A DNA stretch of 64,000 nt from Alphaproteobacteria bacterium (lineage in GTDB: Bacteria; Pseudomonadota; Alphaproteobacteria; SMXQ01). Where the stretch lies: contig JBKBHI010000001.1 in assembly GCA_046297835.1 (NCBI GenBank), positions 391,354-455,353 of the forward strand, written 5' to 3'. This document shows, piece after piece, positions 1 to 64,000 of the stretch. The first letter of the stretch is position 1, and every line of letters starts with the position of its first letter. Both the position numbers and the translations under genes were made by a program. Below the pieces are notes generated by a model, which worked only from the letters and a program-made list of their open reading frames with translations, was not told the DNA's origin and did no database searches.

Positions 1-24
1 CAGACCTGAGGGAGAGACCACGCC

Positions 25-489
25 ATGACGCAATCGCCGGAAGAACTGATGCAGTTGCATCTCGCGGCCGAAGAGCCCGATCACGCCTTCAGCTACGCCA
101 AGCCGGACAGCAACGGCGGCAAGGCGATGGTCCGCCTCGCGCGCAGCGAAGTCATCAAGAGCTGGGTCCAGGTCGTCAAAAAGAACGGCGGCGAGAACAA
201 CCTGCACTACCACCGCAATACCGATACGTTCTGGATGGTGCTGAAGGGGCGGGTGCGCTTTTACGGGCCGGACGACGTCGTGATCGGCGAATTCGGCCCC
301 TATGAAGGCACCATCACGCCGCAATACAGCCGCTACTGGTTCGAGAACGTCGGCGAGGACGATCTGGAATTGCTCCAGGTTGCGGCCTATCGCGACGGCA
401 CCCAAGGCGCTCGCATCGACGTCAGTGCCCAAAAACTCGATATTTCGAGCGTGCAGCGGTTCGACGCGGGCCGCGCCGCTCGTTCATAG
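25..489 (+). CDS. cupin-domain protein
   Basis: 154-aa ORF with a cupin-like beta-barrel signature (NLHYHRNTDTFWMVLKGRVRF). Product is not further assignable. Confidence 0.5.
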   Translation: MTQSPEELMQLHLAAEEPDHAFSYAKPDSNGGKAMVRLARSEVIKSWVQVVKKNGGENNLHYHRNTDTFWMVLKGRVRFYGPDDVVIGEFGPYEGTITPQYSRYWFENVGEDDLELLQVAAYRDGTQGARIDVSAQKLDISSVQRFDAGRAARS

Positions 490-1227
490 CCGCTCGATCA
501 GGGCGCGCGCCGCGGCCGGCGCGCGCTCCTTGGCGCCGGCGATGAAATAGACGAAAACGTCGCCGCGCTTGGCCCAGCCTTTGGCCTGTTTCGCCCAACC
601 ATCGAGCGCCGCCGGCTTATAGCCGGTCTTCGCCTTCGCTTCGCAGCGCATCAGGCGCGCATAGGCGAAATCGGCGGTCGGCTCGTCGATGGCCGGAAAC
701 GTCTCGTGATTGGCGAAAACGACGGCGGCCTTGTGTCGGCGCGCCAGATCGTAGAACGCCTCGCATTTGAATGAGGGATGCCGCACCTCTAGGGCGTGGC
801 GCAGCGGGCGTTTCTTGATCTCCCGCGGCAACAGCTTCAGGAAGCCGGCTAGGTCCTCGAGGTCGAACGCCTTGGTCGCCATGAATTGCCAGTTGATCGG
901 CCCGAGCTTGTCGCCTAGCTCGTGCAGCCCTTGCCCCACGAATCGCTCGATGGACTCGCCGGCCTCCGCCAGCTTGCGCCGGTTGGTGCAGAAGCGCGAC
1001 GCTTTGACGGAGAAGACGAAATCGTCCGGCGTCTCGTCGCTCCATTTGGCCCAGCTCGCCGGCTTGAACGTCGAATAATAGGTGCCGTTGATCTCGATGG
1101 AGGTGACGGCGCGGCTGGCATATTCCAACTCGCGCTTCTGCGATAACCCTTCGGGATAAAAGACGCCGCCGCGCCAAGGCGCGTAAGTCCAGCCCCCGAT
1201 GCCGACGCGGATTGGCGCTGTTGTCAT
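484..1227 (-). CDS. DUF72 (YecE-like) family protein
   Basis: Translation MTTAPIRVGIGGWTYAPWRGGVFYPEGL... matches the conserved DUF72 N-terminus (IGxSGW). ATG on the minus strand at 1227. Confidence 0.7.
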   Translation of the reverse strand: MTTAPIRVGIGGWTYAPWRGGVFYPEGLSQKRELEYASRAVTSIEINGTYYSTFKPASWAKWSDETPDDFVFSVKASRFCTNRRKLAEAGESIERFVGQGLHELGDKLGPINWQFMATKAFDLEDLAGFLKLLPREIKKRPLRHALEVRHPSFKCEAFYDLARRHKAAVVFANHETFPAIDEPTADFAYARLMRCEAKAKTGYKPAALDGWAKQAKGWAKRGDVFVYFIAGAKERAPAAARALIERL

Positions 1228-1262
1228 AGCTTCGGTTCCTTGTCTCACTGGTTGGCGGCACG

Positions 1263-3080
<1,818 letters not shown>

Positions 3081-3087
3081 CGTCAGC

Positions 3088-3597
3088 TTATGCGCCGCAG
3101 CACTTTTTGTATTTCCTGCCCGAGCCGCACAGGCACGGATCGTTGCGGCCGACTTTCGTCACCTGGACCGGCTTGCCCTTGGGGTTCATCACGCCGTCGA
3201 CATAGAGCCATTTGCCGCCTTCTTTGCGGAAGATGCCGCGTTCATGGTGCAGGCCGGCCTGGCCATCCTTCTGCTTGAAGCGGGCGGTGAATTCGACCGT
3301 CCCTTCGCTGTCGTCCGGGCCGCCCTTTTCCGTCTGGCGGATATCGAGGCCGAGCCAGTCCATGCCGGCGGCGGTCTCCTCAAGGTCCTTGCGGCTGAAG
3401 TCGGTCAAGGCTTCGGCGGCCAGCGTGCGCTCGACATGGTCGTACGCGCCGACGACGAAGGCGCTGTAGCGCGAGCGCATCAGCGCTTCGGCGGTGGGGG
3501 CCGGCGCGCCGGACAAGAAAGGTCGGCAGCAGGCGGCGAAAGCCTGGGCCGAGCCGCAGGGGCACGGCTGATCGGCGGCGACGGTCTGGATGGCCAT
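3088..3597 (-). CDS. YchJ-family SEC-C motif protein (UPF0225)
   Basis: SEC-C Cys motifs at both ends (CPCGS... / [14 protein letters not shown]), typical of YchJ. Confidence 0.7.
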
Positions 3598-3726
3598 GAG
3601 GACTCCGGTGGGGCGGCGCTGCGCGGGGCGCGCGGTGAGGATGGCTATAGGTGCCGCGACCGGCGCGAAAAGTCCAAGCCAAAATCGCGTTTTTTAGCCG
3701 CGCGATTCTGGCGGTTTCGCCGCAGA

Positions 3727-4068
3727 TCAGCAGGGCGAAAGAACGAGCGCGGGCGCGAGGGTGACGGCGGCGGCGGCGAAGGCCGCCACGTCGCCCCATA
3801 AGGCGAGCCAGCCGAGAAAGCGGATACTCGTTCCGCGCGGGCGCGCTGTGGCGGCGCGCTTCGAAACCAGGATCAATCCGCCGATCAGGACGAGCGCGGC
3901 GGCATAGATTGCCGCGAGGACGAGCCGATGCGCGGACAGCCCCCATGCCGCCGCTTCGCCCCAGCCGAAACGGCAGCCGAGATTTTGCGCGGCATAGATC
4001 GCGAGAAACGCGCCGGCCCAAACGATGAAGCCGATAAAGGGGATGAGGGCGCGAGGCTGGCGGCGCAT
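3727..4068 (-). CDS. hypothetical membrane protein downstream of the oxidase genes
   Basis: 113 aa with 3 hydrophobic segments. Same strand as, and directly 3' of, coxI/III. Confidence 0.4.
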   Translation of the reverse strand: MRRQPRALIPFIGFIVWAGAFLAIYAAQNLGCRFGWGEAAAWGLSAHRLVLAAIYAAALVLIGGLILVSKRAATARPRGTSIRFLGWLALWGDVAAFAAAAVTLAPALVLSPC

Positions 4069-4080
4069 GGTTCGCGCTCC

Positions 4081-6597
4081 CTATAGAAGCCGGGGAAACG
4101 CGGCCAATGCCGCGAGAATCGCGAGCCCCGAAAACGCCGCGTAATCGCTCCAGGCGCGCGCTTGGCGCAGATCGAGCGACCGGACGGCGGAAACGTATCC
4201 GGCGCGTTCGCGGCCGAGGGCGAATAGCGCGAGCATGGCCGCCGCGACGGCATGAAACGCCAGATAGATTAGCAGCGCGTAGGCGGTCGCCGCTTGCGCG
4301 TGCGCCGTCGGATCGGGAAAAGCGCTCGAAGAGGCTTGAAAGAGGGCCAGGACCGCCGCCGCGCCATATCCTGCCGCACCGGGGGCGAGCCATGGCAGGC
4401 CGCGCTCCGCCGACAGGCAGCGGCGCACCGCGAGCCGGCAGCAGACGGCCGAGGCGATCAGCATCGCGGCCGTCGCCCAGGCCGATAGCGGATCGAGCGT
4501 CGCGATTCGCGGCGGCGGCCATCCCGACGCGGCGACATGGAGGAACAGCGCGCCGAAGACGAGCGATGCGAGCAGCACGCCGTCGGCGGCCAGAACGAAG
4601 CGCATCGCCCAGCGTGACGGCGGATCTTCGGTCTCGATGTGGGGTGGCGCGTGTTCGCCGCGCCCGATCGGCAGCGCTCCGACCTCGCGGGTCTCGCCGC
4701 TGCGCCACGCCCAGAGCAGGAACAGCCCGAGATTCGCCGCCGCGATCGGCGCCAGCAGCCAATATTGCCGGAACAGCAGCGCGAGCACGAACAAACCAGT
4801 CGTCGCCGCGGCCCACAAGGGCAGATAGGTCGGGCCGGGCAGAAAGATGAGCTGTTCGGCGCGGCCGTTGACGATGCCGACGCCGAGCGTTTCAAGGCGG
4901 CGTTCGCGCGCGAAGCCGAGGTAGCCCTCGCCAGCGGCCAGGCGCGGAGCGAGGCGTTCGGCGCGAATGCGGTCGGCGCGCGCGTTCACGGCCGGGATCG
5001 AGGCGAAATTGTAGGGCGGCACCGGCGTCGCCATCGCCCAATCGAGCGTCCGCGCGCGCCAGAGATTGCGCGGCACGCGCCGTCCGTAACGCAGATGCAG
5101 CAGCATGTCGGCGAGAAACAGCGCGAAGCCGATGGCCATGGCGAACGAGCCGACGGAGGACAGCAGGTTCAGCCAATCCCAACCGATGTCCGCCGGATAG
5201 GTCGAAACGCGGCGCGGCATGCCGCGCAGGCCCGTCAAATGCATAAGGAAGAATGTCGCGTTGAAGCCGATGAAGATCAGCCAGAACGCCGGAACGGACA
5301 GCGCATGCAGGGCCTCGCGCCCGGTGAAATGCGGCAGCCAGAAATAGGCGGCCGCCAGCATCGGGAAGACGAAGCCGCCGATCAGCACGTAATGCAGGTG
5401 GGCGACGACGAAATGCGTATCGTGGGCCTGCAGGTCGAAAGGCACCATCGCCAGCATCACCCCGGTCAGCCCGCCGGCGACGAAGATGAAGAAAAACCCC
5501 ATCAGATAAAGCATGGGGATGTCGAAGCGCAGGCGTCCGCGCGCGAGCGTGGCGATCCAGGCGAAAATCTGCACGCCTGTCGGGATGGCCACGAGGGCGC
5601 TCGCGGCGGAGAAGAAGGCGAGCGCGAGATGCGGAATGCCCACGGTGAACATGTGGTGCACCCACAGGCCGAAGGAGAGGAACGCCAGCGCGACGATGGC
5701 GAGGATCACCGCGCGGTAGCCGACCAGCGGCCGCCCGGCGAAGACCGGCAGGATGGTCGCGATCGCGCCGGCGGCCGGCAGGAAGATGATGTAGACCTCG
5801 GGGTGGCCGAACAGCCAGAACAGATGCTGCCATAGCAGGGGATCGCCGCCGCGCTGCGGATCGAAGAACGGCAGGTCGAAGGCGCGCTCGAGCTCCAGCA
5901 GGATCGAACCTAGGATCAGCGGCGGGAAGCCGAACAGCATCATGAAGGCCGTCACCAGCATGTACCAGGCGAAGATCGGCATGCGGTCGAGCGACATGCC
6001 CGGCGCGCGCATCTTGAGCACGGTGACGATGATCTCGACCGCGACGGCGATGGCGGATATCTCGACGAACGTGACGCCGAGCAGCCAGACGTCCGGATTG
6101 ATGCCCGGCGTATAGGCTTTGGACGACAGGGGCGTGTACATGAACCAGCCGCCGTCGGGCGCCGCGCCGGCGATCATGGCGAGAATCAGGATCGAGCCGC
6201 CGAACAGATAGCACCAATAGCCGTAAGCCCCCATGCGCGGGAATGCCATGTCGCGCGCGCCCAGCATCTTCGGCAGCAGATAGATGGCCAGCCCCTCGAT
6301 CAGCGGAATGGCGAAAAGGAACATCATCACCGTGCCGTGCATGGTGAAGACCTGGTTATAGAGTTCCGGCGGCATGAACGCGGCCTGCGGGCTGGCTAGT
6401 TGCGCGCGCAACAGCATGGCGAGCAGCCCGCCGATGCAGAAAAACGCCAAAGCGGTGACGATGAAGCGTTTGCCGATGACGTTGTGGTTGACGGCGGCGA
6501 GCCGTTGCAGCCCGGGGCCGGTGACCCAGATGGCCGATAGCTGCTTGTGCAGGCGCACCGGCGAGCTTGGCGGCGGGACGTCGCGCGGCCTGGTCAT
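4081..6597 (-). CDS. cytochrome c oxidase subunit I fused to a subunit III-like domain
   Basis: Translation contains canonical CoxI segments (FTMHGTVMMFLFAIPL, GHPEVYIIFLP, HHMFTVG, HLHYVLIGG). About 290 further residues of polytopic membrane sequence follow with no intervening stop. ATG (MTRPRDV) at 6597 overlaps the coxII stop (ATGA). Confidence 0.85.
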   Translation of the reverse strand: MTRPRDVPPPSSPVRLHKQLSAIWVTGPGLQRLAAVNHNVIGKRFIVTALAFFCIGGLLAMLLRAQLASPQAAFMPPELYNQVFTMHGTVMMFLFAIPLIEGLAIYLLPKMLGARDMAFPRMGAYGYWCYLFGGSILILAMIAGAAPDGGWFMYTPLSSKAYTPGINPDVWLLGVTFVEISAIAVAVEIIVTVLKMRAPGMSLDRMPIFAWYMLVTAFMMLFGFPPLILGSILLELERAFDLPFFDPQRGGDPLLWQHLFWLFGHPEVYIIFLPAAGAIATILPVFAGRPLVGYRAVILAIVALAFLSFGLWVHHMFTVGIPHLALAFFSAASALVAIPTGVQIFAWIATLARGRLRFDIPMLYLMGFFFIFVAGGLTGVMLAMVPFDLQAHDTHFVVAHLHYVLIGGFVFPMLAAAYFWLPHFTGREALHALSVPAFWLIFIGFNATFFLMHLTGLRGMPRRVSTYPADIGWDWLNLLSSVGSFAMAIGFALFLADMLLHLRYGRRVPRNLWRARTLDWAMATPVPPYNFASIPAVNARADRIRAERLAPRLAAGEGYLGFARERRLETLGVGIVNGRAEQLIFLPGPTYLPLWAAATTGLFVLALLFRQYWLLAPIAAANLGLFLLWAWRSGETREVGALPIGRGEHAPPHIETEDPPSRWAMRFVLAADGVLLASLVFGALFLHVAASGWPPPRIATLDPLSAWATAAMLIASAVCCRLAVRRCLSAERGLPWLAPGAAGYGAAAVLALFQASSSAFPDPTAHAQAATAYALLIYLAFHAVAAAMLALFALGRERAGYVSAVRSLDLRQARAWSDYAAFSGLAILAALAAFPRLL

Positions 6598-7233
6598 CGC
6601 GCGTCTCCCGTCGCCGTGTCGCGGGCTTCGACGGCAAACAGCATGCGCGTGTGTCCCGCGCCGCAAAATTCCGCGCAGATGCCGTGATATGTGCCGGGAT
6701 GGTCCGCTTGGAGGCGAATGATGTTCGTATGCCCGGGGATGGCGTCGATTTTGCCGCCCAATCGCGGAATCCAGAAGGAGTGGATGACATCGGCGCTGGT
6801 GACGACGAGATCGACGGGACGCCCGGCCGGCATATGCAGCACGTCGATGGTGGGCGCTTTGCCTGGGCTGTCGGGATAGCTGAATTCCCAGGACCACATG
6901 CGGGCCTGCACATGGATGCGAGACGCCGCGGCGTCGGCGCGATGTAACAGCGCCTCGCCCTTCGCCAGCGCGACGATCAGCAATAGGCTGAGAAAAATTC
7001 CGGGAATGACGACGCCGCCATAGAGCATCCACGCGCGCGCCGGGACGCGTTTGATCGCGCGCGCGCGCGTGGCCGCGAGCGTCAGGCAGGCGGTCAGCGC
7101 GCAGAAGATCGCGATCGCGCCCCACAGCATGACCGTCCAGAGCGACGCGATGGAAGCGGCGGCCGGTCCTGCCGGATCGAGGGCAGAATAGGGCCCGGAG
7201 CAGGCGGCGAGAGTTCCCGCCGTTAACGCCATG
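6594..7233 (-). CDS. cytochrome c oxidase subunit II (CuA)
   Basis: CuA motif HSFWIP...GICAEFCGAGHTRM. Two N-terminal transmembrane segments. Start MALTAGTL at 7233. Confidence 0.8.
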
Positions 7234-7292
7234 AGCAGGGGCCGCTGGACGGCCTGGAGCCCATGCGCCACTATTGGCGGCGCAGGAAGGCA

Positions 7293-7823
7293 ATGTTCGC
7301 GGCGGCCGAGGAGACCAGCGCCATGAGCGAAATTCGCGATCACGACAATCCGATCATCGCCGAAGTGGCGCGCAAGGACACGGAGTCCGCGGTCGCCGTC
7401 GCCGGCCATCCGATTCACGCCATGAGCGTGCATTTCCCCATCGCGCTGGTCGCCGGAGCCTTGGGGTGCGATCTGCTTTATTGGTGGACGGCCGACCCGT
7501 TCTGGCTGCGCGCCGGATTGTGGGCGGCGGGAGTGGCGTTCTTCACCGGCATCGCGGCGAGCCTCGTCGGCACCGCGGAGCTGCTGCTGGTTCCCGGTAT
7601 CCGCGTGCGCGTCGCGAGCTGGACGCACGCGATCGCCGCCATGACCCTGCTGTCCGTCGTCGGCATGAACTGGGGATTGCGCCTGCACGATTCCGCAGCC
7701 GTCTTGCCTTACGGTCTGGCGCTGTCCGCGCTGGCGGTGCTGTTCGCCGGCCTGGCCGGATGGCACGGCGGCAAGCTGGTCTTCGATCATGGCGTCGGCC
7801 TCATGGTCGAATCCAAGCGATGA
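7293..7823 (+). CDS. DUF2231-like membrane protein
   Basis: Polytopic membrane ORF divergent from coxII. The start could be 7263, 7293 or 7323. Confidence 0.45.
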   Translation: MFAAAEETSAMSEIRDHDNPIIAEVARKDTESAVAVAGHPIHAMSVHFPIALVAGALGCDLLYWWTADPFWLRAGLWAAGVAFFTGIAASLVGTAELLLVPGIRVRVASWTHAIAAMTLLSVVGMNWGLRLHDSAAVLPYGLALSALAVLFAGLAGWHGGKLVFDHGVGLMVESKR

Positions 7824-8309
7824 AGGTTTCGGCGATGCGGCGGAGCCCGCCGGGTTCGGCCATCACCGCGGGAAAAATCTCCTCGCCGATGTGAGGTTTG
7901 AGCAGGACGACGCCGAGGATCGCGCCGACCAGGGGCAGCGTGAGCCCGGTCATGCCGAGGAAGCGCCAAACCGGATAGACCTGATCGTCGTCGAACAGGC
8001 GGATCACCACGAGCCCGAGCAGGATGTGGACGATCACCAGGCCGCCGACGAGGAACAGCTTGGCCGCGAACCAGGACGTGAAGACGCCGGCCGCGAAGAT
8101 CAGGCCGATCCCGCTGGCGATGGCGACAAACGCGGCGGGAGAGATCAGCGACACGTAAAAGAAGCGCACGAGCTGCTGTAGTCGATATAGCGCGTCGCGA
8201 TCGGACACATGCGTGCGTTGCAGATAGAGGACGGGCAATCCGATCAATCCGGCGCACCAGAGCGAAATCGCCCCGACATGCAGGATTTTAAGCCAGAGGA
8301 CGAGGCTCA
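7801..8309 (-). CDS. HemJ/UPF0093-family membrane protein
   Basis: The N-terminus MSLVLWLKILHVGAISLWCAGLIGLPVLY resembles the conserved HemJ/UPF0093 start (WLKxxHIxAxxxWxAGLxYLP). Its start overlaps the upstream stop (ATGA). Confidence 0.5.
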
Positions 8310-9095
8310 TGCCTTGCCGTCCATGACGCGCCCGCTCGGCCCAAGCAAGCGATGAAGCCGATGAAGCGCGACGCCGAGATAAGGCAAGTTCGCGGGAACC
8401 CACATGATCAAGCCGGCCAATTGTTGATCTTCGAGGGGCGTCAGGCCGAAGGGCAAGGTCGTCAGCGCGTGCGGCGCTTGTAAAGGCGTCGCGGCGAAAA
8501 CGAACAGCGCGCCGAGCATGCCCATCTGCAGGATGCTGCCGAAGCCGCCGGCCAGCGCCGAAGCCGGCGGCGTGTCCGGATCGAGCGCGGCCGTCCAGAA
8601 GGCGGCTGCGGACAGGAACAGCGTGACCTGCATGAGCCAATAGACGCCGTCGCTGGCGAGGGCGAGGGCGTAAGGCGCCGGCGCATGCCAGATCCAGAAC
8701 AGGGCGGCGTGAACGATAAAGGCCGCCGACAAAGGCACGCGGGGCCAGGCGCGGAGAGCCGGCTGCGCCCCATAGACCAGCAGCGGCGCGACGACCGCGA
8801 CGAGCATGGCGTGGTGGGCGACCCGCGCGGAGAACAAGGCGACGCTGAGCGCGCAGAGCGGCGAAACGAAAAGCGCCACGAGCAGGGCCATCGCGGTCCA
8901 GAAGGCGGCGTCGCGGCTCGGCGCGAACCCGGCAGGCCTGGCGCGCAGATAGACGGCGGCGAGCGCGATCAGGCCGGCGATCAGCCAGGGATCGAGATTC
9001 CAGGCGGCCGCTAGGATTTCGGGCGTTGGCGGCGGTCCGCAGTAAGCGAGGCTAGCCCCCGCCAACTCATCTCCGGACGTGAAGAGAAAATCCAC
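8307..9095 (-). CDS. caa3-type cytochrome oxidase assembly factor CtaG-like membrane protein
   Basis: 262-aa polytopic membrane protein with conserved His residues (ARVAHHAM, WIWHAP). Sits in an operon with the HemJ-like gene, upstream of the cox genes. Confidence 0.5.
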   Translation of the reverse strand: MDFLFTSGDELAGASLAYCGPPPTPEILAAAWNLDPWLIAGLIALAAVYLRARPAGFAPSRDAAFWTAMALLVALFVSPLCALSVALFSARVAHHAMLVAVVAPLLVYGAQPALRAWPRVPLSAAFIVHAALFWIWHAPAPYALALASDGVYWLMQVTLFLSAAAFWTAALDPDTPPASALAGGFGSILQMGMLGALFVFAATPLQAPHALTTLPFGLTPLEDQQLAGLIMWVPANLPYLGVALHRLHRLLGPSGRVMDGKA

Positions 9096-9175
9096 GAATC
9101 CTCGTCCCCTTGCGATTGATGCGGGAACCCCATCTTTCCTACCGCGTTTCTACCCTGCATAGAGAGGGAGCCCGA

Positions 9176-9910
9176 ATGAACGAAACGCGCTACTCCAGGC
9201 GGAAGTTCCTTAGAGCTTCGCTGCTCGCCGGGAGCATGTTGGCGGCGCCTCGCGCCTTCGCGGCAACGCAGCCGAAAGGCATACCTTGGCATCCGGGATA
9301 CGCCGATCTTCCCCCGACAGTCGGCGACGCGCGCTTCTTCACGCCAGAGGAGGCGGCGGCCGTCGATGCCATGACGGCGCGGCTGATACCGGCCGACGCT
9401 CTCGGCCCCGGCGCGCGCGAGGCCGGCGTCACCGGCTTCATCGACCGGCAACTGGCCGGATTTTATGGCCGTGGCCAGCGCTGGTACATGCGTGGGCCGT
9501 TTCGCGACGGCACCGCCGAACAGGGCTATCAGTCCTCCTTGCCGCCGGCCCAGCTCTATCGCCGCGCGCTCGCCGCGCTCGATCGCCATTGCCGCGAGCG
9601 CCATGGCGGAGAGCCTTTCGCCAATCTCGCGGAAAGCGTGCAGGACGAGCTTCTCAAAGCGCTGGAAGACGGCGAGCTCGATCTCGGCCAAGTGTCGGGA
9701 AAAACCTTTTTCACGCTGCTGCTGGATAACGCCATCGAAGGATTCTTCGGCGATCCCATCTACGGCGGCAACCGCGACATGGTCGGCTGGCGTCTCGTCG
9801 GATTTCCCGGCGCGCGCTACGACTACCGGCCCTTCATCCATCACGACGGCGCCCGCATTTCCCTCGAGCCCGTGAGCTTGCAGGGACGGCCGGGTTGGAA
9901 TTCCAGGTAA
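9176..9910 (+). CDS. gluconate 2-dehydrogenase subunit 3 family protein (Tat-secreted small subunit)
   Basis: Twin-arginine signal SRRKFLRASLLAGSMLAAPRAFA. Family-typical body. ATG at 9176 is preceded by AGGGAG. Confidence 0.7.
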   Translation: MNETRYSRRKFLRASLLAGSMLAAPRAFAATQPKGIPWHPGYADLPPTVGDARFFTPEEAAAVDAMTARLIPADALGPGAREAGVTGFIDRQLAGFYGRGQRWYMRGPFRDGTAEQGYQSSLPPAQLYRRALAALDRHCRERHGGEPFANLAESVQDELLKALEDGELDLGQVSGKTFFTLLLDNAIEGFFGDPIYGGNRDMVGWRLVGFPGARYDYRPFIHHDGARISLEPVSLQGRPGWNSR

Positions 9911-9933
9911 CGCCGCTCCAATCATAGCGAGGT

Positions 9934-11700
9934 ATGCGCATGGCGACGAAATTGCCGCCGGTCGATGTGGTCTTGGTCGGGTTCGGCTGGACCGGAGCGA
10001 TCCTCGGCCAGGAACTGACGGAAGCCGGCTTGAACGTGCTCGCGCTCGAGCGCGGCGGCTGGCGCGACACTCCAAGCCATTTCCCGACGACTCTGGCGCA
10101 GGACGAGGTGCGCTTCTATTGGCGTCACGAGATGTTTCAGGAAACGGCGCGCAACACGCTCACCTTCCGCAACAACGCGGGCCAGACGGCGCTGCCGATG
10201 CGGCGCTGGGGTTCGTTCTTGCCGGGCACCGGCGTCGGCGGCGGCGGCGTGCATTGGAACGGCCAGACCTTCCGTTTCCTGCCCAGCGATTTCGTCGCGG
10301 CGAGCCATAATCGCGAGCGCTACGGCGCGTTCGCGGAAGGCATGACGATCCAGGATTACGGCGTCACCTACGACGAGCTTGAAATCTATTTCGACCGGTT
10401 CGAGAAGCTTTGCGGCATCAGCGGCAAGGCGGGGAACATCAAGGGCGAGATTCAGGCGGGTGGCAACCCTTTCGAAGGCTGGCGTAGCGACGAATACCCC
10501 AATCCGCCGATGGAGATGACCTTCGCGCAGAAGCGGTTCGCCGCCGCCGCCCGCGAGCGCGGCCTCAATCCGTTTCCGGCGCCCTCGGCCAATTTGAGCC
10601 GGGCCTACACCAATCCGCTTGGCGCGCAGCTCGCGCCCTGCACCTATTGCGGATTCTGCGAGAAATACGGTTGCGGCAATTATTCCAAAGCCAGCCCGCA
10701 GACGACGATTCTGCCGATCCTAATGCAGAAGCCCAATTTCACGCTCAAGACGCACAATGAAGTGCTGCAAGTCGTCCGCGACAGGTCGGGACGGCGCGCC
10801 ACGGGCGTCGTCCACGTCGATAGCCGCGGCGAGGTGTTCGAGCAGCCGGCGGAGATCGTCATCCTCTGCGCCTATCCGCTGGAGAACGCGCGCCTGATGA
10901 TGCTGTCCGGCATCGGCGAGACCTACAATCCGGCGACGGGCGAAGGCCTGCTGGGCAAGAACTACTGCTATCAGGTCGTCTCGTCTGTCGATGTGTTCTA
11001 CGACGACAAATACACCAACCAGTTCGCAGGCGCGGGCGCGCTCGGCATGGTGGTGGACGAATACAACGGCGACAATTTCGATCACGGCGGGCTCGGTTTC
11101 ATCGGCGGCGGATACATGGCTTGCTGGACGACCAACGCCCGTCCGGTCGAAACGCGCCGCACGCCGCAAGGCACCCCGCAATGGGGCTCGGAATGGAAAA
11201 AGGCGGTGGCGGACAATTTCCTCAAGTCCACGTCGATTTCGACGCACGGCGCTTCGATGGCGCATGCCGCCAACCATCTCGACCTCGATCCGACTTACAA
11301 GGACGCCTATGGCCGTCCGCTGCTGCGGATGACGTTCGACTTTACGCCGAACGACCGCGCGATGACCGCCTATCTCACCGAGCGCGCGACGGAGATCGCC
11401 AAAGGCATGGGCGGGCGCGAGATCAAGGTGAACGCGCGAGAAGGGGCCTACCGATCGATGCCCTATCAGACGACGCACAACACCGGCGGCACCATCATGG
11501 GCAGCGATCCGAGCAATAGCGTGGTGAACCGCTATCTGCAGAGCTGGGACCTGCCGAACTTGTTCATCATGGGCGCTGGCGTCTTCCCGCAGAACGCGGG
11601 ATATAACCCGACGGACACGGTCGCGGCCCTGACCTATTGGGCCGCCGAGGCCATCACCACGCGCTATCTTGCCGATCCTGGCCCGTTGGTGCGGACATGA
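9934..11700 (+). CDS. GMC-family FAD oxidoreductase (dehydrogenase flavoprotein subunit)
   Basis: N-terminal FAD-binding fold VDVVLVGFGWTGAILGQEL...LERGG. Its stop overlaps the start of the next gene (ATGA). Confidence 0.85.
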   Translation: MRMATKLPPVDVVLVGFGWTGAILGQELTEAGLNVLALERGGWRDTPSHFPTTLAQDEVRFYWRHEMFQETARNTLTFRNNAGQTALPMRRWGSFLPGTGVGGGGVHWNGQTFRFLPSDFVAASHNRERYGAFAEGMTIQDYGVTYDELEIYFDRFEKLCGISGKAGNIKGEIQAGGNPFEGWRSDEYPNPPMEMTFAQKRFAAAARERGLNPFPAPSANLSRAYTNPLGAQLAPCTYCGFCEKYGCGNYSKASPQTTILPILMQKPNFTLKTHNEVLQVVRDRSGRRATGVVHVDSRGEVFEQPAEIVILCAYPLENARLMMLSGIGETYNPATGEGLLGKNYCYQVVSSVDVFYDDKYTNQFAGAGALGMVVDEYNGDNFDHGGLGFIGGGYMACWTTNARPVETRRTPQGTPQWGSEWKKAVADNFLKSTSISTHGASMAHAANHLDLDPTYKDAYGRPLLRMTFDFTPNDRAMTAYLTERATEIAKGMGGREIKVNAREGAYRSMPYQTTHNTGGTIMGSDPSNSVVNRYLQSWDLPNLFIMGAGVFPQNAGYNPTDTVAALTYWAAEAITTRYLADPGPLVRT

Positions 11701-12914
11701 GCGCTATCCGCGCGATCTTCGCCGCGCTCTGCTTTCTGGGCGCGACGACCCTGCCGGCGGCCGCGCAGAACAATTCCTACAGCCAGGTCGAGCGGGGGCG
11801 CTATCTCGTCGCGCTCGGCAGCTGCCAGGGGTGTCATACCAAGCCTGGCGAGGAGCCGTTCGCGGGCGGGCGCGGGCTGGAGACGCCGTTCGGAATCATC
11901 TACACGCCCAACATCACCTTCGAGAACGAGACCGGCCTGGGCCTCTGGTCGAAGGACGATTTTTGGCGCGCCATGCACGACGGGCGTCGCCGCGACGGCG
12001 CGCGCCTTTATCCGGCCTTCCCTTATCCGCACTTCACCAAGATGCCGCGCGAAGAGGTCGACGCTGTTTACGACTATCTCTCGACGCTCGATCCCGTGAA
12101 GAAACAAGCTCCGGCGACCAGCTTGCCGTTCCCCTTCAATCAGCGCTTTCTCCTGGCTGGCTGGAACATGCTGTTTTTCGAGAAAGGGGCGTTCCGCGCC
12201 GATCCGGAAAAGTCGGCGGAATGGAATCGCGGCGCCTATATCGTCGAAGGGCCAGGCCATTGCGCTGGCTGCCATACGCCGAAAAACCTTTTCGGTGGCG
12301 ACAAGAAAAGCCGCAACTTGACGGGCGGAAATTTGGAAGACTGGTTCGCGCCCGACATTCGTGGCGGCCGCAACGGCGGCCTCGAATCCTGGAGCGTGGA
12401 CGACATCGCCGAATTTCTCGGCGAAGGGCGCAACGCGCACACGGCGGCTTTCTCGACCATGGCCGAAGTCATCGCCTTATCGACCCAGCATTTGAACGAA
12501 GCGGATCGTCGCGCCATCGCGATCTATCTCAAGGATATGGACGGCGAGGAGCGTCCGACGCCGCGCGCGGCGTCGGAGGCGACGATGGCGGCTGGCCGCG
12601 AAATCTATTTCGACAATTGCAGCGCCTGCCATGTGTCGGACGGCAGCGGCATTCCGCGCTTCTTCGCGCCGTTGGCGGGATCGGGCAAGGTCAATGCCGA
12701 GGATCCCACCACCGTCATCCGCGTCATTCTCGAGGGCGCGCGCGCGGTGCCGACGAAGGCCCGGCCCACGCCGCTGACCATGCCGCCCTTCCATTGGAAG
12801 CTCACCGACGCGCAGATCGCCGACGTGGCGAACTACGTGCGCCAGAGCTGGGGCAATCGCGGCGCGCCGGTCTCTGCCAGCGCGGTGCGGGAGCTTCGCG
12901 AAGCGTTGCGGTAG
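11697..12914 (+). CDS. tri-haem cytochrome c subunit of the dehydrogenase
   Basis: Signal peptide plus three CxxCH motifs (CQGCH, CAGCH, CSACH). Confidence 0.8.
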   Translation: MSAIRAIFAALCFLGATTLPAAAQNNSYSQVERGRYLVALGSCQGCHTKPGEEPFAGGRGLETPFGIIYTPNITFENETGLGLWSKDDFWRAMHDGRRRDGARLYPAFPYPHFTKMPREEVDAVYDYLSTLDPVKKQAPATSLPFPFNQRFLLAGWNMLFFEKGAFRADPEKSAEWNRGAYIVEGPGHCAGCHTPKNLFGGDKKSRNLTGGNLEDWFAPDIRGGRNGGLESWSVDDIAEFLGEGRNAHTAAFSTMAEVIALSTQHLNEADRRAIAIYLKDMDGEERPTPRAASEATMAAGREIYFDNCSACHVSDGSGIPRFFAPLAGSGKVNAEDPTTVIRVILEGARAVPTKARPTPLTMPPFHWKLTDAQIADVANYVRQSWGNRGAPVSASAVRELREALR

Positions 12915-12966
12915 AATGCCTGACGTCGCAAAATCCGCCATATTGCCTTGATCACGTAAGGAGTTC

Positions 12967-13500
12967 TTGATGAGCACGCCGCGCAGCACAGCCCGCAAGC
13001 TTGCCACCGATGCCGAATATCGCCTGGTCGAAGAGAGCTTCGCGCCCTCGGTGGCCGATCTCGATGCGAAAGCGCTGAGAAACCGCATCGAGCGCGCCCG
13101 GCGTTTGCGGGACAAGTATCGCAAACAAGCCCAAGGCCGTTCGCGTGAAATTCGCGGAAAGGCCGATCAAAGGCGTAAGGCTCCGGCGCGCTCGAACGTG
13201 CTCTCCGTCGCGAAACACAAGCTGTTCGAGGAGACCTTGGGGCGTTTCGAAAAAAGTTTGGCGCAGCGGGAGAAGGCGCGCTCCAAGCCTAAGCAGAGCG
13301 CTCTCGCGAAAAAGGCGCTCGCATTGAAGCGCAAGGCGAAACCTGCGGGCGGGAAGCCGGCGTCGCGCACCGTAAGCGGCGGCATGAAGTCCAGCCCGAC
13401 GTCGCGGCGGAAAGCCGCATTCCCCGCGCCAGGCGCGAGAAAGGGCGAGCAATCCGCAGCTGTGAAACGGGCGCAAGCGCGAAAAGATAGCCGCGCTTGA
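12967..13500 (+). CDS. hypothetical Lys/Arg-rich basic protein
   Basis: 177-aa low-complexity basic ORF (KAKPAGGKPASR...). No recognisable domain. Confidence 0.35.
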   Translation: MMSTPRSTARKLATDAEYRLVEESFAPSVADLDAKALRNRIERARRLRDKYRKQAQGRSREIRGKADQRRKAPARSNVLSVAKHKLFEETLGRFEKSLAQREKARSKPKQSALAKKALALKRKAKPAGGKPASRTVSGGMKSSPTSRRKAAFPAPGARKGEQSAAVKRAQARKDSRA

Positions 13501-13653
13501 ATGCCCGTTGGGGCGGATGATCCGCATCCCTCTCACATGGATTGCATGGCGACGCACCCCAAGCGAGAGCTATCAGCGAAAATATGAAACGCGCCCCGCA
13601 CCGGTGGCGGCGTTCGATGATCGCTCATCTCGTTGATCGCTCATTGGGCAATT

Positions 13654-13685
13654 GATCGCGCCGTCGCTGCGGCGACGGCGCGATC
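13654..13685. repeat. perfect 14-bp inverted repeat GATCGCGCCGTCGC...GCGACGGCGCGATC (hairpin)
   Basis: Read directly in the spacer between the basic-protein gene and the Bug-family gene. Confidence 0.7.
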
Positions 13686-13915
13686 AGGGCGCGATATGTC
13701 GTTGTTCGAAACGCGATCAGACGAACGCGCCTGCGGCATTGACGCATCATCGGTTGAAAACAAAGACTATCTAGCGAACCGCGCGCGGTTTCGCGTCTTG
13801 AAAACGCGCGGGCGGCAGACACGGCATAAGACTTGAAGGAGAGCGTCATCGGCGTTCCAATGCGGGCTCAGCAAGCGTGCGTCCGCGAGTTCGGCTCTAT
13901 CCAGGGGAGAACCAG

Positions 13916-14965
13916 ATGACCATCCGCTTTCTAAAGCTTTCCGCGTCCTTCGCAGCGTCTCTCGGCGTCATGCTCTTCGGGTCGCTGTCGCCGTCTTCTG
14001 CGCAAGCGCAGGCCGATTTCTTCAGCGGTAAGACCATGAACGTCATCGTCGGCTACACGCCCGGCGGCGGCTACGATTCCGGCGCGCGCGCTCTGGCGCG
14101 CCCTATGGGGAAGCATATTTCCGGCAAACCCAACTTCGTGGTGCAGAACATGCCGGGCGCGGGCAGCATCAAGGCCGCCATGTTCATCTATTCGGCCGCG
14201 CCGACCGACGGAACGACATTCGGCACGTTCGGCCGCGGCGTCGCGGTGGAGCCGCTATTCAACAGCGAGGTCGCCAAATTCGACGGCACGAAATTCACTT
14301 GGATCGGCAGCACCAGCGCGGAAAGCAGCATCTGCGGCGTTTGGCACACGTCCAAGATCAAGAGTTGGGACGACATGCTGAAGCACGAGTTCACCGGCGC
14401 GGGCGAAGGCGCGGGATCGGACCCGGATAATTCTTCGGCGGTGCTGAAGAACCTGTTCGGCGTCAAGATCAGGCTTGTGACCGGCTATCACGGCGGGTCA
14501 GAGATGAATTTGGCCATCGAGCGCGGCGAGGTCGATTCGCGCTGCGGTTGGAGCTGGAGCAGCCTCAAGGGCACCAATCCTGACTGGGTGCCGCAAAAGA
14601 AGCTGATCCCCATCGTCATCTTCGCCTTGAACAAGAATCCCGAATTGCCCGGCGTGCCGGTGATCACCGATTTCGTCAAGACGGCGGAGCAGGCGCAAAT
14701 CGTCAATCTGTTCATGAGCCGGCAGGAGATGGCCTGGCCCTTCGCGGCGCCGCCGAATCTCGCGCCGGAGCGCGCGCGGACCCTGCGCGCCGCTTTCGAC
14801 GCGACGATGAAGGATCCGGCCTTCGTCGCGGAAATGGCGAAGATCAAGCGCGGCGTCGAGCCGATGACGGGGCTGGCGGTCGAGAAGATGCTGAGGGACA
14901 TCTACGCGACGCCGCCGGAGGTGGTGGCCAAGGCGCGCCAGATCATCGCCGACGGCGCGCGGTGA
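13916..14965 (+). CDS. Bug/TctC-family periplasmic substrate-binding protein
   Basis: Signal peptide, then the PGGGYD...NMPGAGS...DGTT pattern typical of tripartite tricarboxylate (Bug) receptors. ATG at 13916 after GGGGAGA. Confidence 0.6.
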   Translation: MTIRFLKLSASFAASLGVMLFGSLSPSSAQAQADFFSGKTMNVIVGYTPGGGYDSGARALARPMGKHISGKPNFVVQNMPGAGSIKAAMFIYSAAPTDGTTFGTFGRGVAVEPLFNSEVAKFDGTKFTWIGSTSAESSICGVWHTSKIKSWDDMLKHEFTGAGEGAGSDPDNSSAVLKNLFGVKIRLVTGYHGGSEMNLAIERGEVDSRCGWSWSSLKGTNPDWVPQKKLIPIVIFALNKNPELPGVPVITDFVKTAEQAQIVNLFMSRQEMAWPFAAPPNLAPERARTLRAAFDATMKDPAFVAEMAKIKRGVEPMTGLAVEKMLRDIYATPPEVVAKARQIIADGAR

Positions 14966-14987
14966 GGCGGGCGTGGGGATCGGCGGC

Positions 14988-15842
14988 ATGAAAGAAGCGT
15001 CCCTAGTGGGGCTTGGCGTCGATGCGCACGATTTGACGCCCTATGTCGGCGCGCGCATCGACGGCGTCGATCTGTCGCGGCCGATCTCCGACGCGGTCTT
15101 TCGCGCCATCGAAGACGTCTGGCTGCGCAAGCAGGTCTTGCTGTTCCGCAGCCAGACGTTGAGCGAGGACGATCAAGTGCGCTTCGCCGAGATGTTCGGG
15201 CCGCTGAACCGCAGCCATACGATCAAGCCGCACCATAGCAAGACGAACAACGCGGTCATGTTCGTCTCCAACATCATGGAGAACGGCCAACTGATCGGCG
15301 CGCATCCGGATGGCGAGATGCATTTCCATACCGATCAGTGCCATCAGCCGAAACCGTGCTCCGGCACCATGCTCTATGCCATGGAAATTCCGAGCAAGGG
15401 CGGCAACACGCTGTTCGTCAGCGGCTATCACGCCTACGAGACGCTGCCGGAAGGCCTGCGGCGGCGCATCGACGGCTTAAAGGCCGTGAACGCCTACGAC
15501 TACGACCATGGCGAGACGCGCAGCAGCTTCGTGAAGGAAGGCATCCCGCGCGCCGCGCATCCCGTCGTCCGCACCCATCCGCGAACCGGCCGCAAGGCGC
15601 TCTACGTCAATCGCCTGATGACCGCTTATATCGAGGGCATGGACCGCGCGGAAAGCGAAGAGCTGCTGATGGCCTTGTTCGCCCACCAGGAGCGGCTCGA
15701 ATACGCTTACGAGCATGTCTGGCGGCCCGGCGATCTGGTGCTGTGGGACAACCGCTGCACACTGCACGCGCGCACCGATTTCGACGCCTCAGAGCGGCGG
15801 CTGCTAAGGCGGGTGACGATGATCGGCGAAGCGCCGGTGTAG
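14988..15842 (+). CDS. TauD/TfdA-family Fe(II)/2-oxoglutarate dioxygenase
   Basis: HxD...H facial-triad context (HTDQCHQPKP, TLHART) and TauD-like length. A GTG start at 14973 is also possible. Confidence 0.8.
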   Translation: MKEASLVGLGVDAHDLTPYVGARIDGVDLSRPISDAVFRAIEDVWLRKQVLLFRSQTLSEDDQVRFAEMFGPLNRSHTIKPHHSKTNNAVMFVSNIMENGQLIGAHPDGEMHFHTDQCHQPKPCSGTMLYAMEIPSKGGNTLFVSGYHAYETLPEGLRRRIDGLKAVNAYDYDHGETRSSFVKEGIPRAAHPVVRTHPRTGRKALYVNRLMTAYIEGMDRAESEELLMALFAHQERLEYAYEHVWRPGDLVLWDNRCTLHARTDFDASERRLLRRVTMIGEAPV

Positions 15843-15901
15843 GGGCTTGAGACGGGGAGATTGGCTGTGCTCGCAGTCTTCAGCGAACTCGTCTCCGCGC
15901 T

Positions 15902-15937
15902 AAATTCCCTGTTAATAGGGAATTTACAGGGAATTTT
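15902..15937. repeat. perfect palindrome AAATTCCCT-GTTAAT-AGGGAATTT plus a third AGGGAATTT half-site at the left edge of the accessory region
   Basis: Read directly at 15902-15925, with the third half-site at 15929-15937. Lies in a gene-free AT-rich spacer where base composition changes. Confidence 0.6.
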
Positions 15938-16089
15938 GCCAATTCTAGGGGTGGATTTCGCAGCACGCTAGCGCACAAGGTATTGGTTTATATATAATTT
16001 CTTAGATTTATCGCCTCGTTGAAACAGGGAAAAATATCGAATTAACAGCGAAGCATATCGACGAAGCAGGGTTTATTTGAAGAAGATGG

Positions 16090-16647
16090 TCAGCGGACAT
16101 ACCCGCGTAGCCTCGAATACCCCGCCCTCTGATCGGGTGACAGGATCTCCATCATCGTCAGGTGATAACGCAGATGGGCGGTGCGAAGTTGACCCTGGGC
16201 GGCGGCAATCCGAGCGACCAATGCCTCCATGGATTCTCGCGTAACGATTCGGTCAGCGAACACGCGGTCGAGTTCGGTTTCGCCGGCGATGACCTCTCCG
16301 CCGATAAACGCCGTCTCACTTTTCATCGCCGCGAGGAGCCCGGCCGCCCGCTCTTTTTGGTCCGCAGAGAGTTGCAGAGCATCCGCTAGTTCAAGCACAT
16401 GCGACGGGCCCGGATACCCATTCAGTTCGGCGGCCAGCGCAAGTGTCATGCCGCGCCCCGCCCTGAGGTCGGCGACCTGCTGATCTGACAGCGCTTTCAC
16501 GGTGCGGCTCTCCAAATCCGCGTAGGGCGACGCCCCGGTCACTGCCGGATTGGCTTCGTGGCCGACGCGGGGATGATGGTTCTGCGCGGATGCTTGGGCG
16601 ACGAATGTGACGGCAAGCAACGACAAAGCAAAGTACATGCGCAGCAT
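16090..16647 (-). CDS. CpxP/Spy-family (LTXXQ) periplasmic protein
   Basis: Signal peptide MLRMYFALSLLAVTFVAQASA. Repeated LxxxQ motifs (LSDQQ, LSADQ, LSPDQ). Confidence 0.6.
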   Translation of the reverse strand: MLRMYFALSLLAVTFVAQASAQNHHPRVGHEANPAVTGASPYADLESRTVKALSDQQVADLRAGRGMTLALAAELNGYPGPSHVLELADALQLSADQKERAAGLLAAMKSETAFIGGEVIAGETELDRVFADRIVTRESMEALVARIAAAQGQLRTAHLRYHLTMMEILSPDQRAGYSRLRGYVR

Positions 16648-16700
16648 GGTGAACTCCTGTTTTACGCATTTCATCTTGCCATGGTCCGTCTGCCCCGAGC

Positions 16701-17243
16701 ATGATCCGGATCATGTCTGAAATGATCGAATCGTTCTCGAAACTGGCCGAACGCGAGCAGGCGCTAGCTTCAGGAGACAACTTGTTCCGGCAAGGTGATT
16801 CCGTTCTGTCACTGTTCGTCGTAGCAAGCGGAGAGCTGCGGCTGGTCCGGCCGCTGCCACACGGGCCGCATCTTGTATTGCAGCGTGCCAGAGCTGGGAT
16901 CCTCCTGGCGGAAGCGTCTCTATTCGCCGAGCGGTATCATTGCGACGCGCTGGCAATCGAAGCCGCCCGTATCTTGGTCATACCCCGAAAGCGAGTTAAC
17001 GATGCTCTTGCCGCCGACCCCGCTCTAGCCCGTGCATGGGCCAAGCATCTGGCACACGAGCTCCAGCGCACGCGGGCGCAAGCCGAAATTCTCTCACTGA
17101 GAACATTGATACAAAGACTCGAGGCCTGGCTGGGTCTCAACGACAACGCCTTGCCTCCGAAAGGTCAATGGCGGCAAATCGCATCCGAAATCGGCGTGTC
17201 ACCGGAAGCGCTATACCGCGAGTTGGCTCGGCGCCGAGGGTAA
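16701..17243 (+). CDS. Crp/Fnr-family transcriptional regulator
   Basis: A cNMP-binding-like beta-roll (SGELRLVRPLPHG) followed by a C-terminal HTH (WRQIASEIGVSPEALYRELA). Confidence 0.7.
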   Translation: MIRIMSEMIESFSKLAEREQALASGDNLFRQGDSVLSLFVVASGELRLVRPLPHGPHLVLQRARAGILLAEASLFAERYHCDALAIEAARILVIPRKRVNDALAADPALARAWAKHLAHELQRTRAQAEILSLRTLIQRLEAWLGLNDNALPPKGQWRQIASEIGVSPEALYRELARRRG

Positions 17244-17385
17244 TCACAACGCCAAGCATTTCCTCGCGGTGATCTCTTCAACTTTGCAGACAGATTCGTC
17301 ATCGCCCAAATCGCGTCCCGAACCTGCATTTCCGCCTGTTATCAAAAATGTGATGACGTCCGTCGAAATTCCGCAATAGTCTCTC

Positions 17386-17793
17386 ATGATGCGGAAAACC
17401 CTCGCATATCTGCTGATCGTGGCCGTAGCCCTGATTTCCTATGGTCCAGCCAGCACTCCCATGTCCGCTGCGGCCGCCTCGCCCGCAAACGCGGATATGG
17501 CACCCATGCCGACACACGCTGATATGGCGTCCATGCCTGCTCACGCGGACATGGCCTCCTTGCCCTGCGCCGATCAACCCATGGGCACCGACCAACAGGG
17601 CACGAGGCCACCCTGCACCGCCGACTTCGGCAACTGCATGGCTCGGTGCGCGATATTGATCCAGCCGGCCGCGATGGCATATCAGTCCAACCAATATCCG
17701 AAACCTGTCGTCACCGCCTTCAATTGGGCGGTGCCGCCTACGGTCGCGGCTGCTCTCCCCTTCCGACCGCCCCGTTCCTCGATCCTCAAATAA
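17386..17793 (+). CDS. secreted Met/His-repeat protein, putative metal-binding (CopL/DUF2946-like?)
   Basis: Signal peptide. Three tandem 9-aa repeats (ADMAPMPTH / ADMASMPAH / ADMASLPC). Cys-rich tail (PPCTADFGNCMARC). Lies upstream of cusB. Confidence 0.5.
   Translation: MMRKTLAYLLIVAVALISYGPASTPMSAAAASPANADMAPMPTHADMASMPAHADMASLPCADQPMGTDQQGTRPPCTADFGNCMARCAILIQPAAMAYQSNQYPKPVVTAFNWAVPPTVAAALPFRPPRSSILK
17491..17571 (+). repeat. 3 x 27-bp imperfect tandem repeat inside the Met/His-repeat gene
   Basis: Repeats gcggatatggcacccatgccgacacac, gctgatatggcgtccatgcctgctcac and gcggacatggcctccttgccctgcgcc. Confidence 0.7.
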
Positions 17794-17896
17794 ATCTCGC
17801 GGCGCCGCCTGACGACTAGGCGGCTATCAGCACACGCATGCGGATCGCCTGATCGGCATGCCGCCACGCATGTGCGAACGCTATCGAGGATCGACT

Positions 17897-19429
17897 ATGA
17901 ACAAGATTTCAACCCTGATTGCCGGGGGCTTCACCGCTGTGCTCGCCCTGGGCATGATTCTTCTAAACGCCCCCGTTAACGCCGAAAGCCCGACATGGCA
18001 GGCGGTGAAGTCTGAGGTCGCCGTCGGGACATCCGTCCGACTGGAGGTGACGCTCAACGGGGCCACAGGCCCCATTACCGTGACGTCGGCTCGTCTCGAC
18101 ATGGGGCCTGATGGCATGGCGACGATGACCACGCGTATTAGTCCAATCGCGTCAACGACGCCTGGCGTGTTTGCGTTCGAAGCCGACCTTGTCATGGCCG
18201 GCCGCTGGGCACTGACCCTCTCGGCGAAGGTTGAGGGTCAGTCTCAGCCTGTGACGGGGATCGTCGTTTTCACGGCTGTCGAGAAGAAGGCGGGTGCAGA
18301 ATCAGTACCCACGCCAACTGGGGATCGGAAGCTCCTGTACTACCGCAACCCAATGGGCCTGCCGGACGTCTCGTCAATGCCAAAGAAAGATTCGATGGGG
18401 ATGGACTACATCCCCGTCTATTCCGACGAGGTCACTGGAATTGGGGGCGCCATTCGGATTGCCCCGGAACGAGTCCAGCGGGCCGGAGTGCGCACGGAGC
18501 TGGTGGCACCCCACGACCTAACTAGGACAATAAAGGCAGTTGCCACGATCACGCCCGACGAAAGCCGTCTCGGCATAGTAACAGCCAAGTTCGATGGCTT
18601 CGTTGAGCAACTGCTGGTCCCGCTGACTGGTAGCGAAGTTCGCGCTGGCCAGCCCCTCGTGAGGGTCTGGATTGAGAGTAAAGATATCCTGCAAAAGCAG
18701 GCTGATTTTCTTATTGCCCTTAAGCGTCCAGGCGAGGCCGAACAGGCGGAGAGAAACCTGCGCCTTTTCGGGATTTCCGATCAAGAGATTGCACAGCTAC
18801 GCAAGACGGGACAAGCCGTCCGGTCGGTGGTGCTCACTGCTCCCTCGAGCGGTACCGTGTTGGCAAAGCCTTCCGTCGTGGGCATGCGCTTTTCAGCGGG
18901 CGACACGCTGTTCCGAACAGCTGATTTGTCGACCGTCTGGGCGATGGCTCAGGTTTCCGAACGGGACCTGGGCCTCGTGCGCATCGCCCAGACTGCGCGA
19001 ATCACATTGAAGGCCTATCCGAACGCTCCCATCGAAGGTCGGGTTGCATTTATCTATCCGGAAATCGATATGCAGACCCGCACGGCAAGCGTGCGTATCG
19101 AGCTTCCAAACCGCGAGGGAATCCTGCGGAGCGGCCTGTATGCCGACGTCGCCATCGAAGCTCGGCCCGACAGCGGACCAACGCTCGCCGTGCCGGAATC
19201 CGCCATTATCGATAATGGCACGAAGCGCGTCGTCTTTGTCGACAAGGGCAACGGCATCTACGAGCCGCGCAAGCTGACGCTCGGTCAACGCGGGGGCGGA
19301 TATGTCCAAGTGCGCGACGGTCTGGCCGAAGGCGAACGGATCGTCGTCACGGGCAACTTCCTGATCGACGCCGAGAGCAACTTGCGCGCCGCCCTGACCG
19401 CCTTCACGGCCCCGGAGCAGTCGCAGTGA
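17897..19429 (+). CDS. cusB: RND efflux periplasmic adaptor, CusB-like, with an N-terminal extension
   Basis: Signal peptide. Conserved membrane-fusion-protein segments. Stop overlaps the cusA start. Confidence 0.8.
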   Translation: MNKISTLIAGGFTAVLALGMILLNAPVNAESPTWQAVKSEVAVGTSVRLEVTLNGATGPITVTSARLDMGPDGMATMTTRISPIASTTPGVFAFEADLVMAGRWALTLSAKVEGQSQPVTGIVVFTAVEKKAGAESVPTPTGDRKLLYYRNPMGLPDVSSMPKKDSMGMDYIPVYSDEVTGIGGAIRIAPERVQRAGVRTELVAPHDLTRTIKAVATITPDESRLGIVTAKFDGFVEQLLVPLTGSEVRAGQPLVRVWIESKDILQKQADFLIALKRPGEAEQAERNLRLFGISDQEIAQLRKTGQAVRSVVLTAPSSGTVLAKPSVVGMRFSAGDTLFRTADLSTVWAMAQVSERDLGLVRIAQTARITLKAYPNAPIEGRVAFIYPEIDMQTRTASVRIELPNREGILRSGLYADVAIEARPDSGPTLAVPESAIIDNGTKRVVFVDKGNGIYEPRKLTLGQRGGGYVQVRDGLAEGERIVVTGNFLIDAESNLRAALTAFTAPEQSQ

Positions 19430-22400
19430 TCGCTCGCCTCATTAGATGGTCGGCGTCCAACATCGTCCTGGTGCTGATAGGCAGCGTGTTCCTGACGCTT
19501 GCCGGCATTTACGGCCTGACCCGGCTTCCGCTCGACGCGCTTCCCGATCTCTCGGATACGCAGGTCATCGTCTACACGGAGTATCCCGGTCAGACGCCTC
19601 AGGTCATCGAAGACCAGGTCACATACCCTCTCACTACAGCAATGCTGAGCGTGCCGCGCTCGCGCGTCGTGCGCGGCTTCTCGTTCTTCGGCGTTTCCTT
19701 CGTTTACGTCATCTTCGAGGATGGCACCGACATCTATTGGGCGCGGAGCCGAGTCCTTGAATACCTCAACGTCGCGGCGAAGCGATTGCCGGCAGGCGTA
19801 ACGCCGAATCTGGGACCGGATGCCACGGGCGTCGGCTGGATTTACCAGTATGTCGTGAACGGCAAGGACTACGATCTTGCCGAACTTCGCTCCATACAAG
19901 ATTGGCAATTACGCTTCGGCCTTGCGAAAGCCGATGGCGTTGCCGAAGTGGCGAGCGTCGGCGGCTTTGTGAAGCAATACTCTATTGTCGTCGATCCCCA
20001 GCGGATGAGGGCGCTCGGCTTGACGCTAGAAGGCATTCGCGATGCGGTCCGAGCCAGCAATATGGACGTCGGCGGGCGGACGATCGAGCTCTCCGAGACC
20101 GAGTTTATGATCCGCGGCCGCGGCTATATCCAAAGTCTTCAGGACATCGAGCAGATCGTCTTGAAGGCCACCAACGGCGTGCCCGTAACCGTGCATGACG
20201 TAGCAAGGGTCGAACTCGTCCCGGACGAGAGGCGTGGCATTGCTGAATTAAATGGCGAAGGCGAAGTCGCCAGCGGCATTACGATCCAGCGCTATGGCGC
20301 CAATGCACTCGACGTCATCAAAAGCGTTAAGAACCGATTGGCTGATATCGCCTCGAGCCTTCCCGAAGGTGTGAACATCCTTCCAATCTATGATCGCTCG
20401 GTACTCATCGAGCGAGCCATCGAAACGCTCAGGTCCACGTTGATCGAAGAGAGCATCGTGGTGGCGCTGATCTGCTTCATCTTCCTTCTTCACGCGCGGA
20501 GTGCGCTGGTGGCGATCGTCACGATCCCGATCGGCATCCTCGCCGCGCTGGCCATCATGAACGTCCTGGGGATCGGCTCGAACATCATGAGCTTGGGCGG
20601 CATCGCGATCGCCATTGGCGCCATGGTCGATGCGGCGATCGTCATGATCGAGAACGCCCATAAAAGATTGGAACACGCCCCACCTGACATGCCGCGGACT
20701 GAGGTGCTGATCCGCGCGGCACAGGAGGTCGGCCCGGCGCTGTTCTTTAGCCTGCTGATCATCACCGTCTCGTTCTTGCCGATTTTCGCGCTGGAAGCCC
20801 AGGAAGGCCGGCTTTTCAAACCGCTCGCCTACACGAAGAGCTTCTCCATGGGCGCGGCCGCCTTGCTTTCAGTGACGCTAGTGCCAGCTCTGATGGTTCT
20901 ATTCATCCGTGGCAGAATCATTCCAGAAGCCCGCAATCCCCTCAACCGTCTATTGATCTGGCTCTACCGCCCGATCATTCGCCTAGTGCTGCAAGCGAAG
21001 TTCCTCACCATCGTTATCGCTGTGGCGATCCTCGCCGTATCGATCATTCCCGCGAAGCGGCTCGGCACGGAGTTCATGCCAAATCTCAACGAGGGCACAC
21101 TCATGTATATGCCCACGACCTTGCCCGGTATTTCGGTGACCAAGGCGGCGGAGTTGTTGCAAACCCAGAACAAGATCATCAAGACCTTCCCCGAGGTGAG
21201 CTCGGTCTTCGGCAAGGCAGGCCGCGCGCAGACGGCGACCGATCCGGCGCCGATGGAAATGTTCGAGACGATCATCAACTTGAAGCCCGAGACCGAATGG
21301 TCCGCCGGCATGACGGTGGACAAGCTGATCGCCCAGATGGATGCCGCCTTGCAGTTTGCTGGCGTCAGCAACGCCTGGACGATGCCTATCAAGGCGCGCA
21401 TCGATATGCTCTCGACTGGAATCCGCACCCCCGTGGGCGTCAAGATATTCGGAAAGGACCTCAAGGAGCTGGAGCGCCTTGCCCGCGAGGTAGAGACCAC
21501 GCTTCGCAAGGTCGCCGGCACTTCCAGCGCCTATGCCGAGCGGGTCAATAGCGGGTATTTCCTGGAGATCGTACCGGACCGAACGCAGATCGCCCGCTAT
21601 GGGCTGACGGTTCAGGACGTGCAGAACACGATCTCCATGGCTCTCGGCGCTGAAATTGTGACCACGACGGTAGAGGGCCGCGAACGATATGGGGTCGTGC
21701 TTCGCTATCCCCGCGACGTGCGAAGCGATACGGACGCCATCGCGTCCGAGGTTCTCGTCTCACTGCCGAATGGCTCGGCCATACCACTTGGCGAAGTCGC
21801 CACAATCCAGCGCACGCAGGGGCCGACATCCATCCGCACCGAGGATGGGCAACTCGTCGTCTATGTCTACGTCGACATCCGCGACCGCGACTTGGGTGGC
21901 TATGTCCGCGACGCTCAGAAACAGGTAGCCGAACAGGTTGCCTTCCCCGCCGGCTACTTCGCCACTTGGAGTGGCCAGTTCGAGTATCTGGAACGTGCCG
22001 AGGCCCGTTTGCAGATCGTGATCCCAGCCACTCTGCTGGTGATCTTCCTGTTGCTCTACCTGAACTTCCGCCGGATGTCGGATACGCTGATCGTCATGCT
22101 GTCGTTGCCATTTTCCTTGGTCGGCGGCGTTTGGTTCATGTACTGGGAGGGCTTCAACATGAGTGTGGCGGCCGCGGTCGGCTTCATCGCCCTCGCCGGC
22201 GTCGCTGCCGAAACGGGGGTGATCATGCTGGTCTATTTGCATCATGCCTTGGAGGAAGTGCGCGAGCATGCCCGATCGGAGGGCCGCATATTCACCAATG
22301 CAGATCTTCATCAGGCGATCATGACGGGAGCCGTCGAGCGCGTGCGGCCGAAGATGATGACTGTATGCGCCATCATGGCGGGTTTACTTCCCATTTTGTG

Positions 22401-22542
22401 GAGCACGGGCGTCGGCTCCGAGGTCATGCAGCGCATTGCCGTGCCAATGATCGGCGGAATGGTGTCGTCGACGATACTCACGCTTATCGTCATCCCAGCT
22501 CTCTTCGCGTTGATTCACCGACGCGACTTAGGAACTATTTGA
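19426..22542 (+). CDS. cusA: heavy-metal efflux RND pump, CusA/CzcA family
   Basis: 1038 aa. HME-RND hallmarks (conserved N-terminus MIxxxIxxSxxNxxxVL, 12-TM architecture, GAIAIAIGAMVDAAIVMIEN). Confidence 0.9.
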   Translation: MIARLIRWSASNIVLVLIGSVFLTLAGIYGLTRLPLDALPDLSDTQVIVYTEYPGQTPQVIEDQVTYPLTTAMLSVPRSRVVRGFSFFGVSFVYVIFEDGTDIYWARSRVLEYLNVAAKRLPAGVTPNLGPDATGVGWIYQYVVNGKDYDLAELRSIQDWQLRFGLAKADGVAEVASVGGFVKQYSIVVDPQRMRALGLTLEGIRDAVRASNMDVGGRTIELSETEFMIRGRGYIQSLQDIEQIVLKATNGVPVTVHDVARVELVPDERRGIAELNGEGEVASGITIQRYGANALDVIKSVKNRLADIASSLPEGVNILPIYDRSVLIERAIETLRSTLIEESIVVALICFIFLLHARSALVAIVTIPIGILAALAIMNVLGIGSNIMSLGGIAIAIGAMVDAAIVMIENAHKRLEHAPPDMPRTEVLIRAAQEVGPALFFSLLIITVSFLPIFALEAQEGRLFKPLAYTKSFSMGAAALLSVTLVPALMVLFIRGRIIPEARNPLNRLLIWLYRPIIRLVLQAKFLTIVIAVAILAVSIIPAKRLGTEFMPNLNEGTLMYMPTTLPGISVTKAAELLQTQNKIIKTFPEVSSVFGKAGRAQTATDPAPMEMFETIINLKPETEWSAGMTVDKLIAQMDAALQFAGVSNAWTMPIKARIDMLSTGIRTPVGVKIFGKDLKELERLAREVETTLRKVAGTSSAYAERVNSGYFLEIVPDRTQIARYGLTVQDVQNTISMALGAEIVTTTVEGRERYGVVLRYPRDVRSDTDAIASEVLVSLPNGSAIPLGEVATIQRTQGPTSIRTEDGQLVVYVYVDIRDRDLGGYVRDAQKQVAEQVAFPAGYFATWSGQFEYLERAEARLQIVIPATLLVIFLLLYLNFRRMSDTLIVMLSLPFSLVGGVWFMYWEGFNMSVAAAVGFIALAGVAAETGVIMLVYLHHALEEVREHARSEGRIFTNADLHQAIMTGAVERVRPKMMTVCAIMAGLLPILWSTGVGSEVMQRIAVPMIGGMVSSTILTLIVIPALFALIHRRDLGTI

Positions 22543-22552
22543 GGAAACGATC

Positions 22553-23059
22553 ATGCTCTCGCCGTCGCCTGCGAATGTCGCCGCTCGAAAACGCCGTACG
22601 ACGATCTACATCGCCGTTTCCGCGTCTATCGCTCTCGTCATCGCTGTCTTTATGTTTTGGCTATACCCGTCCCTAAGCAGAATTTCTACGGGCCAGCAAA
22701 GCAAGATCGATCCTAGCGACCGAAAACAGGTGGCTTTGGGCAAAACGGTCTATGTAGAGCGTTGCGCCGTCTGCCACGGTCGCAATTTGGAAGGCCAACC
22801 TAACTGGAGGGAACGCAAATTAGACGGAAAGCTTCCGGCGCCGCCGCACGATGCGTCTGGGCATACTTGGCACCACGCAGACGAGCAGCTTTTCCTGATC
22901 ACGAAGGAAGGCTTGGCGGCGATTGTGCCTGGCTACGAGAGCGACATGCCGGCCTATAAAGGGATTCTCAGCGATCAGGAGATCGCGGCGGCGCTCGCCT
23001 ACATTAAGAGCACATGGTCCGCCGACATCCGTGCACGTCAGCCTCAGGCCCTAAAATAG
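22553..23059 (+). CDS. membrane-anchored mono-haem cytochrome c
   Basis: N-terminal transmembrane segment and a single CAVCH haem-binding motif. Lies 11 bp after cusA. Confidence 0.65.
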   Translation: MLSPSPANVAARKRRTTIYIAVSASIALVIAVFMFWLYPSLSRISTGQQSKIDPSDRKQVALGKTVYVERCAVCHGRNLEGQPNWRERKLDGKLPAPPHDASGHTWHHADEQLFLITKEGLAAIVPGYESDMPAYKGILSDQEIAAALAYIKSTWSADIRARQPQALK

Positions 23060-23150
23060 AGCGGACTAAAAATGCTCGCTTCGCGGTTTGGGCGCCCTCA
23101 CATCAAAAGCATTAGCGTTTGGGCGGCGCCGAAGCGCCGCCCAACATCGT

Positions 23151-23342
23151 TTATGAAGGTGTGTAGCCCGCTTCGGCGATAGCTTTTTTAGCCTCGGCCT
23201 CGCTAATTTCGCCTTCGACGGAGACGGTACGCGACGGCAAGTCGATCCGCACTTTGGCTGCAGGAGCCACACTCTGGATCGCCCTAGTAATGACGGACAC
23301 GCAATGTCCGCAAGTCATGTCCTGAACGTTAATCTCTGCCAC
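23151..23342 (-). CDS. copZ: CopZ-like heavy-metal-associated copper chaperone
   Basis: 63 aa with an MTCGHC motif in an HMA fold. Confidence 0.8.
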   Translation of the reverse strand: MAEINVQDMTCGHCVSVITRAIQSVAPAAKVRIDLPSRTVSVEGEISEAEAKKAIAEAGYTPS

Positions 23343-23374
23343 TTTGGCCTCCTATGGTGAGGGTGGGGCACAAC

Positions 23375-23405
23375 GGATGAGGCTTCCCACCCTGGGAAGG
23401 TCAAT
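23375..23405 (-). promoter_or_regulatory. CueR/MerR-type promoter (TTGACC, 19-bp spacer with dyad CTTCCCA-N3-TGGGAAG) reading towards copZ
   Basis: Dyad read at 23384-23400. TTGACC on the minus strand at 23400-23405. 19-bp spacer. Confidence 0.5.
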
Positions 23406-23428
23406 TGCTTCCGTGTGATTTTTTCCGT

Positions 23429-23459
23429 TTGACCTTCCTATCGTTGGAAGGTTCATACC
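23429..23459 (+). promoter_or_regulatory. CueR/MerR-type promoter (TTGACC, 19-bp spacer with dyad ACCTTCC-N7-GGAAGGT, then CATACC) for copA
   Basis: Strongly resembles the E. coli PcopA architecture (TTGACCTTCC...GGAAGGTT). Lies about 80 bp upstream of copA. Confidence 0.6.
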
Positions 23460-23537
23460 TCATGGCACTCGGCCTTATAACGGAGAGAAATCATACAATC
23501 GCCACAGAGCATTTCCCTAGATATCCCAATAAATGGA

Positions 23538-26054
23538 ATGACTTGCGCGAGTTGCGTCGCCCGAGTCGAAAAGGCCATCCAGGCTGTTTCGGGCGTTACG
23601 GCTGTAGCGATAAATTTGGCCGCCGAGCGCGCGCACGTCTCCACCGAAACGGCGGACAATCTGAGTGAGATCGCCAATGCGATTCGGTCGGCGGGATACG
23701 AGCCGGAAGAACGCGCCATCGAGTTGGCGATCAGCGGCATGACCTGTGCGAGATGTGTCGTTCGTGTCGAGAGAGCGCTCTTTGCGGTGCCCGGTGTCGT
23801 CTCTGCGTCCGTCAATCTCGCGACAGAGCGTGCGACCGTGCATGTCATCGACAGTGCGCTGAAGACAGCTGCTCTCATCGGATCAATCAAGCAAGCCGGC
23901 TACAGCGCTGAAGCGATTATCGGCGGACAGCCCGATCTCGCAGAGCACGAAGCGGCTAAGCGCGCTCATGAGCTTCAGTTTCTAAAGCGCTCCACAATTG
24001 TGGCAGCTGCGGCGACCGCCCCACTATTTATTGTCGAAATGGCTCTTCATACAATTCCGGCGGCGCATCACTGGCTCGCCGGCACCTTAGGCGAAACGAA
24101 CTGGCACATAATCAGTTTCGTCCTAGCCACCATTGCGCTGTTCGGACCTGGACTAACGTTCTATCGCAAAGGCGTGCCGAACCTACTGCGACTGACCCCC
24201 GACATGAATTCCCTCGTGGCACTCGGCGCCACGGCGGCATGGGCCTTCTCGGTCATTGCGACGTTCTTGCCAGATGCACTTCCAGCTGGAACAGCAAACG
24301 TCTACTACGAAGCGGCGGCTGTCATCGTGACGCTGATCCTGCTCGGCCGCTGGCTTGAAGCGCGCGCCAAGGGGCGGACAAGCCAAGCAATTAGGCGCCT
24401 GATGACCTTGCAGGCCAAGACGGCTCGCGTCGTCCGCGGTGGTGCGGTTGTGGATGTCGCGATCGACGAGGTCCTATCCGGCGACATTATCGATGTGCGG
24501 CCCGGCGAGCGGATCGCGGTGGATGGCCACGTGACCGAAGGATCCTCGTACATCGACGAGTCGATGATCACCGGCGAGCCGATCCCGGTTCATAAGAGTC
24601 AGGGAGCGAGCGTCGTCGGCGGGACGGTCAATCGCACGGGCGCATTCCGCTTCCAGGCCGACAAAGTCGGGGAGCAGACCATGCTGGCTCAAATCGTTCG
24701 TATGGTTGAGGCGGCGCAGGGCGCCAAGCTCCCCATTCAGGCTTTGGTCGACAAGGTCACGGCTTGGTTCGTCCCCGCCGTCATCGCCGCCGCCGTCGCG
24801 ACCTTTATCGTCTGGCTTGCCTTCGGCCCGTCGCCGACGCTCAGCTACGCCCTGGTGAATGCAGTTGCCGTTCTCATTATCGCCTGCCCCTGCGCCATGG
24901 GGTTGGCGACACCGACCTCGATCATGGTTGGGACCGGCCGCGCGGCCGAGCTCGGCATTCTGTTCCGCAAGGGTGAGGCGCTTCAGTCCTTGCGCGACGT
25001 GACCATCGTGGCGCTCGACAAGACCGGGACTCTTACGCAGGGCCGCCCGCAGTTGACGCATATCGAAACGACCGAGTCCTTCGAGAAGGACGATGTGCTG
25101 GCATTGGTTGCAGGCATCGAGAGCCGCTCCGAGCATCCGATTGGCGAAGCCCTCGTTGAAGCGGCGAAGGACCGTGGCCTAGACGTGGTTGCCCCCACAA
25201 CGTTCGACTCCGTGCCTGGATACGGTGTGGATGGCGAAGTGGACGGACGCCGGATTCAAGTCGGCGCCGATCGCTACATGGCGAAGCTTGGCCTCGACAC
25301 AGCGATCTTCGCCAACGCGGCCCGGCAGCTAGGCGACCGCGGCGAAAGTCCGCTGTTCGCCGCAATCGACGGCAAGCTAGCCGCGATCCTCGCGGTCGCC
25401 GACCCGATCAAAGAAACCACGCCAGACGCCATCAAGGCACTGCATCGCCTGGGCCTGAAGGTCGCCATGATCACCGGAGACAACCACCGTACGGCAGAGG
25501 CCGTTGCTGCCAGACTTGGAATCGATGAGGTCGTGGCAGAGGTACTGCCTGCGGGCAAGGTCGAGGCTGTAAAATCCCTGCAAAGTGCTGACCGACGCGT
25601 CGCCTTCATCGGCGACGGCGTGAACGACGCGCCAGCACTCGCACAGGCCGACGTTGGCATTGCCGTCGGAACTGGGACGGATATCGCCATCGAAAGTGCC
25701 GACGTGGTGCTGCTGGGCGGCGACCTGCGTGGCGTAGTGAATGCGATCGAGCTAAGCCGTGCAACGATGCGCAATATCCAGCAGAACCTGGTCTGGGCGT
25801 TCGGCTACAACACGCTGTTGATCCCTGTGGCCGCCGGAGCTCTCTATCCCATTTTCGGCTTGCTCTTGTCGCCGATGCTCGCGGCTGGTGCCATGGCGCT
25901 ATCAAGTGTCAGCGTCCTGTCCAATGCCCTCCGCCTTAAGAAGGTGACGCCGGCAATACATATCCATAAGACCGCTGCCGGGCCGCATGCTCGCAGAACT
26001 AATGGACGCTGTGGCAGCCTAGTCAACATGCCTCCGCATTATAGCCGGCGGTGA
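23538..26054 (+). CDS. copA: copper-translocating P1B-1-type ATPase with two N-terminal HMA domains
   Basis: MTCASC and MTCARC metal-binding sites. CPC transmembrane motif ([13 protein letters not shown]). DKTGTLT and GDGVNDAP. The first HMA beta-strand (ISLDIPING) is encoded in-frame upstream of the only ATG, with no canonical start. Confidence 0.9.
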
Positions 26055-26089
26055 TGTCTAGAGAGGTCAACAGGGCGGCTTGGTCCATT

Positions 26090-26105
26090 TGTAACAAACT
26101 GTAAC
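26090..26105 (+). promoter_or_regulatory. direct repeat TGTAACA-N3-TGTAAC, putative CopR (OmpR-family) box upstream of copRS
   Basis: ttTGTAACAaacTGTAACg lies about 115 bp upstream of the copR ATG. An identical repeat occurs upstream of the cupredoxin/pcoAB operon. Confidence 0.5.
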
Positions 26106-26221
26106 GCTTGCAGCCGAGGCATATGCGGCTCGGTGCGACAATGCTAAATTCTCTTATGGGCATGGCTCAATCTAACTCGCGACGCGAAAACGCTTCAGGA
26201 TTCGGCGAGAAGCCGAGTGTG

Positions 26222-26923
26222 ATGACGCATGTCCTCATCGTCGATGATGATGGCGAAATCCGCGATCTACTTGGCCGCTTCCTGCAAAAGCATGGCTACA
26301 AAACTAGCGGCGTTCACAATGGCCGTGAGATGCGCAAGAAATTAGAGTCGGAGCAGATCGGCCTCGTGATTCTGGATGTAATGCTTCCGGGTGAAGACGG
26401 CATGACCTTGTGCCGAGAACTCAGATCAAAATCATCCATGCCCATTATTATGCTGACAGCGATGGGAGATGAAACGGATCGCATTATCGGACTTGAATTA
26501 GGCGCGGACGACTATCTGGCCAAGCCCTTCAACCCCAGAGAGTTGCTGGCCCGCATTAAAGCCGTCTTGCGACGGACTGCTATTCAGGCTTCCCCTAATA
26601 AACAGGGAAGAATTGCTTCATTTGCAGGATGGAAAGTAGATCAGGTTCGTCGCGAGCTGACCTCACCAGCCGGCATTTCAAAGGAGCTTACTGCGGGCGA
26701 ATACGACCTATTGATAGCCTTCGTCGAGCATCCGCAACGCGTGCTGACGCGCGATCAATTGCTCGACCTAACGAGGGGGCGTGACGCTGGACCTTTTGAC
26801 CGCAGCATCGATATCCAAGTCAGCCGCCTAAGACGAAAATTGGATGAACATGGACAACCAGGCCTAATCAAAACGGTTCGCGGTACAGGCTATACCTTGG
26901 CTGCAAAAGTTGAATGGACGTGA
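26222..26923 (+). CDS. copR: OmpR-family response regulator (CopR/CusR-like)
   Basis: Receiver domain (LIVDDDGEIRDLL, phospho-acceptor Asp in VILDVMLPG) plus a winged-helix output domain. Confidence 0.8.
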   Translation: MTHVLIVDDDGEIRDLLGRFLQKHGYKTSGVHNGREMRKKLESEQIGLVILDVMLPGEDGMTLCRELRSKSSMPIIMLTAMGDETDRIIGLELGADDYLAKPFNPRELLARIKAVLRRTAIQASPNKQGRIASFAGWKVDQVRRELTSPAGISKELTAGEYDLLIAFVEHPQRVLTRDQLLDLTRGRDAGPFDRSIDIQVSRLRRKLDEHGQPGLIKTVRGTGYTLAAKVEWT

Positions 26924-28251
26924 TGCGCCTTTTTCCAGATAGCATCGCAGGCCGGACGATACTTGTTCTGCTTGTGGGATTAACCCTGTCTCACCTCGTC
27001 AGTATTGGGACCTATCAGAACGATCTTTGGGCCGAGCTTGGGCTCAGCAGTAATCACCATTTAGCTGATCGCATCGCTTCGATTTCTCATGCTGTATCCG
27101 AGCAACCTATAACAAATCGCGAAAGCACGGCGCACAGCCTATCAAGCCGCACGCTCGAGGCGCATTGGCATGACAGCGGTCCAATAGATTTCGGCCATGG
27201 AGAAAAATTAGCCGAGCTTGAGCAACGAATCAGGCAAACTCTGCCTGAAGATCTGGCGAGTGCCGGCTATTTGGTGAATGCCTCTGCTGCATCCACAGGA
27301 CACGGAGACGGGGCAATACGCATTGTTGTTCAATTGTCTGAAAACAGTTGGTTAAGTTTTACCGCAGAGACACCAGACCGGCACCCCGCGAATTCGCATC
27401 ATTTGCTCACGTCGACAACATTGATGGCGCTTGCCGTCATTCTGTTTTCTATAATTTCCGTACGCATTCTGACGGCGCCTTTGCGAAAACTGTCTCAAGC
27501 TGCGGAGCGGCTGGGAACGGATATGTCAGCGCCACCGCTTGCTGAGGCGGGGCCTCGGGAAGTGCGCCAAGCGGCCCGTGCCTTTAATGGGATGCAAGGT
27601 CGTATTAAACGCCTGATTTCAGATCGCATGCAAATGTTGGCGGCGATCTCGCATGACCTTCGGACACCCATCACGCGCTTGCGACTTCGCGCCGAATTCG
27701 TCGAAGATGAAGCTCAACGCCGCAAAATGCTTGAAGACTTGAGCGAAATGGAAGCGATGATAGCCTCCGTCTTGGCGTTCATTCGCGACGATGCTGCCAA
27801 AGAAGATACGAAATCGGTCGACGTCTCGTCAGTGCTCGAAACGATTTGCTCCGATATGACGGATGCCGGCCATAAAGTTCAGTTTGAGCGCGACGAACAG
27901 GTAGTCCTACGATGCCGGCCGTTAGCTCTGAAACGCGCTCTGATTAATCTGATCGACAATGCAATAAAATATGGCCATTCGGCAACCGTCGCATTGACGT
28001 CCGAACCAATAGGAATCCGCATCGATATTGACGATGAGGGCCCCGGGATTCCGCAGGCGCTACGCGAAAAAGCGTTTTCTCCTTTTTATCGGATAGAAAC
28101 GTCACGCAACCGCATGACTGGAGGTACTGGTCTTGGCCTAACGGTCGCCCGCTCCATAATCCGTGCTCATGGCGGCGAAATAGAACTATCCGATAATCCC
28201 GGCGGCGGCCTGCGTGCGACGATTCGGCTTCCCCAAATTATCCCATCCTAG
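26914..28251 (+). CDS. copS: sensor histidine kinase (CopS/CusS-like)
   Basis: Two transmembrane segments. HisKA H-box (ISHDLRTPITRL). HATPase G-boxes (GGTGLGLTVA). Confidence 0.8.
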   Translation: MDVMRLFPDSIAGRTILVLLVGLTLSHLVSIGTYQNDLWAELGLSSNHHLADRIASISHAVSEQPITNRESTAHSLSSRTLEAHWHDSGPIDFGHGEKLAELEQRIRQTLPEDLASAGYLVNASAASTGHGDGAIRIVVQLSENSWLSFTAETPDRHPANSHHLLTSTTLMALAVILFSIISVRILTAPLRKLSQAAERLGTDMSAPPLAEAGPREVRQAARAFNGMQGRIKRLISDRMQMLAAISHDLRTPITRLRLRAEFVEDEAQRRKMLEDLSEMEAMIASVLAFIRDDAAKEDTKSVDVSSVLETICSDMTDAGHKVQFERDEQVVLRCRPLALKRALINLIDNAIKYGHSATVALTSEPIGIRIDIDDEGPGIPQALREKAFSPFYRIETSRNRMTGGTGLGLTVARSIIRAHGGEIELSDNPGGGLRATIRLPQIIPS

Positions 28252-28390
28252 GGCAAGTTAGCCGCTATCCTCGATCGGCCAGCATAGGGTGCTCAGGACT
28301 ATGGGGTGTTAGATAGTCTTGAGCGTCTACACTGGCCGAGCAGCTACTGAGCGCTACAAAAAGTGCAGCACCAAATGATGCTCAATTGGT

Positions 28391-28645
28391 TTATTGGCAG
28401 TTCGTGCGTTGACCGCCAATGCAAGCTGGAACAGCTCTGCTCCTGCTCGGAAGCAGAAAGCCATTAGCTGGTTTGTGTTCCCTCTTATCTCGGTCAATAA
28501 AAGGGGTGGCGGGAGGGCTGTTATCCGTGAGGACCAAGCTCATCCGCGGAGGATCGCCATCCTCATGACGCGCGATGGCAGGCGCGCTGAAAGTTGCCGA
28601 AGCAAAAGCTACGGCGACCACTGCAATTCTCAATGTAACGTACAT
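28391..28645 (-). CDS. hypothetical small secreted protein
   Basis: 84 aa with a clear signal peptide (MYVTLRIAVVAVAFASATFSAPAIA). No homology recognised. Weak call. Confidence 0.25.
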   Translation of the reverse strand: MYVTLRIAVVAVAFASATFSAPAIARHEDGDPPRMSLVLTDNSPPATPFIDRDKREHKPANGFLLPSRSRAVPACIGGQRTNCQ

Positions 28646-28918
28646 AAATTGACTCCCTGATTGATTGCATACCTTCAGGAGTCTATTTGCGCGCTGTAAC
28701 TACGGTATTTCCGGCTTGTTTCTCTTTGCAGCGAATTGTTTCCGGAAGATATCTATCTAGTTCGCAGTCGCGGCGTGTGGGACTGGATCGACTTGGTCAG
28801 AAGTTGGCAGCGGCCAATAACCTAGCGGAACTTATCGATTACCCAGGTCTTCGGTATGAGCCGTTTTTCAAGAGTGGCCTCTACGTATTGGTATGAGGCG
28901 CTTTACGCTTGGAGCGCA

Positions 28919-29502
28919 TCACTCTCGTGCCGCAAACCAAGCCAGGGGCAACGCTATCTCAGCAGACTCGATCAACTGCCGTAAACAGGTCTTGGGAGAC
29001 CAAATTTGCAAGAGTGTGAGCAACGGCAACGTGATGATCCGCGGTACGCGGCGAAACAGCCGCGCAACCAAAAAATACATCGGCAGCATCGAGATGAATA
29101 ACAGCATGTGAAGGGGCTCAATGTACCACCATAGGTACTCCGTCCACAGCACCTGGCCGCCGTTGAACTCCCCAGCGACCAGTGTTGCGGCGAAATATAG
29201 CGTCGTCAATAGCGCAAAGAAGCAGGTAAAATGGACAATTTTGCGATCTAAATAAGTGCGCCAGGGATGATCGTTGGTGCGGCTGAAAAAATAACCCCGC
29301 AATCAAAAAGAAAGCCGGCATTCGGAATGGCTTGGCGAAATCCCCCCAAGTATTGAACCCAGCCCCCAAATTGGGCCAGGCTTTGGACATAGATTGTCGC
29401 ATACAAGCCGACGACGGCGACGGGACAGATCCACTTGGCATAGCCGATCCAAGGAACGCGGGGGTTGCTTTCCTCTAAAGCCATACTGTCTTCCCATGAC
29501 AT
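28919..29502 (-). pseudogene. disrupted membrane protein gene (acyltransferase-3/DUF1624-like?) split over three frames
   Basis: Three consecutive overlapping minus-strand ORFs (29502-29248, 29441-29118, 29302-28919) all encode hydrophobic segments (for example FRMPAFFLIAGLFF). This is consistent with two frameshifts. The region is AT-richer than its flanks. Confidence 0.3.
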
Positions 29503-29639
29503 TCCGTCGATAACGGACTCGGCGCCTCGACGGAATGACTCAACAGGTCTGATCTATGTAAGCAGAAAGAATGCGATTAATGGTTCGGAACCCGCAGCCA
29601 CTTACCAAGTAATTGGCATTTGCATTCTTAAAGGATTGC

Positions 29640-30380
29640 TCAGAACCAGAAGCGAACGCCGGCGACTAGAGACAAGCTATCGACATCCTCCCCTTCAGAT
29701 CGGGCAAGGATCGCCGTCTCTCCCAACTTTCGCTCCCACGCGACACCAACATATGGCGCAAATTTTCTGCTGAACTCGTAGCGCAAGCGCAAGCCCAACT
29801 CGACATCGTTGATGCCGCCTCCCAGCCCAAGTTCGGGCACGTCCTGCGCTGCGAGGGTGATCTCAGCATTGGGCTGCAGAATTAGCCGCTGAGTGATCAG
29901 AAGGTCGTACTCAGCTTCAAATCGCGCTGTGAAATCGCCCTGTTCACTGACGAAGCCTTGGAGGTCGAGTTCGAAATACCCCGGAGCAAGGCCTTGCAGA
30001 CCGATCACGCCATAGGAGCGAGAGGGATCCGGCTCGAAGTCGTGGCGAACACCGACCTGTAAATCCCAATAGTAATCTATGAGGCGGGAATACAGGAGCT
30101 GAACCTCCGCGCTTTCGATGGCGTCGGATAAGCTGTACTCCCCCTTCGTCTTAAGCCAGACCTTGTGATAGTCGCCGCCGTACCAAGCATCGGCTTCCCA
30201 CGCGATGACGTCCTGCCCGTCTTGGGCACGGTACTCGAACTTATCGACGAGTACCGCCCCGACGAGCGGCTCGTGCATTTGAGACATGTTCGACATTGGC
30301 TGCGCATGGACTGCCGTCACCATAATGATCGACGCCAAGGTTGCAGCCGGAGCGACAAGCCAATTCTTCTTCCATTGCAT
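29640..30380 (-). CDS. copB: copper resistance outer-membrane protein CopB/PcoB
   Basis: Signal peptide. Beta-barrel family signature. Terminal aromatic motif (...GVRFWF). Confidence 0.8.
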   Translation of the reverse strand: MQWKKNWLVAPAATLASIIMVTAVHAQPMSNMSQMHEPLVGAVLVDKFEYRAQDGQDVIAWEADAWYGGDYHKVWLKTKGEYSLSDAIESAEVQLLYSRLIDYYWDLQVGVRHDFEPDPSRSYGVIGLQGLAPGYFELDLQGFVSEQGDFTARFEAEYDLLITQRLILQPNAEITLAAQDVPELGLGGGINDVELGLRLRYEFSRKFAPYVGVAWERKLGETAILARSEGEDVDSLSLVAGVRFWF

Positions 30381-30398
30381 GATTCTATCTCGACTTTC

Positions 30399-32264
30399 TT
30401 AGTGCGCTGCCGACGCGGCATCCCGTTGCACGATGACCTTGCGCATCATGCCCGTCTCCATGTGGTACAGAAGATGGCAATGAAACGCCCAACTACCCTC
30501 GGCATCGACCGGAATATCGACGTCCAACGAGGTACCCGGCTTAATGTTCACTACGTGCTTTAACGGGTCGCGCACACCATTACCGACCCGCGGCAACATC
30601 CACATGCCGTGAAGATGCATCGGATGGTTCATCATCGTTTCATTGATGAATTTGAACCGCGCACGCTCGCCGTACTTCAAGACAATGGGTTCTGCTTCGC
30701 TGAACTTCCGGCCGTTGATAGACCAGAAGAAGCGTTCCATGTTGCCCGTCAGGCGAATTTCAATCACGCGGTCCGGCTCTCGGGCGTCGAAAGGCGACGC
30801 AAACGCCTTAAGGTCCTTGTACGACAGCACCTTCGCGCCAGCCGGAGCCCCGGTGTCGTTGGCGAGGGGATCAGCCATCGCCATCGCCCCATGCCCCATC
30901 GCGGCATGATCCATGCCGGGCATAGCTCCTGTGCTAGGTGCCGGGGCGCTATTGGGCGGGCTTTGGCTCATCTTGGAATGGTCCATGCCAGACATTGCTC
31001 CCGCGCCGGATGACGGGGCGGTGGGCATTGCCATCTTAGAATGATCCATGCCGGCCATGCTTCCCTGCGGGGCCGCGGCGCTTGAACCTTCGCTCATCCC
31101 CGACATCGCGCCATGATCCATTTCCATGGGCGCCACGTGCCCCGGACGATCGGTTTCAGGATGAATCGTCCCGCGATCGAGGCCCGTCGGCCCAAAGCTC
31201 ATGCCCATGTCCGCCATCGTCAGCACGGGACGCGGGCGATGCTCCGGTATTTCGCCAACCATGCCCTCGCGCGGCGCCAGAGTTGCCCGAGCGAAGCCGG
31301 CACGATCGATCGATTCAGCGAGGATTGAGTAAGCCTGATCTTCCCGCGGCTGAACGATGACATCGTAGGTTTCAGCAACGGAAATGCGGAATTCATCGAC
31401 GGGGACGGGTTGGACGTTATTGCCGTCCGCCTGCACGACCGTCATCTTGAGGCCCGGAATCCGGACGTCGTAATAGGTCATGGCCGCGCCATTTATGAAG
31501 CGCAAACGCACCCGCTCACCTGGCTTGAAAAGCGCTGTAAAGTTCTTTTCAGGCGATTTGCCGTTGACCAAGAAGGTATATCCCGCGACGTCGGCGATAT
31601 CGGTCGGGTCCATGCGCATCTGGCCCCACATGAAGCGGTCGCTGAGCGCAGCTCCGAGACCGACTTCCTTAGCGTCGCGGAAGAGATCGACAAGGGTACG
31701 ACGGTTGTTGTTGTAGTAGCCAGGCGAGACCTTGAGATTGCGAATGACCGAGTCCGGATTTTCGTCTGTCCAATCCGACAGCATGATGATGTGTTCCCGA
31801 TCGTAACGGAACGGTTCACGCTGAGCCGGTTCTATAACGATCGGCGCATATAGGCCGAGTTGCTCCTGGTTCGCCGAATGGCTGTGATACCAGTAGGTGC
31901 CAGCCTGAATGATTGGGAATTTGTAGATGAATGTTTCCCCAGGCTGGATGCCGTTGAAGCCCTCGCTGATACCTGGAACTCCGTCTTGGGAAGATGGTAA
32001 AAGCAGTCCGTGCCAATGGATCGAGGCGACTTCATTGAGCTTGTTGGTCACTCGAATGGTGACCTCCTCGCCCTCCTTGAATCGAAGAACGGGGCCTGGC
32101 AATTGACCGTTGATCAGCATTCCCGGGCGCTCTTTCCCAGTTATGTTGACCATCTGATTTTCAAGCACCAGATCATAGGTGCCCGCGTTGGCTGCATGGG
32201 CGAACGCCAGCAGGATACCTGAAGCGGCTAATCCAATGCCGCTTTTCAAAAGCCAGGCTTTCAT
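30399..32264 (-). CDS. copA: multicopper oxidase CopA/PcoA
   Basis: Copper-ligand motifs HWHG, HSH, HPMHLHG and HCHLLYH. Central Met/His-rich insert (MDHSKM, MPGMDHAAMGHG). Confidence 0.9.
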   Translation of the reverse strand: MKAWLLKSGIGLAASGILLAFAHAANAGTYDLVLENQMVNITGKERPGMLINGQLPGPVLRFKEGEEVTIRVTNKLNEVASIHWHGLLLPSSQDGVPGISEGFNGIQPGETFIYKFPIIQAGTYWYHSHSANQEQLGLYAPIVIEPAQREPFRYDREHIIMLSDWTDENPDSVIRNLKVSPGYYNNNRRTLVDLFRDAKEVGLGAALSDRFMWGQMRMDPTDIADVAGYTFLVNGKSPEKNFTALFKPGERVRLRFINGAAMTYYDVRIPGLKMTVVQADGNNVQPVPVDEFRISVAETYDVIVQPREDQAYSILAESIDRAGFARATLAPREGMVGEIPEHRPRPVLTMADMGMSFGPTGLDRGTIHPETDRPGHVAPMEMDHGAMSGMSEGSSAAAPQGSMAGMDHSKMAMPTAPSSGAGAMSGMDHSKMSQSPPNSAPAPSTGAMPGMDHAAMGHGAMAMADPLANDTGAPAGAKVLSYKDLKAFASPFDAREPDRVIEIRLTGNMERFFWSINGRKFSEAEPIVLKYGERARFKFINETMMNHPMHLHGMWMLPRVGNGVRDPLKHVVNIKPGTSLDVDIPVDAEGSWAFHCHLLYHMETGMMRKVIVQRDAASAAH

Positions 32265-32285
32265 TGTTATCTCCTCAACATGATC

Positions 32286-32853
32286 TCAGCGACTGAAATT
32301 AACCTTGCCGACCATGCCCGCTTCATAATGTCCGGGAATATTGCAAGCGAACTCGAGCTCGACAGACTTACTGAACTTCCAAACGAGTTCTGCCGTTTTT
32401 CCAGGTTCGACGAGAACGCTGTTGGGGTCGTCGTGCTTCATCGACATTCCGCCCATCTGGGAATGATCCATATTCTTCATGTCGTGATTCATGCCCGTTG
32501 CGGTCATCATGCCGTGCTCAACCATCATGGCCATCTCCTTTTGATGTTCCATGTGCATCGCGACAGTACCGATGTTGAACTCATGAAGGAGCTGGCCGGC
32601 ATTGGTCAGCACGAAGCGAACCGTCTCTCCAGCCCGGACCTGCACACTTTCCGGCTCATAGGCGTTGTCGATCATTTTGATCCTGACAACGCGTGTCGTA
32701 CCGGTTGCCTTGCCTGCTTCGCCGATGGAATCGGCCGCATGGCTGTGGTCGTTAGCTCCAGCGGCGATAGCAAATGACGGCGGCAGAACCGTGGAAAGGC
32801 CAACCAGCGCGATCTGGAGGCCGCGAAGCGTCTTTGAAACCGATTTTGTCATT
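32286..32853 (-). CDS. cupredoxin-fold (blue-copper) periplasmic protein with a Met/His-rich loop (CopI-like)
   Basis: Type-1 copper ligand pattern (...HEF...C...H...M: FACNIPGHYEAGM). Met/His-rich stretch. First gene of the cupredoxin-pcoA-pcoB operon. Confidence 0.65.
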
Positions 32854-33049
32854 TCACAGTCCTTGGAATGGTGAGGAGTTTTTGGAATAGTGAGAGTTAT
32901 GGTGGCCAGACTCATGAGGGCTCGGCCAACGCAGGAGCGACCCATAACGCGGGGGGCGTCGGGGGCAAAGCAGACGTCTGCGCTGGCCGATGCAGTAAAT
33001 ATTCACTACCTGAGATTACGTGCGGTCTGTATCTCGGCAATCTCTATTG

Positions 33050-33066
33050 TGTAACAAAGTGTAACA
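33050..33066 (-). promoter_or_regulatory. direct repeat TGTAACA-N3-TGTAACA, putative CopR box upstream of the cupredoxin/pcoAB operon
   Basis: gTGTAACAaagTGTAACAgc has the same half-sites and spacing as the box at 26090. Confidence 0.5.
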
Positions 33067-33157
33067 GCGACGATGGATAAATCGCCCAAGGTCGCTGCGG
33101 TAGATATTGCATCAAGACCCTACGGAAATCCGTAGGCGCCAAGCCACGCAAATAACC

Positions 33158-33601
33158 CTACGAATGCGCTCCGCGGCATTTCCCATGATCGCCAAGCGTC
33201 TCAATGACGCGGCACTCGGCGATCGTGCCTTGATGGCAATCTGAGGTCATCCGCACCAACTCACGCTCCATGCCCTTCAGCAGAGCGATCTTCCTTCGCA
33301 CTTCGACCAAATGTCGGCGGGCAATGGCATCGGCTTCTGTACAGGGCGCATCATGACGACCGCTCATCGCCAGGAACTGCCGCACATCATCCTGCGAAAA
33401 GCCGAGATCGCGGGCGTGCCTTATAAAGCGCAGCGTCGTAGCGGCCGCTTCTGAATATCGACGCTGGTTACCGGCAGTCCGGGGGGCTTGGGGCAGCATC
33501 CCCATCTGCTCGAAGTAGCGGATTGTTTGGACCTTGCACCCTGTCTGCTGAGCCAACTCACCTATCGTTAAGTATTTGATATCACTTATATCAGTGGCCA
33601 T
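33158..33601 (-). CDS. MerR-family heavy-metal-responsive regulator (ZntR/CadR/PbrR-like)
   Basis: N-terminal MerR HTH (LTIGELAQQTGCKVQTIRYFEQMGML). Dimerisation helix. C-terminal Cys cluster (PCTE...SDCH...AECRVIETLGDHGKC). Confidence 0.8.
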   Translation of the reverse strand: MATDISDIKYLTIGELAQQTGCKVQTIRYFEQMGMLPQAPRTAGNQRRYSEAAATTLRFIRHARDLGFSQDDVRQFLAMSGRHDAPCTEADAIARRHLVEVRRKIALLKGMERELVRMTSDCHQGTIAECRVIETLGDHGKCRGAHS

Positions 33602-33611
33602 AAGATTCTCC

Positions 33612-33642
33612 TTGAAGCTCTAGTAACTGTAGCTCTTATGTT
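33612..33642 (+). promoter_or_regulatory. MerR-type promoter (TTGAAG, 19-bp spacer, TATGTT) between the divergent merR-like and ATPase genes
   Basis: The 19-bp spacer is read directly. It contains a direct AGCTCT...AGCTCT repeat rather than a perfect dyad. Confidence 0.45.
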
Positions 33643-33677
33643 GAGCTTTGCAATATTGGACTTTGGGAGAGCTCATC

Positions 33678-36125
33678 ATGTCGGTCGCCACCTTGGGTCA
33701 GCCGTTGCGGTTCAAAGTCGAGGGCATGGATTGCCCAAGCTGCGCGATCAAGATTGAGAACGCGCTGAAATGGCTTCCGGGAGCCGGACAGATAGCCGTC
33801 GATGTCGGCGCCGGCACTGTCGCCGTCACACCGGCCAGCGGAGATTTCGTCCCCGAGGACGCCGCCGAGACGATCCGCAAGCTTGGATACAAAGTCCTCG
33901 CAACCCCAGCGGCGCCGGAATCTCGCCAACCGGTTCGCTTCAGCGTCGAGGGCATGGATTGCCCAAGCTGTGCGATCAAAATCGAGAACGCCCTGAAAAG
34001 AAACCCCGGAGTCGGCTCGATAGCGGTCAATGTCGGCGCCGGCACCGTCGCGGTGACGCCGATCAGCGATGCGTTCGTGGCGGAAGACGCGGCGGAAACG
34101 ATTCGACGCCTCGGATTTAAAGCGCAAGCGAATGCGCATCATGCCAAGGCCTCGCAACACAGTCCCGATAAACACGACCACGCCGGCCATGGCCGTGCGG
34201 GCCATGACCACGCGGGCCACGACGATGGCAGCCCTGCCACCGCAATATCCAGCAGCTCATGGTGGCAAACCTCTAAAGGCCGGTTGGTTCTCGTCGCCGG
34301 CGCGCTGCTGGCTATCGCTTTCATCGCAGACCAGATAGCCCCGGCATTGGGGCCCTGGCCGTTCGTTGCCGCAACGTTGGTCTCGCTGGTGCCCGTGGCG
34401 CGCAGGGCTTTTTCGGCGGCGCGCTATGGCTCGGTCTTCACCATCGAGATGCTGATGACTATCGCCGCTATTGGGGCTCTCGCCATCAACGCGGCGGAGG
34501 AAGCCGCAGTCGTCGTGTTTCTATTCTGCGTCGGCGAGCTGCTCGAAGGCGTCGCCGCGATGCGCGCCCGCAAGAGCATCGCCGCTCTCGGCGATCTGAC
34601 GCCCAAGACGGCCATGATCGTCGACGGAACGACCCTCCGCGAAGTTCAAGCGGATACGCTGCAACCGGGACATGTCGTCATGGTGCGCCCCGGCGACCGC
34701 GTTCCGTCTGACGGCGAGATTCTGGAAGGCAGCTCCGACATCAACGAAGCGCCGATCACAGGCGAGTCGGTGCCTAAAGCCAAGGCGCCCGGAGACACGG
34801 TCTTCGCCGGTACGATCAATCAGACCGTCGCCATCAAGGTTAAAGTGACCAAAGCCGCCAATGACAACACCATTGCGAGGATTCTCCGCTTGGTGGAGGA
34901 GGCTCAAGAGTCGAAGGCCCCCGTCGAGCGGTTCATCGACCGTTTTGCGCGGTTGTACATGCCCTTCGTGGTCGGCATCGCCATTTTAGTCGCGATCGTG
35001 CCGCCGCTCGCTTTCGGACAGCCTTGGGGCGAATGGGTCTATCGCGCTCTCGCTCTGCTGCTGATCGCCTGTCCTTGCGCGCTTGTGATCTCGACGCCTG
35101 CCGCCATCGCTGCGGGCCTGGCAGTCGGGGCGCGGCGCGGCTTGCTGATCAAAGGCGGCGCCGTGTTGGAAGGGGTTGGCCGGCTGCGCACCATCGCGTT
35201 CGACAAGACAGGCACGCTGACCGAGGGAAAGCCGAAGGTCACGGATATCGTGAATATCAACGCCTCGCCCGAGGACGCGCTCCGTCTAGCCGCCGCGCTG
35301 GAGAAAGGTTCAAATCATCCCATCGCCAAGGCGATCCTCGCCCGCGCGGATCGCGACGGACAAAGCCACACGACGGCGCAGGACGTCGCATCTCTCGGCG
35401 GTCATGGCCTGACGGGCGTCGTGGAGGGCCGCGCGCTGTTCCTCGGCAATCCGCGCAGCGCGGCGCAGCGGTCCGGCTTCGACGATCACGTGGCCGCCGA
35501 GACCTCCCGCTTGGAAAGCGAAGGGAAGACGGTCGCGGTTTTGATCGAGGGCAACTCCACTCTTGCCCTCATCGCGCTGCGCGACGAACCTCGTAAAGAC
35601 GCCAAACGCGGCTTGGCTGCTCTATCCGCGCTCGGCGTTAAAGGCGTGATGCTGACGGGCGACAACGCGCGCGCGGCGGCGGCCATCGCCCGCGATCTTG
35701 GCGTGGAACCACGGGCCGAACTGCTGCCTGAGGACAAGGCCCGCATCGTCAATGAACTGAAAGCTGCGGGCTATGGTCCGGTCGGCAAAGTCGGCGACGG
35801 CATCAACGATGCGCCCGCGCTGGCGGCGGCCGACGTCGGCATCGCGATGGGCGGCGGAACCGATGTCGCCCTGGAAACGGCGGACGCCGCGCTGTTGAAC
35901 AATCGCGTCATGGGCGTCGCCGAGTTGGTGAAGCTATCGCGGGCGACTCTGTCCAATGTTCACGTCAACGTGGCTTTGGCTATTGGCTCGAAAGCGATAT
36001 TTCTCGTGACGACCGTTCTAGGCTTGACGGGCATGTGGGTCGCCATCATGGCCGATACCGGCGCGACAGTGCTCGTCACCCTCAATGCGCTGCGCTTGCT
36101 CGCCTTCCGATTCGACAAAACCTGA
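33678..36125 (+). CDS. P1B-2-type (Zn/Cd/Pb) heavy-metal ATPase with two tandem HMA domains and a His-rich linker
   Basis: GMDCPSCAIKIENALK occurs twice (ZntA-like metal site). His-rich HDHAGHGRAGHDHAGHDD. CPC motif (IACPCALVISTP). DKTGTLT, GDGINDAP. A TTG at 33648 is an alternative start. Confidence 0.85.
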   Translation: MSVATLGQPLRFKVEGMDCPSCAIKIENALKWLPGAGQIAVDVGAGTVAVTPASGDFVPEDAAETIRKLGYKVLATPAAPESRQPVRFSVEGMDCPSCAIKIENALKRNPGVGSIAVNVGAGTVAVTPISDAFVAEDAAETIRRLGFKAQANAHHAKASQHSPDKHDHAGHGRAGHDHAGHDDGSPATAISSSSWWQTSKGRLVLVAGALLAIAFIADQIAPALGPWPFVAATLVSLVPVARRAFSAARYGSVFTIEMLMTIAAIGALAINAAEEAAVVVFLFCVGELLEGVAAMRARKSIAALGDLTPKTAMIVDGTTLREVQADTLQPGHVVMVRPGDRVPSDGEILEGSSDINEAPITGESVPKAKAPGDTVFAGTINQTVAIKVKVTKAANDNTIARILRLVEEAQESKAPVERFIDRFARLYMPFVVGIAILVAIVPPLAFGQPWGEWVYRALALLLIACPCALVISTPAAIAAGLAVGARRGLLIKGGAVLEGVGRLRTIAFDKTGTLTEGKPKVTDIVNINASPEDALRLAAALEKGSNHPIAKAILARADRDGQSHTTAQDVASLGGHGLTGVVEGRALFLGNPRSAAQRSGFDDHVAAETSRLESEGKTVAVLIEGNSTLALIALRDEPRKDAKRGLAALSALGVKGVMLTGDNARAAAAIARDLGVEPRAELLPEDKARIVNELKAAGYGPVGKVGDGINDAPALAAADVGIAMGGGTDVALETADAALLNNRVMGVAELVKLSRATLSNVHVNVALAIGSKAIFLVTTVLGLTGMWVAIMADTGATVLVTLNALRLLAFRFDKT
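33699..34120 (+). repeat. intragenic tandem duplication (about 219-bp period) encoding the two HMA domains
   Basis: The two copies are highly similar at the nucleotide level across about 200 bp (ggcatggattgcccaagctg[c/t]gcgatcaa[g/a]at[t/c]gagaacgc...). Confidence 0.7.
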
Positions 36126-36146
36126 TGAACATCTGATTTCGACAAT

Positions 36147-36638
36147 ATGCCCCGCTCCTTGCACCTTGGATTATTTTCGGCGTTCTTCGTTGCCGCGTTT
36201 TCAGCCGATCAGGCTTCTAAGAAAATCGCTTTAGACGCGCTTGCAAATCCGCCTCGGATCGTTGAAGTCCTTTCTTTTTTCAACCTGAGGCTCGGATTCA
36301 ACAGCGGAGTGAGCTTCGGATTGTTCGCGACCGATTCGCCGTACATCCTGATCTCTCTGACGGGGGCCGTGATCGCGATTCTCGCCTGGTGGGCTTATCG
36401 CGCTCAATCCGCTATTGAGACGGTTGCATTGGGGCTCATTGTCGGCGGCGCGCTGGGCAACCTCGTCGATCGCATTCGACATGGCGCAGTTGTCGATTTT
36501 CTCGACCTGTTCTACCAGGAATGGCATTGGCCGACCTTCAATGTCGCCGACATTACGATTGTTTCCGGGACGTTGCTTTTAGTTCTGACGTCCTTGCGCC
36601 AAGGCAAAACGCCGACAAAACCCGCCTCAAAAAGCTGA
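36147..36638 (+). CDS. lspA: lipoprotein signal peptidase II
   Basis: Conserved LspA blocks (FNxGxSFG, NLVDRIRHGAVVDF, FNVADI). Confidence 0.8.
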   Translation: MPRSLHLGLFSAFFVAAFSADQASKKIALDALANPPRIVEVLSFFNLRLGFNSGVSFGLFATDSPYILISLTGAVIAILAWWAYRAQSAIETVALGLIVGGALGNLVDRIRHGAVVDFLDLFYQEWHWPTFNVADITIVSGTLLLVLTSLRQGKTPTKPASKS

Positions 36639-36657
36639 ATTTCCCCTGCGTGAACAG

Positions 36658-37170
36658 ATGACCGGAATGACTGGACGAGCGGCCCTCCTGGTCGTGTTTG
36701 CTGTTTTTACAATGCAGGCGGGCGCGCTCTCGCGCGCGGTCGCGCATGAGTTCAAAGCGGGCGAGATAACTGTCCAACACCCCTTTAGCCGCGTGACGCC
36801 GAAGGGCGTTAAAACTGGAGCGGCCTACATGACGATCGTGAACGGCGGAACATCGCCTGACCGCCTCATCGGCGCGACGACGGAGATTGCAGAACGCGCC
36901 GAAATTCATCGCACAACCACGACTGACAACGGCGTCATGAGAATGCGCCTCCAGCCCGACGGAATCGCCATACCCGCTGCCGGCGAGATCAAGCTCCAGC
37001 CCACGAGCGAGTATCATATCATGCTGGTCGGCCTCAGCGAGCCGCTGCAAGAAGGAATGAAAATTCCTCTCGTCGTGAAGTTCGAGAAAGCGGGATCCGT
37101 TGCGGTCGAACTGGCTGTCGAGGCTCTGCGAAAACGTCCCGATGCGCCGCCGAGTCACGGCGATCATTGA
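36658..37170 (+). CDS. periplasmic copper chaperone PCu(A)C (DUF461)
   Basis: Signal peptide and the H(M)x10Mx21HxM-type copper motif (HIMLVGLSEPLQEGMKIPLVVKFE). Confidence 0.75.
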   Translation: MTGMTGRAALLVVFAVFTMQAGALSRAVAHEFKAGEITVQHPFSRVTPKGVKTGAAYMTIVNGGTSPDRLIGATTEIAERAEIHRTTTTDNGVMRMRLQPDGIAIPAAGEIKLQPTSEYHIMLVGLSEPLQEGMKIPLVVKFEKAGSVAVELAVEALRKRPDAPPSHGDH

Positions 37171-37778
37171 CGATGAAAACCCTACGGCTTGTTCGTATCG
37201 TCGCGTGGATCGCTGTCGCATTGGCGCTCACGCTGCTTTTTGGCTATTGGAAATCCCTGCCGTCCAAAAAATCTGAGGATGCGGCTATCACGTCGCCGAT
37301 GCGGCTTGGAGGGTCTTTTTCGCTCGTTGACCACACCGGAGAGGCTGTCACAGATAAAGATTATCGCGGCAAGCCGCATTTGCGGTTTTTCGGTTTCACG
37401 CATTGCCCGGACGTCTGCCCTACGACATTGTCGTGGCTCGCCGACCTCGTGGAGCAGTCGGGCGGAGATGTCCCTATTCTGCTCGTCAGCGTCGATCCCG
37501 AGAGAGATACCCCAGAGGTGCTCGCGGATTACGTCTCCAGTTTTGGCCCGAACATCGTTGGACTGACGGGGACGGTCGATCAGATCGACGCTGTCGTCAA
37601 AAGTTGGGGAGCCTATTCCAAACGGGTGCCGCAAGAGGGCGGAGGATATACGATGGACCACACCGCTAGCGTCTACTTGGTCGATGGCGACGGCGCTTTC
37701 CGCGGCACTCTCGACATTCATGATGCGTCTCCGACGGCAAATCTCGCCAAACTTAAACGTCTCCTCGAATCGAATTGA
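37167..37778 (+). CDS. SCO1/SenC copper chaperone / thiol-disulfide oxidoreductase
   Basis: N-terminal membrane anchor. CxxxC motif (FTHCPDVCP) plus the conserved distal His in a thioredoxin fold. Confidence 0.8.
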   Translation: MTMKTLRLVRIVAWIAVALALTLLFGYWKSLPSKKSEDAAITSPMRLGGSFSLVDHTGEAVTDKDYRGKPHLRFFGFTHCPDVCPTTLSWLADLVEQSGGDVPILLVSVDPERDTPEVLADYVSSFGPNIVGLTGTVDQIDAVVKSWGAYSKRVPQEGGGYTMDHTASVYLVDGDGAFRGTLDIHDASPTANLAKLKRLLESN

Positions 37779-37790
37779 AGCCGGAGCATT

Positions 37791-37973
37791 ATGAGCGACA
37801 GCCAGAACGAGCGAAAATCGAGACAGAAGCTCCAGCAGCGCCTGAAGTCTCGCAACCTCGCTCTGGCCGCCGTTCTGGCTGGGTTGGTCATCTTGTTTTT
37901 CGCTGTCACTATCGTTCGCGTTCAACAAGGAAGCGAACAACGGGGCAATGCCCCTCTCATTATAAATCGTTGA
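37791..37973 (+). CDS. hypothetical small single-TM protein
   Basis: 60 aa: a basic N-terminus, then one hydrophobic helix. No homology recognised. Confidence 0.25.
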   Translation: MSDSQNERKSRQKLQQRLKSRNLALAAVLAGLVILFFAVTIVRVQQGSEQRGNAPLIINR

Positions 37974-37986
37974 GGGACTGACGGAG

Positions 37987-38418
37987 ATGGCCGAAAATAG
38001 GAATGGCGCAGTCTGGAATTTGATCTTTGCCGCTTGGCTCGTCGCCTTGGCATCCACTCTCGGCGCCCTGTTTATCGGCGAAGTCATGGGGCAAACGCCG
38101 TGCAACCTCTGTTGGTTTCAGCGCGCGTTCATGTTTCCTCTGGTCGTGATCCTCGGCATTGCCTGCTACCGGTCCGATGCCGCCGCTTGGATATACGGAC
38201 TGCCGGTCGCAGTCGCCGGCGGCTTGATCGCGGCGTTTCATAGTTTGCTATACTTCGGCGTCATCCCTAAGGAGATCGAACCCTGCGGAGCCGGCCCGTC
38301 CTGTTCGAGTCCGGATATGCTCATGCTCGGCCAGCTTCCGATCCCGGTTCTTTCGCTCATAGGTTTCATGGCCATTATCGGCCTTTTGCTGGTCGTCCGT
38401 CGGAGGCTCGAATCGTGA
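37987..38418 (+). CDS. disulfide bond formation protein B (BdbC-type DsbB)
   Basis: Four-TM protein with PCNLCWFQR in the first periplasmic loop and a second Cys pair (CGAGPSC). Confidence 0.7.
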   Translation: MAENRNGAVWNLIFAAWLVALASTLGALFIGEVMGQTPCNLCWFQRAFMFPLVVILGIACYRSDAAAWIYGLPVAVAGGLIAAFHSLLYFGVIPKEIEPCGAGPSCSSPDMLMLGQLPIPVLSLIGFMAIIGLLLVVRRRLES

Positions 38419-39077
38419 TGTCGAAGCGCGTTATCGTTCTGCTGACGGCGCTCGTCGCCGTGGGAATCTTTTTCGGCGCGGGCGTCGCCTACGACCGCCA
38501 GATGGCCAAGCTGAAAGAAGAAGCCGCCACCGCTTCCGCCAACGCGCTTATCCGCGACCATTCGCCTGTCATCGGAATCCCCGACGCGCCCGTCACGATC
38601 GTCGAGTTTTTCGACCCTGCCTGCGAATCCTGCAGAGCCTTCTATCCGATCGTGAAGCAAATTCTCGCGCGCCATCCGGATGATGTCCGCCTCGTCTTAC
38701 GTTACGCCCCGCTTCACGAGGGGTCAGACCAGGTCGTGCGGCTGCTCGAAACCGCGCGTATTCAGGGCATCTTCGAGCCTGTCCTCGAATCCGTGCTGCA
38801 AGCCCAGCCGCGTTGGGCGGCGCATGGCAATCCAGATATCGATATTGCCTGGCAGGCAGCTCGGATCGCGGGTCTCGATATAGAGCGCGCCAAACAGGAT
38901 CTAAATCTCCCGGCGATTGAAGCCGTCCTGAAACAGGATGTCGCGGACTTAACGACCCTTAAGATCAGGGGAACGCCGACGTTCTTCGTTAACGGCCAGC
39001 CCTTGCAATCCTTCGGACCGCGCCAGCTCTATGAAGCTGTCCTCAATGCGTTGCAGAATATTCGAGCTGCCGAGTAG
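38415..39077 (+). CDS. DsbA-family thiol:disulfide oxidoreductase (BdbD-like)
   Basis: Membrane anchor or signal peptide. Thioredoxin fold with a CESC active site and a cis-Pro region (GTPTFFVNG). Confidence 0.75.
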   Translation: MMSKRVIVLLTALVAVGIFFGAGVAYDRQMAKLKEEAATASANALIRDHSPVIGIPDAPVTIVEFFDPACESCRAFYPIVKQILARHPDDVRLVLRYAPLHEGSDQVVRLLETARIQGIFEPVLESVLQAQPRWAAHGNPDIDIAWQAARIAGLDIERAKQDLNLPAIEAVLKQDVADLTTLKIRGTPTFFVNGQPLQSFGPRQLYEAVLNALQNIRAAE

Positions 39078-39101
39078 CAGCCGTTATTACTGAGGTCCGA
39101 C

Positions 39102-39914
39102 GTGATTGATCTGCACTCTGCGCTGCTCGCTGGTCTGCTCGGAGCTGTCGAAGGGCTTACCGAATTTATTCCGGTCTCATCCACCGGACATCTGATTCTC
39201 TTGGTCGATTTACTTGGATTTCAGGGGCCTCCCGGCAAGGTCTTTGAAGTTGCCATCCAGCTTGGCGCAATCTTCGCCATTTGCTGGGTCTATCGCCGAA
39301 AGCTTTGGACTGTTGCAGTCAACTTCCCCAATGACAGAAATGCGCGCCGCTTCATATTTTCTATTTTAACTGGCTTTTTGCCGGCGGCATTGATCGGGGC
39401 GCTCTTGCACGATTTCATAAAGAGCGTTCTCTTTTCGCCCTATGTCGTGTCTGTCAGCCTCGTTTTGGGCGGGTTTGCCATGCTGGCGATTGAGCGATGG
39501 GCGCCGTCCCCGCGCATATCAGGAGTTGACCATGTGGACCTTAACACCGCTCTCAAGATTGGCTTCTGTCAGGCATTAGCCATGATCCCGGGAGTGTCCC
39601 GCTCCGGCGCGACAATCATGGGAGCGATTATGCTCCGAGTAGACCGCCAGACCGCGACGGAGTTCTCGTTTTTTCTCGCGATACCGACAATGGTCGGAGC
39701 CACGACTCTAGATCTCTATAAAAACTGGGAATCCATCGATCCTGCCGGGGGACTGATGATCGCGATCGGTTTTAGTGCGGCTTTCGGTGCCGGCCTTCTT
39801 GTCGTCAGGCGTTTAATCGCCTTTGTCGGAAAACACGGGTTCGCTCCGTTCGCCTGGTACCGTATCGCCTTAGGATTGGGGATAATCTTTATATATATGC
39901 CGGCCTCCGTATGA
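39102..39914 (+). CDS. uppP: undecaprenyl-diphosphatase (BacA/UppP)
   Basis: Conserved BacA blocks (EFIPVSSTGHL, PGVSRSGATI, AIPTM). Confidence 0.85.
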   Translation: MIDLHSALLAGLLGAVEGLTEFIPVSSTGHLILLVDLLGFQGPPGKVFEVAIQLGAIFAICWVYRRKLWTVAVNFPNDRNARRFIFSILTGFLPAALIGALLHDFIKSVLFSPYVVSVSLVLGGFAMLAIERWAPSPRISGVDHVDLNTALKIGFCQALAMIPGVSRSGATIMGAIMLRVDRQTATEFSFFLAIPTMVGATTLDLYKNWESIDPAGGLMIAIGFSAAFGAGLLVVRRLIAFVGKHGFAPFAWYRIALGLGIIFIYMPASV

Positions 39915-40265
39915 GGCTTGTGGTCGATCACCCTTCGTCACCGCCGCACTCAAATCTAATCAGGCCTGTTCTTTCTCCAGCTTACTCAACAAGCGGCGTA
40001 TAAGCGCGATATGGCCATCTCCCGCTCTTCGGCTTTTCGCTTGCCTATCCCGGCCAGCAATTCCTCCTGCTGCTCCAGAGATAACGCACCATAGCTGTTC
40101 AAAGCGCAGCCACATTTTCATGGCCCATGTTTTGACACCACGCCTTTAAGGCTTCTTGCGCGGACCTATTGAGCGAGCAGTCAAGGCATAATCTGCATTT
40201 GGTGGTGGAGAGTTCTCTCGACTGCACGCCTTTTTGGAGCGTGCATGGGGCCTTAAGGAGGCTTC

Positions 40266-40751
40266 ATGCAACGCGATATTTCAAAAATAGCCTTAGATAT
40301 TGGCTCTCTGAACGGCTGCTCCCTTGCCCAATTACAGGCGCAATGGACGACCCTTGCGAGTAAGCCCTTAAAGGGGGCTCGGCGTGACTTATTGCAGCGC
40401 GCCATTGCTTACCTTTTGCAAGACCAGGAAGGCGGCGGCCTCTCAGCAAAAACGCGCCAGCGCTTAGGTCAGTTGGCTAAAACTTATGCCAAGGATCGTA
40501 GCGCCCAGGCCCAGATGGCGCCCGATCTCAAACCGGGCTGCCGGCTCCTCCGCGAATGGCAAGGCGTCATGCACGAGGTCGTCGTGCTGGAACAGGGCTT
40601 TCAGCACGATGACCGCACCTACCGCAGCCTCTCGGAAATCGCGCGCACGATCACCGGCACGCGCTGGTCGGGCCCACTGTTCTTTGGTTTGAAGAAGCCT
40701 GCTGGCACGGCGCAGCCATCGCACGCCGGTAAGATCAAGGCAGAGCGATGA
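40266..40751 (+). CDS. DUF2924-family protein (recombinase-associated)
   Basis: 161 aa directly upstream of a large serine recombinase, overlapping it by 4 bp. This pairing is typical. AAGGAGG ribosome-binding site. Confidence 0.55.
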   Translation: MQRDISKIALDIGSLNGCSLAQLQAQWTTLASKPLKGARRDLLQRAIAYLLQDQEGGGLSAKTRQRLGQLAKTYAKDRSAQAQMAPDLKPGCRLLREWQGVMHEVVVLEQGFQHDDRTYRSLSEIARTITGTRWSGPLFFGLKKPAGTAQPSHAGKIKAER

Positions 40752-42451
40752 GCGCGCCTAAAGTTCTGCGCTGCGCCATCTACACGCGCAAATCGTCGGA
40801 GGAGGGGCTTGAGCAAGAATTCAACTCTCTCGACGCCCAGCGCGAGGCCTGTGAGGCTTATGTCCTGAGCCAGCGTCATGAAGGCTGGCAGGCGCTCGAG
40901 ACGTTGTACGATGACGGCGGCTATTCCGGCGGCAATATGGAGCGTCCCGGGCTGGTGCAACTGCTTGCCGATGTCCGGGCGCGCAAAGTCGATGTCATCG
41001 TTGTCTATAAGGTCGACCGGCTCACGCGCGCCTTGTCGGACTTCGCCAAGATCGTCGAGACGCTGGACGGGCATGGCGTTTCCTTCGTCTCGGTGACGCA
41101 ACAATTCAACACCACCAGCTCGATGGGGCGGTTGACGCTCAACGTGCTGCTGTCCTTTGCCCAATTCGAGCGCGAGGTCACAGGCGAGCGCATTCGCGAT
41201 AAAATTGCCGCTTCGCGCAAGAAAGGCATGTGGATGGGTGGTCCGGTGCCGCTCGGCTACGACCTGGTCGATCATAAGCTGGTGATCAACGAGCCCGAGG
41301 CGACGACGGTGCGGCAGATCTTCGAACGCTACGCTGAACTGGGCTGTGTCCGCAAACTCAAGGCCGCACTCGACGAGGCCCAGATCGTGAGCAAGCGACG
41401 CGTAACCGCGGGCGGCCGGGCGTCGGGTGGCCAAGCCTTCGGTCGCGGCCAGCTCTATCATCTGCTGCGCAACCGGCTCTATCTCGGCGAGGCGGTGCAT
41501 AAGGGAACATCCTACCCAGGGCAGCATGACGCGATCATCGCGCCACGGCTATTCGAGGAAGTGCAGGCGACGCTGGCCGCCAATCGCGTCGCGCGTCGTG
41601 ATCGCCAGGGTGCCGCGTCGCCGAGCCTGCTCGCTGGCTTGCTCTTCGACACGGACGGCCAGCGCTTCACGCCGAGCCACACCCAGCGCCATGGCCGGCG
41701 CTATCGTTACTATGCCGCAGCTCAGCCGGCGGACGAGGGCGCCTCACAGGCCGGCCGGCTGCAGCGGTTGCCGGCGGCGCAGATCGAGGCCATCGTCGAG
41801 GGCGAGCTGAGCCGCTTGCTGGCGACGCCGTCCGAGCTTCTGAGTTATCTGCCCGGCGCGCCCGCGGTCCTGACCCACGCGGTTCTCAGCGGTGGGGCCG
41901 CTGCGGCGATACGCTGGTCGGCGGCCGCGGCACCCGCGCGGGGGACACTGCTGCGCGCTGTGCTACGCCGGGTGACGGTAAGCGCCACGCAGCTGCGCCT
42001 GACCGTCGACTTGCCGGCGCTGTGGCGGATACTGCTGCCTCTAGAGCAAGCCGAGGCCGCCAGCGCCTTGGCGCCGGCGACGCTCGAGATCGAACGGCCG
42101 GTGACTCTCAAGCGCAGCGGTCGTGAGACCCGGCTCTGGGTCCCTGGCGCCAACGCGCCACGGCAAGTGGCCAAGCCCAATCCGGCGTTGATCAAGCTGG
42201 TGGTCCGCGCTCATGACTGGTGGGGGCAGTTTCGGGCGGGGCGCTCGACGCAGGCGATTGCCAACGCGCTCGGCCTCAACCGCAGCTATATCGCGGCAGT
42301 GATGCCGCTCGCCTTCTTGGCGCCAGATCTGGTTGAGGACATCCTGGCCGGCTGTCAACCGCCGGGCTTACAGACCAAAGACCTGATGGACCTGCCATTA
42401 GAATGGGCGGCGCAGCGCGCGCTCCTCGCGGCGCGCGCTGAAGGTATCTGA
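40748..42451 (+). CDS. large serine recombinase
   Basis: Resolvase catalytic domain (AIYTRKSSEEG...DAQRE...VIVVYKVDRLTR). Recombinase domain. Long C-terminal coiled-coil/Zn region. 567 aa. Confidence 0.85.
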   Translation: MSAPKVLRCAIYTRKSSEEGLEQEFNSLDAQREACEAYVLSQRHEGWQALETLYDDGGYSGGNMERPGLVQLLADVRARKVDVIVVYKVDRLTRALSDFAKIVETLDGHGVSFVSVTQQFNTTSSMGRLTLNVLLSFAQFEREVTGERIRDKIAASRKKGMWMGGPVPLGYDLVDHKLVINEPEATTVRQIFERYAELGCVRKLKAALDEAQIVSKRRVTAGGRASGGQAFGRGQLYHLLRNRLYLGEAVHKGTSYPGQHDAIIAPRLFEEVQATLAANRVARRDRQGAASPSLLAGLLFDTDGQRFTPSHTQRHGRRYRYYAAAQPADEGASQAGRLQRLPAAQIEAIVEGELSRLLATPSELLSYLPGAPAVLTHAVLSGGAAAAIRWSAAAAPARGTLLRAVLRRVTVSATQLRLTVDLPALWRILLPLEQAEAASALAPATLEIERPVTLKRSGRETRLWVPGANAPRQVAKPNPALIKLVVRAHDWWGQFRAGRSTQAIANALGLNRSYIAAVMPLAFLAPDLVEDILAGCQPPGLQTKDLMDLPLEWAAQRALLAARAEGI

Positions 42452-42472
42452 GCGTGATGCGACTGCTTGGGG

Positions 42473-43096
42473 CTATTTCTTATCGGCCGGCTTATCAAGG
42501 CTCCAGGTTAGGGTGCCGCGCACGATGGCCGCATATTTTTCCGGACTGAGCGGCAACTCACCACTGTAAAGATAGCCCTCGGTCTCCTTGCCCGTACCAT
42601 CGACAAGACGTGTGGCCGGAGTCTTATAATTTCCGGCCAGAGTAAAGCGTCTATTTTCGACACTGAACCCGTCGTTATCTTCAAATTGCAGTTGGAGGAA
42701 ATTGCCGTCCTTCTCCCAATATTTTTTCCAGTCGGGATCGATCAGATCCGCTTGGCTGATGGTCTTGACCTGACCCTCGATTTGAAATTCGAACAGCAAC
42801 GCATTCTCGCGGTATTTCACTGTGAGGGTAGGTTCTAAGCCGCGGATCGGCCGGACAGTAAGCACCTTGGCGCGCGATAGTTTGGCCAGTTCGCTTTCAT
42901 CGTAGCGTTTGAGCTCGAGCAGGCGGCCGCCTTCACGCACCAGGGTTTGGCCAGTTGCCTTGTTGAGCAGATAGACATCGCCTTTGACGTCTTTGATCTC
43001 ATATCGATCGCCACGGCCGGTGAGATCTTCGAGGCAGCCGGTCAGCAGTGCGGCGCAGGCGGCGAATGCCGCGAGTTTCCAATAGAGCATAGTCAT
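42473..43096 (-). CDS. hypothetical lipoprotein
   Basis: Lipobox LLTGC after the signal peptide MTMLYWKLAAFAACAA. The alternative ATG at 43090 has better ribosome-binding-site spacing. Confidence 0.45.
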   Translation of the reverse strand: MTMLYWKLAAFAACAALLTGCLEDLTGRGDRYEIKDVKGDVYLLNKATGQTLVREGGRLLELKRYDESELAKLSRAKVLTVRPIRGLEPTLTVKYRENALLFEFQIEGQVKTISQADLIDPDWKKYWEKDGNFLQLQFEDNDGFSVENRRFTLAGNYKTPATRLVDGTGKETEGYLYSGELPLSPEKYAAIVRGTLTWSLDKPADKK

Positions 43097-43439
43097 CTCC
43101 CCGGTTGACTGGGGCAGCGGCCCCATGGTCCTAGTATCGCGAGGGGAGGCGAGGCAGTCGAGCGCAAGGGGAGTGGGGAGCGATGCCAGATTGGCTTTCC
43201 GTAACGTCCGTTCTGCGGTCGTCGGTGCGCGCGGCGCCGGTGCTTCGCAAATCCAAAGAGTTAGATGTCGGAAGGGGTTAGCTGGTAGGCATGGCGACTG
43301 ACATGTCTCGGCATCCTTGCGCGTGGCCCTTCCAAACCCTCTGCCATTGCAGATGACAGAGCGCAGCGTTATGCGCGATTTGCGCATCAATTGCCCCGTG
43401 CAGCCCGTATCCGCTTGGTTAAGATGGGAGGGACCATTC

Positions 43440-43455
43440 GGGGGGGGGGGGGGGG
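43440..43455. repeat. 16-nt homopolymeric G tract (poly-C on the minus strand)
   Basis: Read directly at the junction between the metal module and the AT-rich module, about 100 bp 3' of the HTH-ImmA gene stop. Confidence 0.9.
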
Positions 43456-43558
43456 ATGGCACATGTGGCGGCACACAAAAAACCAACCACTCAACACCCC
43501 TTGCGCTGTGTGCAAACAGGCTTGCGTTTGGGTTATTATGCTCGCTTATGTCTGAGAG

Positions 43559-44734
43559 TTAGTTTTGCTGCATCTCAAATAAGGTACGCAAAGTACCGCG
43601 CTCAATTAGGCGTGAGAATTTTTTGTAATTTTGATGATCTCGTTGCCAGCGGCCTGCGACTATCGCGATGTTTACTCGGGCCTGAATCGATAATGAAGTT
43701 ACGTCGTCCTGACTCATGTCGTGAGCCCAATGAAATTGAGAAAGGATGTCGCTCGGAATAAGCGACTCTTGTGCCAAGAGATCGGCTTCACGCTCATAGG
43801 CATCATCACTATTGATTTCAATATCATCAATAAATGCTGAGCCAGACTCTCTCAGATAATCGTAATGCAGCGAGATGTGCGCCAGCTCGTGCAGAAGTGT
43901 AAACCAGAAGTTATCGAGGCGATCGTGTCGCAATGTGAGTCCTACGACCGGCCGACTTGCCGCGTCGACCATTGCAGCGCCATCGAGAAATGTTCCGGGA
44001 AGTGGCGGCAGTATCACGACACAAATCCCAAGTTTAGCTAGATGAGTAATCACGCGAGTAGGCCCATCAGTTCTGGCGCTAATCCTTGCTACAGACCGTA
44101 ATTCGGATGATCCGAATTTAGACTGTTCAAAAGTATTCTTAAGGCGCTGGTTCTCGCTTTTTCTGACTACTGCAGCTTGCCAAAGCAAAAGAGCATGCTG
44201 GTCTGTTTTTGACGCAGCACGTTGCGTTCTGGTTTTGCGAAGTAACGCGGGAGAAAGGTTTGTTTGAGCAACCGGGCTTAAAAAAGCATCTAGCTCTTTA
44301 GGCCCAACTTTAAAGCCCATAGAACTTAAGCGATTAAGTGCGGGAGTAGACTCGCTTTCAAAACTCTTATCAGCTCTGCTCGAGATAAGAGATTCGTAAG
44401 GTATGCCGAGGCCCTGATGTAGTGAGCGGATCATATCAATTGATAGTTGTCGCTTACCTGAAAGCACCTCGGACACGCGTGCGCGTGAACCTATAAACGG
44501 CTCTAACTGCTTCGGTGAAAGGCCGAGAGCATCCATGCGAAATTTTATCGCTGCGATAGGGGATGGGGATTCAATGTGAAAATATTTTTTTTCATATTGC
44601 TCGATGAGAGTCGCAAGGACCTCGATCTCATCATCGTAATTAAGATTGTTGCTGGCTTGCAGCAGATCCTTGATGCGACTCTTCGCGTCTTTCAGATCAA
44701 TTTCGGTGCGAATGGGTTTGATCATCGGATTCAT
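43559..44734 (-). CDS. HigA-like HTH antitoxin fused to an ImmA/IrrE-family metallopeptidase domain
   Basis: XRE HTH (LGLSPKQLEPFIGSRARVSEVLSGKRQLSIDMIRSL). HEXXH motif (LLHELAHISLH). Start overlaps the higB stop (ATGA). Confidence 0.75.
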   Translation of the reverse strand: MNPMIKPIRTEIDLKDAKSRIKDLLQASNNLNYDDEIEVLATLIEQYEKKYFHIESPSPIAAIKFRMDALGLSPKQLEPFIGSRARVSEVLSGKRQLSIDMIRSLHQGLGIPYESLISSRADKSFESESTPALNRLSSMGFKVGPKELDAFLSPVAQTNLSPALLRKTRTQRAASKTDQHALLLWQAAVVRKSENQRLKNTFEQSKFGSSELRSVARISARTDGPTRVITHLAKLGICVVILPPLPGTFLDGAAMVDAASRPVVGLTLRHDRLDNFWFTLLHELAHISLHYDYLRESGSAFIDDIEINSDDAYEREADLLAQESLIPSDILSQFHWAHDMSQDDVTSLSIQARVNIAIVAGRWQRDHQNYKKFSRLIERGTLRTLFEMQQN

Positions 44735-45021
44735 TCCTCAGCAACTAATGAGACCGTGAGGTCTGCTACTCGAATTTCGGTCAACAGCACTATCCCTCGG
44801 CGGAAATCCATGAGGGTTTCGACGTCGATGGCCGGGTTTGGAAACGAGAACACCACGATCGGTGGGGAGCGTACGTCGGCGTATTTGAAGTCCCTAAGAA
44901 GGGCATGCGTTGATTCCCAGGTGCGGCAACGCATCTCTGCCGCCCACGCCCGCAGCATTTCTCCAGTCCTTGGGTGACTTCGAATGAAGCCATGTAGCTC
45001 CATTTCACCTAAGAAATTCAT
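44731..45021 (-). CDS. higB: HigB-family (RelE-fold) toxin
   Basis: 96 aa located upstream of the HTH antitoxin (toxin-first order). The pattern ...HPRTGEMLRAW...FKYADV... resembles the HigB toxin family. Confidence 0.6.
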   Translation of the reverse strand: MNFLGEMELHGFIRSHPRTGEMLRAWAAEMRCRTWESTHALLRDFKYADVRSPPIVVFSFPNPAIDVETLMDFRRGIVLLTEIRVADLTVSLVAEE

Positions 45022-45035
45022 CCGCTTATCCTAAT

Positions 45036-45052
45036 GCTCCCATGTCGGGAGC
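45036..45052. promoter_or_regulatory. operator-like perfect palindrome GCTCCC-ATGTC-GGGAGC (copy 1)
   Basis: Read directly. Lies 14 nt upstream of the higB start codon, just before its AGGA ribosome-binding site. Confidence 0.6.
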
Positions 45053-45085
45053 TATTTTATAGACGAGTGATCCACGCTTGTATAT

Positions 45086-45102
45086 GCTCCCAATACGGGA
45101 GC
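45086..45102. promoter_or_regulatory. operator-like perfect palindrome GCTCCC-AATAC-GGGAGC (copy 2)
   Basis: Read directly. Lies inside the spacer of a putative plus-strand promoter (TTGTAT...TTTAAT) that would read into the downstream 3-gene operon. Confidence 0.6.
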
Positions 45103-45125
45103 ACTTTAATCCAGTGAGGTGGTTC

Positions 45126-45590
45126 GTGACGCGTTTCACCGTTTTTGGAAAGAGCCTGGATGCAAACGAGCAGCAGGCTTTAAGGAAATTCGCCGAGCAA
45201 GCAGCGGGCAAAGGGGATGAGGTTAGTTTTGCCGCGTCCATTGGCGAGCCCGATCCCTCTGTCGATAGCGAAGTCGTTCTGGTTTTGGGAACGGCAAGTA
45301 CGTGTGCTAGCGCCGATCTCGCCAATGATTTGCAGCTGGCTGCAAATGGTGCCCGGCGCATCATCTGGGTTTGGCCGGAGGGCGTAGGCGAATGCGAGCT
45401 GCCTTCAGTCGTCAGGACTTACGCCTATTCGATCATCGTTTGGAATGTGGGGAAGTTAAAGTCGGTCGCAGCCGACGATGATGCGAGGTGCTTTGAAGCA
45501 TCGACGGGGGAGGCCCTGCCTAAAGTCGAAACTGAACGAAATCTCTGTGCCGATGTTGAGGCCGAAAACCCCAAGGCTAAAACAAAGTGA
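45126..45590 (+). CDS. hypothetical protein, possible Rossmann-like (SLOG/TIR-like?) nucleotide-binding fold
   Basis: GTG start with a GAGGTGG ribosome-binding site; the annotated TTG at 45078 or ATG at 45084 would lie inside the operator. VVLVLGTAS...ADLANDLQLAANGARRIIWVWPEG is reminiscent of SLOG/LOG-type folds. Low certainty. Confidence 0.4.
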   Translation: MTRFTVFGKSLDANEQQALRKFAEQAAGKGDEVSFAASIGEPDPSVDSEVVLVLGTASTCASADLANDLQLAANGARRIIWVWPEGVGECELPSVVRTYAYSIIVWNVGKLKSVAADDDARCFEASTGEALPKVETERNLCADVEAENPKAKTK

Positions 45591-46219
45591 ATTTATTCTC
45601 TTACGTCGTAGAGCACGATCTTGGGTTCGCTCCGAATCCATTTCACGGATTTTGCACGCTTGCTTGTTGCAAGCCGGAGATCCGTAAAAAAGCGAAAGAG
45701 GGTGACTACATAATTGGCACCGGTGCAACAAGGCCGGGGCTTCTCGGGCACATCACCTATTGGATGCGTGTGGATGAGATTCTGACCTTCGATGAATATT
45801 GGAGTGACCGCCGCTTCCGTTACAAGAAGCCCTACATGGAAGGCACTACCATGTTGCGCTACGGCGACAACATTTATCACCGAAGCGGCGGTAAAGATTT
45901 TCAGCAAGAGGATTCATTCCACAGCCATGAGGATGGCAGCCTTTCTCGTGGTGATTTAAAGCGAGATACCCAAAAGACGGAGAGGGTTCTTATAGGGCGT
46001 GACTTTTCGTATTGGGGGCGTAACGGAATACTGTTGCCGGAACACCTGCAGTGCCTTGTGAAAAAAGGACCTGGGCATAAGTGTCGATTCACTGAAGAGC
46101 AGATAGCTATGTTTCATGCTTGGTTGAGCAATCAGCGTGAACGTGGCTTTAAGGGGGAGCCGGCTCATTGGCAATTTATTGGACAGCTCAAGCGCCGGCC
46201 TTCCCGGGCTCGGAGGTGA
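45587..46219 (+). CDS. Nmad2-like (nucleotide-modification-associated domain 2) protein
   Basis: The N-terminus MNLFSYVVEHDLGFAPNPFHGFCTLACCKPEIRK matches, from memory, the conserved start of the Nmad2 family. The start overlaps the upstream stop (ATGA). Confidence 0.5.
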   Translation: MNLFSYVVEHDLGFAPNPFHGFCTLACCKPEIRKKAKEGDYIIGTGATRPGLLGHITYWMRVDEILTFDEYWSDRRFRYKKPYMEGTTMLRYGDNIYHRSGGKDFQQEDSFHSHEDGSLSRGDLKRDTQKTERVLIGRDFSYWGRNGILLPEHLQCLVKKGPGHKCRFTEEQIAMFHAWLSNQRERGFKGEPAHWQFIGQLKRRPSRARR

Positions 46220-46222
46220 TAG

Positions 46223-47881
46223 ATGAGGCCTATCGACTACGACCAATTCGTTCGCAAAACCGATCAATATTCTTTGAAGGCCCCCAAGGAGCGTCATGCA
46301 ATTGCTTTGTATGGGCTTGTGGGCGAGATCGGCTCTTTAATCTCGGCCATAAAAAAGAAAATATTGGCCGAGGGTGGTGAGGCTGATTGGGATCAACCAA
46401 ATAAAGAGATCAAAGAAGAGATAGGGGATGTGCTTTGGTACTGCTACTCGCTTTCTCAAATCGTCAATGCGACATATTTTGATATTCTAACGAACGATAT
46501 TTCAGTCCTAAGACGCGAGATCGAGGGAGGCAACGAACGGGCTGAGAAAATTAGTGCGGCGCTCGCGGCGCTTGATCCAAAAAGTAAGAACGAATTTCTT
46601 TCAGCCGCGGCGCTCTTTCCTATTTCAAATGACTTTTCATTTGATGCTTACCAAGCGCTTGCATTCAAAACTGCAAGAACGGACGGAATAATCCTTCTCG
46701 AGGTTTGCTTGGCTGTCTTGCCGCAATTAGGTGCGGAGCTTTTGCGCTCGACACTTCCCGAAGTGGAGTTGACCCTTAATAAAAATATTGCCGACCGTGC
46801 GCCCAACGTTGTTTTGGGTGAGGTGGCTTGGCATCTATCTGCAATCTCAAGCCTCTATAATTTATCGCTAAATGACGTTGTCGATTTTAATTGTCAGAAA
46901 GTAAGTTTCAGATCGGAGAGGGGGAATCCTGCCTCTCTTCATGATGAGGGACGAAAGGAGCAAGAGCAGTTTCCTCGAAAATTTAGCATCACGTTTGTCG
47001 GTATTGAGAAGGGCCTATCAAGGATGTACTTCGAAGGCCATCGACTGGGAAATGACCTAACAGATAATGCGAAAGAGGATGATGGTTATCGTTTTCATGA
47101 CGTGCTTCACCTGTCGCTCATTGGGCATCTAGGCTGGTCGCCAGTTTTTAGAGGTTTTATGAAGAAGAGGCGTCCCGACGTTGATGAGGTCGAGGATGGT
47201 GGCCGGGCTAAAGTGGTTGAGGAATTGGTTATCAAGGCCATTCACTCTGAAGGAGTGAGTCAGGCGAGGGAATCAGGCAGATGCTCTGTTGGCACTCCGA
47301 TGCGTTTGTTTCCTGAGAAAAGCACCATTCCCTTCAGGCTTTTGAAAACCATAGATTTATGGGTTGAAGATCTCGAGGTCCGCCAGAACAGATTCTGGGA
47401 ATGGGAGGATGCAATTCATGAAGGTTGCGAGATTTTCTTTAAGCTGTGTGAGCATGGCCAAGGCACTGTGCACGTAGATTTAAAAAATCGCAGTCTGACT
47501 TTTGAGTCTTTGGTAACGCCTGGCGTTCAGGGGTTAACTGTTGGGCTTGGCATGGGAGTAGGTGATGCCAGCGCAGGAGGCATACTTACTGAGGTGGATA
47601 AGACTTTCGCAGAAGGGCTGTCTGGTCTCGCTCAGGTGGTAGCAGCAAAGCGAGCGCTATTCGAAGCACTGGGATTGTCGAACCCGCCGGTCTCAATGTG
47701 GTTGCAGGTTGATATTCGCGTGGTCGACGGAAATAAAATATCTGTGAGTGCCAGGGGCGACGTGCAGGAGCGCATATGGAGCATGCAAGTCGTCGACTAC
47801 AAAGCTGCTTTCGTCAATATGACTGATAACGTGTTGTGCACTATCGCTGCGATTGCAGATGTTGAAGATCTAAGAAAATGA
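46223..47881 (+). CDS. fusion protein: N-terminal MazG-like all-alpha NTP pyrophosphohydrolase domain plus about 440-aa uncharacterised region
   Basis: HAIALYGLVGEIGSL...EIKEEIGDVLWYCYSL fits the MazG/HisE EExxE/D signature. The remainder has no recognisable motif. Begins 3 bp after the previous stop. Confidence 0.55.
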   Translation: MRPIDYDQFVRKTDQYSLKAPKERHAIALYGLVGEIGSLISAIKKKILAEGGEADWDQPNKEIKEEIGDVLWYCYSLSQIVNATYFDILTNDISVLRREIEGGNERAEKISAALAALDPKSKNEFLSAAALFPISNDFSFDAYQALAFKTARTDGIILLEVCLAVLPQLGAELLRSTLPEVELTLNKNIADRAPNVVLGEVAWHLSAISSLYNLSLNDVVDFNCQKVSFRSERGNPASLHDEGRKEQEQFPRKFSITFVGIEKGLSRMYFEGHRLGNDLTDNAKEDDGYRFHDVLHLSLIGHLGWSPVFRGFMKKRRPDVDEVEDGGRAKVVEELVIKAIHSEGVSQARESGRCSVGTPMRLFPEKSTIPFRLLKTIDLWVEDLEVRQNRFWEWEDAIHEGCEIFFKLCEHGQGTVHVDLKNRSLTFESLVTPGVQGLTVGLGMGVGDASAGGILTEVDKTFAEGLSGLAQVVAAKRALFEALGLSNPPVSMWLQVDIRVVDGNKISVSARGDVQERIWSMQVVDYKAAFVNMTDNVLCTIAAIADVEDLRK

Positions 47882-48964
47882 ATCGGCAATCCGTCGATTG
47901 ATTTTCCATTTCGGTGGATACCATGGAGCAAGCAAAGAGCCAGCACTCGTATATTTCTGTTTAATTCGAGTGCGGCCGGCTATCCCTCCATATTCTGGAA
48001 AAGCGACGCGTGCATACTTAGAGATTTCGCAAAAAATATTCTGGCAGTCGATCAGCTTGAGGGCGCGTCCCCATAGCGATTTGAAATTAATTTCTAGATT
48101 AGAAAAATGATACTCTTGATTGTCCCGCATGTAGCGAATTACGTCGGCGGGATCGAGCTTTGCGTCGCTTTGAAAGCATTTTGAGATGCCGTCAAGAGCT
48201 CCGGGGCCGGCCATTACAAAGTCATCCTCGCTGAAATTTGTGAGGGTGCTGTAATTTAAATCAGTCGCGAATTGGTAAGCTAAAAATGGCCCAATCGAAG
48301 GTGCCGATAGGAGCAGTTTAAAAGCATCTGACATGCTTCGGCACTCGGACAGGCGAATTGAGAAACCATCTTTGATTAGCTGCTCAAGCATGCGCAGGTG
48401 GTTTTGATGCTTTAGCGGGTGGCCAAAAACATTCCCTGCGGATGGCATGATGTAAGCGGCGGAATATATCCGTTCACCCTTGGCCATATGCCGCGACAAA
48501 ACTTTATCGAAAAGATCGTAGTTAAAAGTTTCCCAAGTGAGCTTTCCGAATTCCGCTTCTAGAAGCTTCCAAGTTTCGATTTTGTTAAACAACTTGAAGA
48601 GGAGAATTCGAAAAAATAGATCGTTTCTCGAGTCCGGTAAATCGTCTCTGTAAATGACATCTCGAATAAGAAACTGGCTTACGCGATCGGATGCCCGATA
48701 CGTATTCGTAAACTTAAAGCTTTTTAGAATGGGGTCGTTGGTTAGTGCGGTGTTTGTCCGGTCTAAGCGACGGAAGAAAATATTCTGACGTTCTGCAGCA
48801 AACCGCCAATACGCATAAAACACGGGAGTAGTAAGAACTTTTTGTCCCGCAATCGTTATGGCTTCAGATGCGGGGCTGCTCACCTTGTTGCTGAAATCGA
48901 CATCGAGCTGAAGTGAATCAGCACTCGTTGATTTTTGCGAGGCATTGGTAGATTTGTATTTCAT
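47870..48964 (-). CDS. hypothetical 364-aa protein (candidate DNA-base-modification enzyme?)
   Basis: Convergent with the MazG-fusion gene and overlapping it by 12 bp. No confident family assignment. The idea of an aGPT-pyrophosphorylase / hypermodification-type protein is suggested only by neighbourhood. Confidence 0.45.
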   Translation of the reverse strand: MKYKSTNASQKSTSADSLQLDVDFSNKVSSPASEAITIAGQKVLTTPVFYAYWRFAAERQNIFFRRLDRTNTALTNDPILKSFKFTNTYRASDRVSQFLIRDVIYRDDLPDSRNDLFFRILLFKLFNKIETWKLLEAEFGKLTWETFNYDLFDKVLSRHMAKGERIYSAAYIMPSAGNVFGHPLKHQNHLRMLEQLIKDGFSIRLSECRSMSDAFKLLLSAPSIGPFLAYQFATDLNYSTLTNFSEDDFVMAGPGALDGISKCFQSDAKLDPADVIRYMRDNQEYHFSNLEINFKSLWGRALKLIDCQNIFCEISKYARVAFPEYGGIAGRTRIKQKYTSAGSLLAPWYPPKWKINRRIADSFS

Positions 48965-48981
48965 ATTTGCAGTGCAAAACG

Positions 48982-48995
48982 TTTTTTTGGGGGGG
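48982..48995. repeat. T7G7 homopolymer pair next to a near-palindrome TTTGCAGTGCAAA
   Basis: Read directly in the upstream region of the 364-aa gene, at the boundary with the umuC remnant. Confidence 0.8.
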
Positions 48996-49075
48996 TGAGG
49001 ATTTATAGCATTTTGTCCCGTTGGAGCGATTAATAAGTCGGGAGATATGCGTTTGAACAGGTAACTATTAGGGCC

Positions 49076-49590
49076 GTGACGCGCTCGTTCGGTCGGGCTG
49101 TGACTATGCTCGACGAAATGCGGGAGGCCGTTAGCTTCTATGCGACGCGCGCAGGGGAGAAGCTACGTCGCGCAAATCAGGCGGCCGGCTATCTCAGCAT
49201 GTTCATGCACACGAATCGGTTCAACGGCGATCCTAGCCGCAGCGCTTCGGCCGTCGTTCGCTTCCCTGAGCCGACCAACGACACCGGCGAGCTAGTGGCG
49301 GGCGCCCTACGCGTTGTTGAGTCGATTTGGCGCGACGGCTTCCGATCTCAAAAGCGGGCGTGATTACCACGGACCTTGTGCCGGCCGGCGAAGGGCAAGC
49401 TTCGCTGTTCATGGAGAAGCGCCGCGATCTGCGACTCATGATCGCTATAGATAAGCTCATTGCCAAGATGGGGCGAGGGACAGTCATTACCGCCGTAACC
49501 GGCATTCGGCGCGGGTGGTTCTTAAAGGCCGCGCATCATTCGCCCCCGTTCATACGGGCGGGCGCTCGTCGCGTCGAGACGAAAAGCGCG
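49076..49590 (+). pseudogene. umuC: 5'-truncated, frameshifted remnant of Y-family polymerase gene umuC
   Basis: Two frames carry the UmuC C-terminal ('little finger') region: ...MLDEMREAVSFYATRAGEKLR...PTNDTGELV... and ...AGVITTDLVPAGEGQASLFMEKRRDLRLMIAIDKLIAKMGRGTV... The catalytic N-terminal roughly two-thirds is absent. Frames switch near 49340. Confidence 0.6.
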
Positions 49591-49593
49591 GGA

Positions 49594-50901
49594 CTAAGCG
49601 AGCAGAGCTTCCTCGTCGCGCATATCGGTGAACTTACGGCCGGTCTCAGCGTGTACGGCATCCAGGCCCATCGCAATCAGCCTTTCGATGATGACGTCGC
49701 AATAGGCAGGGTCGAGCTCAATGCCGTAGCCGGCACGTCCGGTCTTTTCCGCGGCGACCAACGTCGTTCCGCTGCCGCAGAAAGGGTCGAGCACGATGCC
49801 GCCGCGGTTCGAGCAATCCAAGATAGCGTCAGCGACCAGAGAGACCGGCTTCACAGTCGGGTGCGAAGCGAGGTCCTTCATCCTGTCCTTGCCGAAGCTG
49901 TTGGCGCCCGCATAGGTCCAGACATTCGTCCGGTTGCGCCCGTGCTTGCCGAGCTCTACGTTATTGATGTGGGCGGCCGTGCCGTTCTTGAAGACGAACA
50001 CGCATTCGTGCTGCGAACGGTAGAGGGATCCCATCCCGCCGTTCGTCTTCACCCAGACGCACATGTTCTTCACTTCGCTATAAGCGCTTCCGGCGATCAC
50101 CATCTCGCCAAGGTGCCGCCAGTCGATGCAAATGTAGTGGATCGAACCATCCGTGCTGTGCTCAACCAGCAAGTTAAAGACGGTAGACAAGAAGCTCGTG
50201 AACTCAGGCGATGTCATTTCCCCGGACGCCATCGCAAACTCTCGGTGCTGAGTTTGGCCCAAGCCGGAAACGTGCCCCTGGATCGGGACGTTGTAAGGAG
50301 GGTCAGTGAAGACCAGGTCCGCCTTCGCGCCGGCCAGAAGCCGCTCGTAGCTTTCCGGCTTGGTGGCATCGCCGCAAAACAGCTTGTGCGGGCCGATGAG
50401 CCAAAGGTCACCCGGATTCGTGATCGCCGAGCTATCGAGCTTAACCGCGGGAATCTGCTCTCCGAGATTGTTCGAGGCATTCTGCTCGTTGATCAGAACA
50501 TCAATGTCGGCAGCATCGAAGCCCGTGACGGTCAAGTCGAGATCGGGGGCGATCTCTTCGAGTTCGATGAACTCCAAGGCCAACAGCTCACGGTCCCAAC
50601 CCGCTTGCTCAGCAAGGCGGTTATCCGCGATGACGTAAGCCCGGATTTCGGCCTCCGAGAGATCTTCGCGTCTGAGGATGGGGATCAGCGGCATGTTCAA
50701 GAGCTTGGCTGCTTCGACACGGCCGTGGCCGGCTATGATGACGTTCGTGCCGTCGACTAGGACGGGCACAGTGAAGCCGAAGCGCTTGATGCTATCGGCA
50801 ATCTGCTGAATCTGCTTCTTCGAGTGTGTTCGCGGGTTGCGCTTGCGGGGATGCAGATCTCCCGGGGAGCAATAGGAAATGCTCAGCAGCGACATTGTCA
50901 C
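49594..50901 (-). CDS. ParB-like nuclease domain fused to an N6/N4 DNA methyltransferase
   Basis: N-terminal ParB/Srx-like domain (RKRNPRTHS...IIAGHGRVEAA). Methyltransferase domain with DPPY (FTDPPYN) and SAM-binding FCGSGTT. Confidence 0.8.
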   Translation of the reverse strand: MTMSLLSISYCSPGDLHPRKRNPRTHSKKQIQQIADSIKRFGFTVPVLVDGTNVIIAGHGRVEAAKLLNMPLIPILRREDLSEAEIRAYVIADNRLAEQAGWDRELLALEFIELEEIAPDLDLTVTGFDAADIDVLINEQNASNNLGEQIPAVKLDSSAITNPGDLWLIGPHKLFCGDATKPESYERLLAGAKADLVFTDPPYNVPIQGHVSGLGQTQHREFAMASGEMTSPEFTSFLSTVFNLLVEHSTDGSIHYICIDWRHLGEMVIAGSAYSEVKNMCVWVKTNGGMGSLYRSQHECVFVFKNGTAAHINNVELGKHGRNRTNVWTYAGANSFGKDRMKDLASHPTVKPVSLVADAILDCSNRGGIVLDPFCGSGTTLVAAEKTGRAGYGIELDPAYCDVIIERLIAMGLDAVHAETGRKFTDMRDEEALLA

Positions 50902-51003
50902 CTCCAGTCTGAGTGAAACTCAGCGGAGGGTAGTGGGGTGCCTACCTATGATCTTTCCGAACAAACACGCGATTTAAAATGAAGGGTGAAAAGTCGGTGT
51001 TTC

Positions 51004-51477
51004 CTATGTTTGACGAGCTCGGGACACAAGGTTGAGCACATGCCTGACATCGCATTGCGGGAAGACTTTCATTCGCCTTACTAATTCAACGACCATAAAG
51101 GCTGCCTGCTCGTGAAACGCCCGATCACGGGCATCTCCTATTAGTAGGAAATCCCAACCGTCCAGGGTCGGATCTTCATTTTGTTTTTTTAGTAGATCGG
51201 AGAACGTAGCGTAAAACGCGTAGATGAAGCTGTTGCGTGTGGCTGCTTGGCTGTCCTTAGGCCTACCGCGGGGACGCTTAATCTTGCCAAGAGCAAGCTC
51301 CGATAAATAGGACATCAGGCCAGTAGGTAATGGCTCGCCTGCGTAAGCGTTAATAAGCTTGGCCAATTCCTCAGGCTCTATATATCGCTCACGAGGATTA
51401 CTGGAATTAAACCGTTGCTCAATCATCTGCCATTCGACGTCTCGGTAGACGTTTTTGGGCTTTTTCTCGTCGCTCAT
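51004..51477 (-). CDS. hypothetical protein co-transcribed with an XRE regulator
   Basis: 157 aa. Start overlaps the XRE gene stop by 4 bp. Confidence 0.4.
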   Translation of the reverse strand: MSDEKKPKNVYRDVEWQMIEQRFNSSNPRERYIEPEELAKLINAYAGEPLPTGLMSYLSELALGKIKRPRGRPKDSQAATRNSFIYAFYATFSDLLKKQNEDPTLDGWDFLLIGDARDRAFHEQAAFMVVELVRRMKVFPQCDVRHVLNLVSRARQT

Positions 51478-51710
51478 GATTTTGAGGGTTGGCGCTTTCG
51501 CACCGGCCGTACGAGATCCAGATAATTAACGCCTAAGGCCTGGGCAATCTCGTAAATGCTCACGATGGTCGGATTGGTCTTTCCGACCTCGATATTGCTT
51601 AAATACTGCTGGGTGAAACCGGACAATTCCGAGAGGCGTTCTTGGGTCATGCCCTTTTGGTGCCGTATCCGCGCCAAATTCAGGCCGACCAATTTGCGCA
51701 TGTCCGTCAT
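51474..51710 (-). CDS. XRE-family HTH transcriptional regulator
   Basis: HTH QERLSELSGFTQQYLSNIEVGKTNPTIVSIYEIAQAL. Confidence 0.7.
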   Translation of the reverse strand: MTDMRKLVGLNLARIRHQKGMTQERLSELSGFTQQYLSNIEVGKTNPTIVSIYEIAQALGVNYLDLVRPVRKRQPSKS

Positions 51711-51845
51711 GCGCGTAGATCAGCCCAATACACACTATAAGTTTATCAACTATAATATGTAAACAGACATATGTCTGATTCCTGACTGGCTTTCTAGGCC
51801 GGACCACGCGACTTGTGGCTCGTGAACCACAGGGGAATTACCTAA

Positions 51846-52373
51846 ATGTCTACCGCGATGACCGCTTCGCCGTCGGCCCATTCCAGCATGCTTGAAAAGG
51901 TCTTGGAGCATCTTCTGGTGGGTGAAATCCTCCGCTATCTCTGGCTGCGGGGGCATCGCGATATCGAGGTTCTACGAGGTGAGGTGGACAATGCGGGGTA
52001 CGACATCGCACTGGAGGTTGGTGGCATCCTTCGTCATGTGCAGCTCAAGGCTTGCTTTCGCGGTGCCACGACCAATGAGGTCGGAATCAATATCGCTCTA
52101 GCTCGTAAACCGTCGGGCTGCGTGATCTGGCTGCACTATGATCCGCAGTCTTTGGCTCTGACCCCATACCTCTGGTTCGGCGGTGCTCCAGGTGAGCCTC
52201 TGCCGAGCCTGGGAGAGCGGGTCGGTAGGCATTCGAAAGCCAACAGCGAAGGGGTGAAGGCGCCGCGTGCCAACGTGCGGCTCTTGAGCCGCAAGCGGTT
52301 CGAAAGCCTAGCCACCATCGATGAGTTGGTGGCTAGGCTGTTCGGCGCGATCAATCTTCCTTCTTTGCCTTAG
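51846..52373 (+). CDS. hypothetical protein, possible PD-(D/E)xK nuclease-like core
   Basis: GYDIALEVGGILRHVQLK resembles a D...E.K motif. Weak. Confidence 0.35.
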   Translation: MSTAMTASPSAHSSMLEKVLEHLLVGEILRYLWLRGHRDIEVLRGEVDNAGYDIALEVGGILRHVQLKACFRGATTNEVGINIALARKPSGCVIWLHYDPQSLALTPYLWFGGAPGEPLPSLGERVGRHSKANSEGVKAPRANVRLLSRKRFESLATIDELVARLFGAINLPSLP

Positions 52374-52908
52374 TCATCTGATGCCTCTTGAGGAAAGCGC
52401 GACCAAGTCGCTTTTCCTTCGCCCTTCTCTTGCGGATATAGGTCGCATTCTTCACGGCAATCTGCTGCGCAGCAGATTCTAGCGCCTTGATCGCAAACTG
52501 GATGCGGTCATTGATATCTTCTCGTTCGTCGTTCGACTTGGCCTGCTGCATGTCAGGGATCAAATTGAGCGAATTGGCGATCAGCGAAGAGATTACGGCG
52601 TGCTCCTTTTCGATCTCCTTTTTCAGGGCGAGCAACGCGCGCGTGTCGTTGCCGTTCATAGCCTGCTGATACAGCTTGTGATTGAGTGCCTCACCGCGAG
52701 TCATGAGCACGGTCTTGCCGGCGATCTTGATCTCGACAATGCCCTTACCGAAGACATGCGCATTTTCGTCATAGCCCACAGTGTCGTGCTGGCGCGGCCG
52801 ACCATCCTCGTTACCGCTGCTGCCCTTCAACCAGCGTCCGCGCTCATCGCGTTTTGGCTTTTTTCGAACGGGGGGAGGCGGCGGCTTGGGCATCATGTCT
52901 TCGAACAT
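52351..52908 (-). CDS. DUF5681-like phage-associated protein
   Basis: N-terminal RGRWLKGSSGNEDGRP resembles the G-SGNP-GRPKG motif of DUF5681 proteins found in prophages. Confidence 0.4.
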   Translation of the reverse strand: MFEDMMPKPPPPPVRKKPKRDERGRWLKGSSGNEDGRPRQHDTVGYDENAHVFGKGIVEIKIAGKTVLMTRGEALNHKLYQQAMNGNDTRALLALKKEIEKEHAVISSLIANSLNLIPDMQQAKSNDEREDINDRIQFAIKALESAAQQIAVKNATYIRKRRAKEKRLGRAFLKRHQMTKAKKED

Positions 52909-53393
52909 CTTCTTCCTCGTCTATGGTTGAGTTGAAGAAGACGTTTTGCTTGTTTATGGAGGGCGAAGCCTTCCGAACAAACTATCGATTTAAAATGAGG
53001 ACTAGGCTGGAAGAGGAAGGCTTGGTTTTCCGCGCGACGACCATTTCAGCGCGAGGATTGCTCTTGATCCGCGCCTGATATGCACGTGATACTCACGTGT
53101 TATGGTTTTGCATCAAACCCTATATAACCTATTGAAATGGCGACAATATCGGCGCTGTAAGATGAAGTGATCGCCCTAAAATGCTTCGCACCAGGAAATG
53201 GCGGTTCAATCTCGAATTTAAAGATGTCGAGTGCGGGAATGCTCAGCAGAGAATCCAACCCCGCAAGGCGCTAAATATGCCTCTGAACCTCTGGGATTAA
53301 ACCTCCGGAGAAGGTCGATACCCCGCTAAGCGTCGGAATTGTCGGCTCGTTTCGCGAGCCATCCGGAGAGATAAGTTTTTGAAAGAAGAGATT

Positions 53394-53467
53394 GGCTGGG
53401 GGACTAGGATTCGAACCTAGACTAGCGGAGTCAGAGTCCGCGGTCCTACCGTTAGACGATCCCCCAG
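53394..53467 (-). tRNA. tRNA-Gln (anticodon CUG)
   Basis: Manual fold of the reverse complement gives acceptor TGGGGGA/TCCCCCA, a D-arm, an anticodon stem GCGGA/TCCGC with loop CTCTGAC (anticodon CTG), a T-arm CTAGG-TTCGAAT-CCTAG, discriminator G and an encoded CCA. Length 74 nt. Confidence 0.85.
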
Positions 53468-53660
53468 CAGGGGCGGGGCCGAAGGCTCCCGACGGAAGGC
53501 CGGCGTTCTAGCACAGTTGTTCGGGCTTGGGTAGCCCGGAACGCGCCCCGTTCCGATGCCGTGAAACGCCGGAAAAGCCAGTCCGTTCCGCCACATAGCG
53601 GCGGCGGTTTCGCTTCCGTGCCCCCTTCGCGCCGGATCGGCCATGGGGTAGCATGGGGCC

Positions 53661-54794
53661 ATGTCGAAACGGCGGTCTCCCTCGCTCTCCCGTTCGGCCT
53701 TCGCAGGCGCTTCGGCGCGGGGCGCGGCGCCGGGGCGGGCATTGGACCGCGCTTCCGCCGCGCCGCTCTATGCCGCGCTCGATCTCGGCACCAACAATTG
53801 CCGCCTGCTCATCGCCCGCCCGGCCGCCGCCAAGGCCGCCGTGCCCGGCGCGCCGCCGTTCGTCGTGGTCGACGCCTTCTCGCGCATCGTGCGGCTCGGC
53901 GAAGGGGTGAGCCAGACCGGCCGCCTCTCCGACGCGGCGATGGACCGCGCCATTGAGGCGCTGAAAGTCTGCGCCGCCAAGCTGCGCCGCCGCCCGGTCG
54001 CCGCCGCGCGCATGGTCGCCACCGAAGCCTGCCGCCGCGCCGCCAATTGCGCCGAGTTCCTCGCCCGGGTGAAGGCCGAGACCGGCCTCGCCGTCGAAAC
54101 CATCACCACCGCCGAGGAGGCCGCCCTGGCGCTCGCCGGCTGCGCCCCCCTGCTCGACGGCGCGACGCCGGAGGCGCTGGTGTTCGACATCGGCGGCGGC
54201 AGCACCGAATTGATGTGGGCCAAGCTGGGCGCGCCGGGATCGGATCGGGAGCGCGGCGAGCCGCAGCTGCTCGATTTCCTCTCCTTGCCTTACGGCGTCA
54301 TGAACCTCGCCGAGCGCGAAGATTGCGACTGCCTCTCGCGCGAGCAGTTCGAGGGGCTGATCGCTCAGGTGCAGGAGAAGGCCGAAGCCTTCGAGGCGCG
54401 CCACGCCATCCGCGCCCGCATCGAAAGCGGCCACCTCCAGATGCTCGGCACCTCGGGCACCGTCACCACGCTCGCCGGCATCCGCATGGGCCTCGCCTGC
54501 TACGACCGCTCGCGGGTCGACGGCTGCCATCTCGATTTCGCCGAATTGCGCGCCGTCACCGACCGGCTGCTGGCGCTCGATTGCAAGGCCCGCGCGCAGG
54601 AGCCGTGCATCGGCCCGGCGCGCGCCGATCTGGTGCTGGCCGGCTGCGCCATTCTGGAGGCGATCTGCCGCACCTGGCCGGTGGGGCGCTTGCGCGTCGC
54701 CGACCGTGGCGTGCGCGAGGGGATTCTGCTAACCCTCATGCGCGCGGCGGTCCCGCGCGCGCCAGAGATTCCCGCGGCCATTCCAGCAGAATAG
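53661..54794 (+). CDS. Ppx/GppA-family exopolyphosphatase / pppGpp phosphohydrolase
   Basis: ASKHA-fold motifs ([35 protein letters not shown]). Confidence 0.85.
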
Positions 54795-54796
54795 CG

Positions 54797-55489
54797 ATGA
54801 CCACCAACAGTTCCGGCTCGAAACGCGGCGCGGCCAAGGCCGGCGGCCTCAAGGTGCGCGTACGCACCGCCAAGGGCCGCAAGCTCTCGTCCAAGCTGTG
54901 GCTCGAACGCCAGCTTAACGATCCTTACGTGCAGGCGGCCAAGCGCGAGGGCTATCGCTCGCGGGCCGCCTACAAGCTCGCCGAGCTCGACGAGAAATAC
55001 AAATTGCTCAAGCCGGGCATGACGGTCGTCGATCTCGGCGCGGCGCCCGGCGGCTGGACCCAGGTGGCGGTGGCGAAGGTCGGGCCGAAGGGCAAGGTGA
55101 TCGGCATCGACCTGACGCCGGTCGAGCCGATCCCGGGCGCGACGCTGATCACGCAGGATTTTCTCGCCGACGAAGCGCCGGACCAGTTGAAAGAATTGCT
55201 CGGCGGTCCCGCAGATGTGGTGATGAGCGACATGGCCGCGCCGGCCACCGGCCATCCGCAAACCGACCATCTGCGCATCATCGGCCTGTGCGAAGCGGCG
55301 GCCGAGTTCGCCCGCGAGGTGCTGGCCCCCGGCGGCACTTTCCTCGCCAAAGTGCTGCGCGGCGGCACCGAAGGCACGCTGCTGACGCGGCTCAAGCGCG
55401 ACTTCACCGTGGTGAAGCACGCCAAGCCGCCGGCCAGCCGCGCCGATTCGGCGGAGATCTATGTGATCGCCACAGGCTTTCGCGGATAA
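54797..55489 (+). CDS. rlmE: 23S rRNA (uridine-2'-O)-methyltransferase RlmE (FtsJ)
   Basis: [35 protein letters not shown] and the K-D-K-E catalytic context. Confidence 0.9.
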
Positions 55490-55512
55490 GTATTCAGGGG
55501 CGAGCGCGAGGC

Positions 55513-55968
55513 TTAAAGCCTCACCACATCTTCCAGATGCCCCGGCAGATCGGCGAGCTGATGGCGCGTCAGATCTTTCGCCAGTTCGCCAGTCACTTTC
55601 GCGCGCGTCTGCGGATCGAGGCTGGCGCGCAGTTCGCCGAGCGTCTTGGGCGGCGCGACCAGCACCAGCGCGTCGAAATCGCCCTCGCGCGCCGCGACGT
55701 CGAGCAGGCCGGCCATGTCGCGGGCGAATTTCTGCTCTTCGAACTGATGCCAGTCGGTCGTCTCCACGGCGGAGCGGCCGCCGTCGCCGATGGAATTGTG
55801 GCTGCGGCCCGGCTTGTCGCTGCCGAGCTCGGCGGTTTTCGGCGTCGGCCGCGCGTGCGCTGTGCCGGGCACGGGGACGAGGCCGGTCTTGGGCCCGGCG
55901 TTGGCGAGGATGCGCGCCCGCGCTCCGTCGGCGACGAGCACCCAGGTGGTCTTTTTCGGCGTGAGCAT
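55513..55968 (-). CDS. host-attachment-protein (Hap) family protein
   Basis: WVLVADGARARIL start and overall length are typical of the Hap/DUF family. Confidence 0.55.
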   Translation of the reverse strand: MLTPKKTTWVLVADGARARILANAGPKTGLVPVPGTAHARPTPKTAELGSDKPGRSHNSIGDGGRSAVETTDWHQFEEQKFARDMAGLLDVAAREGDFDALVLVAPPKTLGELRASLDPQTRAKVTGELAKDLTRHQLADLPGHLEDVVRL

Positions 55969-56116
55969 GGCGGCATCCTCCTGCTGTCGATCAGTTGAGC
56001 TTAGCCGCGTCGCGGGCTGCGGCATTGACGTGGATCAGGGACGTGGATCAGGGCGTCTTTTGCAGGTAGGGGCGGGACGGCGGAACCGGAAGACGTTTTT
56101 TCCGGTTCCGCGCGCA

Positions 56117-57364
56117 TCACGCCGGGCGCGAATGGCGCGCCGAGATCAGCACCACGATCATGCACAGGATGGTGAAGAAGGCCGAGCCGTAGAAGATCCA
56201 GGCCGGCGCGCCGACGTCGATCATGAAGCCGAACAGCAGCGGCGCGAGCGCGCCGCCGATGGCCTGGCCGGAGAAGACGAAGCCGAACACCTTGCCCATG
56301 GAGCCCTTGGGGCTGGCGCGGCGCACCAGCAGGTCGCGCGCCGGGCCGATGATGCCGTTGGTCAGGCCGGCGAAGGCGAAGATCGCGATCAGCAGGAAGC
56401 CGGGCAGGCTCCACAGGCCGATGAAGGTCATCACCACGGCGGACAGGCCGAGGCCGATGGCGGCCATCAGCTCGGCGCGCTTGGTCACGTCGGCGAGCCA
56501 GCCGCCAAACAGCACGCCGGCCGCGTTGGTGGCGAGGAAGGTGGTGAAGGCGGCGTTGGCCAGCGTCGCCGCCGTGTCGTGCGTCTCGACCAGGCCGGCG
56601 ACGGCGAAGGTCTTGAGGCCGCCGCCGGCGAGCTGGTTCATCGCGTAATAGAGGAACAGGAACAGGATCGCCGGCGAGGTGGCGATGTAGCGCAGCAACT
56701 GCCCGGTGGTCTGCGGCGCATTCGGATCCTCGGCTTCCGCCTCGACCTTCTTCTTTTTCTTCGGCCCGGCCGCCGCCGCGGCGTCCTCGCCGATATAGCG
56801 CCATTGCGAGATCAGGCCGACGAGAATGACGAGGCCGACGATGCCGGCGACGAGCAGCGCCGTGCGCCAGCTCGACAGCGCGGTGATGGCGATCAGCACG
56901 ATCGGCGCGATGGCGCTGCCGACATGGCCGAAGAAGGCGTGCAGGCTGAAGGCGCGGCCCATGTAGCGCTCGTCCATGGTGCCGCCGAGGATCGTGTAGT
57001 CGGCCGGGTGGAACACCGAATTGCCGACGCCGAGCACGATGCCGGCGAACAGCAGCATCCAGATGCCGCCGGCGCCCGCCGTCATGATGGTGCCGATGGC
57101 GCACATGGCGAGGCCGACGATGAGCAGCGTCTTGGCGCCGAAGCGGTCGACCAGCGCGCCGGCCGGCACCTGCAGCCCGGCCGTCAGCATCCCGCGCAGG
57201 CTGAGCATCGCGCCCAGCATGGTGTAGCCGATGCCGAGGTCCGAATTGAGGAAGGGCAGCAGCGGCGGCAGGGTGTTGGAATAGAAATGGCTCATCATGT
57301 GGCCGGCCCCGACCAGGCCCATGATGCGGACCTGCGGCTGGATCGACAGGCTGACGCTCGACAC
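56117..57364 (-). CDS. MFS transporter
   Basis: 12 predicted transmembrane segments. Central Lys-rich loop. MFS-like GxxxDRxGxK region (LVDRFGAK). Confidence 0.8.
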   Translation of the reverse strand: MSSVSLSIQPQVRIMGLVGAGHMMSHFYSNTLPPLLPFLNSDLGIGYTMLGAMLSLRGMLTAGLQVPAGALVDRFGAKTLLIVGLAMCAIGTIMTAGAGGIWMLLFAGIVLGVGNSVFHPADYTILGGTMDERYMGRAFSLHAFFGHVGSAIAPIVLIAITALSSWRTALLVAGIVGLVILVGLISQWRYIGEDAAAAAGPKKKKKVEAEAEDPNAPQTTGQLLRYIATSPAILFLFLYYAMNQLAGGGLKTFAVAGLVETHDTAATLANAAFTTFLATNAAGVLFGGWLADVTKRAELMAAIGLGLSAVVMTFIGLWSLPGFLLIAIFAFAGLTNGIIGPARDLLVRRASPKGSMGKVFGFVFSGQAIGGALAPLLFGFMIDVGAPAWIFYGSAFFTILCMIVVLISARHSRPA

Positions 57365-57397
57365 GGCGCGACGCTCCCCGAAACCGCTGTTTTATGA

Positions 57398-59053
<1,656 letters not shown>

Positions 59054-59102
59054 TCCGCTTTCCCTCGCGCGGTCGGGCCCAGTTGAAAGAGACCCGCCGC
59101 TT

Positions 59103-60662
59103 ATGTCCGCCGCCTCCAGCGAAGCTCTCCTCATCCTCGATTTCGGGTCGCAAGTGACCCAGCTCATCGCGCGCCGCGTGCGCGAATCGGGCGTCTATTG
59201 CGAGGTCGCGCCCTTCAACAAGGGCGAGGAGGCCGTCAACAAGCTCAAGCCCAAGGCGATCATCCTGTCGGGCGGCCCGGCCTCCGTCACCAAGATAGGC
59301 ACGCCGCGCGCGCCCGACAGCGTGTTCGCGCTCGGCGTGCCGGTGCTCGGCATCTGCTACGGCGAGCAGACCATGGTGGCGCAGCTCGGCGGCAAGGTCG
59401 AAAGCGGCCACCACCGCGAGTTCGGCCGCGCCCATATCGACGTCAAGACCGACTCGCCGCTGTTCGCCGGCCTGGCCAAGGCGGGCGCGCGCGAGGAAGT
59501 CTGGATGAGCCACGGCGACCGCGTCGTGTCGCTGCCCGCCGGCTTCGAGGTCGTCGCCACCAGCGAGGGCGCGCCCTTCGCCGCCATCGCCGACGAGGCG
59601 CGCAAGTTCTACGGCGTGCAGTTCCACCCCGAGGTGGTGCACACGCCGCGCGGCGCGCAGCTGCTGCGGAATTTCACCCACGGCATCGCCGGCCTGTCGG
59701 GCCAGTGGACCATGGCGGCCTTCCGCGCCCAGGCGGTCGAGCGCATCCGCAAGCAGGTTGGTAAGGGCAAGGTGATCTGCGGCCTGTCCGGCGGCGTCGA
59801 TAGCTCCGTCGCGGCCGTGCTGATCCACGAGGCCATCGGCGACCAGCTCACCTGCGTCTTCGTCGACACCGGCCTGATGCGCGCCGGCGAGGGCGAGGAG
59901 GTCGTGAAGATGTTCCGCGACCATTACAACATGCCGCTGATCCACAACGACGCGAGCGATCTGTTCCTCGGCAAGCTCGCCGGCGTGGCCGACCCCGAGC
60001 ATAAGCGCAAGATCATCGGCGCGACCTTCATCGACGTGTTCGAGGCCGAGGCCAAGAAGGTCGGCGGCGCGGAATTCCTGGCGCAGGGCACGCTCTACCC
60101 GGACGTGATCGAGTCCGTCTCCTTCGCCGGCGGCACGAACGTCACCATCAAGTCGCACCACAATGTCGGCGGCCTGCCGGCGCGCATGAACATGAAGCTG
60201 GTCGAGCCGTTGCGCGACCTGTTCAAGGACGAGGTGCGCGCATTGGGTCGCGAGATGGGCATGCCCGAAACGCTGGTCGGCCGCCACCCGTTCCCGGGCC
60301 CGGGCCTCGCCATCCGCGTGCCGGGCGACATCACCCGCGAGAAGCTCGACCTGCTCCGCAAGGCCGACACGATCTATCTCGACGAGATCCGCAAGGCCGG
60401 CCTCTACGACACGATCTGGCAAGCTTTCGCCGTGCTGCTGCCGGTCCGCACCGTCGGCGTCATGGGTGACGAGCGCAGCTACGACTACGCCCTGGCCCTG
60501 CGCGCCGTGACCTCGACCGACGGCATGACGGCGGACTACTACCCGTTCGAGCACAGCTTCCTCGGCCGCGTCGCCAACCGCATCATCAACGAAGTGCGCG
60601 GCATCAACCGCGTCACCTACGACATCACCAGCAAGCCGCCGGGCACGATCGAGTGGGAGTGA
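59103..60662 (+). CDS. guaA: GMP synthase (glutamine-hydrolysing)
   Basis: GATase domain (GICYGEQ, H...E). ATP-PPase SGGVDSSV. C-terminal dimerisation domain ending ...PPGTIEWE. Confidence 0.9.
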
Positions 60663-60767
60663 GCGACCTTTCGGCATTTAAATAAGTGCTGAAGACATTC
60701 TAAAATCGCCAGTATTATTACAAATACGTCTCCAGCTTCATCGACAACTCGATTGATCTGATAGCCG

Positions 60768-61907
60768 ATGGCCGAGCAAATTCCCATAACTCCAGCGCTT
60801 CTCACTTGGGCGCGTGAGCGTGCCGGCTTGAGCCCAGATGAAGCCGCACAAAAGTTTAAGCGCTTTGCCGACTGGGAGGCTGGGATATCATTTCCAACAT
60901 ATTCCCAGCTTGAGCAAATCTCTGACACGCTGAAGGTACCAATTGCGGTTTTTTTCTTTCCAGAACCGCCTCAAGTACCGCCTATCGCTGAAACATTCCG
61001 TACTTTGCCCGATGCCGAATTGGCTTTGTTGCCAAGTCGGCTTCGTATGCTGCTTCGCAAGGCGAAGGCTATGCAACTTAATCTGTGGGAATTAACACAA
61101 GGTCGCAATCCGGCAGAAAAACTTATTACTCGTGATTTGGCTTTCCCGGCTGAAGTTGACATCGCGACTATGGCCTCTGCCGTACGCGACTATATCGGTG
61201 TGTCAGTTGCTGATCAGAGGCGCTGGGGAGATGACGAAACTGCGCTTAAGCAGTGGCGGGCGGCTTTGTCGAAAGTCGGAGTTTTTGTATTTAAAGACGC
61301 ATTTAGAGTTGATGATTTTTCGGGTTTTTGCCTCTATGACGAAGTCTTTCCTATAATTTATGTAAATAATAGCTGCGCTAAAACACGCCAGATATTTACT
61401 TACTTTCACGAACTCGCTCATTTGATTTTTCATACGAGCGGTATCGATACGATTCACGATTCCTACATCCCGCGCCTTGAGCAAGGCGCTCGGCGAATAG
61501 AGGTTTTATGTAATAGTTTTGCTGCTCACTTTTTGCTTCCGGAGCAAGAATTTGCGGCTGCGGTTGTTGGACTCGAAGCTTCAGAAGCTACGGCAGAGCG
61601 CCTCGCGGCACAGTTTCATGTTAGCCGTGAAGTGATATTCCGCCGTTTCTTGGATCAGGGCCGAATACAGCAACAGCAATATGCGGCTGCGGTAGCTAGG
61701 TGGAATGAGCAGCGCAAAGGCGGTGGTGGGCCAGGTGGGGACCATTATTGGACCCAGTTAACTTATCTTGGGCGCGACTATGTATCGCTTGCTTTGCGGC
61801 AGTTTCATCAAAATCGAATCGATGAAAATCAGCTTGCAGATTACCTTAATGAAAAGCCGAAAAACGTCGGCGTGCTTGAAGAATACTTCGAGCGAGGTAA
61901 CGCATAA
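60768..61907 (+). CDS. HTH (XRE) plus ImmA/IrrE-family metallopeptidase regulator
   Basis: N-terminal HTH-like region, HEXXH (YFHELAHLIFH) and a conserved downstream Glu. Stop overlaps the next gene's start. Confidence 0.75.
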   Translation: MAEQIPITPALLTWARERAGLSPDEAAQKFKRFADWEAGISFPTYSQLEQISDTLKVPIAVFFFPEPPQVPPIAETFRTLPDAELALLPSRLRMLLRKAKAMQLNLWELTQGRNPAEKLITRDLAFPAEVDIATMASAVRDYIGVSVADQRRWGDDETALKQWRAALSKVGVFVFKDAFRVDDFSGFCLYDEVFPIIYVNNSCAKTRQIFTYFHELAHLIFHTSGIDTIHDSYIPRLEQGARRIEVLCNSFAAHFLLPEQEFAAAVVGLEASEATAERLAAQFHVSREVIFRRFLDQGRIQQQQYAAAVARWNEQRKGGGGPGGDHYWTQLTYLGRDYVSLALRQFHQNRIDENQLADYLNEKPKNVGVLEEYFERGNA

Positions 61908-62374
61908 TGTACGTTTTCGACACTGCGCCTCTCTCCACGCTATTTAAAAACTATTACCGCAATCGCTTCCCCACTTTGTGGGAGCGCTTTGACGCATTGA
62001 TTGATGAAGGGCACATTGTCTCTACGCGAGAAGTTTTGCGCGAGGTGAGAGACGGTGCTGTGGAAAGTTTGCGTCTGTGGGCCGTGGATAAGCAGGAGTT
62101 ATTTTTTACTCCGACGGCAGCAGAGGCTGCCTTTATCGCGGGTATTTATGGCGTCGCGCATTTTCAACAAAACATCGAACAGAAAAAATTGCTTAAAGGC
62201 GGCCGCAACGCAGATCCTTTTGTAATAGCTAAAGCGGCAACAGAAGGGCGTGCTGTGGTTACAATGGAATTGTTTAAACAGAACGGCGTAAAAATCCCTA
62301 ATATCTGTGGGCACTTCGGAGTTCCCTGCTTAACCTTGGAAGCATTCATGGAGCAGGAAGGTTGGGCCTTTTAG
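61907..62374 (+). CDS. DUF4411-family (PIN-like) protein
   Basis: The start MYVFDTAPLSTLFKNYY and the size fit DUF4411. It is the usual partner of ImmA/IrrE-HTH proteins. Confidence 0.65.
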   Translation: MYVFDTAPLSTLFKNYYRNRFPTLWERFDALIDEGHIVSTREVLREVRDGAVESLRLWAVDKQELFFTPTAAEAAFIAGIYGVAHFQQNIEQKKLLKGGRNADPFVIAKAATEGRAVVTMELFKQNGVKIPNICGHFGVPCLTLEAFMEQEGWAF

Positions 62375-62576
62375 GCTAATACTTCATCCTAGCGCCTTCT
62401 CGTTGTTCCCCTGCCGTAGCAGGAGCGATCTTTACAGTTGGCCTTCCAAGCCAGCACGTTCGCACCCTCTGGCATTTCCAGGCTCCCAAGTGCATTGCTG
62501 TTGCCGCATCGATATGGCGCGGCGCGCACAATCTGACTATAAGCACGTCGCATATTTCATTCGCGCCCGGACCTCA

Positions 62577-64000
62577 TGATTCGCCTCGATAACATCAGTA
62601 AGCAGAACGGCCATCAGATCCTGTTCATCGAAGCGTCGATGGGGCTGCAGCGGGGCGAGAAGGTGGGGCTGGTCGGGCCCAATGGCGCGGGCAAGACGAC
62701 GCTGTTCCGCATGATCAACGGCGAGGAGCCGCCCGACGACGGCCAGGTGTCGATCGATCCCGGCATCACCATCGGCTATTTCAGCCAGTACGTCGGCGAG
62801 ATGTCGGGCCAGAGCGCCGTCATGGCGGTGATGGACGGCGTCGGGCCGGTGAGCGCGCTCGCCGCCGAGATGGCCCAGCTCGAAGCCGCGATGGTCGATC
62901 CCGATCAGGCGGGCGAGATGGATGCCATCGTCGAGCGCTATGGCGAGGTGCAGGGCCGCTTCGAGGAATTGGACGGCTACGCGCTGGACGCGCGCGCCCG
63001 CGAGGTTTTGGCGGGCCTCAGCTTCAGCCAGGAGCGCATGGACGGCGACGTCGGCCTGCTCTCGGGCGGCTGGAAGATGCGCGTGGCGCTCGCCCGCATC
63101 CTCTTGATGCGCCCCGACGCCATGCTGCTCGACGAACCGAGCAACCATTTGGACCTCGAAAGCCTGATTTGGCTCGAAGCCTTCCTCAAGAACTATGAGG
63201 GCGCGCTGCTGATGACCTCGCATGACCGCGAGTTCATGAACCGCATCGTCGGCAAGGTCGTCGAGATCGACGGCGGCTCGCTCACGACCTATTCGGGAAA
63301 TTACGATTTCTACATGCAGCAGCGCGCGCTCGCCGAGAAGCAGCAGCAGGCGCAGTTCGAGCGCCAGCAGGCGATGCTCGCCAAGGAGATCAAGTTCATC
63401 GAGCGCTTCAAGGCGCGCGCCTCCCACGCCGCCCAGGTGCAGAGCCGCGTCAAGAAGCTCGACAAGATCGAGCGCGTCGAGCCGCCGCGCCGCCGCCAGT
63501 CGGTGCAGTTCGAGTTTCGCTCGCCGCCGCGCTCGGGCGACGACGTCGCGCACTTCAAGAACATCCATAAGTCCTACGGCAGCCAGCCGATCTATGCCGG
63601 GCTCGACTTCATGGTGCGCCGCAAGGAGCGCTGGTGCGTGCTCGGCGTCAACGGCGCGGGCAAATCGACGCTCCTGAAACTGGCGGCCGGCGCGATCGAG
63701 CCGGACGAAGGCAATGTCGCCGTCGGCGCCAACGTCCGCATGGGCTATTTCGCCCAGCATTCGATGGACCTGCTGGACGGCGACGACACCGTGTTCGAGA
63801 CGCTCGACAAGTCGTTCCCGCAGGCCGGGCAGGGCGCGCTGCGCTCGCTCGCCGGCTGCTTCGGTTTCTCCGGCGACGATGTCGAGAAGCCCTGCCGGGT
63901 TTTGTCCGGCGGCGAGAAGGCGCGTCTCGTCATGGCCAAGATGCTGTTCGATCCGCCCAACTTCCTGGTGCTCGACGAGCCGACCAACCACTTGGACATG
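62577..64000 (+). CDS. ABC-F family ATPase (partial, runs off the window)
   Basis: Manual translation from ATG 62577: MIRLDNISKQ...GPNGAGKTTLFRM...LSGGWKMRVALARIL...LLDEPSNHLD, followed by a second Walker A (GVNGAGKSTLLKL). No stop before the window end. Not in the ORF track because it is open-ended. Confidence 0.8.

Follow-up and report, generated by a model that had tools for sequence, protein, structure and literature searches.

The AT-rich islet that separates guaA from an ABC-F ATPase gene in an alphaproteobacterial MAG is, in our judgment, quite probably a type II toxin-antitoxin operon of the VapBC52 type, complete in itself and acquired horizontally. By its sequence, the pair of genes in the islet is a distant, colinear ortholog of VapB52/VapC52 of Mycobacterium tuberculosis (Rv2515c/Rv2514c; PDB 9VZY for the complex, 9VZZ for the toxin). 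The original prediction for the stretch of DNA analyzed here (64,000 nucleotides, hereafter the window) had read the two genes as a TA-like or abortive-infection conflict module, and this reading is upheld by their domains, their overlapping operon, the islet and the profile matches to VapBC52. Its accompanying remark that the function is not experimentally settled is outdated, as TASmania in 2019 established the M. tuberculosis ortholog as a toxin-antitoxin pair, by toxicity and rescue (PMC6504116), and Singh et al. characterized its structure and mechanism in June 2026 (NAR; PMC13273310). Annotated at present as "XRE family regulator / PIN domain protein" and missed by PADLOC, the pair can be given the name of a VapBC52-type module, one whose mechanism can be tested. 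The cassette is a fairly ordinary addition to an already validated family, and only one feature gives it wider interest, the lack of conservation, in a large clade, of the cysteine that auto-inhibits VapB52.

Composition and Boundaries of the Islet

GC content drops from 0.66–0.72 in guaB/guaA to 0.43–0.54 over approximately positions 60,700–62,350, and recovers inside the ABC-F gene, which continues past the end of the window. For the cassette as a whole, GC is 0.486 vs. 0.675 in the left flank and 0.655 in the right flank, in agreement with the predicted 1.9-kb AT-rich islet amid high-GC genes. The islet contains two ORFs only, and both were found exactly where they had been called (Table 1). 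As had also been noted, the stop of the first shares one base with the start of the second (TAA at 61,905–61,907 and ATG at 61,907–61,909). This overlap, which in homologous cassettes is likewise 1 nt, or else 4 nt, is read as translational coupling of ORF A and ORF B.

Table 1. Features of the islet and its two boundary genes, in positions of the window.
Feature	Position	Strand	Basis
guaA (GMP synthase), left boundary gene, outside the module	59103..60662	+	Pfam GATase and GMP_synt_C
AT-rich islet	60663..62575	.	guaA stop to ABC-F start codon; GC profile; homology to closest relative (L001) stops at 60663
ORF A, VapB52-like antitoxin gene, 379 aa	60768..61907	+	Pfam Peptidase_M78; PADLOC RmrA and capP; 9vzy_A profile; BLASTP
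N-terminal HTH-like domain, ~aa 7-65, equivalent of the toxin-binding NTD of VapB52	60786..60962	+	sub-cut-off HTH_31; 3lfp profile match
FR motif, F77-R78 in TFRTL	60996..61001	+	aligned with the proposed VapB52 self-cleavage site F75-R76
HEXXH zinc-binding motif, H214-E215-L-A-H218	61407..61421	+	read from sequence; invariant in 35 homologs
E245, third zinc ligand	61500..61502	+	invariant in 35 homologs; aligned to E245 of VapB52 (9vzy_A)
Stop/start overlap TAATG	61905..61909	+	read from sequence; one base in common
ORF B, VapC52-like DUF4411 PIN-domain toxin gene, 155 aa	61907..62374	+	Pfam DUF4411; 9vzy_D profile; BLASTP; AF2/Foldseek
ABC-F family ATPase gene, 5' part, start ATG at 62576, right boundary, outside the module	62576..64000	+	NCBIfam ABC-F models

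We found no tRNA within 55–64 kb of the window. A search for flanking repeats and att sites in 60,400–62,800 returned chance-level short matches only, none of them bracketing the islet, and detected no duplication of the guaA 3' end. A promoter consensus scan gave a single weak -35/-10 match at 60,677–60,706 that did not rise above shuffled sequences. Upstream regions of seven cassettes shared no palindrome or motif, and no conserved operator or promoter was apparent among them. Auto-repression of the operon is typical of HTH antitoxins, and by analogy the N-terminal domain (NTD) of ORF A may act in this way. The window also holds a second HTH-M78 gene (43,559..44,734), a PD-Lambda-2_B homolog, whose similarity to ORF A is limited to the HEXXH helix.

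Predicted Antitoxin and Toxin Genes

ORF A consists of an N-terminal HTH, a linker, an IrrE/M78 zinc peptidase that contains a further HTH motif, and, at its C-terminus, a helical domain (CTD). The original description of a HEXXH metallopeptidase regulator was borne out by a Pfam Peptidase_M78 match (66.3 bits, E 3e-18, aa 169–293). The HTH_31 match to the N-terminal region (aa 11–58) scored 20.6 bits, below the cut-off of 27; a profile of ORF A nonetheless matched the controller protein C.Csp231I (3lfp) at positions 13–93 (E 7e-6), and HTH_3 has been assigned, in precomputed annotation, to many close homologs. H214, H218, and E245 align to H216, H220, and E245 of VapB52, with E215 also invariant in the 35 homologs compared, and 120 of 121 clade members have the E..CN motif. 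The same number carry TFRTL, aligned to DFRRL of VapB52, and its F77-R78 is invariant in the family alignment, in which the internal HTH motif (HVSREVIFRRF) is conserved as well.

The profile of ORF A matched 9vzy_A with E 1.7e-40, positions 7–372 being colinear with 2–385, and BLASTP aligned it to VapB52 over the full length (29% identity, 392 columns). For ORF A, the sequence-profile search against PDB was decisive where the structural model was not: AF2 gave a poor model (pLDDT 67.8, and less than 50 in the linker and the switch loop), and Foldseek returned no significant match to it, the best being IrrE with E 0.15. ORF B covers the full DUF4411 profile (1–159 of 159; Pfam, 106.4 bits), so that the predicted family assignment holds, and its profile matched VapC52 with E 2.4e-19 (9vzy_D) and 3.3e-18 (9vzz_A), at 35% identity by BLASTP. 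Its acidic residues D5, E42, E46, D103, and E121 are invariant in the family and align with VapC52. The AF2 model of ORF B (pLDDT 89.9) has a C-terminal helix resembling alpha-8 of VapC52, and its best Foldseek matches were VapC toxins (E 5e-4, TM 0.5–0.6). This conservation shows ORF B to be a predicted PIN-fold nuclease of the DUF4411 family with a complete acidic active site.

The peptidase domain also matched IrrE/PprI structures (E 3e-7 to 5e-7 by profile search) and CapP (profile E 2.6e-4; PADLOC capP model 1.2e-21, aa 171–298 only), which would suit a regulatory protease of the ImmA/ImmR, IrrE/DdrO, or CapP/CapH type that cleaves a separate repressor and activates a regulon responding to DNA damage, a CBASS operon, or a mobile element; DUF4411 would then be a passenger unrelated to it. 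We regard such a role as very improbable. The IrrE and CapP matches are confined to the peptidase core, whereas the match to VapB52 runs from end to end; the neighbors of the pair are guaA and the ABC-F gene, with no integrase, CBASS, prophage, or separate repressor genes beside it; and the DUF4411 gene is joined to ORF A by its 1-nt overlap and accompanies it almost everywhere that the pair was sampled.

Distribution, Pairing, and Mobility

In 74 of 75 metagenome loci, the antitoxin gene lies directly upstream of the toxin gene on the same strand, and the arrangement also occurs on plasmids of alphaproteobacteria, gammaproteobacteria, and actinobacteria. The family is broad, with 3,326 clusters at 50% identity matching at E ≤ 1e-3, and soil and water alphaproteobacteria contain hundreds of cassettes with near-identical architecture. 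ORF A is a putative large three-domain antitoxin, whose gene appears translationally coupled to its partner and almost always travels with it.

Cassette GC is below that of the flanks in 33 of 35 loci, and similarity between cassettes begins at the ATG of ORF A and stops at the DUF4411 stop, thus comprising the two coding regions only. In the closest relative (GuaA 93% identical), homology is lost one base past the guaA stop, where a different AT-rich gene with no Pfam or PADLOC match is found, and the pair is absent from all other guaA loci among 80 in GTDB genomes. These observations favor the predicted insertion between guaA and the ABC-F gene. The same 80 loci, however, included no close relative with guaA joined directly to ABC-F, and an ABC-F gene lies within 6 kb of guaA in four distant relatives only, with variable content in between. 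In the absence of such an empty site, the insertion is one that we infer. An exact-sequence look-up of GuaA gave no match. What follows guaA at its 3' junction varies within this lineage.

The foreign DNA found at that junction in the closest relative, together with the lack of an integrase, flanking repeats, and a recognizable promoter around the pair, might alternatively mark it as an inactive remnant of a larger island that once integrated at the guaA 3' end and is now functionless. We give this little credence, since both ORFs are full length and all family-invariant catalytic and motif residues are intact. A truly decayed copy looks different: in the single exception to the paired arrangement, an IS transposase replaces the antitoxin, and the toxin gene is damaged, with a corrupted C-terminus. 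An origin from a phage was rejected as well. Despite matches to PHROG families, only one of 50,697 phage records has a homolog, an unverified record with 31% identity.

The original prediction further held that the pair recurs in defense islands, which applies to a minority of cases. Among 22 loci with usable flanks, housekeeping genes predominate as neighbors, and a minority of the neighbors are restriction-modification, DISARM, integrase, or terminase genes; in Brevundimonas and Sphingomonas loci, as in the window, the pair stands alone between housekeeping genes.

This context bears on a strict reading of the pair as a RosmerTA (RmrT/RmrA) system against phages, in which the HTH-M78 protein would be RmrA, the DUF4411 protein a new RmrT, and phage defense the primary function rather than generic toxin-antitoxin activity. 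In a PADLOC scan, of the kind that had been proposed as a check, sixteen RmrA models match ORF A, nearly over its full length, the best with E 9.6e-21 at aa 7–311; the models carry no curated cut-off, and capP scores equally well. In NetFlax, moreover, antitoxins with an ImmA domain (node D25) belong to the Rosmer zone and are noted for their association with PIN-like toxins (PMC10440598), and overexpression of VapC52 protected Mycobacterium smegmatis from phage D29, an effect seen with the toxin only and not in cells co-expressing antitoxin and toxin (PMC13273310). Against this, ORF B was left uncalled, with no match to RmrT or any other PADLOC model even at E ≤ 1; the match of ORF A to RmrA is much weaker than that to VapB52; and the genomic contexts are mostly housekeeping genes rather than defense islands. 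We therefore find the strict Rosmer reading unlikely. RosmerTA could be a broader umbrella more than a true rival, with VapBC52-type pairs as a PIN branch of Rosmer-like systems.

Proposed Mechanism and the Missing Cysteine Switch

In the M. tuberculosis system, VapC52 cleaves tRNA, VapB52 and VapC52 bind in a 1:2 ratio, and VapB52 exposed to ssDNA removes its own toxin-binding NTD (PMC13273310). By analogy with this ortholog, a VapBC52-type operon in the islet would work as follows, with substrate, trigger, and stoichiometry all extrapolated from a system with 29–35% identity. One antitoxin molecule would clamp a toxin dimer, its NTD on the outer face of the dimer and its CTD occluding the active site. 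A stress signal, in the case of VapB52 the ssDNA that arises when DNA is damaged or a phage replicates, would switch on the peptidase, and the latter would cut its own linker between NTD and peptidase at the FR motif, here F77-R78. With the toxin-binding NTD lost, the PIN toxin would be freed to cut tRNA in the anticodon or variable loop, and the resulting stop in translation would lead to growth arrest or abortive infection (PMC13273310).

The gating of the peptidase is where the analogy would end. In VapB52, C229 is the fourth zinc ligand of a "cysteine switch loop" that auto-inhibits the peptidase (PMC13273310). Against the clade profile, this residue is an insertion, and in the alignment of ORF A it falls in a one-residue gap. 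We surveyed 121 clade members, in one of which the loop could not be delimited, and found no cysteine between HEXXH and E..CN in any of the other 120, ORF A included. Among eight sequences compared, only the M. tuberculosis and Arthrobacter proteins have a switch cysteine. Because the auto-inhibitory switch is missing, peptidase gating must differ here from that of VapB52 and CapP. It is conceivable, and we suggest it only tentatively, that the proteobacterial clade lost or never had the switch while keeping the zinc site and the FR motif, and relies on another trigger or gate as a mechanistically distinct variant of self-cleaving protease antitoxin. In such a gate, the invariant D227 or H222 may serve as the fourth ligand; other candidates are control by zinc availability, which applies to IrrE, and a release triggered when the toxin or a phage protein binds. 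As the M. tuberculosis cysteine is not conserved in the clade of this cassette, the published activation model may not generalize.

Comparison with Known Systems

VapBC52 is the closest characterized relative. Both systems are antitoxin-first operons, and their DUF4411 PIN toxins agree in their acidic residues and in having a helix at the C-terminus. Both antitoxins, of approximately 380–415 aa, are colinear from end to end (HTH-like NTD, IrrE-type peptidase with HEXXH and Glu, internal HTH motif, helical CTD), and the FR motif in the linker between NTD and peptidase is kept in ORF A. They differ in that ORF A lacks the 23-residue disordered N-terminal extension of VapB52, and in the absence of the switch cysteine from ORF A and across the alphaproteobacterial clade examined. 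The setting also differs, with an alphaproteobacterial MAG as host, a compositionally foreign islet, and a cassette clade known from sequence alone.

RosmerTA, NetFlax D25, and the pneumococcal RipAB pair (Spr1630/Spr1629) likewise have an HTH plus ImmA/M78 protein as antitoxin; the NCBIfam model antitox_spr1629 matched ORF A weakly, with 40 bits against a cut-off of 335. Characterized Rosmer toxins, however, depolarize membranes or target DnaN and are not PIN nucleases, and ORF B is no recognized RmrT. CapP/CapH of CBASS (PDB 7T5T) and Deinococcus IrrE/PprI-DdrO (PDB 3DTE, 8SLM) share the IrrE-type peptidase core, and their proteases are activated by DNA damage or ssDNA (PMC13273310). They act by cutting a repressor that is a separate protein, and they govern other operons, whereas the likely substrate here, by analogy with VapB52, is the protein's own linker. 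Beside the pair there is neither a CapH-like partner repressor nor CBASS, and ORF A has no CapP-type cysteine switch. The islet also differs from ImmA/ImmR of ICEs and prophages in lacking an ImmR-like repressor gene and an integrase.

Canonical VapBC type II systems share the PIN-fold toxin. Their VapB, however, is a small RHH, AbrB, or Phd protein of ~8–13 kDa, while ORF A encodes a multidomain protease, and their complexes are 2:2 or 4:4, vs. 1:2 for VapBC52. The gene organization itself had been anticipated: Makarova et al. (2009; PMC2701414) predicted "three-component" TA modules of HTH-DUF955 (COG2856) and PIN proteins, and Matelska et al. (2017; PMC5499597) described the DUF4411.1 group. 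The islet matches this prediction exactly, in that a PIN gene of the DUF4411.1 group directly follows the gene for an Xre-HTH/COG2856 protease fusion. Those purely computational predictions envisaged a protease that cuts a repressor or antitoxin; the VapB52 polypeptide, by contrast, is both protease and substrate.

Gene Content and Composition of the Cassette

The original prediction described an HTH-ImmA/IrrE gene overlapping a DUF4411 gene in an AT-rich islet between guaA and an ABC-F gene, and all details of coordinates, domains, overlap, composition and flanks were confirmed. In the product of the antitoxin-like gene (ORF A), Pfam recognized Peptidase_M78 (IrrE N-terminal-like; 66.3 bits, aa 169–293) and, below threshold, HTH_31 (aa 11–58). 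The final base of its TAA stop (61905–61907) is also the first base of the ATG of the toxin-like gene (ORF B), whose assignment to DUF4411 held over the full profile (106.4 bits, positions 1–159 of 159). GC content falls from 0.66–0.72 in guaB/guaA to 0.43–0.54 in the pair and rises again within the downstream gene; the cassette as a whole has 0.486, compared to 0.675 and 0.655 in its flanks. We found no tRNA near the pair. The guaB ORF as listed starts with GTG, 54 codons ahead of the IMPDH domain (Pfam match from aa 55), and the true start is probably an internal ATG, near a stretch of 11 residues.

Features of the cassette, its neighbors and other parts of the window
Feature	Position (nt)	Strand	Length or detail
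336-aa ORF	42473–43486	-	336 aa
HTH + Peptidase_M78 protein (PD-Lambda-2_B homolog)	43559–44734	-	390 aa
TIR-like ORF	45078–45590	+	
Nmad2	45587–46219		
MazG + MazG_C	46223–47881		
5-hmdU DNA kinase helical domain protein	47870–48964	-	
ParB_N + N6_N4 DNA methylase	49594–50901	-	within low-GC region
DUF5681 protein	52351–52908	-	within low-GC region
guaB ORF as listed	57446–59053		
guaA, left neighbor	59103–60662		
ORF A, HTH-IrrE/M78	60768–61907	+	379 aa
HEXXH of ORF A	61407–61421		H214-E-L-A-H218
ORF B, DUF4411	61907–62374	+	155 aa
ABC-F ATPase, right neighbor	starts 62576		

Probable Insertion at the guaA 3′ Junction

None of 80 guaA loci from GTDB species representatives carried the pair. 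The only close relative among them (L001; GuaA 93% and GuaB 92% identical) matches the window at 87% DNA identity as far as 60663, one base beyond the guaA stop, and then diverges completely. After its guaA stop (7561–8278) lies a different AT-rich ORF (0.39–0.51 GC), which starts at 7668, encodes at least 203 aa, is cut short by the contig end 721 bp later and has no match in Pfam or PADLOC. In this lineage, therefore, the guaA 3′ junction looks like a hotspot of foreign DNA. In four more distant relatives, ABC-F lies 0.7–4.9 kb downstream of guaA with unrelated genes between. Some genomic islands, e.g., GIsul2, are known to integrate at the guaA 3′ end; no duplicated guaA 3′ end was found at the islet.

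DNA similarity to all other cassettes extended from the antitoxin ATG to the toxin stop and never exceeded 68%. Cassette GC was below flank GC in 33 of 35 metagenome loci (L091–L167; medians 0.565 and 0.615), so a GC content lower than that of the host characterizes the family as a whole and not just this copy. The divergence from L001, the ORF-limited similarity and the foreign GC support the predicted insertion between guaA and ABC-F; we saw no empty guaA–ABC-F site, and found no integrase, conserved ends, or meaningful direct or inverted repeats bracketing the islet. Taken together, the results show that the guaA 3′ junction is variable and here houses a compositionally foreign, putatively mobile two-gene unit.

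A Logan contig (L172, run SRR31360863) is 100% identical to 60634–62717 of the window. Both of its ends lie within the conserved flanks, one 29 bp ahead of the guaA stop and the other 141 bp into ABC-F, which could reflect strain heterogeneity at the site in the sample.

Pairing, Distribution, and Genomic Context

Homologs of both proteins (65–79% identity) are abundant in soil and water metagenomes and in alphaproteobacterial genomes, including Brevundimonas, Sphingomonas, Mesorhizobium, Phenylobacterium, and Kiloniellaceae, and the two match lists often have contigs in common. When 1.84 billion cluster representatives were scanned in full, DUF4411 relatives numbered 3,326 at E ≤ 1e-3 and 1,143 at E ≤ 1e-10. 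Among 80 metagenome loci retrieved by the toxin, 75 had at least 300 bp upstream, and in 74 of these the antitoxin lay directly upstream on the same strand. In the sole exception (L148, 15–1771), a 367-aa IS transposase occupies the antitoxin position; the DUF4411 gene of this locus has lost the normal start region and the C-terminal GW.F motif, and its C-terminus is corrupted with read-through. This is a decaying copy, and the damage fits the expectation that a toxin cannot be kept without its antitoxin. Overlapping, antitoxin-first pairs also occur on plasmids of Rhizobium, Pseudosulfitobacter, Enterobacter, Bradyrhizobium, Methylorubrum, and Arthrobacter; sequenced phages nearly lack the pair (one unverified hit in 50,697 records).

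The predicted recurrence in defense islands was borne out only in part. Among 149 flanking ORFs at 22 loci, a minority were defense or mobile genes (restriction-modification, DISARM DrmB/DrmMI, PDC-S35, integrase, terminase), but the commonest families were housekeeping ones (ABC transporter components, DNA polymerase III delta′, ScpA, FtsW, GidA, His biosynthesis, LepA). In the genomes of Brevundimonas and Sphingomonas, as in the window, the pair stands alone amid housekeeping genes. In the proposed PADLOC-style scan, ORF A matched weakly as RmrA (the RosmerTA antitoxin) or capP (the CBASS regulator protease), but ORF B was not recognized, so a standard defense-system scan would not call the module. 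Strict RosmerTA membership, to which the RmrA match might point, is less well supported than the VapBC52-type assignment given below.

Other Features of the Window

A second HTH + Peptidase_M78 protein in the window is unrelated to ORF A, having only the HEXXH helix in common with it, and is matched from end to end by the PADLOC model PD-Lambda-2_B (E 1.9e-114). On one side, 72 bp downstream, is a 336-aa ORF that neither Pfam nor PADLOC recognizes; on the other is a TIR-like ORF (ThsB model, E 3e-10). This group looks like a defense cluster. The adjacent Nmad2, MazG and 5-hmdU kinase genes, a set linked with thymidine hypermodification of phage DNA, sit in a stretch of 0.45–0.52 GC. From about 15000 to 53000, GC is 0.45–0.63 compared to 0.64–0.71 in the core, which probably marks a large prophage or genomic island whose end lies some 7 kb upstream of the cassette.

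Relationship to VapBC52

Profiles built from 35 homologs of ORF A and 33 of ORF B were compared to the PDB. A single chain, 9vzy_A ("HTH cro/C1-type domain-containing protein"), was matched end to end by the ORF A profile (E 1.7e-40, positions 7–372 against residues 2–385), and the ORF B profile matched 9vzy_D (E 2.4e-19) and 9vzz_A (E 3.3e-18; "DUF4411 family protein"). These entries are Mycobacterium tuberculosis VapBC52, antitoxin Rv2515c and toxin Rv2514c (NAR June 2026, PMC13273310). Pairwise identity is 29% over 392 columns for the antitoxin and 35% for the toxin. AF2 modeled ORF B with confidence (pLDDT 89.9); the best Foldseek matches of the model are VapC toxins (E 5e-4 to 1e-3, TM 0.5–0.6), and its C-terminal helix 144–150 resembles the alpha-8 helix highlighted for VapC52. 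Weaker ORF A profile matches covered the peptidase core only (IrrE/PprI, E about 4e-7; CapP, 2.6e-4), and the N-terminal HTH matched controller protein C.Csp231I. A regulator of the ImmA/IrrE/CapP type with a separate repressor as its target, as such matches might suggest, is less well supported than a VapBC52-type antitoxin.

In the published system, M. smegmatis is poisoned by Rv2514c and rescued by Rv2515c (PMC6504116). VapC52 is a PIN tRNase that cuts anticodon or variable loops, held in a 1:2 antitoxin:toxin complex (PMC13273310). VapB52 comprises an HTH-like N-terminal domain (NTD) that contacts the outer face of the toxin dimer and is needed for binding, a middle IrrE-type zinc peptidase with an HTH motif, and a four-helix C-terminal domain that occludes the toxin active site; in response to ssDNA, VapB52 cleaves itself in a HEXXH-dependent manner and loses the NTD, and the cut probably falls at F75-R76, a conserved FR motif of the linker (PMC13273310). 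Crystal zinc ligands are H216, H220, E245, and C229, the last a "cysteine switch" as in CapP (PMC13273310). Overexpressed VapC52 protected M. smegmatis against phage D29, whose tRNAs were cleaved, while co-expressed antitoxin and toxin gave no protection (PMC13273310).

Most of the VapB52 sequence features are retained in ORF A and in a proteobacterial clade of 121 antitoxins. H214, H218, and E245 are invariant and align with VapB52 zinc ligands, the FR motif is F77-R78 inside an invariant TFRTL (120/121 sequences), and the internal HTH motif HVSREVIFRRF aligns with GVSAEAFLRRL of VapB52. In ORF B, D5 (D6 of VapC52), E42, E46, D103, and E121 are invariant. With these residues intact, a dead remnant is less well supported than a working pair. 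The one defining feature that ORF A lacks is the switch cysteine: its position is a one-residue gap in the clade profile, and of 120 sequences with a delimitable loop, none has a cysteine between HEXXH and the Glu ligand. In an eight-sequence comparison, it occurred only in the two actinobacterial proteins (M. tuberculosis and Arthrobacter plasmid pSI-1) and was absent from the alpha- and gammaproteobacterial ones. Peptidase gating in ORF A therefore cannot be the published cysteine switch, and the lack of the cysteine throughout the proteobacterial clade is the one aspect that might merit experimental work.

The analysis shows homology, a shared order of domains, intact residues at catalytic and motif positions, translationally coupled genes, and near-obligate pairing, and a mechanism like that of VapBC52 is proposed. 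By this analogy, the antitoxin would clamp the toxin dimer until a stress signal switched on the peptidase, which would cut at or near F77-R78 and remove the toxin-binding NTD; the released PIN toxin would then cleave tRNAs and arrest translation. Because the cysteine switch is missing, the trigger and gate may differ from those of VapB52. The NTD might also repress its own operon; we found no conserved operator upstream of the cassettes.

The finding is real, and the original reading of the module was essentially right. The HTH-protease plus PIN architecture had been predicted computationally as a COG2856-Xre fusion with PIN (Makarova et al., 2009; PMC2701414) and as DUF4411.1 downstream of HTH-DUF955 (Matelska et al., 2017; PMC5499597), and was noted by NetFlax in 2023 as an ImmA/Rosmer node with PIN-like partners (PMC10440598). 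The kind of module is thus already known: after the predictions of 2009 and 2017, its status as a toxin–antitoxin pair was validated in 2019 and its mechanism was characterized in 2026. The pair described here is a distant new member of the VapBC52-type architecture.
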